Source: an uncultured Verrucomicrobiae bacterium (lineage in GTDB: Bacteria > Verrucomicrobiota > Verrucomicrobiia > Limisphaerales > Palsa-1400). From it: a DNA stretch of 64,000 bases. The DNA is taken from positions 288,001 to 352,000 of the forward strand of contig CAVXRD010000001.1 in NCBI GenBank assembly GCA_963764165.1. The letters run 5' to 3'. Within the stretch, counting starts at the first letter, position 1; the number at the start of each line of letters is the position of its first letter. Under the pieces are notes generated by a model. It did not search any database, was not told where the DNA came from, and was given only the letters and a program-made list of their open reading frames with translations. Of the stretch, positions 1-64,000 are shown one piece after another. A program made the translations under genes and the position numbers.

Positions 1-704
1 AAGCGGCCGAAGCTTCGCGCGATTTCGCCAAGCTCGATTTGGATTACACCGAGGTTCGCGCGCCCATCGACGGGCGGGTCAGCCGCGCGATGTTGACCGA
101 GGGCAATTATGTCAATGGGGTGGCCGGCGGAGCCTCTTTGCTGACGACGCTTGTTTCCGTCAGCCCTGTTTACGTTTACGTCGATGTGGATGAGGATTCG
201 CTCTTGAAATACAACGCGCTGGCGGCCGCGAAAAAATTGGAGACCAACGGCGACGGGAAAATTCCTGTTGACCTCCAGCTTGGCGACGAACCTGGGTTCT
301 CGCACGCGGGCGTTGTGGAATCATTCGACAATCGCCTGGACGCGGACACCGGCAGCATTGTGTTGCGCGCCGTGTTTCCGAATGAAGACGGGCGCATTGT
401 GCCCGGATTGTTCGCCCGCATCCGCCTGCCCCTGAGCGAGAAACAGCCGACGCTCCTTGTCAGCGAGAAAGCCGTTGGCACCGACCAGGCGCAGAAATAT
501 GTATTGACGCTCACCAAGTCCAACACGGTGGCGTATCAGCCTGTCACGCTCGGCCCGCTCATTGATGGGCAGCGCATCGTCCGCACCGGATTGCAGCCGG
601 GCGAGAAGATTGTTGTCAATGGAATGGCGCACGTCCGCCCCGGCATGCCGGTGACGCCGCAGGTCGAAACCAACAGCCCGGATCGCAAGATCGTCAGCCG
701 CTGA
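1..704 (+). CDS. RND efflux periplasmic adaptor (MFP) subunit, 5'-truncated by window
   Basis: Frame is open to the window edge; motifs LDYTEVRAPIDGRVSR, FPNEDGRIVPGLFARI, GLQPGEKIVVNG; directly upstream of RND permease. Confidence 0.93.
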   Translation, partial: AAEASRDFAKLDLDYTEVRAPIDGRVSRAMLTEGNYVNGVAGGASLLTTLVSVSPVYVYVDVDEDSLLKYNALAAAKKLETNGDGKIPVDLQLGDEPGFSHAGVVESFDNRLDADTGSIVLRAVFPNEDGRIVPGLFARIRLPLSEKQPTLLVSEKAVGTDQAQKYVLTLTKSNTVAYQPVTLGPLIDGQRIVRTGLQPGEKIVVNGMAHVRPGMPVTPQVETNSPDRKIVSR

Positions 705-736
705 GCAGCCGCATTTACCTTAACCAAAGGCCAGCC

Positions 737-3700
737 ATGAACTTTTCGGATTTCTTCATAAGACGCCCCATCTTCGCGGGAGTCTTGTCAACTTTAATTT
801 TCCTAATTGGGGCCATCGCGCTGTGGAAGCTTCCGATCAGCGAATATCCCGAAGTGGTGCCGCCGACTATTGTCGTGCGCGCCAGTTATCCCGGCGCGAA
901 TCCCAAGACCATCGCCGAAACGGTCGCCTCCCCGCTCGAGCAGGAAATCAACGGCGTCGAGGACTCGCAGTATATGTTTTCGCAGGCGACAGCGGACGGT
1001 GTGATGACCTTGACCATCACCTTCAAGCTCGGCGCGGATGTCGACAAGGCGCAGGTGCAGGTGCAAAACCGCGTTTCCCAGGCGCTCCCGAAATTGCCTG
1101 AAGACGTCCGCCGCCTCGGCGTCACGACAAAAAAGCAATCGCCGGATTTGACGATGGTCGTTCACCTGTTCTCACCGGACGGGCGCTATAACGAAGTTTA
1201 TTTGCGCAATTATGCCACGCTTCAGGTGAAGGACGTCCTGGCGCGCATTCCCGGAGCTGGCGACGTGCAGGTGTTCGGCTCGGGCGATTATGCAATGCGC
1301 ATCTGGCTCGACCCGGATAAAATCGCCTCGCGCAATTTGACCGCCGACGACGTGGTCAATGCCATTCGCGAGCAAAACGTGCAAATCGCCGCCGGCGCGG
1401 TGGGACAGCAGCCAGTGAGTTCGCCGGTGAATTTTGAAATGCAGGTGAACGCCAAGGGACGCCTCATCACGCCGGAGGAATTTGGCAAGATCATCGTGAA
1501 GACCGGCCCGCACGGCGAAAAGACGGTGCTCAAGGATGTCGCGCGGGTCGAATTGAGCGCGGGCAGTTACGCGTTGCGCTCGCTGCTTGACAACAAGACG
1601 GCGGTGGCGCTGCCCATTTTCCAATCGCCCGGCGCGAACGCGCTCGAGCTTTCCAGCAACGTCCGCCACACGATGGACGAGTTGAAGAAAAACTTCCCGG
1701 ATGGCCTCGATTACTCCGTGGTGTATGACCCGACGACCTTCGTGCGGCATTCGATTGAAGCAGTCATTCACACGCTGGCCGAAGCAATTTTGCTGGTGGT
1801 GATCGTCGTGATTTTGTTCCTGCAAACGTGGCGCGCGTCGATCATTCCGCTCGCGGCGGTGCCGGTTTCGCTGGTGGGAACCTTCGCGGTGATGCTCGCG
1901 GTCGGATTTTCCATAAACAACCTTTCGCTGTTCGGGATGGTGCTGGCCATCGGCATTGTGGTCGACGACGCCATCGTGGTGGTGGAGAACGTCGAGCGAA
2001 ACATCGCGCTCGGATTCGCGCCGCCGGAAGCCGCGCGGCGCGCGATGAGCGAGGTGACGAGCCCGATCATCGCGACGGCGCTGGTCTTGTGCGCGGTGTT
2101 CGTGCCGACGGCGTTCATCAGCGGCTTGACGGGGCAATTCTACAAGCAATTCGCGATCACGATTGCGATCTCGACGGTCATCTCGGCGTTCAATTCGCTG
2201 ACGCTCTCCCCTGCCCTTTGCGCGGTGCTGCTGAAAGATCACAACGCGCCGAAGGATGTCTTCGCCCGTTCGATGGATAAAATCTTCGGCTGGATCTTCC
2301 GCCCGTTTAATCGCGCGTTCGCGTGGGCGGGAAATAAATATTCCACCGGCGTCGCCTCGATCCTGCGCAAATCGGTGGCGGCCCTCGTGGTCTACGTGGC
2401 ATTAGTCGCTCTGACCGGATGGGGATTCAACAAGGTGCCGACGGGTTTCGTCCCGACGCAGGATAAACAATATCTTGTCGCGTTCGCGCAATTGCCCGAC
2501 GCCGCTTCGCTGGATCGCACGGACGCGGTGATTCGCCGCATGGCGGAAATCGGCCTGAAAACGCCCGGCGTTGAAAGCGCGGTGGAATTTCCAGGATTGA
2601 GCATCAGCGGTTTCACCGTCGCGCCCAATGAAGGCATCGCGTTCTTCACGCTGAAGCCCTTCGACGAACGTACGACGCCGGAGTTGAGCGCGGACGCCAT
2701 TGCCGCTTCATTGAACCAGCAACTCTCCGCCATCCAGGATGCATTCGTCCTCACCGTGTCGCCGCCGCCGGTGGATGGCTTGGGAACGATTGGCGGGTTC
2801 AAGCTTTACGTGGAGGATCGCGCGGATCTCGGTTACGACGCGGTTTACCAATCGATTCAGGACATCCTGGGAAAGGCCTACCAAACGCCCGTGCTGGACC
2901 AGGAGTTTTCCTCCTTTACTGTGACGGTGCCGCAGTTGGATGCGGACATCGACCGCGTGAAAGCAAAGCAGGAAGGAGTGCCGTTGCAGAATCTATTTGA
3001 CACCATGCAGGTGTATCTCGGCTCGCTTTACGTGAACGATTTCAACCGCTTCGGACGCACTTACCAAGTGATCGCGCAGGCCGATTCGAAATTCCGCGGC
3101 AGCGCTGAGAGCATCACGCGGCTGAAAACGCGCAATGAAAAGGGACAAATGGTGCCGCTGGGCGCGCTGGTGCGCGTGGTGGAAACGCACGGGCCGAATC
3201 GCGCGATGCGTTACAACGGTTATCCCGCCGCCGAAATCAATGCCGCGCCCGGCGCTGGCTACAGTTCGGGGCAGGCCGAGGCGCTGCTGGCGAAACTCAC
3301 CACGGAGACGCTGCCGAAAGGGGCGAGCTTCGAGTGGACTGATCTCACCTATCAACGAATTCTCGCGGGCAACACGGCTATTTACGTGTATCCGCTTTGC
3401 ATTCTGCTGGTGTTCCTTGTGCTGGCGGCGCTTTACGAGAGTTTTCGCTTGCCGCTCGCCATTATTCTCATTGTGCCGATGTGTTTGCTGTTCGCCATCA
3501 CCGGCGTCTACCTATCGCATGGCGACAATAATATTTTCACGCAGATTGGCTTGATCGTGCTGGTCGGATTGGCGTGCAAGAACGCCATCTTGATTGTCGA
3601 GTTCGCGAAGGAAAAACAGGCCGAGGGATTGTCGGCTTTTCAATCTGCCATTGAAGCGTGCCGCTTGCGGTTGCGCCCGATTTTGATGACGTCGATTGCG

Positions 3701-5398
3701 TTCATCGCGGGTGTGTTTCCGCTCGTGGTGGCGCACGGCGCCGGTTCGGAAATGCGACGAGCCATGGGCGTGGCCGTGTTCGCTGGAATGATTGGCGTGA
3801 CGATCTTCGGACTCTTCTTGACACCGGTGTTTTACGTGACACTCATGCGCTGGGGGCCGAAACCGAAACACGCTCACGCACCCTTGCCGAGCGGCACAGG
3901 AATCGGACCGTCCACTGCGGTCGCGGGTTTGATTCTCGCGTTGTTGCTGATCCCCACCTCCATCCAGGCAGACGGTTGGAAAGTGGGCCCGGACTATCAC
4001 GCGCCGACTAATTCCGTTCCCCCGGCTTACAAGTCCGAAGAACTCGGTTCGTGGAAGGAAGGCAAACCGCTGGCGGATGTTCCCAAAGGAAAATGGTGGG
4101 AAATTTTCAACGATCCGGATTTGAACGCGCTCGAAGAACGTGCCGGCCAGGCCAACCAGGACTTGAAGGCGGCGGTCGCGCGCGTCGATCAATCGCGGGC
4201 CACAGCTCGTGTCGCGCGGGCGCAATTGATGCCGTATCTCAGCCTCGACCCTAGCTTGAATCGCCAGCGTTATTCTCCGAATGAGCAGCCGAGTTTCGGA
4301 AACATCACGGCCACCACCTACAGCACCCCGCTTGATCTCAGTTACGAAGTGGATTTGTGGGGCCGCGTGCGCCGGAGCTTTGAAGGCGCGCGGGCCGATG
4401 CGCAAGCTTCGCTGGCGGATTATTACAACGGCCTGCTGACCTTGCAGGCGGACGTCGCGGAAAACTATTTTTCGCTGCGCGGCCTTGATGCGGAAATCGC
4501 CACCGTTGACGGCACCGTCGGATTGCGCAAAGAGCAACTCAAGCTGGTGCAAAGCCGTTTTCGCGGCGGCATCGGAAACGAACTCGACATCGCACGCGCC
4601 GAAACCGAACTCGCCACCACGGAGGCAGAAGCAGCGGCCTTGGCGCAACGCCGCGAGGAAATGGAAAATGCGATTGCCGTCCTGGTCGGCGCGAACGCGG
4701 CGTCGTTTCATTTGGCGCCGCTGAAATCCAGCAATTGGGCGCCGAACCCCCCGGAAGTTCCCGCCGGTTTGCCGGCCGATTTGCTCGAACGCCGCCCGGA
4801 TGTCTCCGAGGCGGAACGCCAGCTTGCCGCGACCAGCGCGCGCATTGGCGTGGCGAAAGGCGCGTTCTTTCCTGTGCTGACATTGACAGGCTCCGGCGGA
4901 TTCCTCAGCGCGGATGTTGATACGCTGTTTAACTGGAACAGCCGGACATGGTCGATGGGGCCGAGTTTGACGCTGCCCCTTTTCGCGGGCGGGCGCAACA
5001 AGGCGAATTTGAAACGCGCGAAGTCTGCCTTTGAAGAGGCGACGGCTCATTATCGCCAGCGCATTCTCGTGGCGTTTCAGGAAACCGAGAACAGCCTTTC
5101 GGCCACCCGCCATCTCAGCGTCGAAGCGGAAGCGCAGAAGCGCGCCGTCACCAACGCGCGCCGCGCGGCCAATCTGGCCGAGAACCGTTATAAATCGGGA
5201 ATCGTCGGATACCTCGATGTCGTCGATGCGAACCGCGACGCGCTGCAAGCCGAGCGCGACAATGCCCGCCTCGCCGGCCAGCGACTGGTGGTTTCCGTGC
5301 AGCTCATCAAAGCGCTCGGCGGCGGCTGGGAGCAGGCGCAAGTCAATGATACTGTTGCGCCTGTCAAGAATGGCCTGCCGGTGGCGATGTCGAAGTAA
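737..5398 (+). CDS. HAE1-type RND permease (MexF/OqxB-like) fused in frame to a NodT/OprN-type outer membrane factor, 1553 aa
   Basis: N-terminal ~1040 aa: [45 protein letters not shown]-terminal ~480 aa: VGPDY, LLERRPDV, LIKALGGGW; no stop between them. Confidence 0.93.
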   Translation: MNFSDFFIRRPIFAGVLSTLIFLIGAIALWKLPISEYPEVVPPTIVVRASYPGANPKTIAETVASPLEQEINGVEDSQYMFSQATADGVMTLTITFKLGADVDKAQVQVQNRVSQALPKLPEDVRRLGVTTKKQSPDLTMVVHLFSPDGRYNEVYLRNYATLQVKDVLARIPGAGDVQVFGSGDYAMRIWLDPDKIASRNLTADDVVNAIREQNVQIAAGAVGQQPVSSPVNFEMQVNAKGRLITPEEFGKIIVKTGPHGEKTVLKDVARVELSAGSYALRSLLDNKTAVALPIFQSPGANALELSSNVRHTMDELKKNFPDGLDYSVVYDPTTFVRHSIEAVIHTLAEAILLVVIVVILFLQTWRASIIPLAAVPVSLVGTFAVMLAVGFSINNLSLFGMVLAIGIVVDDAIVVVENVERNIALGFAPPEAARRAMSEVTSPIIATALVLCAVFVPTAFISGLTGQFYKQFAITIAISTVISAFNSLTLSPALCAVLLKDHNAPKDVFARSMDKIFGWIFRPFNRAFAWAGNKYSTGVASILRKSVAALVVYVALVALTGWGFNKVPTGFVPTQDKQYLVAFAQLPDAASLDRTDAVIRRMAEIGLKTPGVESAVEFPGLSISGFTVAPNEGIAFFTLKPFDERTTPELSADAIAASLNQQLSAIQDAFVLTVSPPPVDGLGTIGGFKLYVEDRADLGYDAVYQSIQDILGKAYQTPVLDQEFSSFTVTVPQLDADIDRVKAKQEGVPLQNLFDTMQVYLGSLYVNDFNRFGRTYQVIAQADSKFRGSAESITRLKTRNEKGQMVPLGALVRVVETHGPNRAMRYNGYPAAEINAAPGAGYSSGQAEALLAKLTTETLPKGASFEWTDLTYQRILAGNTAIYVYPLCILLVFLVLAALYESFRLPLAIILIVPMCLLFAITGVYLSHGDNNIFTQIGLIVLVGLACKNAILIVEFAKEKQAEGLSAFQSAIEACRLRLRPILMTSIAFIAGVFPLVVAHGAGSEMRRAMGVAVFAGMIGVTIFGLFLTPVFYVTLMRWGPKPKHAHAPLPSGTGIGPSTAVAGLILALLLIPTSIQADGWKVGPDYHAPTNSVPPAYKSEELGSWKEGKPLADVPKGKWWEIFNDPDLNALEERAGQANQDLKAAVARVDQSRATARVARAQLMPYLSLDPSLNRQRYSPNEQPSFGNITATTYSTPLDLSYEVDLWGRVRRSFEGARADAQASLADYYNGLLTLQADVAENYFSLRGLDAEIATVDGTVGLRKEQLKLVQSRFRGGIGNELDIARAETELATTEAEAAALAQRREEMENAIAVLVGANAASFHLAPLKSSNWAPNPPEVPAGLPADLLERRPDVSEAERQLAATSARIGVAKGAFFPVLTLTGSGGFLSADVDTLFNWNSRTWSMGPSLTLPLFAGGRNKANLKRAKSAFEEATAHYRQRILVAFQETENSLSATRHLSVEAEAQKRAVTNARRAANLAENRYKSGIVGYLDVVDANRDALQAERDNARLAGQRLVVSVQLIKALGGGWEQAQVNDTVAPVKNGLPVAMSK

Positions 5399-5410
5399 GC
5401 ATGACGCGTT

Positions 5411-5551
5411 GGAGCGCGGCTGTGTCGAAGACCAGCCGCAGCCATATTCAAACCAGGGAAAAGCGAACTGCGACAATTACGGTGATCGGCTCCGCGTGCC
5501 TCGGTTTGCATCGGAACCCGCTGCGGCTGGTCTTCGACACAGCCGCGCTCC
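5411..5551. repeat. REP doublet (REPIN-like), copy 1
   Basis: Perfect 32-bp inverted arms GGAGCGCGGCTGTGTCGAAGACCAGCCGCAGC at 5411-5442 and 5520-5551. Confidence 0.92.
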
Positions 5552-5594
5552 GGCGGCGCTTCAAGACTTGCGACGGCGTTCTGTTTACAGTTCA

Positions 5595-6311
5595 ATGCGC
5601 GGCGTGAGCCAGCCACCTGAGCCAAGACTTCCGGGGCCACCACATAATCCCGGCGTGCGCGACTTGATCAAGGGCAAACGCCGCTGGGCTGGGCCGCCAA
5701 AGCCGCAAGACGCCAAGCAGGGATTCCGCAGTTGGAACGAGCGCGGTTATCTTCCCCATCGGGACGAGCCAGGCTTGACACAATTCGTCACGTTCCGACT
5801 GGCTGATTCATTTCCTGAAGCGCTTCGTTCGGAGTGGGAGCACCTGCTAAAGATTGAGGACAACGGCAGGCGGCAGGCGGAACTGGAATCGTACCTGGAC
5901 CGAAGCCGTGGCGAATGTCATTTGCGCCAGCCTGAGATTGCCCAACTCGTTGAAAACGCGATGCGGTTCTTCCACGGCGAGCGTTACGAAATGCGCGCTT
6001 GGGCTGTGATGCCGAATCATGTTCACGCATTGTTCAAAGTAGACGCGACGCCGATGGCGGATATCATCCAGAGCTGGAAAAAACACACGGCACAAAAGGC
6101 AAACCGGCTATTGAACCGCCGCGGTGAATTCTGGCAGGCGGATTACTGGGACACATTCATGCGCGACAGAAACCACGAATTGAAAACACGCAACTACATC
6201 GAAGGCAATCCGGCGAAAGCGGGACTTGTTGTCGATCCGAAGGTTTGGCCATGGAGCAGCGCCCGATTTTGGGATACTTGTGGCGTGTTGAAAATCCAGC
6301 GCAACGGCTGA
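5595..6311 (+). mobile_element. REP-associated tyrosine transposase (RAYT, HUH Y1 family), ~238 aa
   Basis: RGYLPH, FVTFRLADS, VMPNHVH (HUH), FWQADYWD, YIEGNP, WPWSSA; flanked by two 141-bp REP doublets; start placed at ATG 5595. Confidence 0.9.
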
Positions 6312-6324
6312 ACGGCACGCGAAC

Positions 6325-6465
6325 GGAGCGCGGCTGTGTCGAAGACCAGCCGCAGCCATATTCAAACCACGGAAAAGCGAACTGCGACAATTACGGTGAT
6401 CGGCTCCGCGTGCCTCAGTTGGCATTGGAACCCGCTGCGGCTGGTCTTCGACACAGCCGCGCTCC
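6325..6465. repeat. REP doublet (REPIN-like), copy 2
   Basis: Direct repeat of 5411-5551 with 4 substitutions, all in the spacer; same 32-bp arms. Confidence 0.92.
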
Positions 6466-6503
6466 GATGGATTCAGTTGGCATGCTCCTTCTTCACTTCC
6501 ATG

Positions 6504-7889
6504 TTAGTTCGGATGCTGGGGCAGGCGGACTTTGAAGCGGGTTTCGCCGGGCTTGGATTCGAATTCGATTTCGCCGCCGTGGCGGTCCGCCACGATGCGA
6601 TTGCTGATCACCAAGCCCAAGCCAGTACCAGCGCCCACGCCCTTTGTCGTAAAAAACGGCTCGAAAATATGCGCCTGCACTTCTGGTGGAATTCCCGCGC
6701 CGTCATCCACAATTTCAACAACCAGATAATCGCCGTCCAAAAATGTTCCGATGCAAAGGGCGCCCTTGCCGTTCATCGCGTCGATGGCGTTGTCAATAAG
6801 ATTTGTCCAGACCTGATTCAATTCGCCGGGATAAGCCATTATTTTTGGCAATTTGTCAAAGGCGCGGCGCACCGTGATGTTTTTCAATTTGTGCCCGAGC
6901 ATCACGAGCGTGCTCTCGATTCCCTCGTGGATGTCCATCTCCTGCATGGGCGATTTGTCCATGTGGGTGTAGGCCTTGACGGCTTTCACCAATTCGGAAA
7001 CGCGCGCGGTGCTGTTGGTGACCTGCGTCAATAAGAGTTTCAAACTAATCCGGGCTTCGAGCCACTGGATAGCTCCGGCGCGGCTGTCGGCAGGCAATTT
7101 GGAAGTCAGCTTTTCCAGCCAATCCACTCCCAATCCAGCTTCCACGAATGTTGGCGCAATCGACCAGCTATCGGGAATGCCCTGGCCTTCCAGCCACGTG
7201 CCGACGACGTCCTGGCGGTCGCTGCGGGTGATTGAATCGAGCTTTGGAGCTTTGGCCAAACCGCTCACGGATTCCTCGGAGGCGGGAAGAAGATACTCCC
7301 AATGCTCGGCTTCCAATCCATGAACCAACTCGCAAAGAAACGATTGCACCCGGTCGGTGGCCTTCTGCAATTCCGCCGCCGCCCGCAACGCCGCCGACGC
7401 AGGATTATTCAACTCGTGCGCCAAGCCGGCCGCCATCGTTCCCAGTGAAATCAATTTCTCGCGCTGGGAGGCAAAGCCTTCGATGTTGCGAAGGCGCGCC
7501 GCCGTCATCTTAATCACCTTGCGCGCCACCGAGGGGCACGTCCCGAGCATGTGCCAGAAGCCTTCTTCATTCAGTCGGAATACCCTGGCAGTCTTGGACA
7601 CGCGCACCGTCGACATCCACGGCGAATCGAGAAGCAGCGGCAATTCGCCCATAAAATCGCCCGGTTTGCTCGTCGCCATCAAAACGTCCTGCCGGTCGTA
7701 AGAGCGCCAGAACTGGATTTCCCCACCTAGATTTATGTAAAACATGGATGACTTTTGCCCTTCCGCGGCGAGAACGGTGCCGACCGGAAGCTCCACGATT
7801 TCTCCCGGCTTAATGCAATCAAGCTGGTCGTCCGACAATTCAGCGAACAGCGGCATTTTGCGGACAATTTGAAGTTCGGCGGCGTCCAT
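6504..7889 (-). CDS. Sensor histidine kinase with N-terminal cyclic-nucleotide-binding-like domain
   Basis: GLAHELNNP H-box, ELNQVWTNLIDNAIDA, DDGAGI, FFTTKGVGAGTGLGL; N-terminal PLFAELSDDQL/PGDFMGE. Confidence 0.9.
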   Translation of the reverse strand: MDAAELQIVRKMPLFAELSDDQLDCIKPGEIVELPVGTVLAAEGQKSSMFYINLGGEIQFWRSYDRQDVLMATSKPGDFMGELPLLLDSPWMSTVRVSKTARVFRLNEEGFWHMLGTCPSVARKVIKMTAARLRNIEGFASQREKLISLGTMAAGLAHELNNPASAALRAAAELQKATDRVQSFLCELVHGLEAEHWEYLLPASEESVSGLAKAPKLDSITRSDRQDVVGTWLEGQGIPDSWSIAPTFVEAGLGVDWLEKLTSKLPADSRAGAIQWLEARISLKLLLTQVTNSTARVSELVKAVKAYTHMDKSPMQEMDIHEGIESTLVMLGHKLKNITVRRAFDKLPKIMAYPGELNQVWTNLIDNAIDAMNGKGALCIGTFLDGDYLVVEIVDDGAGIPPEVQAHIFEPFFTTKGVGAGTGLGLVISNRIVADRHGGEIEFESKPGETRFKVRLPQHPN

Positions 7890-7893
7890 GATT

Positions 7894-9558
7894 TTACAAT
7901 GTGGCAAGATATTCATGCACGAGCTTCACAGCCATCGCGCCCTCGCCGACGCCGGAAGTAACGCCCTTGGCGGAGCGGTGGCGAACATCGCCCGCCACGA
8001 AAATCCCGGGAACGCTCGTTTCAAGATAAAATGGATCGCGGCTCGCGCTCCAGCCTTTGGGCCTGCGGCTTTCACCGGAACTCAGATGCTGGCCGGAAAT
8101 GACATAGCCCGATTGGTCGCGCTCGACAATGCCCGCGAGCCATTCCGTCCGCGGCAGCGCACCGGCGTAAATCAGCAGCGCCGTCGCCGGAGCCGTGCGC
8201 TCCTCGCCGGTTTTGCTATTTCGCAGGGTGACACTCTCGCAATGCCCCTCGCCGCAAACGTTGATGACATTTGTATTGACAAGCACTCCGATATTCTTGG
8301 TGGCGGTGATCTGGTCTTCGAGATATTGCGACATGGTCATGGACAGCGCCGCTCCGCGAACAACCATCGTGACTTTGCGCGCGAATTTCGAAAAATACAT
8401 CGCCGCCTGCCCGGCCGAATTCGCTCCTCCGATGATGTAAATATCGCCGTCGCGGTAGGAGATGGCGTCGCTCATCGGCGCGTAATAATATACACCCGCG
8501 CCGAGCAATTTTTCCGCTCCCGGAATATCAAGCGTGCGATAGGAAATCCCGCTGGCCACCAGAACGGCGCGGCCGGCGATTTCGGCCCCGTCCGCCAGCT
8601 TCACCACGCGCGACGGGCCATCGGCTCGCAAGCCCGCGACTTCCTGCGGGGTGAGGATTTCCACGCCAAAACGTCGCGCCTGGGCGACGGCGCGGCGAGC
8701 CAAATCGCCTCCGCTGAGCCCCGTTGGAAAACCAAGATAATTCTCGATGCGCGAACTCCGGCCCGCCTGCCCTCCCGGCGCTTCGCGTTCAATGAGAAGC
8801 GTCTTCAATCCGTCAGCCGCGCCATATACGGACGCCGCCAATCCGGCAGGGCCGCCGCCGATGACAATCAAATCGTAAAACGGGAGATCCGCCTTGGTCT
8901 TCAAATTCAGCTTGGCGGCGACCGCAGCCACATTCGGCTTGGGAATGAACGAACCGTCGGCAAAAACCACCAGTGGCAGGCAGGTGATGTCGGTCTTGCT
9001 CGTCGTCAACAATTGTTTTGCGGCGTCGCTTGTTTCCACGTCGAGCCACTGGTAGGGAATGAAATTGCGCCCGAGAAAATCACGAATCTCCATTCCCGCC
9101 GGCGACCAGCGATGGGCCACCACGCGAACGCCCTCGAACGGCGGCGAAAAGTTCGCCTGCCAATCGTCGAGCAAATCATCCACCACATTGTAGAGCCGCT
9201 CCTCCGGCGGATCCCATGGCTTCATCAAATAGTGGTCGATCTGCACCGAATTGATGGCCTGAATGGCGGCATCGGTATCGGCATAGGCTGTCAACAAAGC
9301 GCGCTTGGCGTCCGGGAAGAGCACAATGGCCTGCTCGAGAAATTCGACGCCGGACATCATCGGCATTCGCTGGTCAACAAGAAAGAGAGAAATGGAATCG
9401 TTTCGGAGTTTCAATTGCCGGACCGCATCCATCGCCGATGCGCCGGAGTCGGCGGCCATCACGCGGTAGCGATTCCCATATTGGCGGCGCAAGTCGCGTT
9501 CGACAGCGCGCAGCACTTCCGGATCGTCGTCCACTGTCATCAATATTGGTTTTGGCAT
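7894..9558 (-). CDS. Response-regulator receiver fused to thioredoxin-reductase-like FAD oxidoreductase
   Basis: VDDDP/DQRMP receiver; IGGGPAG, IENYLGFP, GGANSAGQAA, VAGDVR. Confidence 0.9.
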   Translation of the reverse strand: MPKPILMTVDDDPEVLRAVERDLRRQYGNRYRVMAADSGASAMDAVRQLKLRNDSISLFLVDQRMPMMSGVEFLEQAIVLFPDAKRALLTAYADTDAAIQAINSVQIDHYLMKPWDPPEERLYNVVDDLLDDWQANFSPPFEGVRVVAHRWSPAGMEIRDFLGRNFIPYQWLDVETSDAAKQLLTTSKTDITCLPLVVFADGSFIPKPNVAAVAAKLNLKTKADLPFYDLIVIGGGPAGLAASVYGAADGLKTLLIEREAPGGQAGRSSRIENYLGFPTGLSGGDLARRAVAQARRFGVEILTPQEVAGLRADGPSRVVKLADGAEIAGRAVLVASGISYRTLDIPGAEKLLGAGVYYYAPMSDAISYRDGDIYIIGGANSAGQAAMYFSKFARKVTMVVRGAALSMTMSQYLEDQITATKNIGVLVNTNVINVCGEGHCESVTLRNSKTGEERTAPATALLIYAGALPRTEWLAGIVERDQSGYVISGQHLSSGESRRPKGWSASRDPFYLETSVPGIFVAGDVRHRSAKGVTSGVGEGAMAVKLVHEYLATL

Positions 9559-9581
9559 GGCAAAAATTTGTTGGCGGCGCG

Positions 9582-10538
9582 TCAGGCGAGGGAAGGGTCC
9601 GAGAGCGCATGCTTGCTGAGCGGGTAATTTTGATCACGCCACGCGTCAAGACCGCCGAGCAGCGGTCGAACGCGGGCAATTCCATTCCGGCGCAGCAGCA
9701 GCGCCACCTGCGCGGCGGTCGCTTCATTCGGGCACGAGCAGTAGACGACGACTTCGGATTCGGCCGGAATCGCGTAGCGCTTTGCCTTCACTTCGTCCAT
9801 GGAAAGATGAACCGCGCCGGGAATCAGCACGGGGTCGCGGGTCAATTCCGCGCTGGAACGCAGGTCAAGTATAACGATGCTTTGGCCGCCGCTCTGCATG
9901 TTGCGCAGTTCGTCCACCGTGATCCGCGCCATGCGCAATTCATCGAGAAGGCGTTTGCGCTGCCAGAATTTGTAAGCGAGGCAGAGCACGATGATCGCCG
10001 CGATCAGCATCAGCGCCGTCCCCCCGACGCGCGCCACAGCGGCTTCGATCTGCTCGATTTGCGCGCTGAAAAAATAGCCGAGGCTGATAAAGCACGCCCC
10101 GTAGAGAATGGATCCGACACCGTCAACCACTACGAATCGCGTGGCCGAAATATCCGACATGCCCGCCACCGGAGGCGCCATCGTGCTCAAACCGGGAACG
10201 AATTTCGCGACGACGATCCCGCGCCAGCCCCAGCGGGTGAAAGCGTTCTGGGTGCGCCGGACACATGAATCCGGTTCGAGCGAAACCTTGCACAAAAGAT
10301 TCAAGACCTGGGTTCCGCGACGCCGTCCAAGATAAAACCAAATGACATCGGCGATCACCGCCGCGAGGGCTGTCATGGCCACGCCGTTCCAAAAATTGAA
10401 CGAACCGTTGCTGGCCAGCGCGCCGACAGCCAGCATCCACGGCAAGGCGGGAAGCGGAAGCCCGATTTGCTCCACAAAGACAGCGCCAAACAGAACGGGT
10501 GCGCCGTGCTTGATCAAAAATTGACTGGTGTCGGTCAT
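9582..10538 (-). CDS. DedA/VTT membrane protein with C-terminal rhodanese domain
   Basis: EQIGLPLP, AKFVPG, YCSCPNE, LLGGLDAW. Confidence 0.88.
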   Translation of the reverse strand: MTDTSQFLIKHGAPVLFGAVFVEQIGLPLPALPWMLAVGALASNGSFNFWNGVAMTALAAVIADVIWFYLGRRRGTQVLNLLCKVSLEPDSCVRRTQNAFTRWGWRGIVVAKFVPGLSTMAPPVAGMSDISATRFVVVDGVGSILYGACFISLGYFFSAQIEQIEAAVARVGGTALMLIAAIIVLCLAYKFWQRKRLLDELRMARITVDELRNMQSGGQSIVILDLRSSAELTRDPVLIPGAVHLSMDEVKAKRYAIPAESEVVVYCSCPNEATAAQVALLLRRNGIARVRPLLGGLDAWRDQNYPLSKHALSDPSLA

Positions 10539-11153
10539 TCGAGCGCTGTGACAACGATACAGCACTCCCAAACTACGACGAAACAGTGTTTATGCCAGAG
10601 GAAATTGAAGCGCCGGAATCTGAAATTTAAATCTGGAAATCAGGAAATCAGGAAAAAACGAACGCGAAAGACATGCCCTGATTGTCGGTTCATTGTGTTC
10701 ATGGATTTCATATTCTGAATGCGATCTTTCGCAGGCACATTTGCTAACTCGGCGCTACGCAGCGGTTGAGCAACCAACATCAGGGGAAAGATTGGGCCGC
10801 GTTCAGCAAGCACCCCAGCCCGATGGGTGTAAACTAAAAGTTAGATGGATTTTGATATTCAGGACCGATTTCGAGAATCGAGGAGGCTGGTTGAGGACAG
10901 CCATGTCGAAATCAGGAGGGCACGGACGCTTGTGAAAGAAGTGCGCCAGAAGCTCAAAAAATTCCGCCAGCTTTACGTCCAAATCAAAGAAACAAGGCCA
11001 TCCGATAAACGCCGAGCTTGAGGTTAAGCTGGCGAGTCTCAGGCAAATTCGACAGAAGCTGTCGACAGAAGCTTGATTCCTGAGCCCTCGGCGATGCGGT
11101 CGAGGGCGACGCCCATGGTCGGAGGGCTACAGCCTGGCAGCTAACGCCGGGTT

Positions 11154-11714
11154 TCACTGCCTCACTACAAACTCAAGCGGCCCGGGGCAAAATCTTGTCC
11201 CTTGTTGCCCGGCTGCCGTCGAAACTTCAATGGAGGCGGAAACCGAGTATTTGCCGGGAGGCAGCAAGAACAGGCTGGAGAGATCGACATTCCATTTCGC
11301 GGATTCGCCCGGGTTCAATTTGTGAAAAATCCACCCAAACGACCTCATCGGGCGCCACTCACGTTCGCCTTCTGGGGTAGGCTTCGGCATCCCGTGATTG
11401 GAGTCGATGATCTTAATCCGCAGCTCGCGAACGTGGTTAATAGTCCCATAAAATACCGGGGCCTGGCTTTCATTCACCAGGTTCACGGTGAATTCAGCGC
11501 GGGTACCCTCACGAATGCGCACAGACGGAGGCAGAGAAAACTCCACGCTGATTCCATCGCTGCTGGAGACTGTTGTGCCCGAGAAAATTCTTGCAACTCC
11601 ATCGGTCCGAACAGACGCGCAAGATACGGAAAGGAAAATGGCGATCGAAAGAGAAGCCGCCATAAGGAACCCTCGCGTAAACAGCCTGACCGAATCCGCA
11701 TTCGTTGACCGCAT
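11154..11714 (-). CDS. Hypothetical exported protein or lipoprotein
   Basis: Hydrophobic N-terminal stretch ending SVSC; beta-rich Ig-like pattern (LPPGKYSVSA); start uncertain. Confidence 0.55.
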   Translation of the reverse strand: MRSTNADSVRLFTRGFLMAASLSIAIFLSVSCASVRTDGVARIFSGTTVSSSDGISVEFSLPPSVRIREGTRAEFTVNLVNESQAPVFYGTINHVRELRIKIIDSNHGMPKPTPEGEREWRPMRSFGWIFHKLNPGESAKWNVDLSSLFLLPPGKYSVSASIEVSTAAGQQGTRFCPGPLEFVVRQ

Positions 11715-11752
11715 GGGGGGCATCTTTTTTTCAGCCTCTCCAGAGGGAGAAT

Positions 11753-11837
11753 TGGTGCGCTTAGCAGGACTTGAACCTGCACGGGTTACCCCACTACCAC
11801 CTCAAAGTAGCGTGTCTGCCAATTCCACCATAAGCGC
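11753..11837 (-). tRNA. tRNA-Leu (anticodon GAG)
   Basis: GCGCTTA acceptor stem, D-loop TGGCA, anticodon arm CTACT-TTGAGGT-GGTAG, long variable arm, GGTTCAAGTCC T-arm, encoded CCA. Confidence 0.96.
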
Positions 11838-12135
11838 ATCCGTGGCTGCGGCACATCATGCCAAATCGCAGCCATTATGCAAGCGCCTGATTTTCACGGA
11901 GTTTATTTTGATTTGAGTCAACAAACATACCACTGTCAACTGCATGGTTAGAATTTTGCATTTTTTACTGGCGCGGCGGGATTTCGTGGGCTAGGGTTTG
12001 GGCGTTGGTCTGCGGGTTCCCCAGGGGATTATTTATATTCGGGCCTCGAGGGTATTGGGCAGAGCGTGGGTGCAATAAAATTAAACAGCGTCACCTAAAG
12101 TCTGTTGTGACGGTTGTTACGATTCGGGAGTTCAA

Positions 12136-12879
12136 ATGACGCTTGTGCAAAATCTAGACGTTAAGAAGCCTTTTGGCGCGGCGGTGAAAGCGTGGCGAAG
12201 CCGATTGCGGATTTCGCAGGAAGAATTGGCTGGAAGAGCGGGGCTTCACCGCACTTATGTTTGTGATATCGAACGCGGTGCGCGCAATCTTTCCCTCAAA
12301 AGCATCGACCGGCTTGCGCGCGCGCTGGAGATTTCAACCGCCACGCTGTTTTCATTTGACCCGGCCACTGGCCTGCCGGCGGAGCCCGGCTTCGGCAGCG
12401 ATGCGCTGGTGGATATACTTTTTGTCGAGGACGATCCGCACGACGCCGAGATGGCCGTTGAATCCTTGAAGGGAATCTCCAACCGTGTGCAGTGGGTCAA
12501 GGATGGCAAGGCGGCCCTGGATTTCTTATTTTACAAGGGGGAATTCGCAGAACGCATGCCTTCGCAGAGGCCCCAGTTGATCCTGCTGGATTTGGGTTTG
12601 CCAAAAATGAACGGGTTGGAAGTGTTGCGGCAAATCAAGGCGGACGAAGGCACGAGGATGATCCCGGTTGTCGTGTTGACAGGTTCCGGGAGGGATCGCG
12701 ACATTGCGACCAGCAAGCGCCTCGGCGCGGAGGCTTACATTGTCAAGCCATTGGAGATGATCAACTTCGCCCAAGTCATTCATGCTGCGGCTGCAGTGGG
12801 CCTTGGTAAAACCGCTCCCGCCGCTACCGAAGTAAATTTTGGCAGGGCAAGACTCCGCCGAGCCCTGACTGGATCTTGA
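12136..12879 (+). CDS. XRE-family HTH fused to response-regulator receiver; possible frameshift near 12781
   Basis: ISQEELAGRAGLHRTYVCDIERGARN HTH; VEDD, LLDLGLPKMNG receiver; an alternative frame from 12782 gives a more receiver-like ending MLRLQWALVK. Confidence 0.85.
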   Translation: MTLVQNLDVKKPFGAAVKAWRSRLRISQEELAGRAGLHRTYVCDIERGARNLSLKSIDRLARALEISTATLFSFDPATGLPAEPGFGSDALVDILFVEDDPHDAEMAVESLKGISNRVQWVKDGKAALDFLFYKGEFAERMPSQRPQLILLDLGLPKMNGLEVLRQIKADEGTRMIPVVVLTGSGRDRDIATSKRLGAEAYIVKPLEMINFAQVIHAAAAVGLGKTAPAATEVNFGRARLRRALTGS

Positions 12880-12954
12880 AGGATTTCGGGAACGCTAAAT
12901 CTGACAGAACCCAATTAGGGATCGACGGAGTCTCGCCCTGCCGGGACTGGCATC

Positions 12955-15949
12955 TTACAGCCACTTCCTGCGAATCAGCCACATCTTGACGAGCTGGGTT
13001 GCGACCACGTAAGCGACGAGGGTCGCGAAAAGAATGGGCCAGTACAGCCAAGGCAGCGGCTCCAGCGCCAGCATGCCCGCCAGCGGTGAATACGGAAGCC
13101 ATGCGGAAATCGCCATGATGACCACGGTGGTCATCGTCAGCGCGGCGCTGGCGCGAGCTTGGATGAATGGTATCTGGCGGGTGCGAATCACATGGATGAT
13201 CAAGGTCTGCGTCATCAATGATTCCACGAACCAGCCGGTGTGGAACAGCGCGGCCTTGGCGGGAGCCCAGCAGTGGAAAATATAAAGCATCACGAAAAAC
13301 GTGGTGTAATCGAAAATCGAGCTGATGGGACCGATGAACAGAATGAACCGCCGAATTTCCCCCATGTCCCACGGCAGCGGCTTGGAAATCAAATTAGGAT
13401 TGACATTGTCGGTTGGAATGGCGACCTGCGAAAAATCGTAAAGAAGATTATTGGTCAAAATCTGGATCGGCAGCATCGGCTCGTAGGGCAGGAACGCGCT
13501 GGCGCCAGTGAAGCTGAACATGTTTCCAAAGTTGGAACTGGCTCCCATGCGGATGTATTTCAGAGATATTCACAAAAACTTTCCGCCCTTCCAGCACGCC
13601 TTCTTCGAGCACCATCAGATTTTTTTCGAGCAAAATCATGTCCGCCGATTCCTTCGCGATATCAACCGCGTTGTCAACAGAAAGGCCCACGTCCGCCGCG
13701 CGCAGGGCCGGCGCGTCGTTGATGCCGTCGCCCATGAACCCAACCACGTGGCCATTTCGGCGGAGCGCCTCGACGATGCGCTGCTTGTGCGTGGGCGAGA
13801 GGCGCGCGAAGACCTGCGTCGTTTCCACCGCTTTGCCAAGCTGCTCTTCGGTCATGTTTTCGACCGCGCTGCCGAGCAGGACGCCCGTCGTGTCGAGGCC
13901 AACGTCTTTGCAAACTTTGCGTGTCACCAGATCGTTGTCGCCCGTAAGCACTTTGACGGCGACGCCATTTGCTTGCAGTGCCGCGATGGCCTGGCTGGCG
14001 GATTCCTTGGGTGGATCGAGAAAGGCGATGTAGCCCTTGAGTATGAGTTCCGACTCGTCAGCTTTTGAATAGGCGGCGCGCTTGTCCAGCTTGCGCGACG
14101 CCACTGCCAGCACGCGAAATCCGTCCGAGCTGAGATCGTTGTATTCCTGGATGAGGTCGCCGATGAGGATCGGCTCCATCGGCAGGATTTCACCCTCGCT
14201 CTCAAATTGCGTGCAGCGGGCGAAAACGGCTTCTGGAGCGCCCTTGGTCAGGATGACGTATTCCTGCTCAGGCGTCTCGACGATGACCGACATCATCTTG
14301 CGCGAAAAATCGAACGGGATTTCGTCAACTTTTTTATAGTTGTCGATGCAAATTTTTTCCGCCGCCGCCGGATGGCTCAGCACCGCGCGATCCAGGACAT
14401 TTTTCAAACCGGTTTGAAAATGGCTGATGAGATAAGCGTCGAGCAGGACAGCATCGCTGTCGTTTTTGAAGACGTCGCAATGAATTTCGAGGATGACATG
14501 GTCGCGCGTAAGGGTGCCCGTTTTGTCCGTGCAAAGAACATCCATCGCGCCGAAGTTTTGGATGGAATTGAGGCGCTTGACGATGACCTTTTTTTTCGCC
14601 ATGGCCATCGCTCCCTTTGACAAACAGACGGAAACAATCATCGGCAGCATTTCCGGCGTCAGCCCCACCGCCAGCGCAAGCGACAGGAGAAAGGCGTCGT
14701 ACCAATTGTGTTTGGGCGCCTTTTTGATTTCCTGCGGGTAGGCGTCCTGCAACAGCAGGCGGTTCAACCGGTAATCGTGTTTGCTGGGATGCTCAATTCG
14801 CGATTTTGTCTCAGGCGATAGCGCCACGTTTTGGAACCTTTGCGGGTCATAAATCGATGGGCCGGAAATGACGTCATTTAGATTGTCGGCCAGGACGCGG
14901 TTGAATTTGTCCACGCTGTCCGGAGAGCCTTGCACGGCGGGCAGCGACGCCTTCGTATCCGCCGGGAGGTGATCATACAAGAACGCGGAAACCGGATCGG
15001 TTTTGGCGTTAATCTTGTTGGCCAGCGCAGGTGTGGCCGCGATGTCATTATCTCCCAATTGTGAAGGCGCCTTGCTCAGCGCGTTGATGAAGAAAACGGC
15101 TGGCACCATGATCAGCATGAACGTCAGCATCAGATACGTAAAGCGCTTGATGCCCTTGTCAAAACTTGTTTCGACCGCTTCCGCAGTCATGCTGCTGGCG
15201 ATGCTGCCAAGATAGGTTCGCGGCCCAGTCTCGACAACCACGGCCTGGGCAGTGCCGCTCTCCACGCTGGTGCCGAGGAAACAGAGATTTGTGAATTCCA
15301 GCGGCGCGATTCCTTCCCGCGTTTCGCGAGTGTCAAATTTTTCGACTGGCAATGATTCGCCGGTCAGCGTCGCCTGGATGATGAACAAATCCTTGGCCGT
15401 CAGAATGCGCACATCGCCGGGAATCATGTCTCCCGCGGAAAGCTTGACGATGTCACCGGGAACGAGGCATTGAAGCGGCACCTCGCCGGGCTGGCCGCCG
15501 CGCACCACGGTGGCGGTGACCTTGATCATCGCCTTTAATTTCGCGGCGGCGGAATCGGCTTTCGATTCCTGAATGAACCGCAGCGCGACGCCGAGAATCA
15601 CCATCGCCACCATCAGCCACGCGCCGACAAAATCGCTGGTTTCGTGCGCGGTGGAAAAACTGATGACGGCCAGAATGGTCAAGAGAATGACCAGCGGATT
15701 GCGGACGGCGTGCCACAGCCGGGAACCCCAGCTATGCTGCTTCTCGCTCGACACTTCATTGGGTCCAACTTTGGCCAGCCGCGCTTCGGCTTCCTCCTCG
15801 GACAAACCATCGAGGGAAGTCTCAAGCAATTTCAGGCTCTCCGGCCCTTCGGCACGCGCGGCGTCGGCCAGCCGCGAAGGCAGGCGGACGTTGGGCATCT
15901 TTCGTTTTGATGACGGCAGGGGAGCCGCGGGTTTTTCCGAACTTGTCAT
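12955..15949 (-). pseudogene. mgtA: Mg2+-translocating P-type ATPase, split by a 1-nt frameshift at ~13564 (real or assembly error)
   Basis: TGESLP, GLTPEMLP, DKTGT, MGDGIND, then VFVNI//LKYIRMGASSNFGN across the frame change. Confidence 0.88.
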
Positions 15950-16171
15950 GGTTCCATCTTAGTGCGCGGTTCAATCCTTGCCGGGCCGCGCGAACGCCCA
16001 AAGCCTAAAACGGAACCAACAAAGCGCAACCCCTTTTTCCCTCGGAAAAAGATTTTTTACAGAAGCACACCAAGGCAACGAAGGAAGGCCAAGCGGACCG
16101 GACAGAAAATTTGTCCCCCTTCTTTATCTTTGTTTGCTTCTGTTAAGCATATTCCGAATGCCCCGTTGGGA

Positions 16172-17611
16172 TCACGGCGTCACTGTGGCGGGCGGCGTGT
16201 TGGTTGCGTTCCAGCCGCCGCCGAGGGCCTTGTAAAGCTGCACGGTGGCGAGAAGCTGATTCAACGTTGTTTGCGCGAGGGAGTTTTGCGCTGGGAAAAG
16301 CAATTGCTGCTCCTGCAAAAGTTCGTAGTAATTCGCCTGGCCGCCAAGGTAGCGCTGGTTGGCCACTTGAACCGCGTCCTGATACGCCGCCACCGCGCGC
16401 CCCTGCTGCTCTCGTTCCTCGGCCAGATTTTGCCGCGACGAGAGCGCGTCCGAGACTTCCATGAACGCCTGCAGGACACTCGATTGATATTGGAAGCGCG
16501 CTTCGTCCCACGCAGCCTTCGCCTGGCGCAATTGCGCCTTCAGCAAACCGCCCTGGAAAATCGGCCCCGTGGCCGCCCCGGCCAGATACCATGCGGACTC
16601 CGCGCCGCCGCTCAACGCGTTCAGTTCAGGGCTTGCCTCGCCGAACAGCCCTGTCAAAGTGATGCGCGGATAGAAGGCCGCCTTGGCCACGCCAATGCGG
16701 GCGCTGGCCGCATGCATGAGTTGCTCCGCCTGGCGGACGTCAGGACGGCGCAGCAGAAGATCGGAGGGCAGGCCGGGCGGGACATTAGGCAGCGTGGCGG
16801 TTTCCAAACCCTTGGTCTGGCGCACAATTGGCCCGGGATTCATCCCCAATTCGACGCGAATCTGATTCTCCTGGATGGCGATTTGCCGGCGCAATTCCGG
16901 AATCGTCGCCGCAGCCGAGGCAAGCGCAGCCGCGGCGGCGGATGTTTCCAATTTCGACGAAACGCCCCCTTGCAAGCGGTCGTTGAAAATTTTCAAGCTT
17001 TGCGCGAACGAGTTGGTCGTGTCCTCCGCGATAGCCATTTCTTCGTCGAGAGCGAGCAATTGGAAATAGGATTGCGCGACATCGGAGATGAGCGTGATCT
17101 GAACGTTGCGCCGCGCTTCGTCGGTCGCCAGATAATTCGCCTTCGCCGCCTCGCTCAAGCGCCGGACTCTTCCCCAAAAATCAACCTCCCATGAAACACT
17201 GCCAGCGACATCTTGAAAAGTGGCCGGCTTCTGGCCGAGCACGAAAGGCGAGCCGCCGACGGCGTTGCGATCTCCGCCGGCCGTGCCGGTGTAGCCGACT
17301 TGCGGATAGAATGCCGAACGCGCCTGGGTCAGCATCGCCCGCGATTCTTCCACCCGCGCGACAGCGGCATGCAAATCGTAATTGTTAGTCAGAGCGGTGT
17401 TGATGAGCGCCTGCAAATTGGTGTCCCGGAACAATTGCCACCATGGCAAATCGCCCATGGAATTCGTCTCAATCCCCAGGTTGCCGCGGAAACCGGCGGG
17501 AGCGTGGGCGTCCGGCGGCCTGTAGTCGGGGCCGACCGAGCAGCCCGCGATCACCACAGCCAAAATCGCGGCGGACCACTGTTTGAAACTGAACATGCCG
17601 CGAGCGCTCAT
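16172..17611 (-). CDS. RND outer membrane factor lipoprotein (NodT family)
   Basis: Lipobox VIAG-C then [27 protein letters not shown] overlap with upstream permease. Confidence 0.92.
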
Positions 17612-20600
17612 GCTTTTCCTTCCTGATGCGGCGCGAGCTGCTTTCCCTTCACTCGATGGCTGAATTTTTCCACGATATAAAATGTTACCGGCACAATGAG
17701 CGTGTCCACGCATGTCGCGCCCAGCATGCCGCCAATGACAACCGTGCCGAGCGTCTGGCGCGCATATGCTCCCGAGCCGGAGGCAATCCATAGCGGCACG
17801 CAGCCCATGATAAAAGCAAACGAAGTCATCAAGATTGGCCGCAAACGAATGGCCGCGCCCGTTTGCGCCGCCTCGATGATCGATTTGCCTTTTTCGAATT
17901 CTTCCTTGGCGAAGGCCACGATCAAGATCGCGTTTTTGGCCGCCAAGCCGATGAGCATGATCAAGCCGATCTGCGCGAACACGTTGTTCTGCAGCGAGCG
18001 CACGTTCAACGCCACAAACGCGCCCAAAATCGCCGTCGGCGTTCCCAGCAGCACGCTAAAGGGGAGCGACCAGCTCTCATATTGAGCGGCGAGAATCAGG
18101 AATACGCAAAAGAGCGACACACCGAAAATCACCACTGGTTTGACACCCTTCTTCGCCTGCTGTTCCTGGAAGGAAATGCCGAAATAATCGTAGCCCATGC
18201 CTTTTGGCATGGTCTCTTTGAAGACCTCTTCCAGCGCGGCGGTTGCCTGATCGGCGCTATATCCATCCGCGGCGCCGCCATTGATTTGCGCGCAGGGATA
18301 TTCGTTGTAATGCAGCACAAATTCCGGCCCGGTTCGGCGCTCCGCCGTTGCGAACGCCGTCAAAGGCAAACTTTGGCCCAGCTTATTGCGCACATAAAAG
18401 AGGCCCAGATTGTCCGCGCTGGTGCGGTATTTGTCCTCCGCTTCAATGTAGACCTGCCATTGCCGCCCGAACCGGTTGAAATAATTGACAAAGTTCCCGC
18501 CCATGAACGTCTGCAATGTCGAATAAACATCTGTCAATGACACGCCCTGCTTCAAAACTTTGTCACGGTCGACTTTGACAAAGATTTGCGGGACGTCCGG
18601 CAGGTGGGTCGAGAACAGCCTGGGGCTTAGTTCAGGGCGTTTTCTGGCGGCCGCGAGGAATTTGTTCAAATTCTCGGTAAGATAGGCTGGATCCTGCGAG
18701 CCCGACCGGTCCTCCAGCATCAATTGGAAACCGCCCGCCGTTCCAATGCCCGGGATCGGCGGAGGAGCAAACGAGACCGCGGTCGCCTCCGGCAGCGCGC
18801 CCAAGGCCTTGTTGATTCGCGCGGAAATGGCGCTCATTTTTTCTGAATCCTTGGTTCGCTCGCTCCAAGGCTTGAGCGTCACGAAGAAAAACACGTTGTA
18901 GGTGGCCTGCACCTGGCTGAGCAGGCTGAAACCTTCCACTGTGGTGTAGTGTTCCACACCGGGCACACCGGCCAGAATCTTCTCAATTTTCTTTGCCACC
19001 GCATCGGTTCGCTCCAATGAAGCGGCATTTGGCAACTGAGCCTGGACGAACGCGTAACCCTGATCTTCGTCCGGCACGAACGCCGTCGGCAGCCTCCGGG
19101 CAAATTCCACCGCCGCGAGCGCGACGAGCACCAAGCCAATGATCACGAAGACAGCCTTGCGGATAAACCACAAACTGACGCCAAGATACCCATGCCGCAG
19201 TTTGTCAAAGGTGCGGTTGAACCATCCGTAGAAGTGCCGCATCGGCCCTCCCCCGCCTTCTTTCTTCGGACGCAGAAGCAGCGCCGCCATTGCGGGGCTG
19301 AGCGAGAGCGCGTTGAACGCCGAGAGCATCACTGAAATAGCGATGGTCACGGCGAACTGCATGTAGAGCAATCCAGTGATGCCCGAAATAAAAACCGTCG
19401 GGATAAAGACAGCCGCCAAAATCAGCGCCATCGCCACCACAGGCCCGGAAACTTCGTCCATCGCTTTGAGCGCCGCATCTTTTGGATTAAGCCCTTCCTC
19501 AATATGTCGCTCAGTGGCCTCCACCACGACAATCGCGTCATCGACCACCAGTCCGATGGCCAGCACCAACCCCAGCAGCGACAGGGTGTTAAGCGAAAAA
19601 CCGAAAATGGGGAAAAAGGCAAACGTGCCAATCAGCGACACGGGCACCGCCAGCAACGGAATGAGCGAAGCCCGCCATCCTTGCAGGAAGATAAATACCA
19701 CGATGATCACCAGCACCAGCGCGATGATCAGGGTCCACTTGATTTCGCGCATGCCTTCCGTCACCGCTCGCGTCGTGTCCAACGAAACGATGTAAGACAA
19801 GTCGTCCGGGAAACGCGCCTTTAGTTTCTCCATCAGGTTGCGGACGTTATTGGCGGCATCAATGGCGTTGGATCCTGGCAATTGATAAATGGCCATCACC
19901 GCCGAGGGCTTGCCATCCAATCTGCCCACAATGCTGTAAGTTTGCGCGCCAAGCTCAATCCGCGCGACGTCTCGCAACCGCACCACCGAGCCATCCGTGT
20001 TCTCGCGGACAACAATGTCGCCAAAATCCTTCTCAGTCACCAATCGGCTTTGCGCGGTGATGGTGTAAGTGAATTCCTGGCCCGCCGGCGTGGGAGGGCC
20101 GCCTACCTGCCCGGCCGGATTGACCGTGTTCTGGGCGTTAATGGCCGTGGTTAAATCACTTACTGTCAGGTTCAATTTCGAAAGCTGGTCCGGCTTTACC
20201 CAAAAACGCATCGCATATTGCCCGGCCCCGAAAACGGTTACTTGGGAAATGCCCTTCAGTTGCTGAACCTGATCCACCAGGTTGATGTAGGCATAGTTGG
20301 CCAGCCATGTTGAATCATGCGTCCCTTTCGGCGAAGTCACCGCCACCAGCATCAATGGCGTGGTGGGCGACTTAACCAATGTTATGCCGAATTTAGTTAC
20401 GTCGCTCGGCAATTGCGGGCCGGCCTGGTTTTCGCGGAGTTGCGCCAGCACCATGTCGATGTTGGGATCCGTCTTGACGTCGAAATTCACTCCCATGCGC
20501 ATCACCCCGTTATTGGCGCTGATGGAATACATGTAATTCATGTTGTCTACCCCGGCCATCTGCTCTTCGATGGGTGTGGCGACCGATTGCGCGAGCGTTT

Positions 20601-20763
20601 GCGCGTCGGCGCCGACGTAGGTCGTCTGAATGCGGATTTCAGGCGGGACAATTTGCGGATATTGCGCGACCGGCAGGCTCAGCATGGTCACGAATCCCAC
20701 CACCACCTGCAAAATGGCGATGACCATCGCGACAATCGGACGATTTATGAAAAAGCGATACAT
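17608..20763 (-). CDS. HAE1 RND efflux permease
   Basis: [37 protein letters not shown]. Confidence 0.95.
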
Positions 20764-20784
20764 AGCTTTGTCGGATGCGCCCGG

Positions 20785-21942
20785 TTAATTCGTCTTGCCT
20801 GCGGGAGTGGCATTGGTCGACGCCACAGCGGGAGGCGGATTCGTATCGACGGTCGCGCCATTGGGGGCCTTTTGCAGCCCTTCAATAATGATTTCATCGC
20901 CGGCCGAAAGCCCGCTCTCGATAAGCCATTGGTTTCCAATCTGATCGCCCACCACAACATTCTTGACATGCACCGTGTTGGTTTCAACCACGGCAACTTG
21001 AAACGTCCCCTGCAATTCATTCACCGCCCGCTGCGGCACGAGCAGCGCGTTGGTGCGAACTTCAGTTTCGGCGCGGATGAGGGCGTATTGCCCGGGGCGA
21101 AGCAAGTTGTCGGGATTCTCGAATTCGGCGGCGACTTGCAGCGTTCCGGTATTCACGTCTACCTGGCGGCTGGTGAATAGCCATTTGCCGCGCTTCGGAT
21201 AAACCGTGCCGTCGGAAAGAATAAGCTCCAGCGGCAGCGTCACTTCCTGGGATTCCGAATGCATGCGCCGAAATTTCAAATAGAGCTGTTCGCTGATATT
21301 GAAATAGGCGCGAATCGGATCAACCGTCGAAACCGTGGTCAAAACTCCGCTGGCCGGCCCCACGAGGTCGCCAATTTGCGCTTGCGCCAAACCCGCAATC
21401 CCATCCACCGGCGACGTGACTTTCGTGAACTCAAGATTGAGTTTCGCGTTCTCGACCGCAGCCTCATCCGCGGCCAGCGCGGAGACCGCGCCAAGATTGG
21501 CCGCCGTCGCATCATCAAGTTCCTGCTGGCTGACGGCATGGGTCTTGGCCAGCGGCGTGAAACGCTTCACGTCCAACTCCGTCTTTCCAAGGTTTGCCTG
21601 GTCCTGTTTCTGTTTGGCGATGGCTTGATCGAGCGCGGCTTTGAAAAGGCGCGGATCAATCTCGAACAGGGTGTCGCCTTTTTTGACTTTGCTGCCCTCC
21701 ACGTAATTCTGCTTCATCAGGTAGCCGGTGACCTGCGCGCGAATCTGCGCGTTGGGATAGCCATCGAGCGAACCGACCCATTGCTGGTGCAAGACCACGT
21801 TTGTCGGGGTGACAGCCACGACTTGCACATGCGGGGGCGGCGGCTTGGGTGGCGCGGGCGGTTTGCACGCCGCCGCCATGAGGCAAATCACCCCCGACGC
21901 AAAAAGAACCTTTGTCATTCTCATCGTAAAATTCTTTTCCAT
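20785..21942 (-). CDS. RND periplasmic adaptor (MFP), likely lipoprotein
   Basis: MAAAC lipobox, IRAQVTGYL, SPVDGIAG, NPDNLLRPG. Confidence 0.92.
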   Translation of the reverse strand: MEKNFTMRMTKVLFASGVICLMAAACKPPAPPKPPPPHVQVVAVTPTNVVLHQQWVGSLDGYPNAQIRAQVTGYLMKQNYVEGSKVKKGDTLFEIDPRLFKAALDQAIAKQKQDQANLGKTELDVKRFTPLAKTHAVSQQELDDATAANLGAVSALAADEAAVENAKLNLEFTKVTSPVDGIAGLAQAQIGDLVGPASGVLTTVSTVDPIRAYFNISEQLYLKFRRMHSESQEVTLPLELILSDGTVYPKRGKWLFTSRQVDVNTGTLQVAAEFENPDNLLRPGQYALIRAETEVRTNALLVPQRAVNELQGTFQVAVVETNTVHVKNVVVGDQIGNQWLIESGLSAGDEIIIEGLQKAPNGATVDTNPPPAVASTNATPAGKTN

Positions 21943-22711
21943 TGAGCCATCAGGCAAAAAAACGAGCCTCAAAAAAAGCGGCCTGCCGGAGGTATTCCCG
22001 TTGGCCTCTTTTCAAAGGCAGGCACAAGTTAGTGCATACTAACTTCTTGTCAACCTGCAAACTCGGGCCCGAAGAATCCGACCGCGAGATTTGACTCGCA
22101 AAGTGCCGCGCGCTCTCTTCAAAAACAGGTGCGATTTACCGCAATTTGGTGCGACTAGCTGCGAATGGGTGAAACTGGTTGCCACAAAGTGCGGGACTCG
22201 CCTGCATCGATGCGCGTTGGCACTGGCGGCGATCAGCCGAGAGCAAGGCGGATTCGGAGTGATGTCAGGCGACCGCAGCGAGATGATTACCCCGACACAT
22301 CCCACTGCGGATCCCAGTCCTCAGTCCTATCACACATGTTCGTCTGCAATGAGCGCACTTTGGCACACCCGCGGCGAAACAGAAAACCTACCAGAGGTTT
22401 TTCGGCACGATTTATTGGAAAAAAATTCAAAATTCGGAGGAATCTCACAATTTTGAGCATTATGAGACAGGCAGGGGCGGTTTTTTGCAGGGCAGGTTTC
22501 CAAACCTGCCAGAATCGCGGATTTGCAAATCAGCTTGCCCATTGCATTTTGCGGCAGGCAGGTTTGGACGCCCGCGATCCAGCGGCGCATTCCAGTTATT
22601 GGCCAATTGGGAAATGAAGAACGCGAAGCATGCCGAGCTTTTGCAGAAGTCCGCCCTCACAAAAACTGAGATGCGCCCGATCCAGCTGACGCGGAGGTTT
22701 GCGCCAGACAA

Positions 22712-23812
22712 TTATTTGGCTTCAGCTCCCACTGCCTGTTTCAATTGCTGAAAACCGTGCTGATCAAGCTTTTGCCGCAAGCCCTTCACAATTTCTTTAA
22801 CAACCGTCGGCCCCCGGTAAATCAAGCTCGTGTAAATTTGGAGCAGCGCAGCCCCGGCGGTGATTTTTTCCCACGCATCGTTCGCGTCGAAAATGCCGCC
22901 CACGCCGATGATGGGCCAGGCGCCCCTGCTCTGCCGGTAAAGATGCCGGATGACTTCCGTGCTTCGCTCGCGCAGCGGCCGGCCGCTCAGTCCGCCCGCT
23001 TTTGAATACACGTCCCGCACATCAGCGTTCGCTGCCTCGGGGCGCGTGATGGTGGTGTTGGTGGCGACAAATCCGGCCAGGCGGCGAGGGCCGGCCAACT
23101 CAAGAATTTCATCGAGCGCTTGAAACGAAAGATCGGGCGCGACCTTCACCAAAATCGGGATGGAAACCGCGCCCGTGTTGTTCTCTTGCAGCGCCGCGAG
23201 AATCTCATCCAGCGCCGCCTTGTCCTGGAGCTGCCGCAAATTCGGCGTGTTCGGAGAACTGACGTTGACCACACAAAAATCGACGTGCGAACGGAGCGTG
23301 CGAAACGTGCTGGCGTAATCCTCGGCGGCGATCTCCAGCGGAGTCACTTTGGATTTCCCGATATTGACGCCGACGGGATGATGGGGCCACCTGCCCTCTT
23401 GTTTCCAGCGCGCCAGTGCTCCCGCAAAAACCGCCGCGCCGGGATTGTTGAATCCCATGCTGTTGACAACGGCTTCCTCCGAAACGGAGCGAAAAACGCG
23501 CGGGAGCGGATTCCCCGGCTGCGCGCGCCAAGTGACGCCGCCCAATTCGCTGAACCCAAATCCCATCGCGCACCAGGCCGGAACCGCTTCGGCCCATTTG
23601 TCCATTCCGGCAGCGAGGCCAATGGGATTGGGGAATTGCAAGCCGAAGGCTTCCACGGGAAGTTCGGGCGCCCCGCAAAAAGCGCGCGCAAGTTCCAGCA
23701 GCGGCTCGTGGCGGCTGGCCCGCCCGAGCATCTTCAACGTGAAATCATGAATATGCTCCGCTTCCTGCCGGAACAGCACGGGTCGAACAATGCGGCGATA
23801 AAGCCAGCTCAC
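22712..23812 (-). CDS. pyrD: Quinone-dependent dihydroorotate dehydrogenase
   Basis: NPIGLAAGMDK, NSMGFNN, NVSSPNTPNLR, KVAPD, GGLSG. Confidence 0.95.
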   Translation of the reverse strand: MSWLYRRIVRPVLFRQEAEHIHDFTLKMLGRASRHEPLLELARAFCGAPELPVEAFGLQFPNPIGLAAGMDKWAEAVPAWCAMGFGFSELGGVTWRAQPGNPLPRVFRSVSEEAVVNSMGFNNPGAAVFAGALARWKQEGRWPHHPVGVNIGKSKVTPLEIAAEDYASTFRTLRSHVDFCVVNVSSPNTPNLRQLQDKAALDEILAALQENNTGAVSIPILVKVAPDLSFQALDEILELAGPRRLAGFVATNTTITRPEAANADVRDVYSKAGGLSGRPLRERSTEVIRHLYRQSRGAWPIIGVGGIFDANDAWEKITAGAALLQIYTSLIYRGPTVVKEIVKGLRQKLDQHGFQQLKQAVGAEAK

Positions 23813-23823
23813 AGTCTGCGCCG

Positions 23824-25836
23824 TCAGCGCCTGGCGGCAGCAGCTCGGGCGGAAACCCGGCCAGCCTGCTGGCGCACCGCGCCCGGCAGCATATTACGAT
23901 ATGTGGCCAGCGCCAGAAGGGGCCAGCTATTTCGGTACATGTCGTACTTCAGGTAAAACACGCGAGGGAATCCCGTCCCGGTGGCCTCGGCTTCGCTCCA
24001 CGAGCCGTCCGCGTTGTGAGTGCGAATCAAATACTCAATCCCGTTCTGCAGCGCGGCAGAACTGGGATCCTCGAACGCGCAAAGCCCCATGACCGCCCAC
24101 GCCGTTTGCGAGGCAGTGCTCGGCCCCTGCCCTTTGAACACCGGATCATCGTAGGTATTGCAGCGCTCGCCCCAGCCGCCGTCCTCGTGCTGGACGCTTT
24201 CCAGCCAGACGCGGGCGCGCTGAACCCAATCCTGCTTCATGTCGATGCCCAGGGCGCGCAGGCCGCGCAGCACCTGCCACGTGCCATAAATATAATTGAC
24301 ACCCCAGCGGCCATACCACGAGCCGTCCGCTTCCTGATGCTCGCGGATGAATTGCATGGCCTCCTGAATCTGTGGATTCTCCAGCGGGAAATTTTCGTAG
24401 CCCAGCAATTCCAAAATGCGCGCCGTGATGTCGGCGCATTCGGGATCGAGCATCGCGTTATGATCCGCGAAGGGAACTTTTTCGAGAATGCTCTTGGTGC
24501 AATCCTTGTCAAACGAAGCCCAGCCGCCGTCCTTGCATTGGAACGTCAGCGTCCAATTCAATCCGCGTTCGAACGCCGCATCGCGGCGGGCGGGATTGCT
24601 GGTCGGGATTTTCCGCAGGGCCAGCAGCACCATGGCGGTATCGTCGACGTCCGGATTCCACTTGTTGTTGAATTCAAATACCCAGCCGCTCGGCTCCACG
24701 TCCGCGGTATTCTTATATTTCCAATCGCCGCGGAAACGCACTTCGCGGTCAATCAGCCAATCGCACGCCTTTACCAGCGCGGGATGATCGCTGGGCAAAC
24801 CGGATTCGTGCAGCGCGATGGACACGATGGCCGTATCCCAAACCGGCGACGTGCAAGGCTCGATGCGCACCGTGTGCTCCGTCTCGTGCTGGAGCGCCTT
24901 CAAATCCGCGCGGCACTTCTGGACGTGGACATTATCGTCGGGATAGCCAAGAGCTTTAAGGACGATAAGCGAATTCAACACACCCGGAAAAATCGCAGCC
25001 AGTCCGTCCGTGCCCTCCATGCGTTCCATCATCCATTGCTCCGCCTTTTTCAAGGCGCGCTTGCGGAACGGGTGAATTCCGAAGCGGGCAAAGTGCTCGG
25101 CGAACTTATGCAGCGAATCCAGCCGCAGGAACAAATTGCGCCAGGTGAAAAACTCGGGATCGCGCGGCAGCATCAAATCGCGCTCGTGAAATCCCAGCGG
25201 GTAAAGTTCGCTGAGGTCCGAATTCCGACCGAGGTGGCGGGTCGGTTTGAGGTGGTTGAGAATCGCCAGCGGCACCAGCATCGAGCGGCTCCACGAACTC
25301 ATGTCGTAGAAATGCACGCCGAACCATTTGCCCAGCAGGATGATTTCGCACGGAATGGTGGGCAGATATTCCCACGGGAAAAGACCAAGCAGAGCGAGAT
25401 AAAGCTTGGAGAACGTATTGAGCCGCGGAATTCCGCCCATGCTCAAAGCAGTTTGGCGAGCGCGCAGCATGCGCGGATCGGTGGACGGCACGCCGGCCAG
25501 TTTCAGCGCGAGATAGGCCTTGATGGTGGCGTTCACTTCCGCCGGGCCGCCGGGATAGATGCTCCATCCGCCAGTGGGCATTTGGAGACTGAAGAGTTGG
25601 TTGACCGCTTTTCGCTCCCATTTTTCATCCACCGACCTGTCCCAATGGTGAAACGCGAGCGTGTCCGCCACCAGCGTGCAATCGACGATGAGTTCGCCGA
25701 CCCAATAACCTTCCGGCTTTTGTTCGCCCAGAAGGTAATCTTGAGACCGCTTAATGGCGGAGTCCAACTCAGGCAAGGTGAAAGATTCAAGATCGGAGGC
25801 GCGAAAAACGCCATTCACCTGCTCATTTTCAGACAT
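23824..25836 (-). CDS. shc: Squalene-hopene cyclase
   Basis: DVDDTA catalytic motif, QW repeats (QEADGSWYGRWG, QHEDGGWGE), GTGFP; start placed at MSENEQ. Confidence 0.95.
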   Translation of the reverse strand: MSENEQVNGVFRASDLESFTLPELDSAIKRSQDYLLGEQKPEGYWVGELIVDCTLVADTLAFHHWDRSVDEKWERKAVNQLFSLQMPTGGWSIYPGGPAEVNATIKAYLALKLAGVPSTDPRMLRARQTALSMGGIPRLNTFSKLYLALLGLFPWEYLPTIPCEIILLGKWFGVHFYDMSSWSRSMLVPLAILNHLKPTRHLGRNSDLSELYPLGFHERDLMLPRDPEFFTWRNLFLRLDSLHKFAEHFARFGIHPFRKRALKKAEQWMMERMEGTDGLAAIFPGVLNSLIVLKALGYPDDNVHVQKCRADLKALQHETEHTVRIEPCTSPVWDTAIVSIALHESGLPSDHPALVKACDWLIDREVRFRGDWKYKNTADVEPSGWVFEFNNKWNPDVDDTAMVLLALRKIPTSNPARRDAAFERGLNWTLTFQCKDGGWASFDKDCTKSILEKVPFADHNAMLDPECADITARILELLGYENFPLENPQIQEAMQFIREHQEADGSWYGRWGVNYIYGTWQVLRGLRALGIDMKQDWVQRARVWLESVQHEDGGWGERCNTYDDPVFKGQGPSTASQTAWAVMGLCAFEDPSSAALQNGIEYLIRTHNADGSWSEAEATGTGFPRVFYLKYDMYRNSWPLLALATYRNMLPGAVRQQAGRVSARAAAARR

Positions 25837-26647
25837 GATTGTCTTCACATTCGGTAATACGGGACAGTACCACAATTCTTGCAGACATCGCAGTGCAATT
25901 TGCGAGGTGCTCGAAAGCACGCCAAAACTGTGCAGCCATTGCGCACTTCTGTAAAGCTCAATTTCACCCAAACCTTTGCCGAGTTTTGCGAAACCGTCAA
26001 CATATTGTGGGTTCCGCAGGCGCTCGCACAATCCCTTGGGGGGCATGGCGCAGGGCTTTCCAAACTTGGAGGGTGCAATTTGGGCGCTGAAAAACCGTAG
26101 GTGCAACAGGGTGCAATAGGGTGCAACGCTTCTTTCCGGCGAGATGCGGTTAAGGGCAACTCCGCAGATGGCGTCGGCCTTATTTCATCCGGCTGAAATC
26201 GTTGAAGAACCCGCGCGGGAACAATGCAGAGGGTATGGGGACCGCACGCGCCTCGCGTGCAGTGTTCCGCGCCCTCGCGGAACACATTCGATGTCTGAAT
26301 CGATTGGTTGAACGAATTCGCCAGTGGCGGCTGGCAAGGCGCCAGTCGTCCATACCCAAGGGCGGGTGTGCTCCCCGTGAAATGAACTGCCTCGTTCCGC
26401 CTATGACCGTGCGTCTGCACGGACGCACTCTGCCACGTCTGGAGCTGGATGGAAAACCTACGGGAGGTTTTGCGGCACGATTTTTGTAGAAAAACGCGGA
26501 AAAAATTGAATCTGGAACTCATGAAATCAGGAAAAGTGGCGTCTGGAACGATGCGAGCGGATTTGGGAGCGCGACTGTCCCGGCTGCCCTGGCGGGTGTC
26601 CCCAAGAGTTCTCGATGAAACGCGGGCGTGAAACGGGGAGAATTATT

Positions 26648-26850
26648 GGGCGGCGACGCAGAGATTGTCTCAAAACTACAAAATCCTCAAAGTGTGTCAA
26701 TACTACCAATCTCTCATTTTCGATATGGCGCATTTTTATTTTCGGTGAGGGTGTTTTGGTGGTGCTTTTTAAAGCCGTTTTTGAGTTTTGAGACAGACTC
26801 CGCAGCACCGCCCTACCTCAATTTGGTAGGGCGGACCTGTGTGTCCGCCC
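26648..26850. repeat. REP doublet (GGGCGGCGACGCAGCACCGCCCTACC...GGTAGGGCGGACC) interrupted by a MITE
   Basis: Uninterrupted copy at 62651-62710. Confidence 0.85.
26661..26800. mobile_element. 140-bp MITE, copy 1
   Basis: 17-bp imperfect TIRs GAGATTGTCTCAAAACT / AGTTTTGAGACAGACTC; 4-bp duplication CGCA (26657-26660, 26801-26804); second copy at 38662-38801. Confidence 0.92.
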
Positions 26851-26946
26851 ACATTTCCGCCAATTCAACCGCACAGTTCCAATCGCGCCCCGCCGAACAA
26901 GCCAGAATCCTCCATTCCTGATTTCGTGAGTTCCAGATTAAATAAC

Positions 26947-27192
26947 ATATAATCTCGAAAAACCCGCTACACCCGCTACATCGTTGATTATCAACCAGAT
27001 AAACCGCTACATTTGCCGCTACAGGGCCGCTACAAACCCGCTACATTTTCTTCCGGGCGAGGCAGTCCAGCCTCAACAAATTGTAGGCCGGGTCGCCCGA
27101 CCGGGCTTCCAGAGGAATCGCAGAGACAGCGGCAGATGGAGTCCAGCGTCGAACCATTTGCGAAAAACAAAAAGTGCAAAAAGTGACGCCTG
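26947..27192. repeat. ~245-bp composite non-coding repeat, copy 1 (six CGCTACA heptamers + GGAATCGCAGAG...CCATTTGCG block)
   Basis: Direct repeat of 27915-28157; partial copies at 30425-30525 (inverted) and 62796-62900. Confidence 0.88.
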
Positions 27193-27225
27193 TCTTGGTT
27201 TCCCGGAGGGCGACCGACAGATTGC

Positions 27226-27313
27226 TCAAAGCGGTAGAAATTCAACACAATTAGCCATTTCCTCGGCGGAACTGGCCTCGCTGATGATTTCAAGAATAGA
27301 ATGAAAGCGACAT
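27226..27313 (-). pseudogene. Collapsed remnant of a DUF5615-type PIN toxin
   Basis: MSLSFY N-terminus joined out of frame to LEIISEASSAEEMANCVEFLPL* C-terminus, directly after a DUF433 gene. Confidence 0.55.
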
Positions 27314-27326
27314 CGCGGCCGGAGCT

Positions 27327-27635
27327 TCATCGCTTCAGACGCGAAGCAACAACTCGATGGCGAGGCTCGGCATGCATCCTGATCGCTTCTTCTTCAGTGG
27401 CAGCGATCTTGCGATCCAATTTCTCGCGATGGTCCGCATAGTAAGCCAACGCGGCATAGACTTCACCCAATGTTAGCTGGGGGTGGTTCAACGCCAACTC
27501 CTCCGCGCTCCATCCGTAGGCGACATGCTCGCGAATCAGATGAATCACTTTAAACTTTTTGCCCGCAATCAATGGCCGCTCTGGATTGGAGCAATCCAGA
27601 TGTTCGTAAGCGTGCGTCGTCACTGACATAGCCAA
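27327..27635 (-). CDS. DUF433-family antitoxin-like protein
   Basis: PLIAGKKFKV, GWSAEELALNHPQLTLGEVYAALAYY. Confidence 0.85.
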   Translation of the reverse strand: MAMSVTTHAYEHLDCSNPERPLIAGKKFKVIHLIREHVAYGWSAEELALNHPQLTLGEVYAALAYYADHREKLDRKIAATEEEAIRMHAEPRHRVVASRLKR

Positions 27636-27807
27636 AGTTTAGCATAGGCAAAGCGGCGGGCAAGCCCTCTTAAAACACGCTCGGGCATCTGCTGCCGGTT
27701 CACCCTGACCCCAAAAAGCGCAAAAAGTGAGGCCGCCTGCCCCATGTCAGAATTTCCCTCTTCCTTGCGCAAGGTCGCAAGGATTTGGCCGACTGATTCA
27801 GCAAGGC

Positions 27808-27882
27808 CCGCCGCGTGAGGGCACGCGGCCTACAGGGACGCGCTCGATTCCGAATTGTAGGCCGGGTACCCTTACCCGGCGG
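27808..27882. repeat. GTAG-type REP doublet (GTAGGCCG family)
   Basis: CCGCCGCGTGAGGGCACGCGGCCTACA ... TGTAGGCCGGGTACCCTTACCCGGCGG. Confidence 0.7.
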
Positions 27883-27914
27883 TCGGGTGGTGATCGAAAA
27901 ACCATTGAATATGA

Positions 27915-28157
27915 ATATAATCTCAAAAAACCCGCTACACCCGCTACATCGTTGATTATCAACCAGATAAACCGCTACATGGGGCGCTACAAAGCCGCTA
28001 CACACCCGCTACATTCCGGGCGAGGGAGTCCAGCTTCAACAAATTGTCCAAGTCCCCCACCGGCGCCTAGAGGGATCGCAGAGTCATCGGCGGATGGAGT
28101 CACATGTCGAACCATTTGCGAATAACAAAAAGTGCAGAAAGTGAGGACTGACGCCTG
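27915..28157. repeat. Composite non-coding repeat, copy 2
   Basis: Aligns over its length with 26947-27192. Confidence 0.88.
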
Positions 28158-28268
28158 CGCTAGTATGCGCTCATGTTGGTCGGTTCAAAAATATGTGATT
28201 ATGTTGGGCGATGCCCTAATGGATGATCCCTCTAGGACCGACGCCGGCATAGCAGGTATCGCATATGC

Positions 28269-28910
28269 TTATTTCGGATCGTCAAACGGGTCCGGCTTGC
28301 TGATGGATCCGCCCGCAAGCTTGGTCGCGTGCTTCAGCGCATTAACCATTCGCTTTGCTTTCTGTTCATCAGTCACACGAAATGAAAATCCAGGGAGGTT
28401 ATCTATATAGTTCGTCTTCTTCACCAAGAGATCTAGGGATGACGGGTGCGACGGTGAATACGATTTAGAAATCCCGCCGACGTTGCTTTTCAATTTCTCA
28501 TCGCCATGCGTTTTGCCTGATACATTCCACGCGCCAGGTGAATTTGTATCCTGACTGAAATTAATGGTTTCTGCGTCAATTTTCCTAAACTCAATGCGCG
28601 TCGTTGAAATATTAGTAGCGAAAACACAGATCGTGTCTCCAATTACGGTAGTTTCGCTATTCACAGTCAACTCAATGGCCGGATCAAGAGGCTTGTGGGC
28701 CATGGAATAAACATAGGAAAAGGTTCGAACTCCCCCTGGATCAATGGGTGAAAGCGAAATGGAAAATTTAATGTTTTCGTTTGCGCGGGAAACGATGTAA
28801 TTTATCGTGCTATCGAGATCGTTAGTAAATGAATCGTCCGCCATCGCAGGGAAGCAAACCAAGGCAAAAACGATCAAATAAATCTTGCTAAAAGGCAATT
28901 CATTGAGCAT
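28269..28910 (-). CDS. Hypothetical exported protein
   Basis: Signal-peptide-like IYLIVFALVCFPAMA; AT-richer than core genes. Confidence 0.6.
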   Translation of the reverse strand: MLNELPFSKIYLIVFALVCFPAMADDSFTNDLDSTINYIVSRANENIKFSISLSPIDPGGVRTFSYVYSMAHKPLDPAIELTVNSETTVIGDTICVFATNISTTRIEFRKIDAETINFSQDTNSPGAWNVSGKTHGDEKLKSNVGGISKSYSPSHPSSLDLLVKKTNYIDNLPGFSFRVTDEQKAKRMVNALKHATKLAGGSISKPDPFDDPK

Positions 28911-30036
28911 GCGCATAAAATAAAATGTAAACCTTGTTTCCCTGATCACGGTCGTAAGGGAGCCAAGAAAAGGATATCTTAACTTTAACCTTCCTTGTTA
29001 CATCTATGCTTCTTAGTTTGACCGACGAACAGGACGTGCTGCAACTCCCTAAATAACGGGGGATAGCACTCTCTTCCTCGACGCTAATGCTGGAAAATCC
29101 AGAAGTATTCCTTGATGAGGCGGCAAAAAGTGTAATGTCCGAACCTGGCGGAAGCTCAATGCTGAATTCCTTTTCACTGCGATCAATAACAGTGGCAAAT
29201 TGGCGATAGTGGGACGCATCGCTGAAATCCAGAGACCGATCACTATAGCTAGTCTCGGCCGAGTTCTTGAGCAGATCTCGCAGCCGCGTGCGAGCAGTTT
29301 CAAGTGCGGTGTCGGTTGATGCCGCCCCGTTCCCGGCTTGACCGGTCTTCCACAAATCAATTTGGGCTTGCGCGGAATTTAATTCACGCGTAATGGCATC
29401 GAATTCCCTGTCAAGTTGCGGAAGCATTGTATCTCCCCATGTTTGCAACGACTCTCGCAGCTTTGCCGTTCGCTCCATTGCCTCGTGGAGGTTTTTCAAA
29501 AATTCTTGGGCGGCGGACCTGCTGGTCGGATTTTCTTTCTCAATTTCATCTCCCAAAATCGAGGCTGCGTTGTTATACGACCCGAATATCTCGGACGCCT
29601 GGGAGGCAAGTTCCTGTAATTTCTTTGCCCCATCTAGAAATCCGCCGGATGGAGAAGACTCTCGGCGGATGATTGCAATTGGCCCTAGGTAATTTTCGAA
29701 GGTAAAGCGATCATCGCGTGTGTGAAAAAAGCGATTAAACCGGCGCTCGAAATCCTGGTTCAGCTTCAACTGCCTCGTTACCGAATCGACAGTCTTTCCA
29801 GTAATGAGCCCCCATCGTGACGCAGCAGCTCCGGTCGGGACGCCGCTTGGATAAAGCCAAATCTCCCATTCATCGACTTGCTCGTTTCTGGGATCACCTT
29901 GAATTATACTGGGCGTCGAGCGCCCATCGGATCGATAATAGGGATCAGCAGCACTTTGCTCAATGAAGATGAAGCCAGTCAACGCAGTCACGAGCAGCAA
30001 ATTGACTCGGCTTGCCACAGAAAGACGTTGAGGCAT
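28900..30036 (-). CDS. Hypothetical exported protein with coiled-coil segment
   Basis: Long ORF; hydrophobic LLLVTALTGFIFI; helical middle region; start uncertain. Confidence 0.6.
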   Translation of the reverse strand: MPQRLSVASRVNLLLVTALTGFIFIEQSAADPYYRSDGRSTPSIIQGDPRNEQVDEWEIWLYPSGVPTGAAASRWGLITGKTVDSVTRQLKLNQDFERRFNRFFHTRDDRFTFENYLGPIAIIRRESSPSGGFLDGAKKLQELASQASEIFGSYNNAASILGDEIEKENPTSRSAAQEFLKNLHEAMERTAKLRESLQTWGDTMLPQLDREFDAITRELNSAQAQIDLWKTGQAGNGAASTDTALETARTRLRDLLKNSAETSYSDRSLDFSDASHYRQFATVIDRSEKEFSIELPPGSDITLFAASSRNTSGFSSISVEEESAIPRYLGSCSTSCSSVKLRSIDVTRKVKVKISFSWLPYDRDQGNKVYILFYAHAQ

Positions 30037-30525
30037 CAAGGCTTTCTTGGGAATCTCGACGACCCTCTCCGCTGCGACCGTAACATCAAAATCAGAGGAT
30101 AGACTCAAAACGGCTCTGTCTTTTTGGCCAATACAATAGCGCGCCGGAATCAGCCGAATGCGCTTTTTTCCGGAATCCAATGAATCCGACATCAACATCC
30201 TTCTTGCGAGGCGTACTAAAAATACTGACATGCTATGCTCGCAAATGGATTGTTTCACGATGCAGTCGAATATACAGTGTGGTGGTTTCGAGGAAAGCAT
30301 TAAGGTAAAGGCGGCAAAAATATAAGCGGGGCTGATAAAGCGATTGCGCGGGCATTAGTTTCAGTTTATCGCTCTTAAATAACCTTAAAAATCGCGCAAG
30401 AGTTCGCATGTCCGGGTCCAGTGTCCTAATTTTTTGCGCTTATTTTTTTCGCAAATGGTTCGACTTGACTCCATCTGCCGCTGACTCTGCGATTCCTCTG
30501 GACGCCGGGTCGGGGACCCAGCCTA

Positions 30526-30680
30526 GTGCGCTTGAGAAGGAGCGTGCATAGGAGGGTGGAAGTCCCTCTGTGGCGGTGCTTCCCGCCACGAGTTGAAAGT
30601 AACTGCGTTCTGGCGACAGGGCGTGGAGAGCAACTGGAAACGAAAGGACAGTCCGTAGAACTGCGGGCCGCAAGGCCCGT
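30526..30680 (+). mobile_element. Probable group II intron 5' fragment (domain I only)
   Basis: Starts GTGCG; GAGGG-TGGAAGT-CCCTC hairpin; TAACTGCG...GTGGAGAGCAACTGGAAACGAA...CAGTCCGTA resembles bacterial group II intron domain I; no RT ORF or domain V follows. Confidence 0.6.
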
Positions 30681-30902
30681 CGCAAGTGTCATCGCAAGTG
30701 TCAATCGCAAGTGTCAGTCCTCACTTTTTGCACTTTTTGCTTTCCTGCTTTTAGGCGAAAAAGGGGTCAGACCAACAGGCGAAAAAGGGGTCAAAAAGGG
30801 GTCAGACCAACATAATTACATATTATTCTTCCACCACGAACGACGTCCGCAACAATCCAGGGCACGCGGCCTACTGAAACACCGCCAATTCAGCATTCCC
30901 AA

Positions 30903-31004
30903 GGCAGGGACGCCTCGCGGAGGTGTCCGGTTGCGAGCGATTAATTGCACGGATTGCGCATGAAGAGAGCCTCACTCCGGACGCCTCGGCGAGGCGTCCC
31001 TGCC
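30903..31004. repeat. REP doublet, GG(T/C)AGGGACGCCTCG family
   Basis: GGCAGGGACGCCTCGCGGAGGTGTCC ... GGACGCCTCGGCGAGGCGTCCCTGCC. Confidence 0.85.
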
Positions 31005-31043
31005 TGCCGCTTCGCGGCACAGCGACAGACTTGGAAGTCTGCG

Positions 31044-32945
31044 CTACTGCCTGGCTGGGGCGCGAAAGTCCTCCAGCGTGAGCGCCGGATAGTAAACTCC
31101 CTTGAACTCGCGGCGCCACCAATCCCCTGTCTTCTTGCGCGTCTCACGGTCCGTAAAATGATATTCGTAAACGATTGCCCGGACGTACTTGGGCGGCTTT
31201 TGCGGGAATGGATTTGTGGCAAGAAGATCCAGCACGGGCTTCGATCCCTCCAGCAGCCGTTTCTCAAATGGAAAGAACCAGGTTCTCGAACGCACGGGGT
31301 CAAGGACGGCGAACCACATCTGCCAATCGAGGCGCGGCTGGTAGGGGGCGACAAATTCCGGGCGGCGGCGCACATCGCCGGGATTGTATTTGAATTCGTA
31401 ATCCCGCCATTCCTTGCGGTCGTCGCTGCCTTGCATCACAATTTCCGGCCGGGTTTGCGTCATCACGGCGAAAAGCCCGTAACCATTAAAGCTCCTGAGC
31501 GGATGCACCCACGCGAATACCACGCCGACGGCCTCCGGCCATTGCTGCTGGACGCCGGCGGTGAGTAAAAGCGGAATCGTGGTTGCCGGAATAACACACG
31601 CCGTCAAAATCACTGTAACCGGCCATGGCCACCGGCGGCCTCGCGCCGCGACCGGAGGCGTCACCGCCACTTCCTTTTTCGCGCGGAGCCATTTCAACGC
31701 GTTGTCATCCAGCAGCGGAATGCATAGCACTATCGTGAGCCAGTTAAAGAACGTGTAATTGCCTGTCAACATAATGGCGACCTGGAAGAGCGCAAACACC
31801 ACCGCCGCCGTCAGCCGCAATCGGCGCCCGGAGAAAATGAAAACCGGCACAATCAATTCGATCACAAACATAAGCACGGTGCAAAACGTCTGGAGGCCAT
31901 TCGGCCATTGATGCGCGTACCAGGCAATCCAGGTGGGCAGCGGCTGGGTTTCGTAATGGACGCGCAATGCGCTCAAGTTCCACCACACCGCATCACCGCT
32001 CATGAGTTTGACGCAGCCGGACTCGAACATGAGGCGAAAGATCAGCCAGCGCAGAAGCCAGATGACGAGCGCCGAGGGCCTGGCTTGTCTTGACGGACGA
32101 TCAATCCATTGCAGCGGCGCAAAAAATATGGCCAGAAAACCCGTTTCCAGCAGAAGCGAATCCCACTGAAAGCCCAGGAACGGCCCGGACAGAACGCAGA
32201 ACGAAAGGTAAGTCAGCCACAGAAGAAACGACGTCAATAAAGGCGCAGCCCCGGCGAGAAGCGCGATTGAAAACACAATCCCCAGGCCGCACTGCCAATG
32301 AAGCGCGGAATCGCTGGCGCTCAACCAGCCAAAGGTCGGCATCAAATGAAAACGCTCGAGCCCTATATGATTTCGCACCGCGTCCACACTCGCGGAGTCC
32401 ATTAATTCATGGGCCGGCAAAATTCCATTGCTGCCGATCAACCCGTCGATCTGCCCCCAGAGCGAACCGAAGGCGACCAGATAAATCAGAGCCAGCCCGC
32501 GAAAAAACGCGAAGCGCGTCCAAATGTAGGACGGCGGCGCGATTCCTGGCCCGGAATAAATCCGATCCCAATGAGACAGCGTCGTCCGATGGTAGGCAAC
32601 TTCCTCGTAGAGCAGTTCAGCCAGATCGGCAAACGTATCGGATCTTCGATAAAGGCCGAGCAGCCAGCGGTGCCGATTCCCCTCCGCCAGCGATTGAAAC
32701 ACGGCCTGCGCCCCGCGAGTGACGGAACCATCCGGCAGCACGAGATGAACCGCTTCCTCGAAATCTTCCATCGGGATTTCCGGGAACCGCTGCGGAATGG
32801 ATTCATCCTGGAAGGGAAGAAAATCAACGGCATCGAGAGTAATCGCCTTCCACCGTTCAATCCAACGGCAGCAGAACCGGCAATCGCCGTCAAAAATCAT
32901 CAACGGCTTTGGCGGCGGCGACTGGACACGTATTTCCTGCGGCAC
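31044..32945 (-). CDS. DCC1/DUF393 thiol-disulfide oxidoreductase domain fused to lipase maturation factor (LMF1) family protein
   Basis: FDGDCRFC; FQWDSLLLETGFL, HYETQPLP, YGLFAVMT, PYQPRLDWQMWF. Confidence 0.9.
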   Translation of the reverse strand: MPQEIRVQSPPPKPLMIFDGDCRFCCRWIERWKAITLDAVDFLPFQDESIPQRFPEIPMEDFEEAVHLVLPDGSVTRGAQAVFQSLAEGNRHRWLLGLYRRSDTFADLAELLYEEVAYHRTTLSHWDRIYSGPGIAPPSYIWTRFAFFRGLALIYLVAFGSLWGQIDGLIGSNGILPAHELMDSASVDAVRNHIGLERFHLMPTFGWLSASDSALHWQCGLGIVFSIALLAGAAPLLTSFLLWLTYLSFCVLSGPFLGFQWDSLLLETGFLAIFFAPLQWIDRPSRQARPSALVIWLLRWLIFRLMFESGCVKLMSGDAVWWNLSALRVHYETQPLPTWIAWYAHQWPNGLQTFCTVLMFVIELIVPVFIFSGRRLRLTAAVVFALFQVAIMLTGNYTFFNWLTIVLCIPLLDDNALKWLRAKKEVAVTPPVAARGRRWPWPVTVILTACVIPATTIPLLLTAGVQQQWPEAVGVVFAWVHPLRSFNGYGLFAVMTQTRPEIVMQGSDDRKEWRDYEFKYNPGDVRRRPEFVAPYQPRLDWQMWFAVLDPVRSRTWFFPFEKRLLEGSKPVLDLLATNPFPQKPPKYVRAIVYEYHFTDRETRKKTGDWWRREFKGVYYPALTLEDFRAPARQ

Positions 32946-33157
32946 ATGGGAATGTTATCTTTCACCGCCGAAAGTCGAGGAAGATTTGTCCGTTTCTCAC
33001 GTAACGGGGTGCTTCCTTCGCAGTAAAACTTGTTGGCGGGGCAGAGACTTGCATTGCCGAGGCAGAAGCGTAGGCTAATGAGGTTCTGGCTTTTGCGGCC
33101 GGCGGCGCAGGAATTGCGGGAATCCGCCGAATTATTACGAGACCATCTTGCCAATCA

Positions 33158-33385
33158 TCACCTATAAACATCTTTCCGATGTCTCACGCGCTGAATTTCT
33201 ATCAGTTTAAGTTCAGTGACGACCTCATAAACAACGCGATAGTCGCCCAGACGAATGCGATACGCGTGGCGCGATCCAGCCAGTTTTTCGACGCCGACGG
33301 CCTCGATAGTCCGCTCGCCGACGCTGGCAGGCAATTTTCGGAGTTCCTTGAGCGTGAATTTCTTCCACTCAATGCGAAACGGCAT
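33158..33385 (-). CDS. RelE/ParE-family toxin, apparently with an internal deletion
   Basis: YRIRLGDYRVVYEV, HRKDVYR; lacks the usual L.xNP.P segment between EAV and GVEKL. Confidence 0.75.
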   Translation of the reverse strand: MPFRIEWKKFTLKELRKLPASVGERTIEAVGVEKLAGSRHAYRIRLGDYRVVYEVVTELKLIEIQRVRHRKDVYR

Positions 33386-33560
33386 GGCGTTTCAGCTTCT
33401 TTTTGAACTCGTCGTGAGGAATAGTTTTTTCACCGCGCCGTTTTGCGATGACTGCCAGATCGTCCATGTCCTCCAAAAGCTTTTCGTACTCGGCAATGTC
33501 CAAAACAACGGCGGTTTTATGTCCTTTGTCATTGGTCAAAAACTGCACTGGAGCGTTCAT
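33369..33560 (-). CDS. Antitoxin (RelB-like)
   Basis: KGHKTAVVLDIAEYEKLLEDMDDL; overlaps toxin start. Confidence 0.8.
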   Translation of the reverse strand: MNAPVQFLTNDKGHKTAVVLDIAEYEKLLEDMDDLAVIAKRRGEKTIPHDEFKKKLKRHAVSH

Positions 33561-33822
33561 GCGTAAAAATTAGCTTCCTGCCGAATAAATTTCAAATTCT
33601 TTCGGGGTGTGGTGATGACTTGTCCGATTGGGAGACCAGCAGAAAACGTTCGTTGGCCAAAGCGCCTTCGGAGCGTCGTTGGCCGAAAAAATTGCGGGTG
33701 ACAAATTGCAACTGCGGGTGAATACTGCCATCTAATCTAACGTCTTGTCAGGAGCAGCCATGAGTTCGCTTTGCAGTATTATAATCTTGAAAAAAGGCCG
33801 CCTTAAGCGCCGCGTGGAGAGC

Positions 33823-36800
33823 ATGTTCTCCGATTTGAGCGCCCGTTCCGTGCCTGTCATTGCAGCATGGCTGGCCGTTGCGAACATCGCCACTGCGGAC
33901 AACATTTCCTACAATAACCAAATCGGCCCGATTCTTTCCGAACATTGCTTCCATTGCCACGGCCCCGATTCAGCCGCGCGCAAGCCCAGCAAACACCCGC
34001 TGCGCCTCGACAAGCCTGAATTCGCCTACGAAGCGCGCGATGGCGGCAAACCGGTGCTCGTCAAAGGCGACCCGGCGGCATCCGAAATGATCCGGCGCAT
34101 TGAGGCGACGGACGACGACGCCATGCCGCCCGCCAGCGAGCACAATTCGTTGAAGCCGGACGAAGTGCGCTTGCTCAAAGAATGGATTTCTCAAGGCGGC
34201 AAATACGAAAAGCACTGGTCGCTCCTTCCGCCTGTCCGTCCTGCGGTTCCCAACGACGGCGGCAGTTGGGCGCGCGGGCCGATCGATCATTTTGTGGCGC
34301 GCAAATTGGCGCAAAACGGCCTCACGCCAAACAGCGACGAAGACAAGGCGCGGCTGTATCGCCGCTTGAGTTTCGACTTGACTGGGCTGCCGCCCAGCCC
34401 GTCGGAGGTGGAGGAATTTGTCCATTCCAAATCCGGCAAAGCTTACGAGAAGGCGGTCGACAAAATGCTGGCCAGCGATGCCTGCGCGGAGCAATTCACC
34501 CGCTGGTGGCTCGACGCCGTTCGCTACGCGGATACGCAAGGCATTCACCTCGATTTCGCCCGCAGCGTCTGGCCGTATCGCGATTGGGTGATTGACGCCT
34601 ACCGCACCAACATGCCGTTCGATCAATTCTCGATTCAACAAATCGCGGGCGACATGCTGCCGCACGCGAATGACGGCGAAAAAGTCGCCTCGTGCTACAA
34701 CCGGCTGATTGAATCCACCAGCGAGGGCGGCGCCATTCCGGACGAATACGCGGCCATCTACGCGAAGGACCGAGTTGAAACGACGGCGGCGGTGTGGCTC
34801 GGATTGACGGCGGGTTGCGCGACGTGCCACGACCATAAATTTGATCCGATTTCGACCAAGGATTTTTATTCGTTGACCGCTTTTTTCCGCAACACGACAA
34901 GTTCCATTCTTGACGGTCCCAACGGCAACAACGCGCCCACGCTTTTTGTGCCGGCCAAACAGGACGTCAAGCTCGCGAAGGAATTGGAGAAAATGATGGC
35001 CGACAATAAGAAAGCCATCGAGACGCGGAAGAAAACCGCGGAGCCCGATTACAAGAAATGGGTCGCCGAACAGCAGACCAAATCCGAAAAGCTGCTGGGC
35101 TTAAAACCGTTCATGGAACTGCCGCTGGCGTCGAGGGAGTTGCTGGTGGGGCAAATGGACGGCAGACACCTTGAGTGGGCGGGAACCACCAACCTGACGA
35201 ACGGGCCGTTCGGACTGGCGCCATTGGTGAAGGGCGGCGACATCGTCACCAATGCTGCCCCGGTTGTGCCGCGCTCCGGAGTCGCAAGCTATGGCGCTTA
35301 TATCATGGTGGATGGAAAACCAAACGGCGCGGTTTTTTCGCGCATGAACAATTCGGATGGTTATCGCGGCTGGGATTTTTGGCTGACCGAGGGCCGGCCA
35401 ACGATTCACATCATCGATCAGTTTCCCGATCACGCGCTCAAAATCACCGCCAACAACGAACTGAAACCGGGCCGCTGGCATCACGTCATGGCGGTTTTTG
35501 ACGGCAGCAAGAAAGGCGCGGACGCCCTCGCGCTGTACGTCGATGGCCTGAAGGCAAACGTCGAAGTCAACAACAACAATCTTGGATCCAATATCTTCGC
35601 CAATGTGCCGTTCCGGCTGGGCGGACGTTCCAGCAAGGACGGCGCGGCCGACGGAATTTCCGGTGGCAAAGTCTACTTGCAGAACGTGCGGTTTTATCAG
35701 GCGGCGCTAACCGGCAAAGACGTGGCGCGCCTGGCGCTTGAAGGATTGATTCGCCCCTCGGTGTTCGATACGAACTCCGATTTAACTGAGGCATATCTGG
35801 TTGGTTACAATCGCGAAAGCCAGCATCTCATCGCCGAAGGCGCTGCGCTCAAGGAGAAATACAAGCCGATTCGCGAGCGCGGCGGGATGACGCTCATCAC
35901 CGAAGAAAAGTCAGACACGAAACCGAGCGCCTATGTTCTCATCCGCGGCACTTACACATCCAAAGGCGACGAAGTTTTTCCCGCGACACCATCCTCGCTT
36001 CCGCCCATGCCAACGAATGCGCCGCGCAATCGCGTCGGCCTCGCCGAATGGATGATGTCGCGCGACAACCCGCTGACGGCGCGCGTCACGATGAATCGCC
36101 TCTGGGCGCAAATATTCGGAACGGGAATCGTCGAAACGACGGAGGATTTCGGCGTCATGGGCGCGCGGCCCAGCAACCAGGCTTTGCTGGATTGGCTCGC
36201 GGTTGAATTCATGGATTCTGGCTGGGATTTCCGGCACATGGTCAAGACCATTGTCATGAGTTCCACTTACCGTCAATCGGATGCCATTTCTCCTGAAAAG
36301 CTAGAGAAGGATCCACTGGACAAGTTGCTTTCCCGCGCGCCGCATCTGCGGTTGGAAGCCGAGGAAATTCGCGACCAGGCCCTGGCCGTCTCTGGATTGC
36401 TTGTCAATAAAATTGGCGGGCCGCCGGTCAAGCCGTATCAGCCGGAAGGCGTTTGGGAAGCTGTCGCCATGAAGGAGTCCGATACAAAAATTTACAAGCA
36501 GGATACCGGGCCTTCCCTTTATCGCCGCTCGCTCTACACGTATTGGAAACGCACCGCGCCGCCGCCCAATATGGAAATCATGAACGCGCCGACCCGGGAA
36601 TCGTTCTGCACGCGCCGCGAACGAACGGACACGCCGCTCCAGGCCTTGGTCACGCTGAATGACACGCAGTTCATCGAGGCCGCCCGCCATCTTGCGGCCC
36701 GCGCCATAGTTTCCAACAAGAGCTTCGACAAACGCCTCGATGCGATCACCGAACCGCTGATGGCGCGCGACCTGCGGTCCGACGAGCGCGCCGTCATGCG

Positions 36801-36972
36801 AAAGATGGAAGAGGATTTTCAGAAAAAATATCAGGGTGATGCGACCGACGCGAATTCGCTCTTGAAAGTTGGAGAATCCCCGGCGGACGCAAAAATCGCG
36901 CCCGCCGAACTCGCGGCCTGGACGCTCGTGGCGAGTGAAGTTCTCAATCTCGACGAAGCGCTGACCAAATAG
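33823..36972 (+). CDS. Planctomycete cytochrome c / PSCyt2 (DUF1549) / LamG-like / PSD1 (DUF1553) protein
   Basis: CFHCH and CATCHDH heme motifs, RRLSFDLTGLPP, NPLTARV, RRSLY, TPLQAL. Confidence 0.92.
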   Translation: MFSDLSARSVPVIAAWLAVANIATADNISYNNQIGPILSEHCFHCHGPDSAARKPSKHPLRLDKPEFAYEARDGGKPVLVKGDPAASEMIRRIEATDDDAMPPASEHNSLKPDEVRLLKEWISQGGKYEKHWSLLPPVRPAVPNDGGSWARGPIDHFVARKLAQNGLTPNSDEDKARLYRRLSFDLTGLPPSPSEVEEFVHSKSGKAYEKAVDKMLASDACAEQFTRWWLDAVRYADTQGIHLDFARSVWPYRDWVIDAYRTNMPFDQFSIQQIAGDMLPHANDGEKVASCYNRLIESTSEGGAIPDEYAAIYAKDRVETTAAVWLGLTAGCATCHDHKFDPISTKDFYSLTAFFRNTTSSILDGPNGNNAPTLFVPAKQDVKLAKELEKMMADNKKAIETRKKTAEPDYKKWVAEQQTKSEKLLGLKPFMELPLASRELLVGQMDGRHLEWAGTTNLTNGPFGLAPLVKGGDIVTNAAPVVPRSGVASYGAYIMVDGKPNGAVFSRMNNSDGYRGWDFWLTEGRPTIHIIDQFPDHALKITANNELKPGRWHHVMAVFDGSKKGADALALYVDGLKANVEVNNNNLGSNIFANVPFRLGGRSSKDGAADGISGGKVYLQNVRFYQAALTGKDVARLALEGLIRPSVFDTNSDLTEAYLVGYNRESQHLIAEGAALKEKYKPIRERGGMTLITEEKSDTKPSAYVLIRGTYTSKGDEVFPATPSSLPPMPTNAPRNRVGLAEWMMSRDNPLTARVTMNRLWAQIFGTGIVETTEDFGVMGARPSNQALLDWLAVEFMDSGWDFRHMVKTIVMSSTYRQSDAISPEKLEKDPLDKLLSRAPHLRLEAEEIRDQALAVSGLLVNKIGGPPVKPYQPEGVWEAVAMKESDTKIYKQDTGPSLYRRSLYTYWKRTAPPPNMEIMNAPTRESFCTRRERTDTPLQALVTLNDTQFIEAARHLAARAIVSNKSFDKRLDAITEPLMARDLRSDERAVMRKMEEDFQKKYQGDATDANSLLKVGESPADAKIAPAELAAWTLVASEVLNLDEALTK

Positions 36973-36988
36973 AACAGCAAGGATAGCC

Positions 36989-38473
36989 ATGAATTTTGAC
37001 CCGCAATGGATGCCGCTTGTGAACCATTACAACGCCGCGCTGACACGCCGCCAATTTTTCCGCCGCAGCGCCGCCGGACTCGGAGTAGCCGCGCTTTCTT
37101 CGCTGCTCGGCCCCAGGGCGTTTGCGCTGGAAAACAGCGACACGCCCGGACCCGATAGCTTGTGGCGGATTGCGCCAAAAGCGAAGCGCGCCATTTACAT
37201 TTCGCTCATCGGCGCGCCATCGCAACTGGATCTGTTCGATCACAAGCCCGATTTGCGGTCGCGTTTCAAGGAAGACTTGAAGGATTGGCTGAAGAAGGAA
37301 GGCGAGCGCCTCACCGGCATGACGTCCGGCCAGGACAAGTTTCCGCTCGCGCCGTCCATGTTCAAATTCAAGCAATACGGACCCAGCGGCGCGTGGATCA
37401 GCGAGCTGCTCCCTTGGCACGCAAAGATGGCGGACGATCTTTGCTTCATCCGCTCGATGCACACCGATGCCATTAATCACGAGCCGGCCAACCAATTGGT
37501 TTACACCGGTTCCATGATTAACGGCAAAGCCTCCATTGGCTCGTGGCTCGCCTATGGCCTTGGCTCGATGAATCAGGAATTGCCCACGTTTGTCGTGCTG
37601 CACGCCACGCACTCAAGCCCTTATTCCAACGTGCAGGCCATCACTGCGCGGCTGTGGGGTCCAGGATATCTCCCCGGCAAATACGCAGGCGTCGCGCTGC
37701 GGGCCAAGGGCGATCCAGTTCTCTACCTGAAGGACGCTCCCGGAATCTCGCGCGAAATGCGCCGCGAAATGGTCGAAGGCATCAATGCCCTGAACGAACG
37801 CTCTTACGCCGCCATCGGCGATCCGGAAATTCAAACGCGAACCCAGCAATTTGAGATGGCGTTCAAAATGCAGTCGAGCATTCCAGAGCTAACCGATTTG
37901 TCCAAGGAAACGGAAAAGACCTACGAACTTTACGGCGAGGACGCCAAAGTTCGCGGCACCTTCGCAAATTCGGCCTTGATGGCGCGTCGGCTGGCGGAGC
38001 GCGGCGTTCGTTTCGTGCAAATTTTCCATCGCGGCTGGGATCAGCACGGCAGCCTCCCGCGCGATCTTGCCTCGCAATGCAAAGACGTCGATCAAGGCTG
38101 CTATGGCTTGATCCAGGATCTCAAGCAACGCGGCATGCTGGAGGACACGCTGGTGATTTGGGGCGGCGAATTCGGCCGCACCGTCTATTGCCAGGGCAAA
38201 CTGGAGGAAACGGATTACGGGCGCGACCATCATCCTCGCTGCTTCACGATTTGGATGGCCGGCGGCGGCGTCAAGCCGGGCTTCGTCTACGGAAAAACGG
38301 ACGAAATGTCCTACAACATCGTCGAAAATCCCGTCCACGTTCACGAGCTGCACGCCACCATTCTCCACCAATTAGGAATCGACCACGACAAACTCGCCTT
38401 CAAATACCAGGGCCTGGCCCAGCGCTTGACGGGAGTGGAGCCGGTCAATTACGTCAAAGATATTTTGGCTTAA
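36989..38473 (+). CDS. DUF1501 protein with Tat signal
   Basis: [33 protein letters not shown]. Confidence 0.92.
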
Positions 38474-38504
38474 ACATTTTTCCCGGGCGCAGCCCGCTGT
38501 CCAA

Positions 38505-38530
38505 GGTAGGGACGCCTCGCCGAGGCGTCC
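38505..38530 (+). repeat. REP, left member of the doublet whose right member carries the MITE and IS110
   Basis: GGTAGGGACGCCTCGCCGAGGCGTCC. Confidence 0.88.
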
Positions 38531-38661
38531 GGGGACGTGGCGTTCTACACATGCGACCTCACTTTATAAAAGCACGTATTGCGATCTCGTTGGCGCATAT
38601 TCGCAGAACGTTAGAGGAATTGCTGCGTCAACAAAATGCCACAACCTCGGACGCCTCGGCG

Positions 38662-38801
38662 GAGACTGTCTCAAAACTCAAAAACGGCTTTAAAAAGCAC
38701 CACAAAAACACCCTCGCCGAAAATAAAAATGCGCCATATCGCAAATGAGAGAATCATAGTATTGACACACTTTGAGGATTTTGTAGTTTTGAGACAATCT
38801 C
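38662..38801. mobile_element. 140-bp MITE, copy 2 (inverted relative to copy 1)
   Basis: TIRs GAGACTGTCTCAAAACT / AGTTTTGAGACAATCTC; 4-bp duplication GGCG (38658-38661, 38802-38805) in a REP loop. Confidence 0.92.
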
Positions 38802-38834
38802 GGCGAGGCGTCCCTTGTATCTTCTTCTTATTCT

Positions 38835-39050
38835 TCTTGGTAATCCGATGTCGGATCTCCAAGTTGATGCCGCCTCTGCGCCTGCAGGCGCAGAGGCGGC
38901 GGCGGGTTTGAGAACGTGCGTCCCTTGAAGTCGCTGTCTCGGCAGCGAGCTCCGTAAGGTAGCGTGTTCCATTCCCGCCCATTGTTCCAAACTCGAACCG
39001 TTGCCTGAGCGCGTCTAACAACGCGGCTCGAATTTTACAAGTATGAGTCA
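38835..39050 (+). ncRNA. IS110 bridge RNA (predicted; ends approximate)
   Basis: 5' hairpins; target loop with GCGTCCCT (38918-38925) and TAAGGTAG (38955-38962); donor loop with ACCGTTGC (38997-39004) and TACAAG (39036-39041). Confidence 0.85.
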
Positions 39051-39987
39051 GACCAATTCGCCTTCCATTCTCTTCGTCGGCCTCGACGTTGCCAAGTCCT
39101 CTTTGCAGCTTCACCTGGCCGCTCAATCCCATGCCCTCTCCAATGACGCCAAAGGCCATCAAAAATTGATCGGCCTCTTAAAGTCTCATCCAAGCGCCCA
39201 AGTGGTCTGCGAAGCCACCGGCGGCTACGAGCAGCCTGTGCTGGCCGCTCTCCATGAAGCCGCCATCCCTCTGAGCCTGGTCGAAGCCGGACGGGTCCGT
39301 CACTTCGCCAAAGCCAAAGGCAAGCGCGCCAAGTCCGATCCCATCGATGCTGCCGTGCTCTCCGCTTACGGAGCCGCCCTCCAGCCCGCTCCCACGCCCC
39401 AGGCCTCTCCCACCCAGCAGCAATTGACTCAACTGACAAGGCGCCGCCGCCAAGTGGTTGAACAGCTGGTCGTCGAACGCAATCACGCAGAACATTATGC
39501 CGACAGCTTTTCCCAAAAACAGTCCCGCCAGATCATCGCTCTGCTGGAAAAACAAATCGCCCAGTGCGAGCGGGAAATTGCCTCGCTCATGGACAAGGAC
39601 GCCGACTTGAAGAAAAAAGCCCAGCGCCTGCAGACCATCCCCGGCGTCGGCTCCGTCACCGCCGTTTGCGTCCTGGCTGAAATGCCCGAACTGGGCACTC
39701 TCGAGGATGGCTCCTGCGCCGCCTTGGCTGGCCTGGCCCCTTACAACAGCGATAGCGGCCAACAGTCCGACCAGCGCCACATCGGCGGCGGCCGGGCCGG
39801 CATCCGCCGAGCCCTCTACATGGCCGCCCTAAGCGCCGTTCGCTGCGACCGCATTCTCAAAGAGTTCTATTTGCGATTGCGGAATAACGGCAAAAAACCA
39901 AAGGTCGCCCTCACCGCCGCCATGCGAAAGCTTATCCTCCTTATGAACCGATTGCTGAAAAATCCCAATTTCCAGCTTGCCAGTTAA
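39043..39987 (+). CDS. IS110-family DEDD recombinase/transposase, 314 aa
   Basis: GLDVAK, CEATGGYE, KSDPIDA (DEDD), IPGVG, GLAP..SDSG serine motif, ALYMAAL, AAMRKL. Confidence 0.96.
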   Translation: MSQTNSPSILFVGLDVAKSSLQLHLAAQSHALSNDAKGHQKLIGLLKSHPSAQVVCEATGGYEQPVLAALHEAAIPLSLVEAGRVRHFAKAKGKRAKSDPIDAAVLSAYGAALQPAPTPQASPTQQQLTQLTRRRRQVVEQLVVERNHAEHYADSFSQKQSRQIIALLEKQIAQCEREIASLMDKDADLKKKAQRLQTIPGVGSVTAVCVLAEMPELGTLEDGSCAALAGLAPYNSDSGQQSDQRHIGGGRAGIRRALYMAALSAVRCDRILKEFYLRLRNNGKKPKVALTAAMRKLILLMNRLLKNPNFQLAS

Positions 39988-40127
39988 CACCGTTGCTACC
40001 TTAGAGTGGCGCCTTTGGCGCGAGATTATTCGTAATTGTATCGCAACGGATATTTTGGCGTGAGCCATTTCAACGCCAAGTTGCAAGCCAAGTGACAAAC
40101 GGCGCTTAATCGTATAAGCTTTTTCGT

Positions 40128-40352
40128 GTGAGTACCGTCACAGAAATTATCGAAGCGGTGCAGAAATTGCCGGAAGGTGAAAAAGCGGAATTTCTCGACC
40201 GCCTGCGCGAAATTGATTTCGAGGACGCTTGGGATCGGCGCATTGAAGCTGACGCCAAGGCCGGACGGCTGGATGCGATTTGGCAGGAGGCTCTCAAGGA
40301 CATAAAAACCGGGCACACAAAACCGCTCGATGAAGTCATTAACGACTCCTAG
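40128..40352 (+). CDS. Antitoxin-like small protein
   Basis: STVTEIIEAVQKLP, WDRRIEADAKAGRLD; overlaps toxin pseudogene. Confidence 0.75.
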   Translation: MSTVTEIIEAVQKLPEGEKAEFLDRLREIDFEDAWDRRIEADAKAGRLDAIWQEALKDIKTGHTKPLDEVINDS

Positions 40353-40586
40353 CTTCTGGAAGGCGTATCAGGCGCTCTCGACGGATGTTAAGGCTCAAGC
40401 ATGAAAGGCTTACCGACTCTGGCGCACCAATCCGCGCCATCCCTCGCTTCGATTTGAACCAAAAGGGAAATATTGGAGCGTCCGTATCACGCGAGGCTGG
40501 CGTGCGCTCGCAAGTGAGCGTGAAGGAGTGTTATATTGGTTTTGGATCGGCCCACGGATGAATATGAGCGACTACTGAAATCGTGA
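40330..40586 (+). pseudogene. ParE/RelE-like toxin pseudogene
   Basis: MKSLTTPSFWKAY...QA*KAYRLWRTNPRHPSLRF...WSVRITRGWRAL...WFWIG; in-frame TGA at 40402 plus frameshift near 40552. Confidence 0.8.
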
Positions 40587-40682
40587 TACATATAGAACGT
40601 TTCACACGGTTGACAATTATATGCCTTCTTTCAGTTGCGGGGCGGCGTATCACGCAGCACGGCGTTGAAATGATCCGGCTCG

Positions 40683-42422
40683 TCAAGGAAGCGCCATAAT
40701 ACCGGGCAGGTTCAGGTTGTCCGCTTCCTTCGGGTCGATTTTCCGAATGGCGATTGCAGCCAATCGACGAATCAGTATGTCTTTGTCGGAGCCTAGCAAC
40801 CGTTTTAATTGAGGCAGAGCGGCGCAGGCAGGCGGACCGATGTCGCCGAGCAATTGAATGGCGTCATAGCTCCATGGATCCGACAGCGCCTCCATCAATC
40901 CTTGCACAGGCGGCCCCTTCTCCATCCCCAATCTCCAAAGCGCAACCTTGGCGGGCAATGAAATCTGAGCGGCGTACCGAGTATTTGAATTGGCTGCAAG
41001 ACTTCTCAGGATATTTACCAGACCATAGCTGTGTGGCTCAATTCTCGCCAGCGCGGAGGCAGCAGCGGTCTGAATGACCGGGTTCTGGTTTTGCAATAAC
41101 GACTGCAAGGCCGGCGTGGCAGCGGCTGCGCCAGAACCGATGATTCCGAGCGCCCTGCATGGGGCTGTAATCTCGGGGCGGGACCGTGCCAAAGCGGTGG
41201 CGTTAAGAACGTGCGTCGGCAGCGATGATACAAGCGCGTACACCGCAGCGACCGCTTCAGGTCCAATTTCGGCAAGAGCATCCGCAGCGTTCCACACGAC
41301 GATTTCAGCGTAGGGCACTAGATTGGTGGCATGCGCTGTTTGCGGGATGCATTCCTGAAGGACCTGGATCAAAGTCGGAACAGCAGGTTTGGCGGCGGGC
41401 CCATACAGGCAAATGGTCTGCAAAGCCGGTATTCTCTGCTGGCCGCTTTTTCCGATAATTTCAATTAGCCTCTCGATATTCGGGCCGGGGTGCTGGTTTG
41501 CTTCGTCAATGCTTGATCTGTATAGATCGGGATCGATCTCGCGCAGAGTCTCAGCTGCTTCGGTGCGAGCGGGTTCGGTAGACGTGAGCACGCTGTGCAG
41601 GACGAGAGCCGCAGCCGGTTTTCCCGCTAAACCCATTCCGCGCAATTCCCCTAAGGTCGTCATTTGATATTCAGTTGTTAGATTTCGCAGGTTATTTGCG
41701 AGGATATTGAGAACCGCATTCGTTTGCCGATCGATTTTCCAGAGAGCATCGGCAATCGAATTGGATAAGTCGTCGCTCCCATTGGGCAACTTATTCAACA
41801 GCGCGGGAATGGCTCCCTTTGCCTTCGGGCCAATGCTGGCCAGCAAGCGAGCGGCCAACGACACGTTTGGCTCCAATCGGCATTCTTGGAAAGCTCTGAT
41901 GAAATCCTGGGTGTAATCAGCCTTCATGTCTCCCATTGCTTCAAGCGCGTTGAAAACCGAGTCGTCGTCATCGATCCGCTCCGAACTCGCAGCCGCATTG
42001 AATTGCCGCATCAGCTCGGGCAGAGCGAACTCTGCAATCGGTCCGAGTTTGCCAACGACGAAGAGCGCGTTTCTGCGGCGGTCTATTGGGCTCGGACGAC
42101 TTGCGAGCGCCTCGCGAAAGGAATCAGGCATCGGCAGACGAGAATCCGCCAATCGCTGGAACAAGGAGGCTTCCCTTTTCTCAGGTCCGTCTTTGATTAT
42201 TCGCGCGAGAAACAAAACGCCCGGTTTGCCAAGCGATTGAAATGCGCTAACAGCGGCTGCCCTGTCGGCTTCGGAATCCATGTGATCCAACCAAAAACTG
42301 GCGGGCGTGCCTTGGAAGGCCGGTTCGCGAAAAGAAAGCCACACGGAAAGCGAGGCGATCATCAATAGCAGAAAAACCCAGAGAACTCGATTGCGCGAAG
42401 CGGCGAATCTTGCTGTCGTCAT
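40683..42422 (-). CDS. Membrane-anchored HEAT-repeat protein
   Basis: Repeated L..IGP.A..A.P.L units; N-terminal TM; ATGA-coupled to upstream gene. Confidence 0.85.
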   Translation of the reverse strand: MTTARFAASRNRVLWVFLLLMIASLSVWLSFREPAFQGTPASFWLDHMDSEADRAAAVSAFQSLGKPGVLFLARIIKDGPEKREASLFQRLADSRLPMPDSFREALASRPSPIDRRRNALFVVGKLGPIAEFALPELMRQFNAAASSERIDDDDSVFNALEAMGDMKADYTQDFIRAFQECRLEPNVSLAARLLASIGPKAKGAIPALLNKLPNGSDDLSNSIADALWKIDRQTNAVLNILANNLRNLTTEYQMTTLGELRGMGLAGKPAAALVLHSVLTSTEPARTEAAETLREIDPDLYRSSIDEANQHPGPNIERLIEIIGKSGQQRIPALQTICLYGPAAKPAVPTLIQVLQECIPQTAHATNLVPYAEIVVWNAADALAEIGPEAVAAVYALVSSLPTHVLNATALARSRPEITAPCRALGIIGSGAAAATPALQSLLQNQNPVIQTAAASALARIEPHSYGLVNILRSLAANSNTRYAAQISLPAKVALWRLGMEKGPPVQGLMEALSDPWSYDAIQLLGDIGPPACAALPQLKRLLGSDKDILIRRLAAIAIRKIDPKEADNLNLPGIMALP

Positions 42423-42973
42423 TTGTGCCGCGGCAATTTGGGAGCCGTCATCGCCGACGCTCTGAGATAACCCCCGTCGAAACAAACCCGCGTGACATCC
42501 TCGAAGCGCATTCGTCGCGGGCCGGTCCACTCCCCGTAGTAATTCGCGTCCTCAATGGTGAATGTCCTTTTTCCCATGCTGATAACCGGCCCGACGTAAG
42601 TGAGGTGTCGATCTCGGCTCTCGCGATGGACGGAAAGCAGGGGATAACGCTTGGCAACCGAGGCTAGCAACTCCGGAATAGAGCCAAGCGAAATGCCCAT
42701 CGGCGGTGTCGGTCGAATCTTCAGTCGGCGCACAGCACGGAATCGCCAATAGCGCGGGTCGTCAAAGAAGCAGTATGAACGAATGTCTCTCTGTCGCAGG
42801 ACGTCGTAGCCAGTGAGGCAGAAAGCCTCAGAGTCGAAAAAATGCACTAACACCAATTCTTCGTTGGCGTCCATCACGAAGCCGAACACATTGGACATCC
42901 CGGCATCGCTGCGGATAAGTTGCACCATGTGCCGCTGTTTCTTCTTCAAATCGCGTTGGAGACTGGTAGGCAC
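42419..42973 (-). CDS. Hypothetical protein
   Basis: 184-aa ORF coupled between toxin gene and HEAT gene. Confidence 0.6.
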   Translation of the reverse strand: MPTSLQRDLKKKQRHMVQLIRSDAGMSNVFGFVMDANEELVLVHFFDSEAFCLTGYDVLRQRDIRSYCFFDDPRYWRFRAVRRLKIRPTPPMGISLGSIPELLASVAKRYPLLSVHRESRDRHLTYVGPVISMGKRTFTIEDANYYGEWTGPRRMRFEDVTRVCFDGGYLRASAMTAPKLPRHK

Positions 42974-42986
42974 GACGATTTCACCT

Positions 42987-43336
42987 TTAGGCCGGCGGCT
43001 TGGTTGAAACCAAGAATTCCGACAATTGTTTTAATACGCGGCGATGTCGTTCGGGGGAAACCTCCCCGATCATTCCTATGACCTGCTGCCCTGTGTAAAT
43101 CGCCAGAAACCTGCGCGAATAAGCGAATCCACTTGCAATCCGCTGGCGGCAAAATCGTTGTCTGCGCGCAATATCAATTCGTCCAATCCATGCACTTGCT
43201 GACGCAATTGGCTGCTGACGCCGCACACCAAAAAATCGCCGAATGGCGGAAGGGTTCTCAGAAGGATAGCCGGTCGCGGCTTCCATTGACGGTCCGCTTG
43301 AGGCAACGGGACGAGGATTACGTCCCCTTCTTTCAC
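42987..43336 (-). pseudogene. PemK/MazF-family toxin, frameshifted at ~43110
   Basis: MKEGDVILVPLPQAD..KPRPAILL...SLIRAG // FLAIY...IGEVSPERHRRVLKQLSEFL; one T short in GGTTTCTG. Confidence 0.8.
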
Positions 43337-43566
43337 TTGCGGGGCGGCGCATCGCGCAGCACGGCGTTGGAATAATCCGGCTCGTCATCTCCAAAGGCGC
43401 GGGCGAACCCAGCCTGCGACGCTGCCAGCCACGCCTGACGCTCATCTCCCATTGAATCTCCGGACACCACCGTCACAATGAGTCTCGCGTCGGGCTGCAG
43501 CTCGTAGGGCTCGTCGAGGCAAATCTGCTTGCCATCAAAGTGCGCTCTTAAAGTAACCGTGTTCAC
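43333..43566 (-). CDS. Antitoxin-like protein
   Basis: LRAHFDGKQICLDEP, AFGDDEPDY; GTGA overlap with toxin. Confidence 0.75.
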   Translation of the reverse strand: MNTVTLRAHFDGKQICLDEPYELQPDARLIVTVVSGDSMGDERQAWLAASQAGFARAFGDDEPDYSNAVLRDAPPRK

Positions 43567-43661
43567 GCAATTACTATTATCTCAAATACGCCACCCCGGC
43601 AAGCGAGGAACAGCAAACTCGTCGTGCTCTTCGCAGCGCAGGTTCCAAACCTGCGCTGCAA

Positions 43662-43749
43662 CTACATCCCCAAATGATGCTCCTGCAGCGTCTTGGTCGA
43701 GTAACAGTTTTTTTGCAGGGCGGCGATGCCAAGCGCGGCGGCTCGCGCG
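43662..43749 (-). repeat. Duplicated 3' end of carB (88 bp)
   Basis: 81/88 identical to 45247-45334; encodes ARAAALGIAALQKNCYSTKTLQEHHLGM*. Confidence 0.92.
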
Positions 43750-43832
43750 GATTTAAGGTCCGTTTAAGGAGATTTGGAATTCCACCGAATGTTCGCTTTG
43801 TTCATTTGGCGGCTCTTTATTAATGGAAATCG

Positions 43833-45200
43833 ATGAACGACAGCCGGAAATTGCTTCAAGATTACGCATATCATGGCGAGGAGGATGCCTTTCGGGAATT
43901 AGTGGCGCGTTATGTCAACATGGTTCATTCCACCGCCTTGCGGCTGGTGAACGGGGACTCGCACCTTGCGGAGGACGTAACCCAAACGGTTTTTCTGAAT
44001 TTGGCCCGCAATGCGAGCACGCTCTCCAAACAAGTCATGATCGGCGGCTGGTTGCACCGAAACACGTGTTTCGTTGCGCTGACCATGATCCGCGGCGACA
44101 GGCGACGGCAAAAGCGCGAAAGGCAGGCTGTGGAAATGAACTCAGCAGAAGATCATTCGGTCTCCAACTTGGCCGTGGTGGCGCCCTTATTGGATGAGGC
44201 GATTAACGAGCTGGCAGCGGAGGATCGCACAGCAATTCTGCTGCGCTTCTTTGAACAACACGAATTCCGCGCCGTGGGAGAGATTATGGGCAGCAACGAA
44301 AACGCCGCACGGATGAGGGTTAATCGGGCGTTGGAAAAACTGCACGAGATTCTGAAGCGGCGCGGAGTAGTGCTATCAGCGGCGGCCTTGGGAACGGCGC
44401 TCGCAGCAGAGGCAGTGACAGCCGCGCCGACGGGGATGGCAGCCATCGCGGCGGCGGCAGCACTCGGCGGAGCGGCCTCGAAGAGCGCAACCTTAACCAT
44501 CATAAAAGCCGGAGTCATGACCAAAACAAAAATCGCACTGGCTGCCGCCATTGTTGCCGCGCTGGCGGTGTCCGTGGTGCAGCATCAAACCATCCGCGCG
44601 CTGCGGGCGGAAAACAACATGTTGAAACAACAGGTGGCGCAGATCGCGTCATTGCAACACCAACAGGTTGATGCTGCGCAAGACGCGGCCAAGACAGTCC
44701 GCGCGCCGCTTACGGATCCGCAGATGCGTGAATTGGCGAGATTGCGAAACGAGGTGGCGCGATTGCGCGAGCAGACCAATGAACTGGCCAAGGCTCGGCT
44801 GCAAATTCAGGCACTAAATCGGCCCGCCCCGGCGAGCGGAGATCCCGGGGCAGGCATGGTCATTGCCAGCCCATCCGGAATATTCCCTGGCAGCGCAATT
44901 CAGATTGCGAATCAAATTACAAATATTTGCATCACGAATCTTCGGCTCATTGAGGAGGCCAAAGAGAAATGGGCCTCGGAAAATCAAAAGCAAAACGGCG
45001 ACACTCCGACGATGGAGGACCTGCGGCCTTATTTTGGCCATGGACCCGACGGAGCGCGACCGAACGGAACTCAGGCGCTGCTGGGGAACGGAACTGTCGT
45101 CGAACTCGACTTGGCGCACTGCCCTGACGGTGGTGTATACAAGCTTGGCACCGTCAGTGAGAAGCCGACTTGTAGTATTTCAGGCCACGTTCTGCCTTAG
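43833..45200 (+). CDS. ECF sigma-70 factor with long C-terminal extension (TM, coiled coil, Cys-containing domain)
   Basis: AFRELVARY, AEDVTQTVF, GWLH, LLRFFE, RVNRALEKL; C-terminal CITNLRLI...CPDGGVY...PTCSISGH. Confidence 0.9.
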   Translation: MNDSRKLLQDYAYHGEEDAFRELVARYVNMVHSTALRLVNGDSHLAEDVTQTVFLNLARNASTLSKQVMIGGWLHRNTCFVALTMIRGDRRRQKRERQAVEMNSAEDHSVSNLAVVAPLLDEAINELAAEDRTAILLRFFEQHEFRAVGEIMGSNENAARMRVNRALEKLHEILKRRGVVLSAAALGTALAAEAVTAAPTGMAAIAAAAALGGAASKSATLTIIKAGVMTKTKIALAAAIVAALAVSVVQHQTIRALRAENNMLKQQVAQIASLQHQQVDAAQDAAKTVRAPLTDPQMRELARLRNEVARLREQTNELAKARLQIQALNRPAPASGDPGAGMVIASPSGIFPGSAIQIANQITNICITNLRLIEEAKEKWASENQKQNGDTPTMEDLRPYFGHGPDGARPNGTQALLGNGTVVELDLAHCPDGGVYKLGTVSEKPTCSISGHVLP

Positions 45201-45246
45201 CTTAGCAGCGGTGCCCGACCGTAAGTCGTGAATTAGCGCGCCGCCG

Positions 45247-47049
45247 TTACATCCCCAAATGATGCTCCTGCAGCGTCTTCGTTGAATAACCATTTTTTTG
45301 CAGGGCGGCAATGCCAAGCGCGGCGGCTCGCGCGCCGCTTAGGGTCGTCATGATCGGCGTGCCGGTGTAGACGGCAGTGGTGCGGATTTTCACCTCGTCG
45401 GCGCGCGGAGTCTGGCCGGCGGGGGTGTTAATGACCATGTGAATGTCGCGGTTTTTCAGCAAATCCAGCGCGTTCGGGCGGCCTTCGGACAGCTTGAAAA
45501 CAAGCGACACTTTCAGCCCCGCTTCTGTCAATACTCGCGCCGTTCCCCCGGTTGAAGCGATTTCAAAACCGAGCGCCACAAACTGCTTTGCGATTTCGGC
45601 GATTTCTGGTTTGTCGGCGTCGCTGACGCTGACGAAAATGCGGCCTTTAAGCGGCAGCGGCGCGTTGGCCGCCATCTGGGATTTTGCGTAGGCAATGCCC
45701 AAATCGGCGTCCAGGCCCATGACTTCGCCGGTCGAGCGCATCTCAGGCGAAAGTAGAATGTCCTGCCCGACAAATCGATTGAACGGGAACACCGATTCTT
45801 TGACAGCCCAATATGGCGGGCGAATTTCGCAGGTGAAACCGAGTTCGGAAAGCTTCTTGCCCGCCATGACTTTGGCCGCGAGCTTCGCAAGCGGAACGCC
45901 AATCGCCTTGCTGACAAACGGCACCGTGCGCGAGGCGCGCGGATTGACTTCCAGCACGTAAACTTTTTCCCCTTTCACGGCGTATTGCACATTCATCAGG
46001 CCTATGACGCGCAACTCCCGCGCCATCGCGTGCGTGTACTGGCGCATCGTCTCGATGACGCTTGCCGAGAGCGTGTGCGGCGGCAGCACCATCGCCGCAT
46101 CGCCGGAATGGACGCCGGCAAATTCGATGTGCTCGAGAAATCCGCCAATCACGCTGGTGCCTTGCGATGGATCGGCGAAATGTCCGACGTCCGCGATGCA
46201 ATCGACATCGACTTCGGTGGCGTCTTCCAGAAATTTGTCCACCAAGACCGGGCGTTCCGGCGAAGCCTCGACCGCGAAGCGCATGTAATGATTCAATTCC
46301 GCGTCAGAAAAAACAATCTGCATCGCGCGCCCGCCCAGCACGAATGAAGGCCGCACCAGCACCGGATAACCCAGCCCATGCGCCGCTTCGAGGGCTTCCG
46401 CCTCGTTGGTGGCCAGGCCGTTTGGCGGCTGCGGAATGCCAAGCCGCGTCAGCATCGCCGCGAACAATTTGCGATCCTCAGCGACTTCGATGCTCTGCGG
46501 CGAGGTGCCGATGATGTTGACGCCATTTTTCTGCAACCCGAGGGCGAGATTCAACGGCGTCTGCCCGCCAAATTGGGCAATCGCGCCCCAGCACTTTTCG
46601 CGTTCGTAAATGTGCAGGACGTCCTCCAGCGTCAGCGGCTCGAAAAACAGTTTATCGCTCGTGTCGTAATCCGTGGAAACGGTCTCGGGATTGGAATTGA
46701 CCATGAGGGTTTCAAATCCATCCTCCTTGAGCGCGAAAGCCGCGTGGACGCAGCAATAATCGAACTCGATCCCCTGCCCGATCCGGTTCGGCCCGCCGCC
46801 GAGAATCATGACCTTCCGCTTGCCGCCCCCGACATTGGTCTCGTCATCGCCGCAATCGTAAGTGGAATAATAATAAGGCGTGTAAGCCTCGAACTCCGCC
46901 GCGCAGGTGTCCACCAGCCGATAGCTCGGCACCAGCCCGAACTCCTTGCGCGTGGTGCGGATATCCGCCTCCGTTTTCCCCGTAAGGTGCGCAATTTGCC
47001 GGTCCGAAAATCCGAGGGATTTGGCCCTAGCCAGCAGGTCACGATTCAT
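45247..47049 (-). CDS. carB: Carbamoyl-phosphate synthase large subunit, C-terminal half only (~600 aa)
   Basis: AKSLGFSDRQIA, VDTCAAEF, GPNRIGQGIEFDY, EVNPRASRT, MGS domain; N-terminal ATP-grasp half absent. Confidence 0.92.
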   Translation of the reverse strand: MNRDLLARAKSLGFSDRQIAHLTGKTEADIRTTRKEFGLVPSYRLVDTCAAEFEAYTPYYYSTYDCGDDETNVGGGKRKVMILGGGPNRIGQGIEFDYCCVHAAFALKEDGFETLMVNSNPETVSTDYDTSDKLFFEPLTLEDVLHIYEREKCWGAIAQFGGQTPLNLALGLQKNGVNIIGTSPQSIEVAEDRKLFAAMLTRLGIPQPPNGLATNEAEALEAAHGLGYPVLVRPSFVLGGRAMQIVFSDAELNHYMRFAVEASPERPVLVDKFLEDATEVDVDCIADVGHFADPSQGTSVIGGFLEHIEFAGVHSGDAAMVLPPHTLSASVIETMRQYTHAMARELRVIGLMNVQYAVKGEKVYVLEVNPRASRTVPFVSKAIGVPLAKLAAKVMAGKKLSELGFTCEIRPPYWAVKESVFPFNRFVGQDILLSPEMRSTGEVMGLDADLGIAYAKSQMAANAPLPLKGRIFVSVSDADKPEIAEIAKQFVALGFEIASTGGTARVLTEAGLKVSLVFKLSEGRPNALDLLKNRDIHMVINTPAGQTPRADEVKIRTTAVYTGTPIMTTLSGARAAALGIAALQKNGYSTKTLQEHHLGM

Positions 47050-47270
47050 TTTCAAAATCAAAATTCAAATCGCCCCGAGTAAGCCCCACCAAACCAACGC
47101 TTGCAAGAGGAATTGAGGGGCCGCAATTGAGGCACGACAACCCGGGCAGAGCCGCAGATGGGCGCAGTTGAACGCAGATAAAATTACCCCGGACGCGAGC
47201 CGGCCTTGCAGTGGAATTGGTTGGGTGGCGAGACATTGACGAACTCTTAAAATCTGATAATCTGATTTTT

Positions 47271-47546
47271 GTGAAGAAAGTTAAAATCAGCGTGACGGAG
47301 GCTTCCCGAAACTTTGCTGACTGCATTAACCGCGCCCGCTACCAAAACGTGACATTTATTCTTCTCAAGAACGGATCACCAGTGGCTCGGTTGACGCCGG
47401 ACTCGACAAGCAAGGTTTGCGCCGGGCGCCAACTTGCCGAAGCACTTGGTGAGATCGATCTGCCGGATGCTGAAGCCAAAGAGTGGCATCGTGATTTATT
47501 GGCCGCTCGCAAGACCTTGGAATCTCCCGTTAACAAATGGCGATAA
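47271..47546 (+). CDS. Phd/YefM-type antitoxin
   Basis: ISVTEASRNFADCINRA, KNGSPVARL; overlaps PIN gene. Confidence 0.82.
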   Translation: MKKVKISVTEASRNFADCINRARYQNVTFILLKNGSPVARLTPDSTSKVCAGRQLAEALGEIDLPDAEAKEWHRDLLAARKTLESPVNKWR

Positions 47547-47938
47547 TCCTCGATGCGGATGTCATCATTCGCGGCGAGAAAGGGGCGTTTGACCTCCAAT
47601 CGTGGGTGACAGCCCGCCCAGAGGAGCGTTTTGAGATTGCCGCGATCACGGTGGCGGAACTCTGGCATGGAGTGGAGCGCGCCACGGGCGCACACAAGGC
47701 GCGGCGTCAGCGGTACCTTCAAACGATAGTGAATGCCCTGCCTGTCATCCCCTATACGGAACAGACAGCGTATGAACACTCCCGCCTTTGGGCCGAATTG
47801 GAATCGACCGGGAAAATGATTGGTTTTTACGATGTCATCGTGGCCGCAACAGCGCTGGAGCGTGGCTGCGCGGTGGCCACGTTCAATCAAAAGCACTTTC
47901 GCGAGGTGCCGGGCTTGATGGTGATCGAGCCAAAATGA
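47537..47938 (+). CDS. VapC-family PIN toxin
   Basis: IILDADV, TVAEL, DVIVAATAL, TFNQKHF. Confidence 0.9.
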   Translation: MAIILDADVIIRGEKGAFDLQSWVTARPEERFEIAAITVAELWHGVERATGAHKARRQRYLQTIVNALPVIPYTEQTAYEHSRLWAELESTGKMIGFYDVIVAATALERGCAVATFNQKHFREVPGLMVIEPK

Positions 47939-48037
47939 TCCGTCTCCAACCGTGCCCGAAAACTGGCCACCGGCATCAAATGGCAGCATCAGATCTCAAG
48001 ACTTGATAAGGTTCATTTGGCGGCGCCGATTATCCTT

Positions 48038-48229
48038 ATGAGTGACAAGCAAATTGTCGAGGACTTGCTCCAGCGGATTCCCGAAGATGCGTCTCTTCGC
48101 GACATTGCCCGCGAGATCGAGTTCATCGACGCCGTGCGGGAGGGACTTGCCGAGTTGGACCGCGGCGAGCGGATTTTGATCGAGGACGTCGAGCGCGAGT
48201 TGCCGACATGGATTAACGCCAGACATTAG
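48038..48229 (+). CDS. Orphan antitoxin-like small protein
   Basis: IPEDASLRDIAREIEFIDAVREGLAELDRGE; no toxin ORF follows. Confidence 0.7.
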   Translation: MSDKQIVEDLLQRIPEDASLRDIAREIEFIDAVREGLAELDRGERILIEDVERELPTWINARH

Positions 48230-48396
48230 AGGTTAACCGCATCACGCAGGAGCGCCTGGTAATCATGCCGGATAAAAGAGCCACAGACGGACACAGATCA
48301 ACACAGATAAATCAAAAATCTGTGTTGATCTGCGTGAATCTGTGGCCAGCTCGGTCCTTTGTTTCTGGCTGCGTTTTGCGCCCTTTTCCCCCAATT

Positions 48397-49683
48397 CTAC
48401 CGCCTTTGCCTTCGCGTGTTCGCGATGTTGACGATCCAGCCTGAGGCCACGGATAGGACCAGGCTGACCGTCATCAGCGTTACTCCGGTTTTCAGGAGTT
48501 CCTTGGAATTTGGCGAACCCGGCGCGGCGAAGAACACCGAGATCGCGGCAATGGCAACGAGCGCGGCGACGCCTGTGTAAAAGTACATGAATGTGCGCAG
48601 TGGGCCTTTCGGGCATTTAAACATGCCGGCAACCGGCAAAAGCAATCCGCCAAAGAGCAGCGTGGCAATGATCCATGGCGTGTTTACGCCGAAAATCACG
48701 CAACCAGCCAGCGACAGCAATACCAGCAGGATGGCGCCGCCCATCCAATTGCTCGCCACAATTTGCTCGCGCGAAAGGGCCAGCCGCCCAAATGAGTTGA
48801 GGCGGAGAGTCAGGTTGAAGAGCGGGCTTGCTATCCACGTCATTACCGCGAATGCCAGATACAAAATGCGCAGCGGCAATATCCAGTGCGCGAGAGCCGG
48901 ATTCGTTTGCGAAGCGGCGCGCAGAACCTGGTTTCCAAAATATGCGCCTAACACGATGCCCCACCGCCCGCGCCTGCTGAATTTGGCCATGAACAGAAAA
49001 TACCGAAGCATCAGCGCGTAAATAAAATTCCTGGCCTTCAGCGCTTCCACGATTCCCCGGCGCGCCCATTCGTTCGTGGGATCCAAGCGCAGCGCTTCGC
49101 GGAAATGTTCCAGCGCGGCCTTCGGGTCATTCTGCTCCAGCAATGTCCAACCCCGGTTGGCGTGGGTGACGGAGTTGTCCGGGTTGCGTCGCAGGGCGGC
49201 GTCGATCGTCTCGCCCGCCTGAGTTTTTTGCCCCAGCTTGACGAGCGCGATGGCTCGGAGATTCGTGCAGGCCACGTCCTCAGCATCCAATTGCAAACCC
49301 TGTTCCGCCGCCTCAAGCGCGGGCTGCCATCGGGCCTCGTTCAAATGAATCTGGGACAGCAGCGCAAAATAATGCGGCTGTGAGGAATCGAGCCGCAGCG
49401 CTTCGTATATGGCGGCCAGCGCTTCGGCGTCGTAATTGCGTTTGTGCCACACGACCGCCAGCGCGTAATGCGCATCCGCAAGGTCCGGCGCCAGGTGGAC
49501 CGCCTGCTGCGCTTCCTCGGTCGCTTCTTTGAATTGTTCGCGCTCCACGAGGCAGCGAGCCAGCAGGGAATGCGCATGGGCATCGCGAGGTTCGGCCGCC
49601 AGCGCCTGGCGAAATTCCGTCTCCGCCATATCAAAGCGAGACTGTTGATAAAGTAAAATGCCTCGTTGAAAATTCGCGTTCAT
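48397..49683 (-). CDS. TPR-repeat membrane protein
   Basis: N-terminal TPR repeats (ALRLDP, ALRRNP), C-terminal TM helices. Confidence 0.87.
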   Translation of the reverse strand: MNANFQRGILLYQQSRFDMAETEFRQALAAEPRDAHAHSLLARCLVEREQFKEATEEAQQAVHLAPDLADAHYALAVVWHKRNYDAEALAAIYEALRLDSSQPHYFALLSQIHLNEARWQPALEAAEQGLQLDAEDVACTNLRAIALVKLGQKTQAGETIDAALRRNPDNSVTHANRGWTLLEQNDPKAALEHFREALRLDPTNEWARRGIVEALKARNFIYALMLRYFLFMAKFSRRGRWGIVLGAYFGNQVLRAASQTNPALAHWILPLRILYLAFAVMTWIASPLFNLTLRLNSFGRLALSREQIVASNWMGGAILLVLLSLAGCVIFGVNTPWIIATLLFGGLLLPVAGMFKCPKGPLRTFMYFYTGVAALVAIAAISVFFAAPGSPNSKELLKTGVTLMTVSLVLSVASGWIVNIANTRRQRR

Positions 49684-49710
49684 GAAAATGGGACCTCCCG
49701 CCAGCCAGCC

Positions 49711-51069
49711 TCAGAGTTTCAGAAATTGCAGAATCTCATCGTAAATTCCGCCCTGGTTGGAATACAGAGCGTAGTTTCGCGCGGTGGCAAACCATTCTTT
49801 GGTGGTTGGTTTTTGCGCGCCCGCCGCGGCCACCAGATCCTTTGTCGTCAGCGGCTTGGGAATGCCAGACTTCATTGCCTCTTGGAGTTTTCGTTCAACG
49901 GCGATGTCGATCACAGCTTTGAGGTCCGCCCCGGAAAAGTGGTCGCATTTCTTGGCGACGTGGTCGTAATCAATCTCCTCGACGGGCTTGCCGCGGCAAT
50001 TCAATCGCAGGATCGCGGCCCGCGCCGGGGCGTCCGGCGGCGGCACAAAAAGAATGCGGTCAAACCGCCCTGGGCGGCGAAAGGCGGAATCCAGATGCCA
50101 CGGGGCGTTGGTCGCGGCGAGAATCAGCACACCTTCGTTGGAACTTTGCACGCCATCCATCTCCGCCAGGAACTGGTTGATAAGCTGACGCCCGGCGTGC
50201 TGCCGCATGTCCGAACGACTCGCTCCCAGCGCATCAACCTCGTCAAAAAACAGCACGCACGGGCGATGATTGCGGGCGTGCTCGAACAATTCATGAAGAT
50301 TGCGCTCGCTCCGGCCAATCCACATATCCAGCACGTCATTGATGCCGACGGCGATGAAGGCCGCATTGATTTCCCCGGCCGTTGCGCGCGCCAGATACGT
50401 TTTCCCGCAGCCTGGTGGGCCGTACATCAGGATGCCGCCTCCAATCGATTTGCCGTAGGCTTTGTAAAGGTCGGCATGCGTCAGCGGGTGGATGATCTTA
50501 AGGCGAATCTCCTCCTTCACCTTTTCCATGCCGCCAATGTCCTTGAAATTGACCTTGGGCCGCTCCACCTCGCGTTCGACGCCTTGAGGCTCCTCACCTT
50601 CCCAAGCGGCGCGGACTTTGCCTTCAACCACTTCGCTTTCCCGCTCGTTCGCGCCGATGCCCAGGCGCGCGGCGAATTCCGTGTCCGCCACGGCGCTGTC
50701 CAGTTCAACGGCGCGGCGATACTCGAAAATGGATTTCTCGATTTCACCAGCGGCGGCAAGCAGCCGGGCGTGCAGCAGGAAGGCCCGGGCCGGGGCATTT
50801 TGGGTTTTGCACAGGTCCTCGATAATGACCAGCGCGTGGGTGTGCTTCCCCTGCTGGTGAAAAGCACGGGCGAGGCCGAGTTTCAAGGCCGGGCTGTTGG
50901 GCGCGTTGCCGAGAGCTTCACGAAATTCCTTTTCCGCTTCTTCCGCGTGACCGTGCCCGAGCAGCGTTTCGGCGAAATGCTGCCGCAGCGCGAGATTGTT
51001 GGGCGAAACGCGAAGCGCCTCGCGCAACGCTTTCAGTGCGTCATCGGCTGAGGGATTGTCAGTGCTCAT
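49711..51069 (-). CDS. AAA+ ATPase with N-terminal TPR
   Basis: GPPGCGKT, FFDEVD, ATNAPW, FRRPGRFD. Confidence 0.92.
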   Translation of the reverse strand: MSTDNPSADDALKALREALRVSPNNLALRQHFAETLLGHGHAEEAEKEFREALGNAPNSPALKLGLARAFHQQGKHTHALVIIEDLCKTQNAPARAFLLHARLLAAAGEIEKSIFEYRRAVELDSAVADTEFAARLGIGANERESEVVEGKVRAAWEGEEPQGVEREVERPKVNFKDIGGMEKVKEEIRLKIIHPLTHADLYKAYGKSIGGGILMYGPPGCGKTYLARATAGEINAAFIAVGINDVLDMWIGRSERNLHELFEHARNHRPCVLFFDEVDALGASRSDMRQHAGRQLINQFLAEMDGVQSSNEGVLILAATNAPWHLDSAFRRPGRFDRILFVPPPDAPARAAILRLNCRGKPVEEIDYDHVAKKCDHFSGADLKAVIDIAVERKLQEAMKSGIPKPLTTKDLVAAAGAQKPTTKEWFATARNYALYSNQGGIYDEILQFLKL

Positions 51070-51221
51070 GATCTAAAATTGACCAGCGATGCTACACTTA
51101 GACGATTCGGCTGCACAGAAAATTAGAACCTGCGGCAAGGTCCGGGAAAAACCGGTGTTGGCCGTGCCGGTTGAACCGACCTGCTCGTGAGCTTCGCCGC
51201 TGAGTTCCTCGTCTTCCGGTT

Positions 51222-51416
51222 TTACATCGCAAGATACTTTGTCGAATCTGAATCCTTCGAGACCACTGTGAAGCCATGCACCCACGCGCACTCCCAAATT
51301 TCGTCGTCCCCGGCTTCGTGCATCCCGACCAATCTCACTTGGCTCGACTCTGGAAACACATCCTCCAGATCCTTCTCCAATTTGAAGCTCAAGTTCTGGT
51401 CGAACAGCAGTTTCAT
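51222..51416 (-). pseudogene. DUF5615 PIN-like toxin, truncated at 64 aa
   Basis: MKLLFDQNLS, DDEIW, VSKDSD then premature end. Confidence 0.78.
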
Positions 51417-51637
51417 CCGGCCACAGTGACGAGGCGGCGTTCGCGTTCAGAGGCGTATTCGAGACAAGCCCGGATGTCTTCCTCCGTCAATTCAGGAAAG
51501 TCGCCAATAATTTCAGCGTGCGTCATCCCCGCAGCCAGCCAGCCAAGCACGTCGGCCACGGCAATTCGCATCCTTCGGATGCACGGACGCCCGCCGCGCT
51601 TGCCGGCCTCGATGGTGATAATCTGTTTGTAATCCAT
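51413..51637 (-). CDS. DUF433-family antitoxin
   Basis: KRGGRPCIRRMRIAV, DFPELTEEDIRACL. Confidence 0.9.
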   Translation of the reverse strand: MDYKQIITIEAGKRGGRPCIRRMRIAVADVLGWLAAGMTHAEIIGDFPELTEEDIRACLEYASERERRLVTVAG

Positions 51638-51978
51638 ACTTGGTCATCCCTATAACATCCCAGCGCCGACGGACAGGCAATACTTTCGACTTTAGCCCAG
51701 CCACCGGACGCAAATGGGCACTTATGTGTGACCCTTTTTCCGATCCGAGCCAATCGCTGTTATCGCGGGAAGCTGTCGAAATGCCATGGCCGGTGAGTGC
51801 CGTCAGGCACGCCATATTTGTACCATCCACGAAATAACAGGCCCAAGCCCCGTCAGAGGCGAGACGCCTCTGCCACCTTCAACGCACCCAGCAGCAGAAG
51901 AATTTGTCCTGCGCTCCGCAGCCCGTTGCGTTTACTTTTCGCTTTTACCACGGAACGAATGCCGTTAGCGTAACCACC

Positions 51979-52899
51979 ATGGCTAAACCTGCATTGGGGC
52001 GCGGACTTGGCGCCCTGTTCAGCGGCGCGCCTTCTCCAGCTCCCGCGGCTGGAAAAGATTCCGCGCCGCCCGTCCCGACGCCCGCTCCGGCTGGCGGCGA
52101 GCAGGTGCGCCGTGTCCCTGTCAAGCAATTGCATCCCTGCCCTTTTCAACCACGCAAGGATTTCGCCCCGGAATCGCTCCAGGAATTGGCCGATTCCATC
52201 AAGGAACAGGGCATTGTGCAGCCGTTGATTGTTCGCGCCGTGGGCGACGGCTACGAAATCATCGCGGGTGAACGGCGATGGCGGGCGGCGCAATTGGCGT
52301 CGCTGACTGAAGTGCCGGTTATTGTTCGCGAAGCGGATGACCGCGCTGTCCTAGAGATGGCGCTCATCGAAAATTTGCAGCGCGAGAACCTCAATGCCAT
52401 CGAAGAAGCCCAAGGTTACGCGCAACTCGTCAGCCAGTTCCAACTCACGCAGGAACAGGCCGCCGTCAAGGTCGGCAAGAGCCGCGCGGTGGTGGCAAAT
52501 GCGCTGCGGTTGTTGAAGTTGCCGCAGGCGCTGCAGACATTTGTTCGCGATGGCCGCCTCTCGGTGGGCCATGCGAAAGTAATTCTTGGATTGCCGCTTC
52601 CTGAAACGCAGCAAACCGCGGCGGAACGGGTGTTGAAGGACGCACTCAATGTCCGCCAGACCGAGGAATTGATCGTTGAGCTGCAGAAACCGGCCCCCGA
52701 AAAAAGCGCGCCCAAACCAACTCCCGCTCCGCCGAAGACGGATGCCCACGTCATGGCGGTGCAGAACAAATTTCAGGAGCGTTTCGGCACCAAAGTCGCG
52801 ATCCGTTATAAATATGGCAGGGGCTCAGTCGAAATTAAATTTTTCAGCGACGATGATCTTGAGCGGATTTTAAAAGTCGCGGGAATCGAAATGGATTAA
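51979..52899 (+). CDS. parB: Chromosome partitioning protein ParB/Spo0J
   Basis: LGRGLGAL, QPRKDF, IAGERRWRAA, IENLQRENL, SVGHAK. Confidence 0.95.
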   Translation: MAKPALGRGLGALFSGAPSPAPAAGKDSAPPVPTPAPAGGEQVRRVPVKQLHPCPFQPRKDFAPESLQELADSIKEQGIVQPLIVRAVGDGYEIIAGERRWRAAQLASLTEVPVIVREADDRAVLEMALIENLQRENLNAIEEAQGYAQLVSQFQLTQEQAAVKVGKSRAVVANALRLLKLPQALQTFVRDGRLSVGHAKVILGLPLPETQQTAAERVLKDALNVRQTEELIVELQKPAPEKSAPKPTPAPPKTDAHVMAVQNKFQERFGTKVAIRYKYGRGSVEIKFFSDDDLERILKVAGIEMD

Positions 52900-52936
52900 C
52901 GGCACAAGAGACACACGCTATTTCCCAATTACATAC

Positions 52937-54052
52937 ATGAATACACAACAACTTCGCGCGCAGTGCGCGCAAGCATTGATGGCCCAGCAGGAACGGGCGA
53001 CACATCTGAGCGCCTTTGTCGGGCTGGATGGCTTCGTCGACGAAATTCTCCACGTCGTTGACAAACGCGAAAATGCGGAAGTCTACCAGCGCCTGCCGAC
53101 CATCGCGCAACTGGCCTCGCGTTTCGCCGCCGCCGCCGGCAGAAGCACCAACCTGGAGCTTGTCAAACAAATTACCAAGCTCGGCGGCAACGGCCCGATC
53201 ATGGCCAATGCCCTGGCCAGTTTTGGCGTGCGCGTGACGTATCTCGGCGTGCTGGGTTATCCCGCGCTTCACCCCATCTTCAGTGACTTCTCGAAAAAGG
53301 CGGAAGTCTACAGCATCGGCGATCCCGGAACCACAGACGCCCTTGAATTCGACGACGGCAAGGTGATGGTTGGCAAACATTACACGCTCAAAGAAGTGAC
53401 CTGGCCGAATATCCAGGCACGATTCGGACGCGACAAGTTCGCCGCGAAATTCGGCTCGTCGGACCTCGTCGGCTTTGTCAATTGGACAATGCTCCCCTAC
53501 ATGAGTGATGTCTGGGAAGCGATCCTCTCTGAAATCTGCCCGTCGATGAAAGGCCCGCGCCGCACGATTTTCTTCGATCTGGCCGACCCCGAGAAACGCA
53601 CGAAGGAGGACATTTTGCGCGCGCTGGATTTGATCGGGAAATTTGAGCCTTATTTCGATGTCATCCTCGGGTTGAACGAGAAGGAGGCATACGAAATCGG
53701 CAACGTGCTCGGGATGAAACCGGCATCCACCACGCCGGATGCGTTGATGGATTTTTGCATTGCGATCGCGAAACAGTTGAAATGCGGCACACTGGTGGTG
53801 CATCCAGTTTCCTACGCGCTGGCGATTACGAAGGGCCAGGGCGCGATGGTGGAAGGGCCGTTCACGCCCAAGCCGCTGATCACCACCGGCGCGGGCGATC
53901 ATTTCAATTCCGGCTTCTGCCTTGGAAAATTGCTTGGCTTTGACAACGCGATGAGCGTCCTAACGGGCGTCACAACCAGCGGTTATTACGTCCGCTCGGC
54001 GCAGAGCCCGACGATTCCGCAACTCGCGGCGATGTTGAACGAGCCAGCGTAA
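52937..54052 (+). CDS. PfkB/ribokinase-family carbohydrate kinase
   Basis: GGNGPIMA, NEKE, TTGAGDHFNSG. Confidence 0.85.
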   Translation: MNTQQLRAQCAQALMAQQERATHLSAFVGLDGFVDEILHVVDKRENAEVYQRLPTIAQLASRFAAAAGRSTNLELVKQITKLGGNGPIMANALASFGVRVTYLGVLGYPALHPIFSDFSKKAEVYSIGDPGTTDALEFDDGKVMVGKHYTLKEVTWPNIQARFGRDKFAAKFGSSDLVGFVNWTMLPYMSDVWEAILSEICPSMKGPRRTIFFDLADPEKRTKEDILRALDLIGKFEPYFDVILGLNEKEAYEIGNVLGMKPASTTPDALMDFCIAIAKQLKCGTLVVHPVSYALAITKGQGAMVEGPFTPKPLITTGAGDHFNSGFCLGKLLGFDNAMSVLTGVTTSGYYVRSAQSPTIPQLAAMLNEPA

Positions 54053-54056
54053 GCGC

Positions 54057-54632
54057 ATGATCTTGGAGGTTGTCAAATACGGGCATCCGGCCTTGCGGCA
54101 AAAAGGGGCGCGGATTGAAAAAGTCACGCCCGAGATCGAGAAACTGATCGCCGACATGTTCGACACAATGTACGTGTCGAAAGGCGTAGGCCTCGCGGCC
54201 CAGCAAGTCGGCAAGGCATTGCAGTTGACAGTGGTGGACGTGCGGGCTTCGACGGAACGCCCGTCCACGCTTGAACTCGACGGCAAGCCGGCGGTGGTGG
54301 AGCCGTTCATGCCGCTGGTGCTGATCAATCCCAAAGTGGAACCCGTTGCCGATCCCGAGGAAGGCCCCGAGGGCTGCCTGAGCTTCCCCGAGATTTACGC
54401 GGATATCAGCCGCCCAGCGAAAGTGGACGTAACCGCCACGAATGAGAAGGGCGAGGAAATCAAATTTCGCGCGGGCGGATTGCTGGCCCGGGCCGTTCAA
54501 CACGAACTCGATCATTTGAACGGAATCCTTTTCATCGACCGCATGAAACGAGCGGACAAGGAAAAGCTGCGGGACGAATTGGATGTGCTGCAAGCCGAGA
54601 CCAAGGCTGAGCTGAAAAAGAAAAAGAAGTGA
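54057..54632 (+). CDS. def: Peptide deformylase
   Basis: GVGLAAQQ, EGCLS, QHELDHLNG. Confidence 0.96.
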   Translation: MILEVVKYGHPALRQKGARIEKVTPEIEKLIADMFDTMYVSKGVGLAAQQVGKALQLTVVDVRASTERPSTLELDGKPAVVEPFMPLVLINPKVEPVADPEEGPEGCLSFPEIYADISRPAKVDVTATNEKGEEIKFRAGGLLARAVQHELDHLNGILFIDRMKRADKEKLRDELDVLQAETKAELKKKKK

Positions 54633-54757
54633 GCGGCAGCCATGCGGAAAAGTTTTCAACTTTTGCCGTGCGGCGTGAGACGAAAAAAATACGAGGAACA
54701 TTCGTCAAAGCAGCGGGAAGAATTTTTATGCAGACCGCAGATGTTCTGTTTCCCGTA

Positions 54758-54956
54758 CCTCTCATTAACACCCCGCTTCAGCGGGGTGCGGGCGCCGTCG
54801 GCCCGACAAAAACCGTTTCAACGGTTTTGGCATCGCGTCACTTCGCCCCGTAACGTTCCACCCGCAATTTCGGCGCGGCAAGACCGGAAACCGTTAAAAC
54901 GGTTTCCTCTTCGCTCGCATGGGGCCTCCCCGCTGAAGCGGGGTGTTAATGAGAGG
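54758..54956. repeat. Nested REP-like inverted repeat
   Basis: 29-bp perfect arms CCTCTCATTAACACCCCGCTTCAGCGGGG (54758-54786, 54928-54956) enclosing two AAACCGTT.AACGGTTT hairpins. Confidence 0.85.
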
Positions 54957-54971
54957 AAAGCCAGAAGATTC

Positions 54972-57026
54972 TTGTCGTGCGCCTTTTTGCTGCGGCTTGC
55001 CATAATTTTTGTTGACGTCAATTTGCGGGCAGAGGCACCGCGGGGCCTGCGCCCTTGGAACGACTATCGCACGATCATGTGGATTGGCGAAAGTCCGGGG
55101 CGCAAGCCGGACAAACTTCCGCTTTTCTATCAGCGCCTCAAAGAAATGGGCATCAATACTACAATGGTTTCAGGCGAGGCGGATCCCGCGCCTGCTTTGG
55201 AGAATCATTTTCCATATTACGTTGAGAACATGGTCAATCGCGGGCTGTGCCTGAAGTTCAATTCCAATGTTCGCGACTGGGATAAATTTGTCACCGAGTG
55301 GAACAAAAACGGGCGGCCAAAATCCGCGATGACGCGAGACTATTGCCTTGTCGATCCTGAATGGCGTGATTGGGCAAGCAAGGAAGTGACGCGCATCGCC
55401 TCGCAAAACGCTCAGCACCACCCGCTCGCCTACAATTTGCGCGACGAACTTTCCACGACGTATTCAGCCAACCCGTTCGATTACGATTTCAGCCCCGCGT
55501 CGCTCGCCGCGTTTCGGAAATGGCTGCATGGACGATATTCGACTTTGGCCGCGCTGAATGCGGAATGGGAGACCGCATTTTCCAATTGGGACGAGGTCAC
55601 GCCCTTCACCACCGACGAAATCAAAGCGCGCATGTCCGGCCAAAAACCTGGCGTCAAAGCCGATTGGCCGGAGTTGCGCGCGATGAAATTCGACAAAGAG
55701 TTGGCAAGGCAAAATCCCCTGCGTTGGAACTTCGCCCCGTGGGCGGACTTCCGCAGTTTCATGGATCGTTCGCTGATGGACACCTTGCAAACTCTCACGA
55801 TTGCAGCGCATCACATCGATCCAGAAACGCCCGTCGGCATCGAAGGAACGCAAATGCCGAGCGCGTTCGGCGGATATGATTTTCGGCATCTGGCGGATGA
55901 GATGGACTGGGTCGAGGCCTATGATATTGGCAGCTCGCGCGAGATTCTGGAATCGTTCATGGCGTTCAAGCCAGTTCTCACTACGGTTTTTGAGAACGAC
56001 ACCAACCACGCGCGCCGCCGCCTGTGGCATCTCTTGCTCGAGGGCGATCGCGGATGCATCGTCTGGTGGAGCGAGGACTGCATTGACTTCACACGCGACG
56101 ACTACGCGCTGACGCCCAAGGCAAAGGCGCTGGCCCCGGTTCTCAAAGAGATGGCTTCGCCGCTGGCCAAGATTTTCATTCGTCCGGCGCTGAGGACGAG
56201 ATCGTCCATTTACATTTTGTATTCCCAGCCAAGCATTCAACTCGATTGGATGCTGGAGTCCGCGCCCGACGGCGTGACGTGGCAGCGGCGTTTTTCCAGT
56301 TACGAAGCCGCCAACAACCACATGATCCAAATGAGGGATGGCTGGCTCAAGGCATTGCAGGATTTGGGCTATGATCCCGTGTTTCTCGCCACGGATGAGT
56401 TGGACACAGGCATGATGCCCGGCTCGGGCGTTCTTATATTGACAGACGCCGCCGCCCTCGACGACGTGACCGCCGCGAAGGTCAACGCCTTCGCGGCGCA
56501 AAACACGGTGCTCTACGATGCGGAGCCCGGAACATTCGATGGGCACTGCAAGCTGCGAATAACGAACGCAATTCATGTGGACACCTCAGGAAAATGCCCG
56601 TTCGATCCGGCGGACTATGCGAAGAATCGCCTTGGCAACAAAATGAGCGGAACGAGCAATTTGGCGGCGTGGCTCTCAGGCAAATTGAAGGCGCCGCCAG
56701 TTCCACTGGACGCCTCGGACCACGTTCGCTTGCACCAATACTACACCGGGGCGGCAAACATCCTCGCGTTCGAGCGGAACGCGGAATATTCGATGAGCGA
56801 GTCACTCTCGCAGGCGGGCGGCAATGAGGCGCTGGAAAAGCCGATTTCGCAAAATGTGATTTTGGCGGAGAAAGGGCATTTGTATGATCTCAACACCGGC
56901 GCTTACTTGGGCTTCACAAATCAATTGCGCTTCACGCTCGACCCGTGGCATCCATCGTTGTTCGCGGCTGCCCGGAGAAAAATTGAGGACGGGAAATTGA
57001 TCGAGACCCTTGGTTTCCGCGAGTAA
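54972..57026 (+). CDS. GH42/beta-galactosidase-like glycoside hydrolase (start uncertain)
   Basis: AFRKWLHGRYSTLAALNAEWET, RDE, WADFRSF, trimerisation-domain-like C-terminus. Confidence 0.72.
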   Translation: MSCAFLLRLAIIFVDVNLRAEAPRGLRPWNDYRTIMWIGESPGRKPDKLPLFYQRLKEMGINTTMVSGEADPAPALENHFPYYVENMVNRGLCLKFNSNVRDWDKFVTEWNKNGRPKSAMTRDYCLVDPEWRDWASKEVTRIASQNAQHHPLAYNLRDELSTTYSANPFDYDFSPASLAAFRKWLHGRYSTLAALNAEWETAFSNWDEVTPFTTDEIKARMSGQKPGVKADWPELRAMKFDKELARQNPLRWNFAPWADFRSFMDRSLMDTLQTLTIAAHHIDPETPVGIEGTQMPSAFGGYDFRHLADEMDWVEAYDIGSSREILESFMAFKPVLTTVFENDTNHARRRLWHLLLEGDRGCIVWWSEDCIDFTRDDYALTPKAKALAPVLKEMASPLAKIFIRPALRTRSSIYILYSQPSIQLDWMLESAPDGVTWQRRFSSYEAANNHMIQMRDGWLKALQDLGYDPVFLATDELDTGMMPGSGVLILTDAAALDDVTAAKVNAFAAQNTVLYDAEPGTFDGHCKLRITNAIHVDTSGKCPFDPADYAKNRLGNKMSGTSNLAAWLSGKLKAPPVPLDASDHVRLHQYYTGAANILAFERNAEYSMSESLSQAGGNEALEKPISQNVILAEKGHLYDLNTGAYLGFTNQLRFTLDPWHPSLFAAARRKIEDGKLIETLGFRE

Positions 57027-57044
57027 CCGCGCATCGCGAAGCGA

Positions 57045-57075
57045 GGTAGGGACGCCTCGGCGAGGCGTACCTGCC
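57045..57075. repeat. REP hairpin between convergent genes (possible terminator)
   Basis: GGTAGGGACGCCTCG-G-CGAGGCGTACCTGCC. Confidence 0.75.
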
Positions 57076-57851
57076 TACTGACTCCTTTCGAGCGCGGCAA
57101 GGTTCGCGGCAGACGCCGCATCCAGAAAGTATTTCACACCCGAATGCCACCGCAGCGCGGAAGCGGGAGCGGCGGGATTAATTTCTCCTGTCAAACATTC
57201 CGCCACTGCCTTGGCTTTGCGGGCGTCCGGGACAATGCAGAGGATCTGCTTCGCCTTGAGAATTTGCTGAATCGACATGGAGATGGCGCGCAACGGCACG
57301 TCCTCCAAAGTCGGAAACCAGCCTTCTCCCCATTGTTGACGGCGGCACGCCTCGTCCAGAGTGACGACAATGTAAGGCTCCTCCGTCACAAAGTCAGCGG
57401 GCGGATCGTTGAAGGCAAGATGCCCATTTTCGCCGATGCCGACGAAGGCCACATCAATCGGCGCTGCGTTCAAAGCCGCGCCCACCGCGCGGCAGACACC
57501 GCCCGGCTCCGCTTCGCCGTAAAGAAGATGGTATTGGGAAATGCACGCGGGCTGAATAAGCCGCTCCAGAAGATATTTCCGAAAGCTCGCCTGATGCGTG
57601 GCAGGCAGCCCAATGTACTCGTCAAGATGAAACATTTCCGTGCGGCTCCAGTCGACATCTTTGCGCGATGCCAATGCCGACAGAAAATGAATCTGCGAAG
57701 CTCCCGTCGCGGCTATAAAGCGCGCCCTGCCCTGCCGCGCAATGGCGTCGTTCAAAATGGAAGCCGCTTCCTCCGCGGCAGCGCGGCTCAATTCGTCGCG
57801 ATTGGGAAAAATCCGAATGTCTTGGGACGGCGCGAGATTAATTTTGATCAT
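57075..57851 (-). CDS. nagB: Glucosamine-6-phosphate deaminase family
   Basis: [25 protein letters not shown]. Confidence 0.88.
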
Positions 57852-57884
57852 ATCGCGCGGCGCCACCATCGCGCCCAACGGAAA

Positions 57885-58334
57885 TCAATGCTTTGGCCGC
57901 AGCAGAATCGCCTTCTTGGTCGTGCCCTCGACTTCGACGCTGCTGGCTTCGATGCCCGGGTCGTCCTTCAAGGAATTGTAAATGACGCGCCGATCAAACG
58001 CGCTCATCGGCTCCATCTCGACGACATCGCCCCAGCGGCGCACCTTCTCGGCGGCAGCCTGCGCTTTTTGCACGAGAGCTTCGCGGGCCTTGGAACGGTA
58101 GCCGCCGACATCGATGAGAACCTTGGGAGCGTTTTGATCCTTCTGAAAAAGCATCCGGTTGGTGATATACTGAAGGTCGGATAACGTCTGCCCCTGGCGG
58201 CCAATCAAGCGGCCCGAGTCGTCCGTTTTGACGTCGAGGAAAACACCGTCGTCCAGAGGATGTTCTTCGACGGTCGCTTCAAATCCCAGTGTCTTGAGGA
58301 TTTCTTCGAGTATGGCTTTGGCTTGCTCAGGCAT
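57885..58334 (-). CDS. jag: Jag/KhpB RNA-binding protein (KH + R3H, no Jag_N domain)
   Basis: LIGRQGQTL, PMSAFDRRVI; downstream of yidC. Confidence 0.85.
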   Translation of the reverse strand: MPEQAKAILEEILKTLGFEATVEEHPLDDGVFLDVKTDDSGRLIGRQGQTLSDLQYITNRMLFQKDQNAPKVLIDVGGYRSKAREALVQKAQAAAEKVRRWGDVVEMEPMSAFDRRVIYNSLKDDPGIEASSVEVEGTTKKAILLRPKH

Positions 58335-58384
58335 AGAACCCAACTACTTTCTCCGGGCAATATAGCCCGGCTGTCAAACATTGG

Positions 58385-60193
58385 CTATCTTTTTTTCCTG
58401 ACCGGCACGGCGGCAACGGTGACTGGCGCGTTGCTGTCGGTCGTCCTGGTCAGCTTCAATTGCAAAATGCTCAGCAGCGTGCTGACCGTCCAATAAAGCG
58501 TCAAACCGGCGGACATCCGGTAGAAAAATACGATCATCATCAGCGGCATCCAGCGCATCAATTTTTGCTGGGCGGGATCCATCCCGGGCGATGGCGGCAT
58601 GGTATGCGATTGCCAAAGCTGGGTCGCGCCCATGATGAGAGGAAGCGGGTTAATGGGGAGGCTTCCGACAAACGGCAGCGTAATCGAGGCAATGGTGTCC
58701 GGCTGCGAAAGATCCCACGCCCACAGAAAATGCGCGCCCCGCAATTCAATGGCCCCGCGCAGCATCGAATAGAAGCCAATGAACACCGGCAATTGAAGCA
58801 TGCTCGGGATGCAACTGCCCATCGGGTTGATCTTGTTCTGCTTGTAAAATTCCAGCGTTTTCTCGTTCTTCTTGACGGCATCGTCCTTGTATTTCTCGGA
58901 GATCGCCTTGAGTTGCGGCTGCAGCGCTTGCATGCGCTTCTGGGATTTGTTGGCTGACGCCGTGAGCGGCCAGAACACCATCTTCAGCACAAACGTGATG
59001 ATGACGATATCGAGCCAGTACGACGCCCCCAGCAGGCTGTGGAGCCCGTTCAAAGTCAAGAGCATCAGCTTGGGCACGTAACCCCAAAAACCTGTGAAAT
59101 CCATGATCAGGTCCAGGTTGTTGTCCATCGCCTCGCCGATGTGGGCCAGGCGGTTGTATTCCTTCGGCCCAGCGTAGAAAGTGAAGTCGGACTCAATCGT
59201 TTGGCTGGCGGCCAGGGTGGCGCTTGGGTAAACGAGGGATGCCTGATAGCCATTTGTCAGGTAGGCCGTCATCGCGTTGGTGGGGCCGCTCATATCCGGC
59301 GGATCCACCCGGATCTTGTCGATGATGACTTCGGCGGCGTTTGTCGGTGGTATTGCGGCGAGCGCAAAAAACTGATTGTCCACCGCCGCCCAAACCACAT
59401 TGGTGGCGCCGTCTTCAAAGCGCCAGCGCGGCGTTCCGGTGCCGGGCACGCACCCGAAAAGGCGATTAGCATACCATCCGTCGCGGATTTTGGTGGATTT
59501 TACGCCGTTGAACCAGAGCCCTCCAATCGCCGTGGGATCATCCAGCGGGCCGATGGCCGTCGCAGTGCCAATGACAATATCGCGATCCGGCAGCGCCAAT
59601 GGCTGCGCAGTGGAATTCTCCAGCCACAGACGCGCCTTGAACATGTAATTCGTCCCCGGCGTGAATTCCTTCACGACTCGCAAACCGTTATGAAACTTCT
59701 TCTCGGCGTGAACGACATCGCCCTTCCTGGAAAGCTCAAAATCTCCGGTGCCGTCGAGATCGGATCCCATCAGCGCAAAAATCGGAAGCGTCGCGTTGTG
59801 GTTCAGACAGGCCAGCTCGTTGCTGGAAGGAGCGGGCTGGCCGGGACGGCGAACCACCGCCTGAAAATTGCGCAATTCAATGTCCTTCACACCGCCGCCA
59901 TGAGAAGTGAAGTGGAAAATTAAATCCTCATTGGTGACGGAGATGATTTGCTCTGGGCCTTCGTTGCGGGACGTCGCATTCGTCGACGACTGTGGCGCGC
60001 CCGGCGATGCAATCGCCGTATTGGATGCGCTGCTGTTGGGCTGCGGAGCGTTGGTCAATCGCGCTTGCGGATGAATTGCGCTGGGCGGCGGCAACACCAC
60101 CTTCTTGGGCGGAAAATAATGGTCGATCACCGGCGACGCTACAAAGTAGAGCGCGATGGCAGCGACAAGGATAATGATCGATTTACGATCCAT
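58385..60193 (-). CDS. yidC: Membrane protein insertase YidC
   Basis: [26 protein letters not shown]. Confidence 0.95.
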
Positions 60194-60476
60194 GGCAAAT
60201 TCCAGAAGTCCGCAAAGTATGTTTTACCGAACGTGAAGGCGGCGGGCACGGATCATCGCCGCACTTGCCCCACGGATGGCATCGCCCCAAACGGCGCAAC
60301 GCCAGCCACCCGCCGCGAATGACCCCATGCTTTTCGATGGCCTCCCGCGCATATTGCGAGCAGCTCGGATTAAAACGGCAGCGCGCCGAAGGCCCCAAAA
60401 TGAAGACCAATATCGGCGAAATAAAAAGCTGATAGAGACGGATGCAGAAGCTGAGGCTAAATTGAACGATATTCAT
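60183..60476 (-). CDS. yidD: Membrane protein insertion efficiency factor
   Basis: [16 protein letters not shown]. Confidence 0.95.
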
Positions 60477-60497
60477 GCGCCAGACCCGTTAGCAGCC

Positions 60498-60863
60498 CTA
60501 TTCCAAACCCGCCTGACGGAGAACGCGCACCAAGTCGTTTTCGACCTCAGCCAGCTTCTTGCCGGCAATGGACGGACGTGCGATCAACACCAAGTCCACC
60601 GGTTTCGACAAACCATGCTGATGCAGGCGAAAGCCTTCGCGCAACAAACGGCGAGCCCGGCTGCGCACCACGGCGCCCCCAATCTTCCGGCTCGTGACAA
60701 CGCCAAGACGGCTCGATTGCCCCGCCGGACGCGGCAGGACATTGGCAATCAGACAGCCGCAGACCAATCGGCGGCCTTGGGCCTTGGCGCGGGCAAATTC
60801 ACCCCGCATCTTGAGGCGGCTGGCACGCGGAAAGGTCAAACGCGAAGATGGCGTTTGGGCCAT
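60498..60863 (-). CDS. rnpA: Ribonuclease P protein
   Basis: RLGVVTSRKIGGAVVRSRARR; gene order. Confidence 0.93.
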   Translation of the reverse strand: MAQTPSSRLTFPRASRLKMRGEFARAKAQGRRLVCGCLIANVLPRPAGQSSRLGVVTSRKIGGAVVRSRARRLLREGFRLHQHGLSKPVDLVLIARPSIAGKKLAEVENDLVRVLRQAGLE

Positions 60864-60877
60864 GCGATTGAGCGCAA

Positions 60878-61015
60878 TTAAACCGGGGTAAGGCGGCGGC
60901 GGCCCACGCGGCGGCGATTGGCCAGGGTGGCGCGCCCGCTCTTGCTTGAATTGCGATTCAAAAAGCCGTGTTGGCGCTTGCGCCGGATCTTTGACGGTTG
61001 ATACTGACGTTTCAT
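60878..61015 (-). CDS. rpmH: 50S ribosomal protein L34 (not in ORF track)
   Basis: [45 protein letters not shown]. Confidence 0.96.
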
Positions 61016-61172
61016 TTCTTTATTAGATTAACCAGACGTTGCCACATTTTCCCGGGGAGGCGACGGCCCCGTCCTGAGCGGGCAGACCGCAAATCAGAGT
61101 GTGAGAAGATAGCGGCTCGCCGCAAGGTGTCAATCGCGCAAATTGCCTTTTGGATCGTCGCAAAATCAATCT

Positions 61173-61271
61173 GGTAGGGACGCCTCGCCGAGGCGGCGGG
61201 GGTGAAGCTTTATATATGCGGCTACTGCGGCATTTATCCCGCGCAACCGGACGCCTCGGCGAGGCGCTACC
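61173..61271. repeat. Degenerate REP doublet, GGTAGGGACGCCTCG family
   Basis: GGTAGGGACGCCTCGCCGAGGCG ... GGACGCCTCGGCGAGGCG-CTACC. Confidence 0.8.
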
Positions 61272-61294
61272 TTCGGGAAGTCGTTTTAACTCCC

Positions 61295-62449
61295 TCAATA
61301 ATATATAATCACCCGTCCGTGTCCTCCGAGGCCACCGGCATCCCCTTCCCCGCCGCCACCCCCTCCGCCGGGCGCCAATCCGTTTCCAGCGCCTGACCCT
61401 GAATCGCCATAACCGCCAGAACCACCGTTGGCGGCGCTTCCGCCATAATTGCCGCCGACCGCGTTACTCCATTGGCCAGTTCCGCCGGTTATGTTAATCG
61501 GCGCAGAACTTGTCCCGCCCGCTCCACCGATTCCGAAACTTAATGAATTGGAGCCGCCCGCCCCGCCTGTCGCACTGATCAAATTTCCGAAGCTCGTCAT
61601 GCCCCCCGCGGTCGCCGCCACACCTCCAGCACCTATAACAACCGTGTATCCCGCTCCCGGCGAGACGCTAAATACGCCCTTCCCATAGCCCCCGGCGCCG
61701 CCGCCAGCGCCATGCGCGCCGCTTCCCGCGCTTCCACCGCCGCCGCCACCACCCCAAACTTCAACCATGATCCGGGATATTCCGGCAGGAATTACAAACT
61801 GATTCGTCCCCGCCGCATCGAAGACGGTGATCGCGGGAATCGCCGAGCCTGCGGCGCTGTTCGAAACCGAATTCGCCAGCGCGTAATTTGTGAGGTCATT
61901 GAGCATCGCGTAATTCGAGCCGGGAATTCCGTTGAGCCATGCGGCATCGACGTTTTCGAGGCTCGTGCCATCGCCGGAGAAGATTCCGGCGAACTGATTC
62001 GTGGCGTTGTCAAAAATGACATTCGCCGGATAAGCGCCGCTGAGTTGGGAGGCTGGCAACGGACCGGCAAGATTGCTGGCAGTGTCAGCCATTAAAGCAT
62101 GCGGCGTCGCAAGAATGGGCTGCATCGGCGCCAGCGTCGTGAAAGCTCCACCGCCGTTCGTCCGCACCGCGATTTCGAGCCAGCCATTCGAGGCACTGTA
62201 AATGGCGGAGCCAAAATCCAAGGAAACGGAAAAAAGCCCGTTGCTGACCGCGACAGCGGAATTCGTCGTTATTCCGCCCGGCGTTCCTGCTGTGTCGCAA
62301 AGGGAGAAAACGAAATCGAAGCTGCCGTTGGCGGAGCGTCCGCCAGCGTTTAATTGGCCTTGATAGAAAAATGCCGTGCCCTGTCCAAACGCAGCCGCGG
62401 CGGCGAACGACAAAGCCCCTGCCCCAACCAAAAGACGCAGCGGGTTCAT
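61295..62449 (-). CDS. Secreted protein with C-terminal glycine-rich domain
   Basis: Signal peptide, AFFYQGQL/VSNGLFSVSLDFG/WLEIAVR N-terminal domain, VEVWGGGGGGG...GRVIIYY. Confidence 0.85.
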   Translation of the reverse strand: MNPLRLLVGAGALSFAAAAAFGQGTAFFYQGQLNAGGRSANGSFDFVFSLCDTAGTPGGITTNSAVAVSNGLFSVSLDFGSAIYSASNGWLEIAVRTNGGGAFTTLAPMQPILATPHALMADTASNLAGPLPASQLSGAYPANVIFDNATNQFAGIFSGDGTSLENVDAAWLNGIPGSNYAMLNDLTNYALANSVSNSAAGSAIPAITVFDAAGTNQFVIPAGISRIMVEVWGGGGGGGSAGSGAHGAGGGAGGYGKGVFSVSPGAGYTVVIGAGGVAATAGGMTSFGNLISATGGAGGSNSLSFGIGGAGGTSSAPINITGGTGQWSNAVGGNYGGSAANGGSGGYGDSGSGAGNGLAPGGGGGGGEGDAGGLGGHGRVIIYY

Positions 62450-62650
62450 GAGTAGACGGCTGCCAATGCCGACGGAGCGGGAAGGTGGCGGAAGGCACCC
62501 ACCTTTGTCAATTGTTTTTCCAGCCTTTTCGGGAAAATCCGACGGCACGCTGCTGTGACACAGACCAGCCGCCGCAAGTCGAAACAAACGGCGCGCCGAT
62601 GCATTACAATGCACGTATGATTAGAGGTGGGTGAGGCCTTCAAGAATATT

Positions 62651-62710
62651 GGGGCGGCGACGCAGCACCGCCCTACCTCAATTTGGTAGGGCGGACCTGC
62701 GTGCCCGCCC
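62651..62710. repeat. Empty (MITE-free) REP doublet
   Basis: GGGCGGCGACGCAGCACCGCCCTACCTCAATTTGGTAGGGCGGACC, matching 26648-26850 minus the MITE and one CGCA. Confidence 0.88.
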
Positions 62711-62795
62711 AAATATTGTCACCCTGTTCCAATCACACCCTAACAACGCGCCGCGGCAGATTCATCGTCGCATCGCTCCTTCTAATCAATACAAT

Positions 62796-62900
62796 ATATA
62801 ATCTCCAAAAATAGGTAACATCGGTTACATTGTTGATTACAAGGCATTTACGACGCTACAATTAGGTAACACTTCCGCTACATTCCGCTACATTTTCGGG
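62796..62900. repeat. Diverged third copy of the six-heptamer module
   Basis: ATATAATCTC, then GGTAACA/GGTTACA, 24-nt spacer with GTTGATTA, then CGCTACA/GGTAACA/CGCTACA/CGCTACA. Confidence 0.78.
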
Positions 62901-63317
62901 CCGGCGTGTCTTCGCGACCTCGTGTCCTTGTTGTTAAAGGTCTTTTTTCAGGTTGCCGAGGGCGTAGCGCGCATGGCATTGCCGGGCCAGCCGGAAACGG
63001 CAAGAGGATTGAACAACAAGCACGCAAAGGCCACGAAGAGACTTCCGTCAACGCGCCCGGCCAGTGGGAAGAGAACTCTCGCGCAGAGAAGATGAGTGCG
63101 CAGAGGAAGACAAAGACAAATCCGCACTCCACTGAAAACGGCGAGGAACTTTTTTTGGTTGCGGCTGGCCGCGCTGCGCCCTCGCACCCTTGCGTTAAAA
63201 ACCCCCTTCCCCGGCTTCAAAGAGGGACATTAGCGCCAGGACGCCAGGGCACAGCGCGGCAAAGCCGCAACCAAAAATAAGAGGAAAGCGCCGTCCGGTC
63301 TGGGTAAGATTGGATGT

Positions 63318-64000
63318 ATGCAAAACAAACCGCTTACCCATGACGGCGCTTCCAACTCTTTTGTACACAAACATGCTTCCTCAATTCTAGGAGTTCTTTC
63401 GGGCTTTGATCGCCTGCGATTGCGCGGGACGCTGCGCCAGTTGTACGGCCCCCAGGTGATGGAGGCCTACTTGAACGCCTGCCACATTCTGATCAAGGAT
63501 TTCAGCCAGTTGGTCGAACGGACCACCAAAGCGGTCAAAGACAAAGCCAGGGCCCTGGCACAAACAGCCGGGCGGCCTTTTCTTTTCGTCCCCTCCAGCC
63601 AAACCAGCAAGGAGGAGGTGGCGCGCAAGATTGCCGCCCGCGATAAAATCACCGAGGGACTGATCGCCATTCTCAATTGCACGGAACCCTGCATGTCCTT
63701 TCAAGTCGTCGGAAACCCCCAAACCAAACACATTGAGGTGAAGGTTCAGCAGCGCAAGTGCAGCCATCTTTATTTCTATTTCGAGCATTCCAAGTTTGGC
63801 TTCATGCACCTGCGCCTGCAAACCTGGTTTCCCTTCCAGATTAATATCTGCCTCAATGGCCGGCATTGGCTGGGAAAGCAGTTGGATCAGGCAGGCATTG
63901 CCTATCAAAAGAAGGAGAACACCTTTTTGCGGGTGGCCGATATGGGGCGCGCTCAAGGCCTGCTGGACCAGCAACTGCAAACTGACTGGCCCAAGGAGCT
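63318..64000 (+). CDS. Uncharacterised protein, probably encoded by a mobile element; runs off the window (not in ORF track)
   Basis: 227 stop-free codons: GVLSGFDRLRLRGTL, EPC, HLYFYF..SKFGFMHLRLQTWFPF...LNGRHWL..QL...GI.Y...NTF; preceded by a hairpin end motif. Confidence 0.8.
   Translation, partial: MQNKPLTHDGASNSFVHKHASSILGVLSGFDRLRLRGTLRQLYGPQVMEAYLNACHILIKDFSQLVERTTKAVKDKARALAQTAGRPFLFVPSSQTSKEEVARKIAARDKITEGLIAILNCTEPCMSFQVVGNPQTKHIEVKVQQRKCSHLYFYFEHSKFGFMHLRLQTWFPFQINICLNGRHWLGKQLDQAGIAYQKKENTFLRVADMGRAQGLLDQQLQTDWPKE

Follow-up and report, generated by a model that had tools for sequence, protein, structure and literature searches.

The DNA described here is a 64,000-nucleotide stretch (the window) of a genome of 7.0 Mb (G000; 5 contigs, 97% complete), corresponding to G000:C1:288001-352000. 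Most named relatives of the mobile elements in this genome are found in Verrucomicrobia. An inverted pair of REP palindromes comes after a DUF1501 gene in the window. The left member (38505..38530, plus strand) is an intact REP of the family that we call REP-A, and carries on the minus strand a free target for the IS110 element described below. The right member, a REP-A on the minus strand, has been hit twice. Its foot-distal arm and loop lie at 38649..38661 and are followed by a 140-bp MITE (38662..38801, plus strand), which has the terminal inverted repeats of an IS1182 element of 1683 bp. Behind the MITE lie the right copy of a 4-bp target duplication, the foot-proximal arm of the REP and its CT core (38802..38815, minus strand; CT at 38814-38815), and then an IS621-like IS110 element of 1182 bp placed between two CT dinucleotides (38816..39997, plus strand). 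The rest of the GTAG foot follows at 39998..40001 (minus strand). The duplicated tetranucleotide is GGCG (38658-38661 and 38802-38805), and 12 bp separate the MITE from the CT core. When both elements are removed in silico from 38649-40001, a consensus REP-A is regained; the first-pass annotation of this DNA was right to describe one REP with a MITE in its loop and an IS110 in its foot, the REP being of the GTAG type. Public sequencing runs contributed four DNA datasets with small shares, and no RNA dataset was listed; contigs yielded short, near-identical pieces of the IS110 gene, with neither flanks nor an empty allele nor a circle junction among them, which is uninformative in both directions.

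REP sequences were counted in the whole genome after in silico removal of the elements, with family labels of our own. There are 444 REP-A sites (at most 3 mismatches), 24 of REP-B1, 37 of REP-B2 and 481 in total of six other repeat families; REP-A and the REP-B types together represent about 2.2% of the roughly estimated non-coding DNA. REP-A is a high-copy palindrome with a GTAG foot, that is, a GTAG-type REP, and has two cognate RAYT genes flanked by its inverted copies (G000:C2:2170020 and C4:582574; NF047646 over cut-off). These genes were reached only via the sequences of relatives, and a PF01797 profile search gave 10 loci, none of them flanked by REP-A. Among 15 RAYT-like loci examined, flanked genes were also found for families C, D, E and I, and none for families B, F, G and H. 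The RAYT-like gene present in the window (5841..6254, plus strand) is flanked by REP family C and is no partner of the REP that was hit twice. Family D (119 copies) has a GTAG foot like that of REP-A, with the hairpin displaced further along. The GTAG foot, the palindrome, the inverted pairs and the RAYT gene between inverted copies are all known from GTAG-type REPs, which have been reported in Verrucomicrobia (PMC3733652); the words 'intron', 'IS1182' and 'IS110' are absent from the main text of that paper. The REP at 61249 does lack TCC next to its CT core, as previously noted. It was considered as an excision scar, and this was rejected: the genome contains 16 exact copies of the sequence, which is therefore a REP variant. 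Matches of the miRNA type to Rfam in the window proved to be REP hairpins. Additionally, a repeat found at 30681-30745, 27164-27192 and 28126-28159 forms the terminal inverted repeats on either side of Y1 transposase genes at G000:C4:237800-242500, and is similar to the TIR-associated tyrosine transposases of PMC3733652.

The recombinase gene of the IS110 element (39043..39987, plus strand) encodes 314 aa, matches PF01548 and PF02371, and scores 208.7 bits against NF033542 (cut-off 140). The protein combines a DEDD RuvC-like domain with a C-terminal serine domain, and its best solved relative is IS621 (E 6.8e-36). The genome carries two identical copies of the element, the one in the window and another at G000:C2:1263027-1264208. 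Both occupy the same REP position, at the CT of the complement of the REP-A foot, with the CT core at both junctions and no target duplication, as in IS621-like elements. A bridge RNA is predicted at 38860..39042 (plus strand; left-end fold z -5.65), in which sequence matching places the left target guide at 38917-38925, the right target guide at 38956-38962, the left donor guide at 38997-39005 and the right donor guide at 39035-39041. The target guides match at 8/9 positions on the left and 6/6 on the right. Guides for both halves of target and donor are present at the left end, and on this sequence evidence the RNA would be IS621-like. The joined ends of the element would bring together TTGCCA and TATCTT, 17 nt apart (9/12 to the promoter consensus).

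Relatives of this IS110 were collected from 22 loci, 16 of them readable (6 were dropped as unreadable), with 8 distinct target loops. The donor is constant in all 16, and the target loops fit their own targets better than those of the others (mean 12.9/15 vs 10.3/15), a difference overstated by the fact that the relatives are kin rather than independent. Several relatives with the same donor sequence point to other repeats. The arrangement is that of IS621, and RNA guidance is predicted. IS621 and ISPpu10 (PMC11208160; 10.64898/2026.03.19.712850) have in common with the present element the DEDD and serine domains, the CT core, a left-end bridge RNA with four guides and a target hairpin of REP origin 5' of the core. 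Unlike in those two systems, the guides fit a verrucomicrobial REP, and the target hairpin has been lengthened by a MITE. Unoccupied bridge targets suggested earlier are indeed present at 38503-38516 (13/14; the one in the intact REP-A), 57043-57056 (12/14) and 61171-61184 (11/14); two more lie at 30901-30914 (12/14) and 30993-31006 (11/14).

The MITE belongs to a short, non-coding family of 22 genome copies (138-140 bp), one of which, at G000:C3:341176, is 100% identical to that in the window. Its ends and target rule are those of an autonomous IS1182 of 1683 bp, present in 27 near-identical copies, while the interior has no similarity to IS1182 at E 1e-8. IS1182 encodes a 486-aa transposase (NF033551, 346.7 bits; cut-off 270) and has the terminal inverted repeats and the short duplication in a palindromic target expected of its family. 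The window contains a second, 95% identical copy of the MITE (26661..26800, minus strand) in the loop of a REP-B hairpin (26645-26820), flanked by a duplicated CGCA; an empty paralog of this REP-B cluster lies at 62643..62714. The earlier statement that a second MITE sits in a different REP family is thus correct. Enrichment in REPs holds genome-wide and is far beyond chance, as all 49 IS1182 and MITE copies lie in REP loops (44 in REP-A, 4 in REP-B types and 1 with one flank of each), within the 2.2% of estimated non-coding DNA given above.

In 48 of these 49 copies, and in either orientation of the element, the 4-bp duplication begins 8 nt past a G(T/C)AG foot. The count takes in the window copy with its foot restored, a contig-end copy with a single flank and a copy with an extra base; the lone exception is a MITE placed 6 nt from the foot in a shortened REP. 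The foot matters, since 39 of 274 REP-A sites with GTAG are occupied, compared to 1 of 112 with GCAG and 0 of 58 with any other foot. The hairpin matters too, because family D, which has the same foot and a displaced hairpin, holds none of the elements in its 119 copies. Relatives of IS1182 were examined at 17 loci of other genomes and at L011; 10 of them are 63-81% identical, and 9 could be scored, by eye (two share one flank; L010/L013 duplicate a junction counted before, and L038 shows one end only). A GTAG, GCAG or GTGG foot stands at 8 nt in 8 of the 9, with differing stems, although the relatives are kin and the fraction overstates the case. One relative, L041, lies in a hairpin loop without a GTAG-like foot. 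More distant loci (L042-L048 and L050) have no foot at 8 nt where their ends are readable, and no relatives were found in viral contigs. A search of 400 other genomes of the phylum did not find the MITE. One relative of it was seen in L049; at L049:491-660, a related MITE and a related IS1182 lie nearly back to back in one REP. No solved structure related to the transposase was found by sequence search.

It could be argued that IS1182 and the intron described below read hairpin shape only, as do IS1272 and IIC introns, with REPs being merely the commonest hairpins. IS1272 targets share structure rather than sequence (PMC5678879), and the 8-nt position is also the loop in REP-A and REP-B. Moreover, the exceptions, C1:688701 and L041, fit such a view: one MITE at 6 nt and one relative without a foot suggest that structure alone can sometimes suffice. 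However, the six other abundant repeat families hold no IS1182 or MITE in their 481 copies, the nearly empty GCAG-footed REP-A sites have a hairpin identical to that of the GTAG-footed ones, and at C2:403354 the cut tracks the canonical foot and not the loop sequence. We therefore regard recognition by shape only as unlikely, and a position measured from the foot as the better description of IS1182 targeting. Some members of the IS1182 family are known to target palindromes (PMC5678879). IS1272 is similar to the present clade in its transposase family and palindromic targets, and a loop duplication is among the outcomes drawn in that study; yet IS1272 replaces the stem-loop without duplication and without target sequence preference, whereas the present clade generates a 4-bp duplication at a set spacing from a GTAG foot, with GTAG favored over GCAG. 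An 8-nt rule measured from the foot and common to a clade of IS1182 is newly added here; a literature search for IS1182 in REPs (mostly open-access papers) returned no description.

Among the 48 copies with two flanks, the 4-bp duplication is exact in 37; of the others, 9 have a one-base mismatch, one carries an additional base and one is chimeric. The mismatched base adjoins the element in 9 of 9 cases, and 8 of these lie in the foot-proximal copy of the duplication. It is an even bet, judging from these junction sequences, that one or more donor bases stay on the non-transferred strand after cleavage by the transposase, and would sometimes be kept by repair. Errors of assembly, polishing or repair would be the other source of such mismatches, and we rate them only a little lower. 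The genome is a single assembly, and reads of other copies would first differ at exactly this base. Furthermore, simple carry-over of donor bases does not predict the 8 to 1 bias, and three of the nine mismatches share the same T and may represent one inherited event. Errors would not, on the other hand, readily explain why every single mismatch touches the element, or why the resulting loop variants occur in 0 of 252 intact REP-A copies. Each replaced base is also found at the same end of some other copy of the element, and four of them (three T, one A) are rare among the copies, so that majority polishing would not give them. No description of donor bases in target duplications was found in the literature, as covered by the same kind of search.

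Several other observations concern this group of elements. The chimeric copy, at G000:C2:2992594, is an IS1182 flanked by REP-A on the left and by REP-B on the right, produced by rearrangement between copies or by misassembly. At G000:C1:1276491-1278163, a diverged (80%) remnant of a related IS1182 end lies 8 nt from a GCAG foot, with a loop variant that is also seen in some of the mismatched junctions. A second MITE family of about 320-330 bp (e.g., C1:781171; 17 matches) has longer duplications and is often found within another repeat.

The third type of element is a group II intron. A low-copy GTAG-type hairpin of family G (30499..30525, minus strand) is cut inside its foot and forms the 5' exon of an ORF-less intron fragment at 30526..30679 (plus strand). 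The fragment breaks off beside another repeat, is too short to contain EBS1 or domain V, and is 97% identical to the first 154-156 nt or so of a complete 745-nt intron at G000:C4:642506-643250. The Y1-flanking repeat at 30681-30745 abuts and truncates it. The complete intron has a GUGYG start, domains V and VI, an AY end and a score of 53.3 bits against RF00029 (gathering 40), as befits group II; Rfam searches of the window and of 30300-31100 did not detect the fragment. A group II intron-like fragment in the foot of a third REP had been proposed at 30526, and this stands as regards the 5' junction, with an intact homolog of the target hairpin and its complete GTAG foot at 27083..27106 (plus strand) and with the pattern of the intron family; the 3' junction is missing in the window. 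These two copies are the only ones in the genome, and both follow a hairpin, of family H on contig C4 (47 sites) and of family G in the window (about a dozen loose matches), with EBS1 matching each site in 3 of 4 bases. There is no intact reverse transcriptase (RT) in the genome (PF00078, 0 matches; TIGR04416, 2 fragments), so the copies may be old or may have been moved by a helper since lost. Relatives measure about 1870 nt; their RT/maturase of 447 aa has no endonuclease domain. Another group II intron has left a 3' remnant at G000:C1:1371401-1371921, with a similar domain V/VI, RT fragments and a 3' exon beginning with C.

To describe the family, 104 loci were examined (the best 80 of 182 metagenome loci and 24 from an order-wide search). 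A 5' start could be identified in 89 of them, and 78 of the exons are distinct. As many as 64 of the 78 exons end just past a hairpin, against 11.7 in shuffled sequences and 10 of 59 upstream, although the relatives are kin and these statistics overstate the contrast; 14 have no adjacent hairpin. The exon ends with CTA or CTC in 54 of 78. Removal of the 49 introns with both junctions rebuilds GTAG in 21 cases, GGAG in 10, GTGG in 3 and other tetranucleotides in 15. In 23 of the 28 cases that could be read, rare variants included, all four bases of the EBS1 loop pair with the end of the exon (shuffle mean 7.4, maximum 16), and the three targets tested in their host genomes are all multi-copy (16, 180 and 22 matches). 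IIC introns insert past terminators or other inverted repeats (PMC1702495), which would suit a reading in which the intron recognizes hairpins of any kind; EBS1 is, however, mostly UAGN or GAGN, and GTAG or GGAG is rebuilt in 31 of 49 sites.

The class of this intron is mixed. Insertion just past a stem-loop with an EBS1 of 3-4 nt is characteristic of class C. In domain V the triad is AGC and the loop has 5 nt, and the domain is one position shorter than the Rfam consensus. The four best solved relatives of the RT, one of them labelled GsI-IIC, are presumably all IIC maturases. The best plasmid matches are 50% identical and carry no class labels. Class C introns are similar to the present ones in inserting a few bases past a DNA hairpin, in the 4-nt EBS1 and in the absence of an endonuclease domain (PMC4424553, PMC1702495), but their targets are terminators or attC and not REP feet, and their domain V has a CGC triad and is 2 bp shorter in its distal stem (PMC1702495), features that are not seen here. 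A 5-nt loop in domain V has been described for IIE/IIF introns (PMC3753933). As for the EBS1 and EBS2 pairings of IIE/IIF (about 5-6 bp), four positions of EBS1 were scored, and the hairpin occupies the place of IBS2. The intron therefore has IIC-like targeting without a IIC domain V and, because of the AGC triad and the 5-nt loop, is not filed as class C. In a 2015 review, three types of intron targets are given, namely homing sites, terminators and attC, with no REP among them (PMC4424553); our search for introns in REP feet, again of mostly open-access papers, also returned no description.

Other elements of the genome served as controls. One IS4 (NF033592) has 7 copies (e.g., C4:270-1572), 6 of which lie in the loop region of REP family E, and a second IS4 (NF033590) occupies family I in 2 of 2 copies (G000:C1:1233797 and C2:3445717). 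In the nine REP families tested, no copy was found of IS5 (0/12) or IS630 (0/9), and one of three IS66 copies lies in one of them. Thus, elements differ in what they target, and for the most part each keeps to its own families, the two IS4s being found in families E and I, and IS5 and IS630 outside the nine. One copy of the first IS4 lies just upstream of the RAYT gene of family E at C4:1837, and an empty inverted pair of family I is present in the window at 54758-54956. A separate 1.7-kb element, located at 63252-64000 of the window and in seven other places (8 near-identical copies), encodes a 533-aa protein without an NCBIfam match; its sites have a purine-rich motif ending GGCA-like, with no clear duplication at the chosen boundaries.

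The first-pass annotation had gone further and proposed that REPs maintained by RAYTs form a shared safe-harbour network used by RNA-guided, DDE-type and retro-elements. Part of this stands: the doubly hit family has two cognate RAYT genes. One network for all is not supported, as targets are mostly split by family, and for the families of the second MITE and of the intron no flanked RAYT was found among the 15 loci. Only REP-A is used by more than one type of element (44 IS1182/MITE copies plus the chimeric site, and 2 IS110 copies); the intron is found in two other families and the IS4s in two more.

A stronger form of this idea, in which REPs are one landing network maintained by RAYTs and the doubly hit REP is a case of cooperation or a special site, appears to us very improbable. 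In its favor are the RAYT genes of REP-A, the insertion of the two IS4s into further RAYT-flanked families, and the TTGACA that the MITE keeps near its IS110-facing end, considering that read-through is needed for IS621 excision (PMC13626964). Against it stand the families used mostly by a single element, the failure to find a flanked RAYT for B, G and H among the 15 loci, a promoter scan that found no site in the MITE, and the frequency of double hits. A perfect 12-nt IS110 target is present at 195 REP-A sites, of which 31 already hold an IS1182 or MITE; with two IS110 copies, one would fall into the same site as such an element with a probability of 0.29, and of the 444 REP-A sites only 1 has been hit twice. 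This event is unremarkable and needs no special explanation, since chance would give as much with a common target. The TTGACA (38763-38768) is kept in 3 of 3 aligned MITEs, including that of L049, and faces the IS110 here; it was not scored by the promoter scan, and a MITE-driven promoter for IS110 was dropped as unsupported.

The order of the two insertions at 38649-40001 can be suggested from sequence: the MITE probably came before the IS110, because insertions of the IS1182 type need an intact foot (all occupied REP-A sites have G(T/C)AG). The IS110 target was left untouched by the MITE, whose insertion even lengthened the target hairpin; this lengthening fits the hairpin aid reported for ISPpu10 (10.64898/2026.03.19.712850).

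The reading that we prefer, with a probability of roughly 83%, is that three unrelated mobile elements occupy fixed positions in REP hairpins, each having found REPs independently through a GTAG-like foot beside a GC-rich hairpin. The earlier proposal that RNA-guided (here predicted), DDE-type and retro-elements converge on REPs is in this respect well founded, with 2 of 2 IS110 copies, 49 of 49 IS1182/MITE copies and introns mostly in GTAG or GGAG feet. From the positions, copy numbers, duplications, guide matches and covariation observed, we infer the enzymatic steps, mobilization in trans, the order of events and the harmlessness of the insertions. The IS1182 transposase would bind the foot and the hairpin and cut the loop with a 4-bp stagger that begins 8 nt past the foot; the MITE, with ends in common, is likely moved in trans by the same transposase. 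IS110 would recombine at the CT of the foot's complement under the guidance of a bridge RNA fitting REP-A, and at the doubly hit REP it would have reached a target that the earlier MITE had left untouched. By reverse splicing, the intron would enter between bases 3 and 4 of the foot's complement, with the aid of its 4-nt EBS1 and the hairpin. The role of RAYT may be indirect, by keeping the repeat abundant; nothing ties it to the insertions beyond this upkeep.

That insertion sequences converge on REPs has been known before and is not new as a headline. Five IS families (IS3, IS110, IS4, IS256 and IS5) have already been shown to target REPs (Tobes and Pareja 2006, PMC1525189), and IS1397 and IS621 both use the REPs of E. 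coli (PMC1525189). As in the present genome, all copies of an element occupy one REP position, unrelated families converge, and two elements can share the REPs of one genome (ISPpu9 and ISPpu10). Unlike here, IS1182 and MITEs are not among the families of that study, group II introns are only 2/9 associated in P. putida, and no Verrucomicrobia are among the genomes given in the available text. What is added here is the 8-nt foot rule, the element-adjacent mismatches in target duplications and an intron with mixed features.

In a broader sense, the chances are about equal for and against REP feet being a target code common to classes of elements. According to this proposal, a widespread intron lineage outside class C homes to GTAG and GGAG feet, a fourth type of target, and a clade of IS1182 finds its site by counting 8 nt from the foot and takes a donor base along to the new junction. 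If true, the donor base would give a first hint of the way in which IS1182 transposases cleave their ends, and the junction mismatches offer a cheap test of it. An IS1182 target of one position that tolerates various stems is a simple system for the reading of foot and hairpin by a DDE transposase, and the intron lineage joins hairpin-dependent targeting with a non-IIC domain V. All three types of elements are present in one genome, on targets that are mapped and countable.

Follow-up and report, generated by a model that had tools for sequence, protein, structure and literature searches.

An IS621-type IS110 element in a REP-like repeat, with a perfectly palindromic stem-loop and a donor loop that runs into the recombinase start codon

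Introduction

The solved structure nearest to the recombinase described here is that of IS621 from E. coli (E 6.8e-36), a system reported in three studies (Durrant 2024, PMC11208160; Hiraizumi 2024, PMC11208158; Hiraizumi 2026, PMC13626964). In the portions of these reports available to us, IS621 is described as an element with a DEDD and serine recombinase, a CT core, a bridge RNA encoded in the left end, a REP target and a promoter formed at the circle junction. Its RNA has a set order of guides, a linker register, a split right donor guide and handshake guides. All of these traits, together with the right donor, recur in the element reported here, the junction promoter as a prediction. The left target guide of IS621 reads seven bases and CT, and its right one CT and two bases, a guide whose extension to CT and five bases has already been described (PMC11208160). 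Its handshake guides form one pair before strand exchange and three after (PMC13626964). The RNA's 5′ stem-loop is a 28-nt quasi-palindrome with a GGCC centre. Its role was left unexplained by the structural work, in which two loops from two RNAs lie ∼80 Å apart and dimers of complexes are seen (Hiraizumi 2024, PMC11208158). Read-through transcripts of IS621 also work as guides (PMC13626964).

ISCro4/IS622 is the next nearest structure (PDB 9T56, E 1.6e-34). It belongs to the same family as our element and shows the same RNA layout; it is 88% identical to IS621 and has been tested in human cells (Perry 2025, 10.1101/2025.05.14.653916). Our element is distant from it, and is known from its sequence alone. 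The available text of the same study reports a product from 18 of the 72 orthologs screened, and donor-donor complexes as a cause of off-target events. ISPpu10 of Pseudomonas putida is likewise an IS110 element aimed at an abundant REP, and a hairpin 5′ of its target boosts recombination, as far as the accessible part of that report goes (10.64898/2026.03.19.712850). REP-targeting IS110 elements with readable guides are already known, and 32,190 guide RNAs of this family are listed as predicted in the source consulted.

The window analysed here is a stretch of 64,000 nucleotides from an uncultured Verrucomicrobiae bacterium. The IS110 element that it contains is in itself one more readable ortholog, whose mechanism is known. 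It is a variant by the features of its clade, which matter more, the most unusual being a palindrome in the bridge RNA. These features make the open question of bridge RNA assembly directly testable.

Results

Two identical copies at the edge of a REP-like repeat

The element, an IS110 member of IS621 type, occupies 38814-39997 of the window (1,184 bp), with CT at both ends. The genome (7.0 Mb in 5 contigs) holds exactly two copies, 100% identical over the 1,184 bp, at C1:326814-327997 and C2:1264210-1263027. Copy 1, the one in the window, is positioned between genes, with PSCyt/PSD1/DUF1501 genes nearby. Copy 2 has the same ends in different flanks, which fixes the boundaries independently, and the insertion point of both copies is the CT found after GGCGTCC and before ACCT. 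Features of the locus are collected in Table 1.

Table 1. Features of the element and of its insertion site (positions in the window)
Feature	Position	Strand	Basis or remark
REP-like copy upstream, in inverted orientation to the target copy	38503..38530	-	inverted repeat I4, 17 nt, 100%
168-bp repeat (REP-like hairpin with internal insert), 3′ end is the target	38648..38815	+	21 other genomic matches give empty sites
Left target, the 6 nt that the guide reads; G38807 lies outside	38808..38813	+	guide-flank covariation
Left CT core, element start	38814..38815	+	two copies, empty sites
Right donor, 5 nt	38816..38820	+	clade comparison
-10 box of predicted circle-junction promoter, TATCTT	38818..38823	+	RNA start inferred near 38830
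Extra 5′ hairpin H1	38832..38867	+	in homologs: RNA-type loops, 12% G-U pairs
Perfect 32-bp palindrome, self-complementary centre TGCA (38883-86)	38869..38900	+	position of the IS621 5′ stem-loop; candidate RNA-RNA dimerisation element
Target-binding loop	38901..38979	+	fold and covariation; arms 38901-06 / 38974-79
Left target guide, 6 nt + core	38918..38925	+	covariation
Inner hairpin of target loop, longer than in relatives	38927..38953	+	A-C at 38928/38952
Right target guide, core + 5 nt; T38955 is a linker base	38956..38962	+	covariation; IS621 register
Target-loop handshake guide CG	38963..38964	+	after strand exchange its C pairs with donor position 7
Donor-binding loop, closing stems use recombinase codons 2-5	38981..39057	+	fold and covariation
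Left donor guide, 7 nt + C	38997..39004	+	match to donor
Right donor guide, split into 39032-33 and 39037-41 around three looped-out bases	39032..39041	+	IS621 pattern
Donor-loop handshake guide, ending on the A of the start codon	39042..39043	+	homolog comparison
IS110 recombinase, 314 aa	39043..39987	+	D15, E57, D99, D102, S238 align with IS621 D11, E60, D102, D105, S241
-35 box TTGCCA of predicted promoter, inside last codons	39977..39982	+	17 nt from the -10 box once circularised
Left donor; stop-to-core distance 8 nt	39989..39995	+	sequence
Right CT core, element end	39996..39997	+	two copies
Right target, 5 nt	39998..40002	+	guide-flank covariation

Copy 1 lies at the 3′ end of a 168-bp repeat that has 21 other matches in the genome. 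All 14 matches that align up to the core read on as one CT and then ACC; the remaining 7 run in reverse, are incomplete or carry a deletion at the core. Since 14 of 14 paralogous sites hold a single CT, the empty site is fixed directly. The first-pass annotation of this DNA had bounded the element by the two CTs, which the identical second copy and the 14 empty sites now confirm; copy 2 shares ends and repeat core with copy 1, as that annotation would have other copies do. The element is thus flanked by a short core, present once in the empty site, and has no long terminal inverted repeats. Its left end is long (227 nt from core to start codon) and its right end short (8 nt from stop to core), as in the IS110 group and not in IS1111.

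The genome has 267 sites with the 11-nt word that surrounds the core, 2 of them filled, and a 26-nt hairpin repeat is found in 182 exact copies. Close pairs of the repeat take one inverted arrangement in 67 cases out of 73. The full ACCTTA is present at only 19 of 269 repeat sites, and all five right-target bases are matched at 117 of the 269; copy 2 itself continues as CT-ACCTC, which matches 4 of the 5. None of the 10 matches to PF01797 in the genome (Y1/RAYT transposases) had the exact 11-nt word within 1.2 kb. The target had been annotated as a REP: its abundance, with 267 sites, and its inverted pairs agree with this, but none of the PF01797 matches is flanked by its exact word, and we therefore call it REP-like.

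At 38648-38815, the tip of the REP-like hairpin holds an insert of ∼145 bp with inverted ends of its own. This insert has 22 genomic matches, in both orientations relative to the repeat, and looks like a mini-element aimed at the same REP-like repeat.

A hairpin like the one next to the ISPpu10 target is present at copy 2 and absent at copy 1. Among the homologs, hairpins were not enriched in the left flank of the target (5 of 74 sites with z < -2), and a conserved target hairpin of the ISPpu10 type was rejected.

Target guides follow the insertion site

The guide, arm and palindrome sequences listed by the first-pass annotation are all present in the window where it had placed them. Three or four of the four guide words were found together in 0 of 20,000 dinucleotide shuffles of the left end, and two in 36. 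The segment 38814-39050 folds with z = -8.35, and 0 of 200 shuffles were as low. For comparison across homologs, 126 of 152 loci were kept, the 26 others being dropped for low identity or for want of a donor-guide anchor. In the alignment of the RNA structure, 96.6% of cells are paired, and 33 of 49 pairs changed on both sides. None of 500 shuffles was as good, a test inflated by relatedness; slid controls gave 31-48% paired.

Both ends and the loop were recovered at 99 of the 126 loci (27 dropped), of which 96 were distinct and 85 at least 50% identical. The target loop was located by rules on structure only, without use of the target sequence. At least L022, L072 and L076 are still misparsed; L072 and L076 remain among the 85 pairs, so that match rates can only be lowered. 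Over these 85 element-site pairs (55 distinct guide pairs), guide and flank matched at rates of 0.48-0.81 for left positions -6 to -1, against 0.26-0.48 when permuted, and of 0.95-0.69 for right positions +1 to +5, against 0.28-0.35. A match as high was reached in at most 1 of 2,000 permutations, a count that overstates significance because kin are not independent. Position -7 did not covary with the flank (0.17 versus 0.23 permuted), and position +6 matched no better than permuted (0.26 versus 0.24). Matches exceed the controls at -6 to -1 and +1 to +5 only, and the word read is therefore six bases, CT and five bases.

On both sides this is shorter than was first annotated. The left target had been given as the seven bases GGCGTCC and CT, which is the IS621 format; the guide here reads six and CT. 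The right-target match had been counted as 8 nt and is 7 nt instead, since T38955 falls at the position of the IS621 linker U73 and matches the flanks no better than control. On this right side, CT and five bases is the natural state, as compared to CT and two in IS621. The IS621-like guide order and the CT core of the first-pass annotation are well borne out, the guides changing together with the insertion sites in homologs, and the left end has the fold and covariation expected of it.

The left guide would fit better if shifted by one base in 13 of the 85 pairs. In L018, L051, L085, L088 and L052 the shifted guide is the best one and the loop length is the same, which suggests that the register of the left target guide is flexible. 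This guide is 8 nt long in the clade, and 9 nt in most members below 50% identity, a subfamily difference and not a family criterion.

In the target-loop handshake, exchange leaves position 81 paired with donor position 7 in 65 of 67 distinct cases. No signal was found for position 82 avoiding the cognate target base (12 of 58, versus 10.4 expected). A search of Rfam gave 4 weak matches, far below gathering scores and all on the palindrome, and no bridge-RNA family was matched.

One homolog, L004 (G080:C9), has an intact recombinase and donor loop, with the palindrome and the entire target loop deleted. It is, by its sequence, a natural donor-loop-only element.

Donor guides, handshake and state of this copy

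The right donor guide had been read as one word at 39036-41. Its part at 39037-41 stands; the guide as a whole is split, with 39032-33 as its other part. Among 45 distinct tails, 43 retain the AT, and 28 have the T before ACAAG. Across the clade the donor hardly varies. Where the left donor does differ, in the ACAG group and in L018, its guide has changed with it; variants are few, and donor covariation is based on these two changes. The donor specificity ascribed to the element is its own in one sense only: 3 of 14 bases differ from IS621, but the donor is the consensus of the entire clade. The donor word of the clade is absent from the examined part of the Durrant covariation alignment, where gaps may hide a match.

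The handshake bases of the element make two Watson-Crick pairs before exchange and one after. This balance is the reverse of that in IS621, and insertion may therefore be weak. A weakened or recently dead copy, which moved once and whose RNA is now poor, would be in line with this handshake, with the A-C found at 38928/38952, where 47 of 49 rows have a C-G stem pair, and with the presence of only 2 copies in the genome. Such a state is nevertheless improbable. The same two-before, one-after pattern is common to 10 of 39 distinct close cases, and the two copies are identical over 1,184 bp, weak traits included, so the element most likely moved with them.

We conclude that this is very probably a recently mobile IS110 element of IS621 type, with the core mechanism as in IS621. 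Sequence comparison shows two identical copies, exact CT ends, an intact DEDD/serine recombinase, and four guides that track targets and donors across homologs.

Recombinase and clade

The recombinase ORF had been described as intact, with 314 aa, and it does carry the DEDD and serine residues. It contains the Pfam domains PF01548 and PF02371, and scores 208.7 bits with NCBIfam NF033542 (cut-off 140). The catalytic residues are unchanged across 39 sequences. The protein belongs to a large clade: among 8,000 candidates that were scored, E 1e-60 was reached by 3,013, the best being 71-73% identical. Matches were found in 66 of 301 genomes of the order (E 0.001), and in 39 of 401 genomes of the class (E 1e-60).

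A donor loop over the start codon and a predicted junction promoter

The first-pass annotation placed the guide RNA in a non-coding left end. This does not hold for the donor loop, which runs into the start codon of the recombinase and into codons 2-5, the 3′ side of its closing stems. Three traits here are unlike IS621, namely this overlap, the position of the -35 box inside the gene and the 8-nt right end. The donor-loop ATG opens the full ORF in 52 of 55 distinct elements (at least 57% identity), and no other ATG, GTG or TTG precedes the first catalytic motif in 46 of the 52. In the group at 50-57% identity, a second in-frame ATG follows and some members are without the first, which means that the overlap is not universal. 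More distant members have a purine-rich GGAG stretch on the same donor-loop arm, probably a ribosome-binding site.

With start codon and codons 2-5 inside the donor loop, a single transcript would be both guide RNA and mRNA, and translation should be blocked when the loop folds or the recombinase binds; we incline, with some reserve, to this reading. The overlap would be a simple explanation for one transcript acting as mRNA and guide. The bridge-RNA papers checked for such an overlap contain no mention of it in their accessible parts.

A sigma-70-like promoter is predicted to form at the circle junction (Table 1). Of 52 full ORFs, 50 have CTT as their third-last codon, followed by GC in 49 and by GA in 1; in the ORF bodies, CTT accounts for 128 of 2,045 leucine codons. 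The distance from stop to core is 8 nt in 50 of the 52. A first test of the -35 box was weak taken alone, 5 of the 6 consensus bases being reached at 30 of 88 junctions. A promoter scan of the linear window found none on the + strand, as expected because the predicted promoter is split between the ends. The sequencing runs listed with DNA of this genome were 5 DNA runs, with small shares, and no RNA run; contigs from 4 of them gave only pieces of distant relatives and no junction joint, and were uninformative.

By analogy with IS621, low read-through transcription would give excision. The circle would join the -35 box in the last codons to the -10 box in the left end, and an RNA of ∼225 nt (about 38830-39057) would be made from the joined ends. 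Recombinase dimers on target and donor loops would then insert the circle, by recombination, into the CT that borders a REP-like repeat, and insertions would thus stay in repeats. One step, proposed for the clade specifically, would be a block of translation at the donor loop, by its folding or by bound recombinase.

A palindromic stem-loop that may pair two bridge RNAs

The 32-bp palindrome noted in the first-pass annotation is exact in the window and conserved in the clade, where it is near-perfect: at a fixed distance from the target loop, at least 13 of its 16 pairs are symmetric in 76 of 88 distinct homolog windows, and all 16 in 45 of the 88. The other 12 windows are truncated, indel-bearing, decayed or without palindrome; it is absent from L129, L131, L140, L153 and L154. 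Each of the 14 stem pairs shows variation in the arms, with compensatory changes. The palindrome lies ∼50 bp from the donor junction, and no more than a base or two separates the target loop from the start of the donor loop. Hairpin H1, on the 5′ side, is an addition relative to IS621. In a 44-row part of the Durrant alignment, scored by eye, we found 5 perfect or near-perfect palindromes of 28-30 nt, 2 degenerate ones and ∼5 long stems without symmetric centre, and further palindrome centres seen elsewhere in those data, as far as examined, are GCGC, ATAT and TGCA. The trait is, on these sequences, recurrent but not universal.

Perfect palindromes of 32 bp number 5 in the 7.0-Mb genome, of which 2 are in this element. 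The three others, considered as a second IS110, were rejected as such: they belong to a 265-bp non-coding repeat (G000 C2:2574821-2575086 and 11 other places), whose 32-bp hairpin is perfect in 3 of the 12 copies.

The central four bases, which cannot pair within the hairpin, are self-complementary in 74 of 76 cases. Three further hairpins in these RNAs gave 0 of 91, 1 of 75 and 1 of 78, and long 4-nt-loop hairpins elsewhere in the genome 5 of 64. The two exceptions, L001 and L007, both have broken ORFs. The four centres in use, TGCA, GGCC, CATG and TTAA, interconvert only via double changes; there are 12 such switches on a quick tree of 84 proteins that leaves out 42 of the 126 loci, and at least 3 are forced by well-supported branches. 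The length is sharp as well, pair 16 being Watson-Crick in 61 of 76 and pair 17 in 4 of 76. With a rise of 2.6-2.8 Å per bp for A-form RNA, a 32-bp helix measures ∼85-90 Å. This is close to the gap between loops in the published IS621 structure (PMC11208158), and the IS621 loop too has a self-complementary centre.

These observations make us favour, tentatively, a dimerisation of two bridge RNAs via the self-complementary loop, leading to a 32-bp duplex that would space the target loop of one RNA from the partner's donor loop. Palindromic RNA dimer signals, among them the dimerisation hairpins of retroviruses (HIV-1 DIS), in which, in the sources consulted, a self-complementary loop leads to an extended duplex, offer an analogy only: here the loop is 4 nt, all 32 nt are palindromic, there is no homology, and dimerisation is a candidate. 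Several points weigh against it. The hairpin, at -32 kcal/mol, has to open. The computed gain upon dimerisation (-16.9 for the palindrome) is unspecific, H1 gaining -11.4, and free energy was rejected as a support since other hairpins also gain. In the parts of the reports available, the 5′ stem-loop of IS621/IS622 is disordered and nearly dispensable, and split RNAs do better (10.1101/2025.05.14.653916, PMC11208158). The palindrome is missing or damaged in 12 of the 88 windows. Finally, G-U pairs are rare in the palindrome (13 of 1,216 positions, with 6 G-U versus 7 A-C in pairs 1-15), which is unexpected for a role purely at the RNA level.

This last point speaks for the chief rival, a role of the palindrome in DNA or in both strands, be it as a cruciform in the supercoiled circle, as a sense and antisense hairpin, or through RNA pairing with either DNA strand. 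G-U pairs near absent and A-C deviations equally frequent point to a strand-symmetric constraint, given that other RNA stems are rich in G-U (152 of 1,275 in H1, and many in the target-loop stem); the proximity to the donor junction fits too. We nevertheless find such a role rather unlikely. A cruciform needs no innermost pairing, yet the two innermost bases are complementary in 76 of 76; variation at every arm pair argues against sequence-specific protein binding; and the position is that of the IS621 5′ stem-loop, reported to affect RNA binding in vitro (PMC11208158, available part).

A perfect duplex of 32 bp suits enzymes of the RNase III type. The palindrome could accordingly serve as a concentration-dependent dsRNA substrate, cleaved to trim the guide from the mRNA or to limit expression, and the overlap of guide and mRNA does call for some processing or control. 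A strict length is not obviously required for this, and we consider it unlikely. Least probable is an ordinary hairpin with a functionless symmetric centre, kept perfect by template-switch repair between its arms: this would account for the missing wobble pairs, and the unrelated 265-bp repeat has its perfect 32-bp palindrome in 3 copies, but that repeat does not keep the centre (of 12 copies, 3 are self-complementary, 4 are not and 5 could not be parsed), the hairpins next to the palindrome have not become symmetric, and the centre is lost in broken elements only.

Returning to dimerisation of the RNAs, the palindrome duplex would, in this clade, hold the target loop of one RNA beside the donor loop of the other. 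A broader and more speculative proposal is that a palindrome of 28-32 bp pairs two RNAs, its length being set to the gap between target and donor loops, and that the working unit is a pre-assembled RNA dimer, with a donor loop that hides the start codon and a recombinase that switches the transcript from mRNA to guide. A perfectly palindromic stem-loop is a cheap way to ask whether the stem-loop pairs two RNAs. If it does, engineered RNA pairs with mutually complementary centres could favour target-donor over donor-donor complexes. In the literature reached, mostly open papers, we found no description of the symmetric centre, the shortened left guide or the start-codon overlap, and an earlier one is possible.

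Related loci and neighbouring sequences

Two other, distant IS110-like genes are present in the same genome, L160 (G000:C1) and L163 (G000:C2). The right end of L163 is long and structured-looking, as in the IS1111 group. A long palindrome was sought at both genes and was found at neither.

L001, a relative with 66% identity and a frameshift, comes from an assembly under the label Bifidobacteriaceae and is possibly misbinned or transferred. Its guide and right flank do not agree. To its left, L065 is flanked by what resembles a right end from another IS110 element whose left donor differs, and L065 may sit at the end of a related element.

Downstream of copy 1, at 40128-40590, an ORF of 74 aa overlaps a broken ORF (internal stop and frameshift). 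No family match was found for this pair, which we take to resemble a type II toxin-antitoxin pair.
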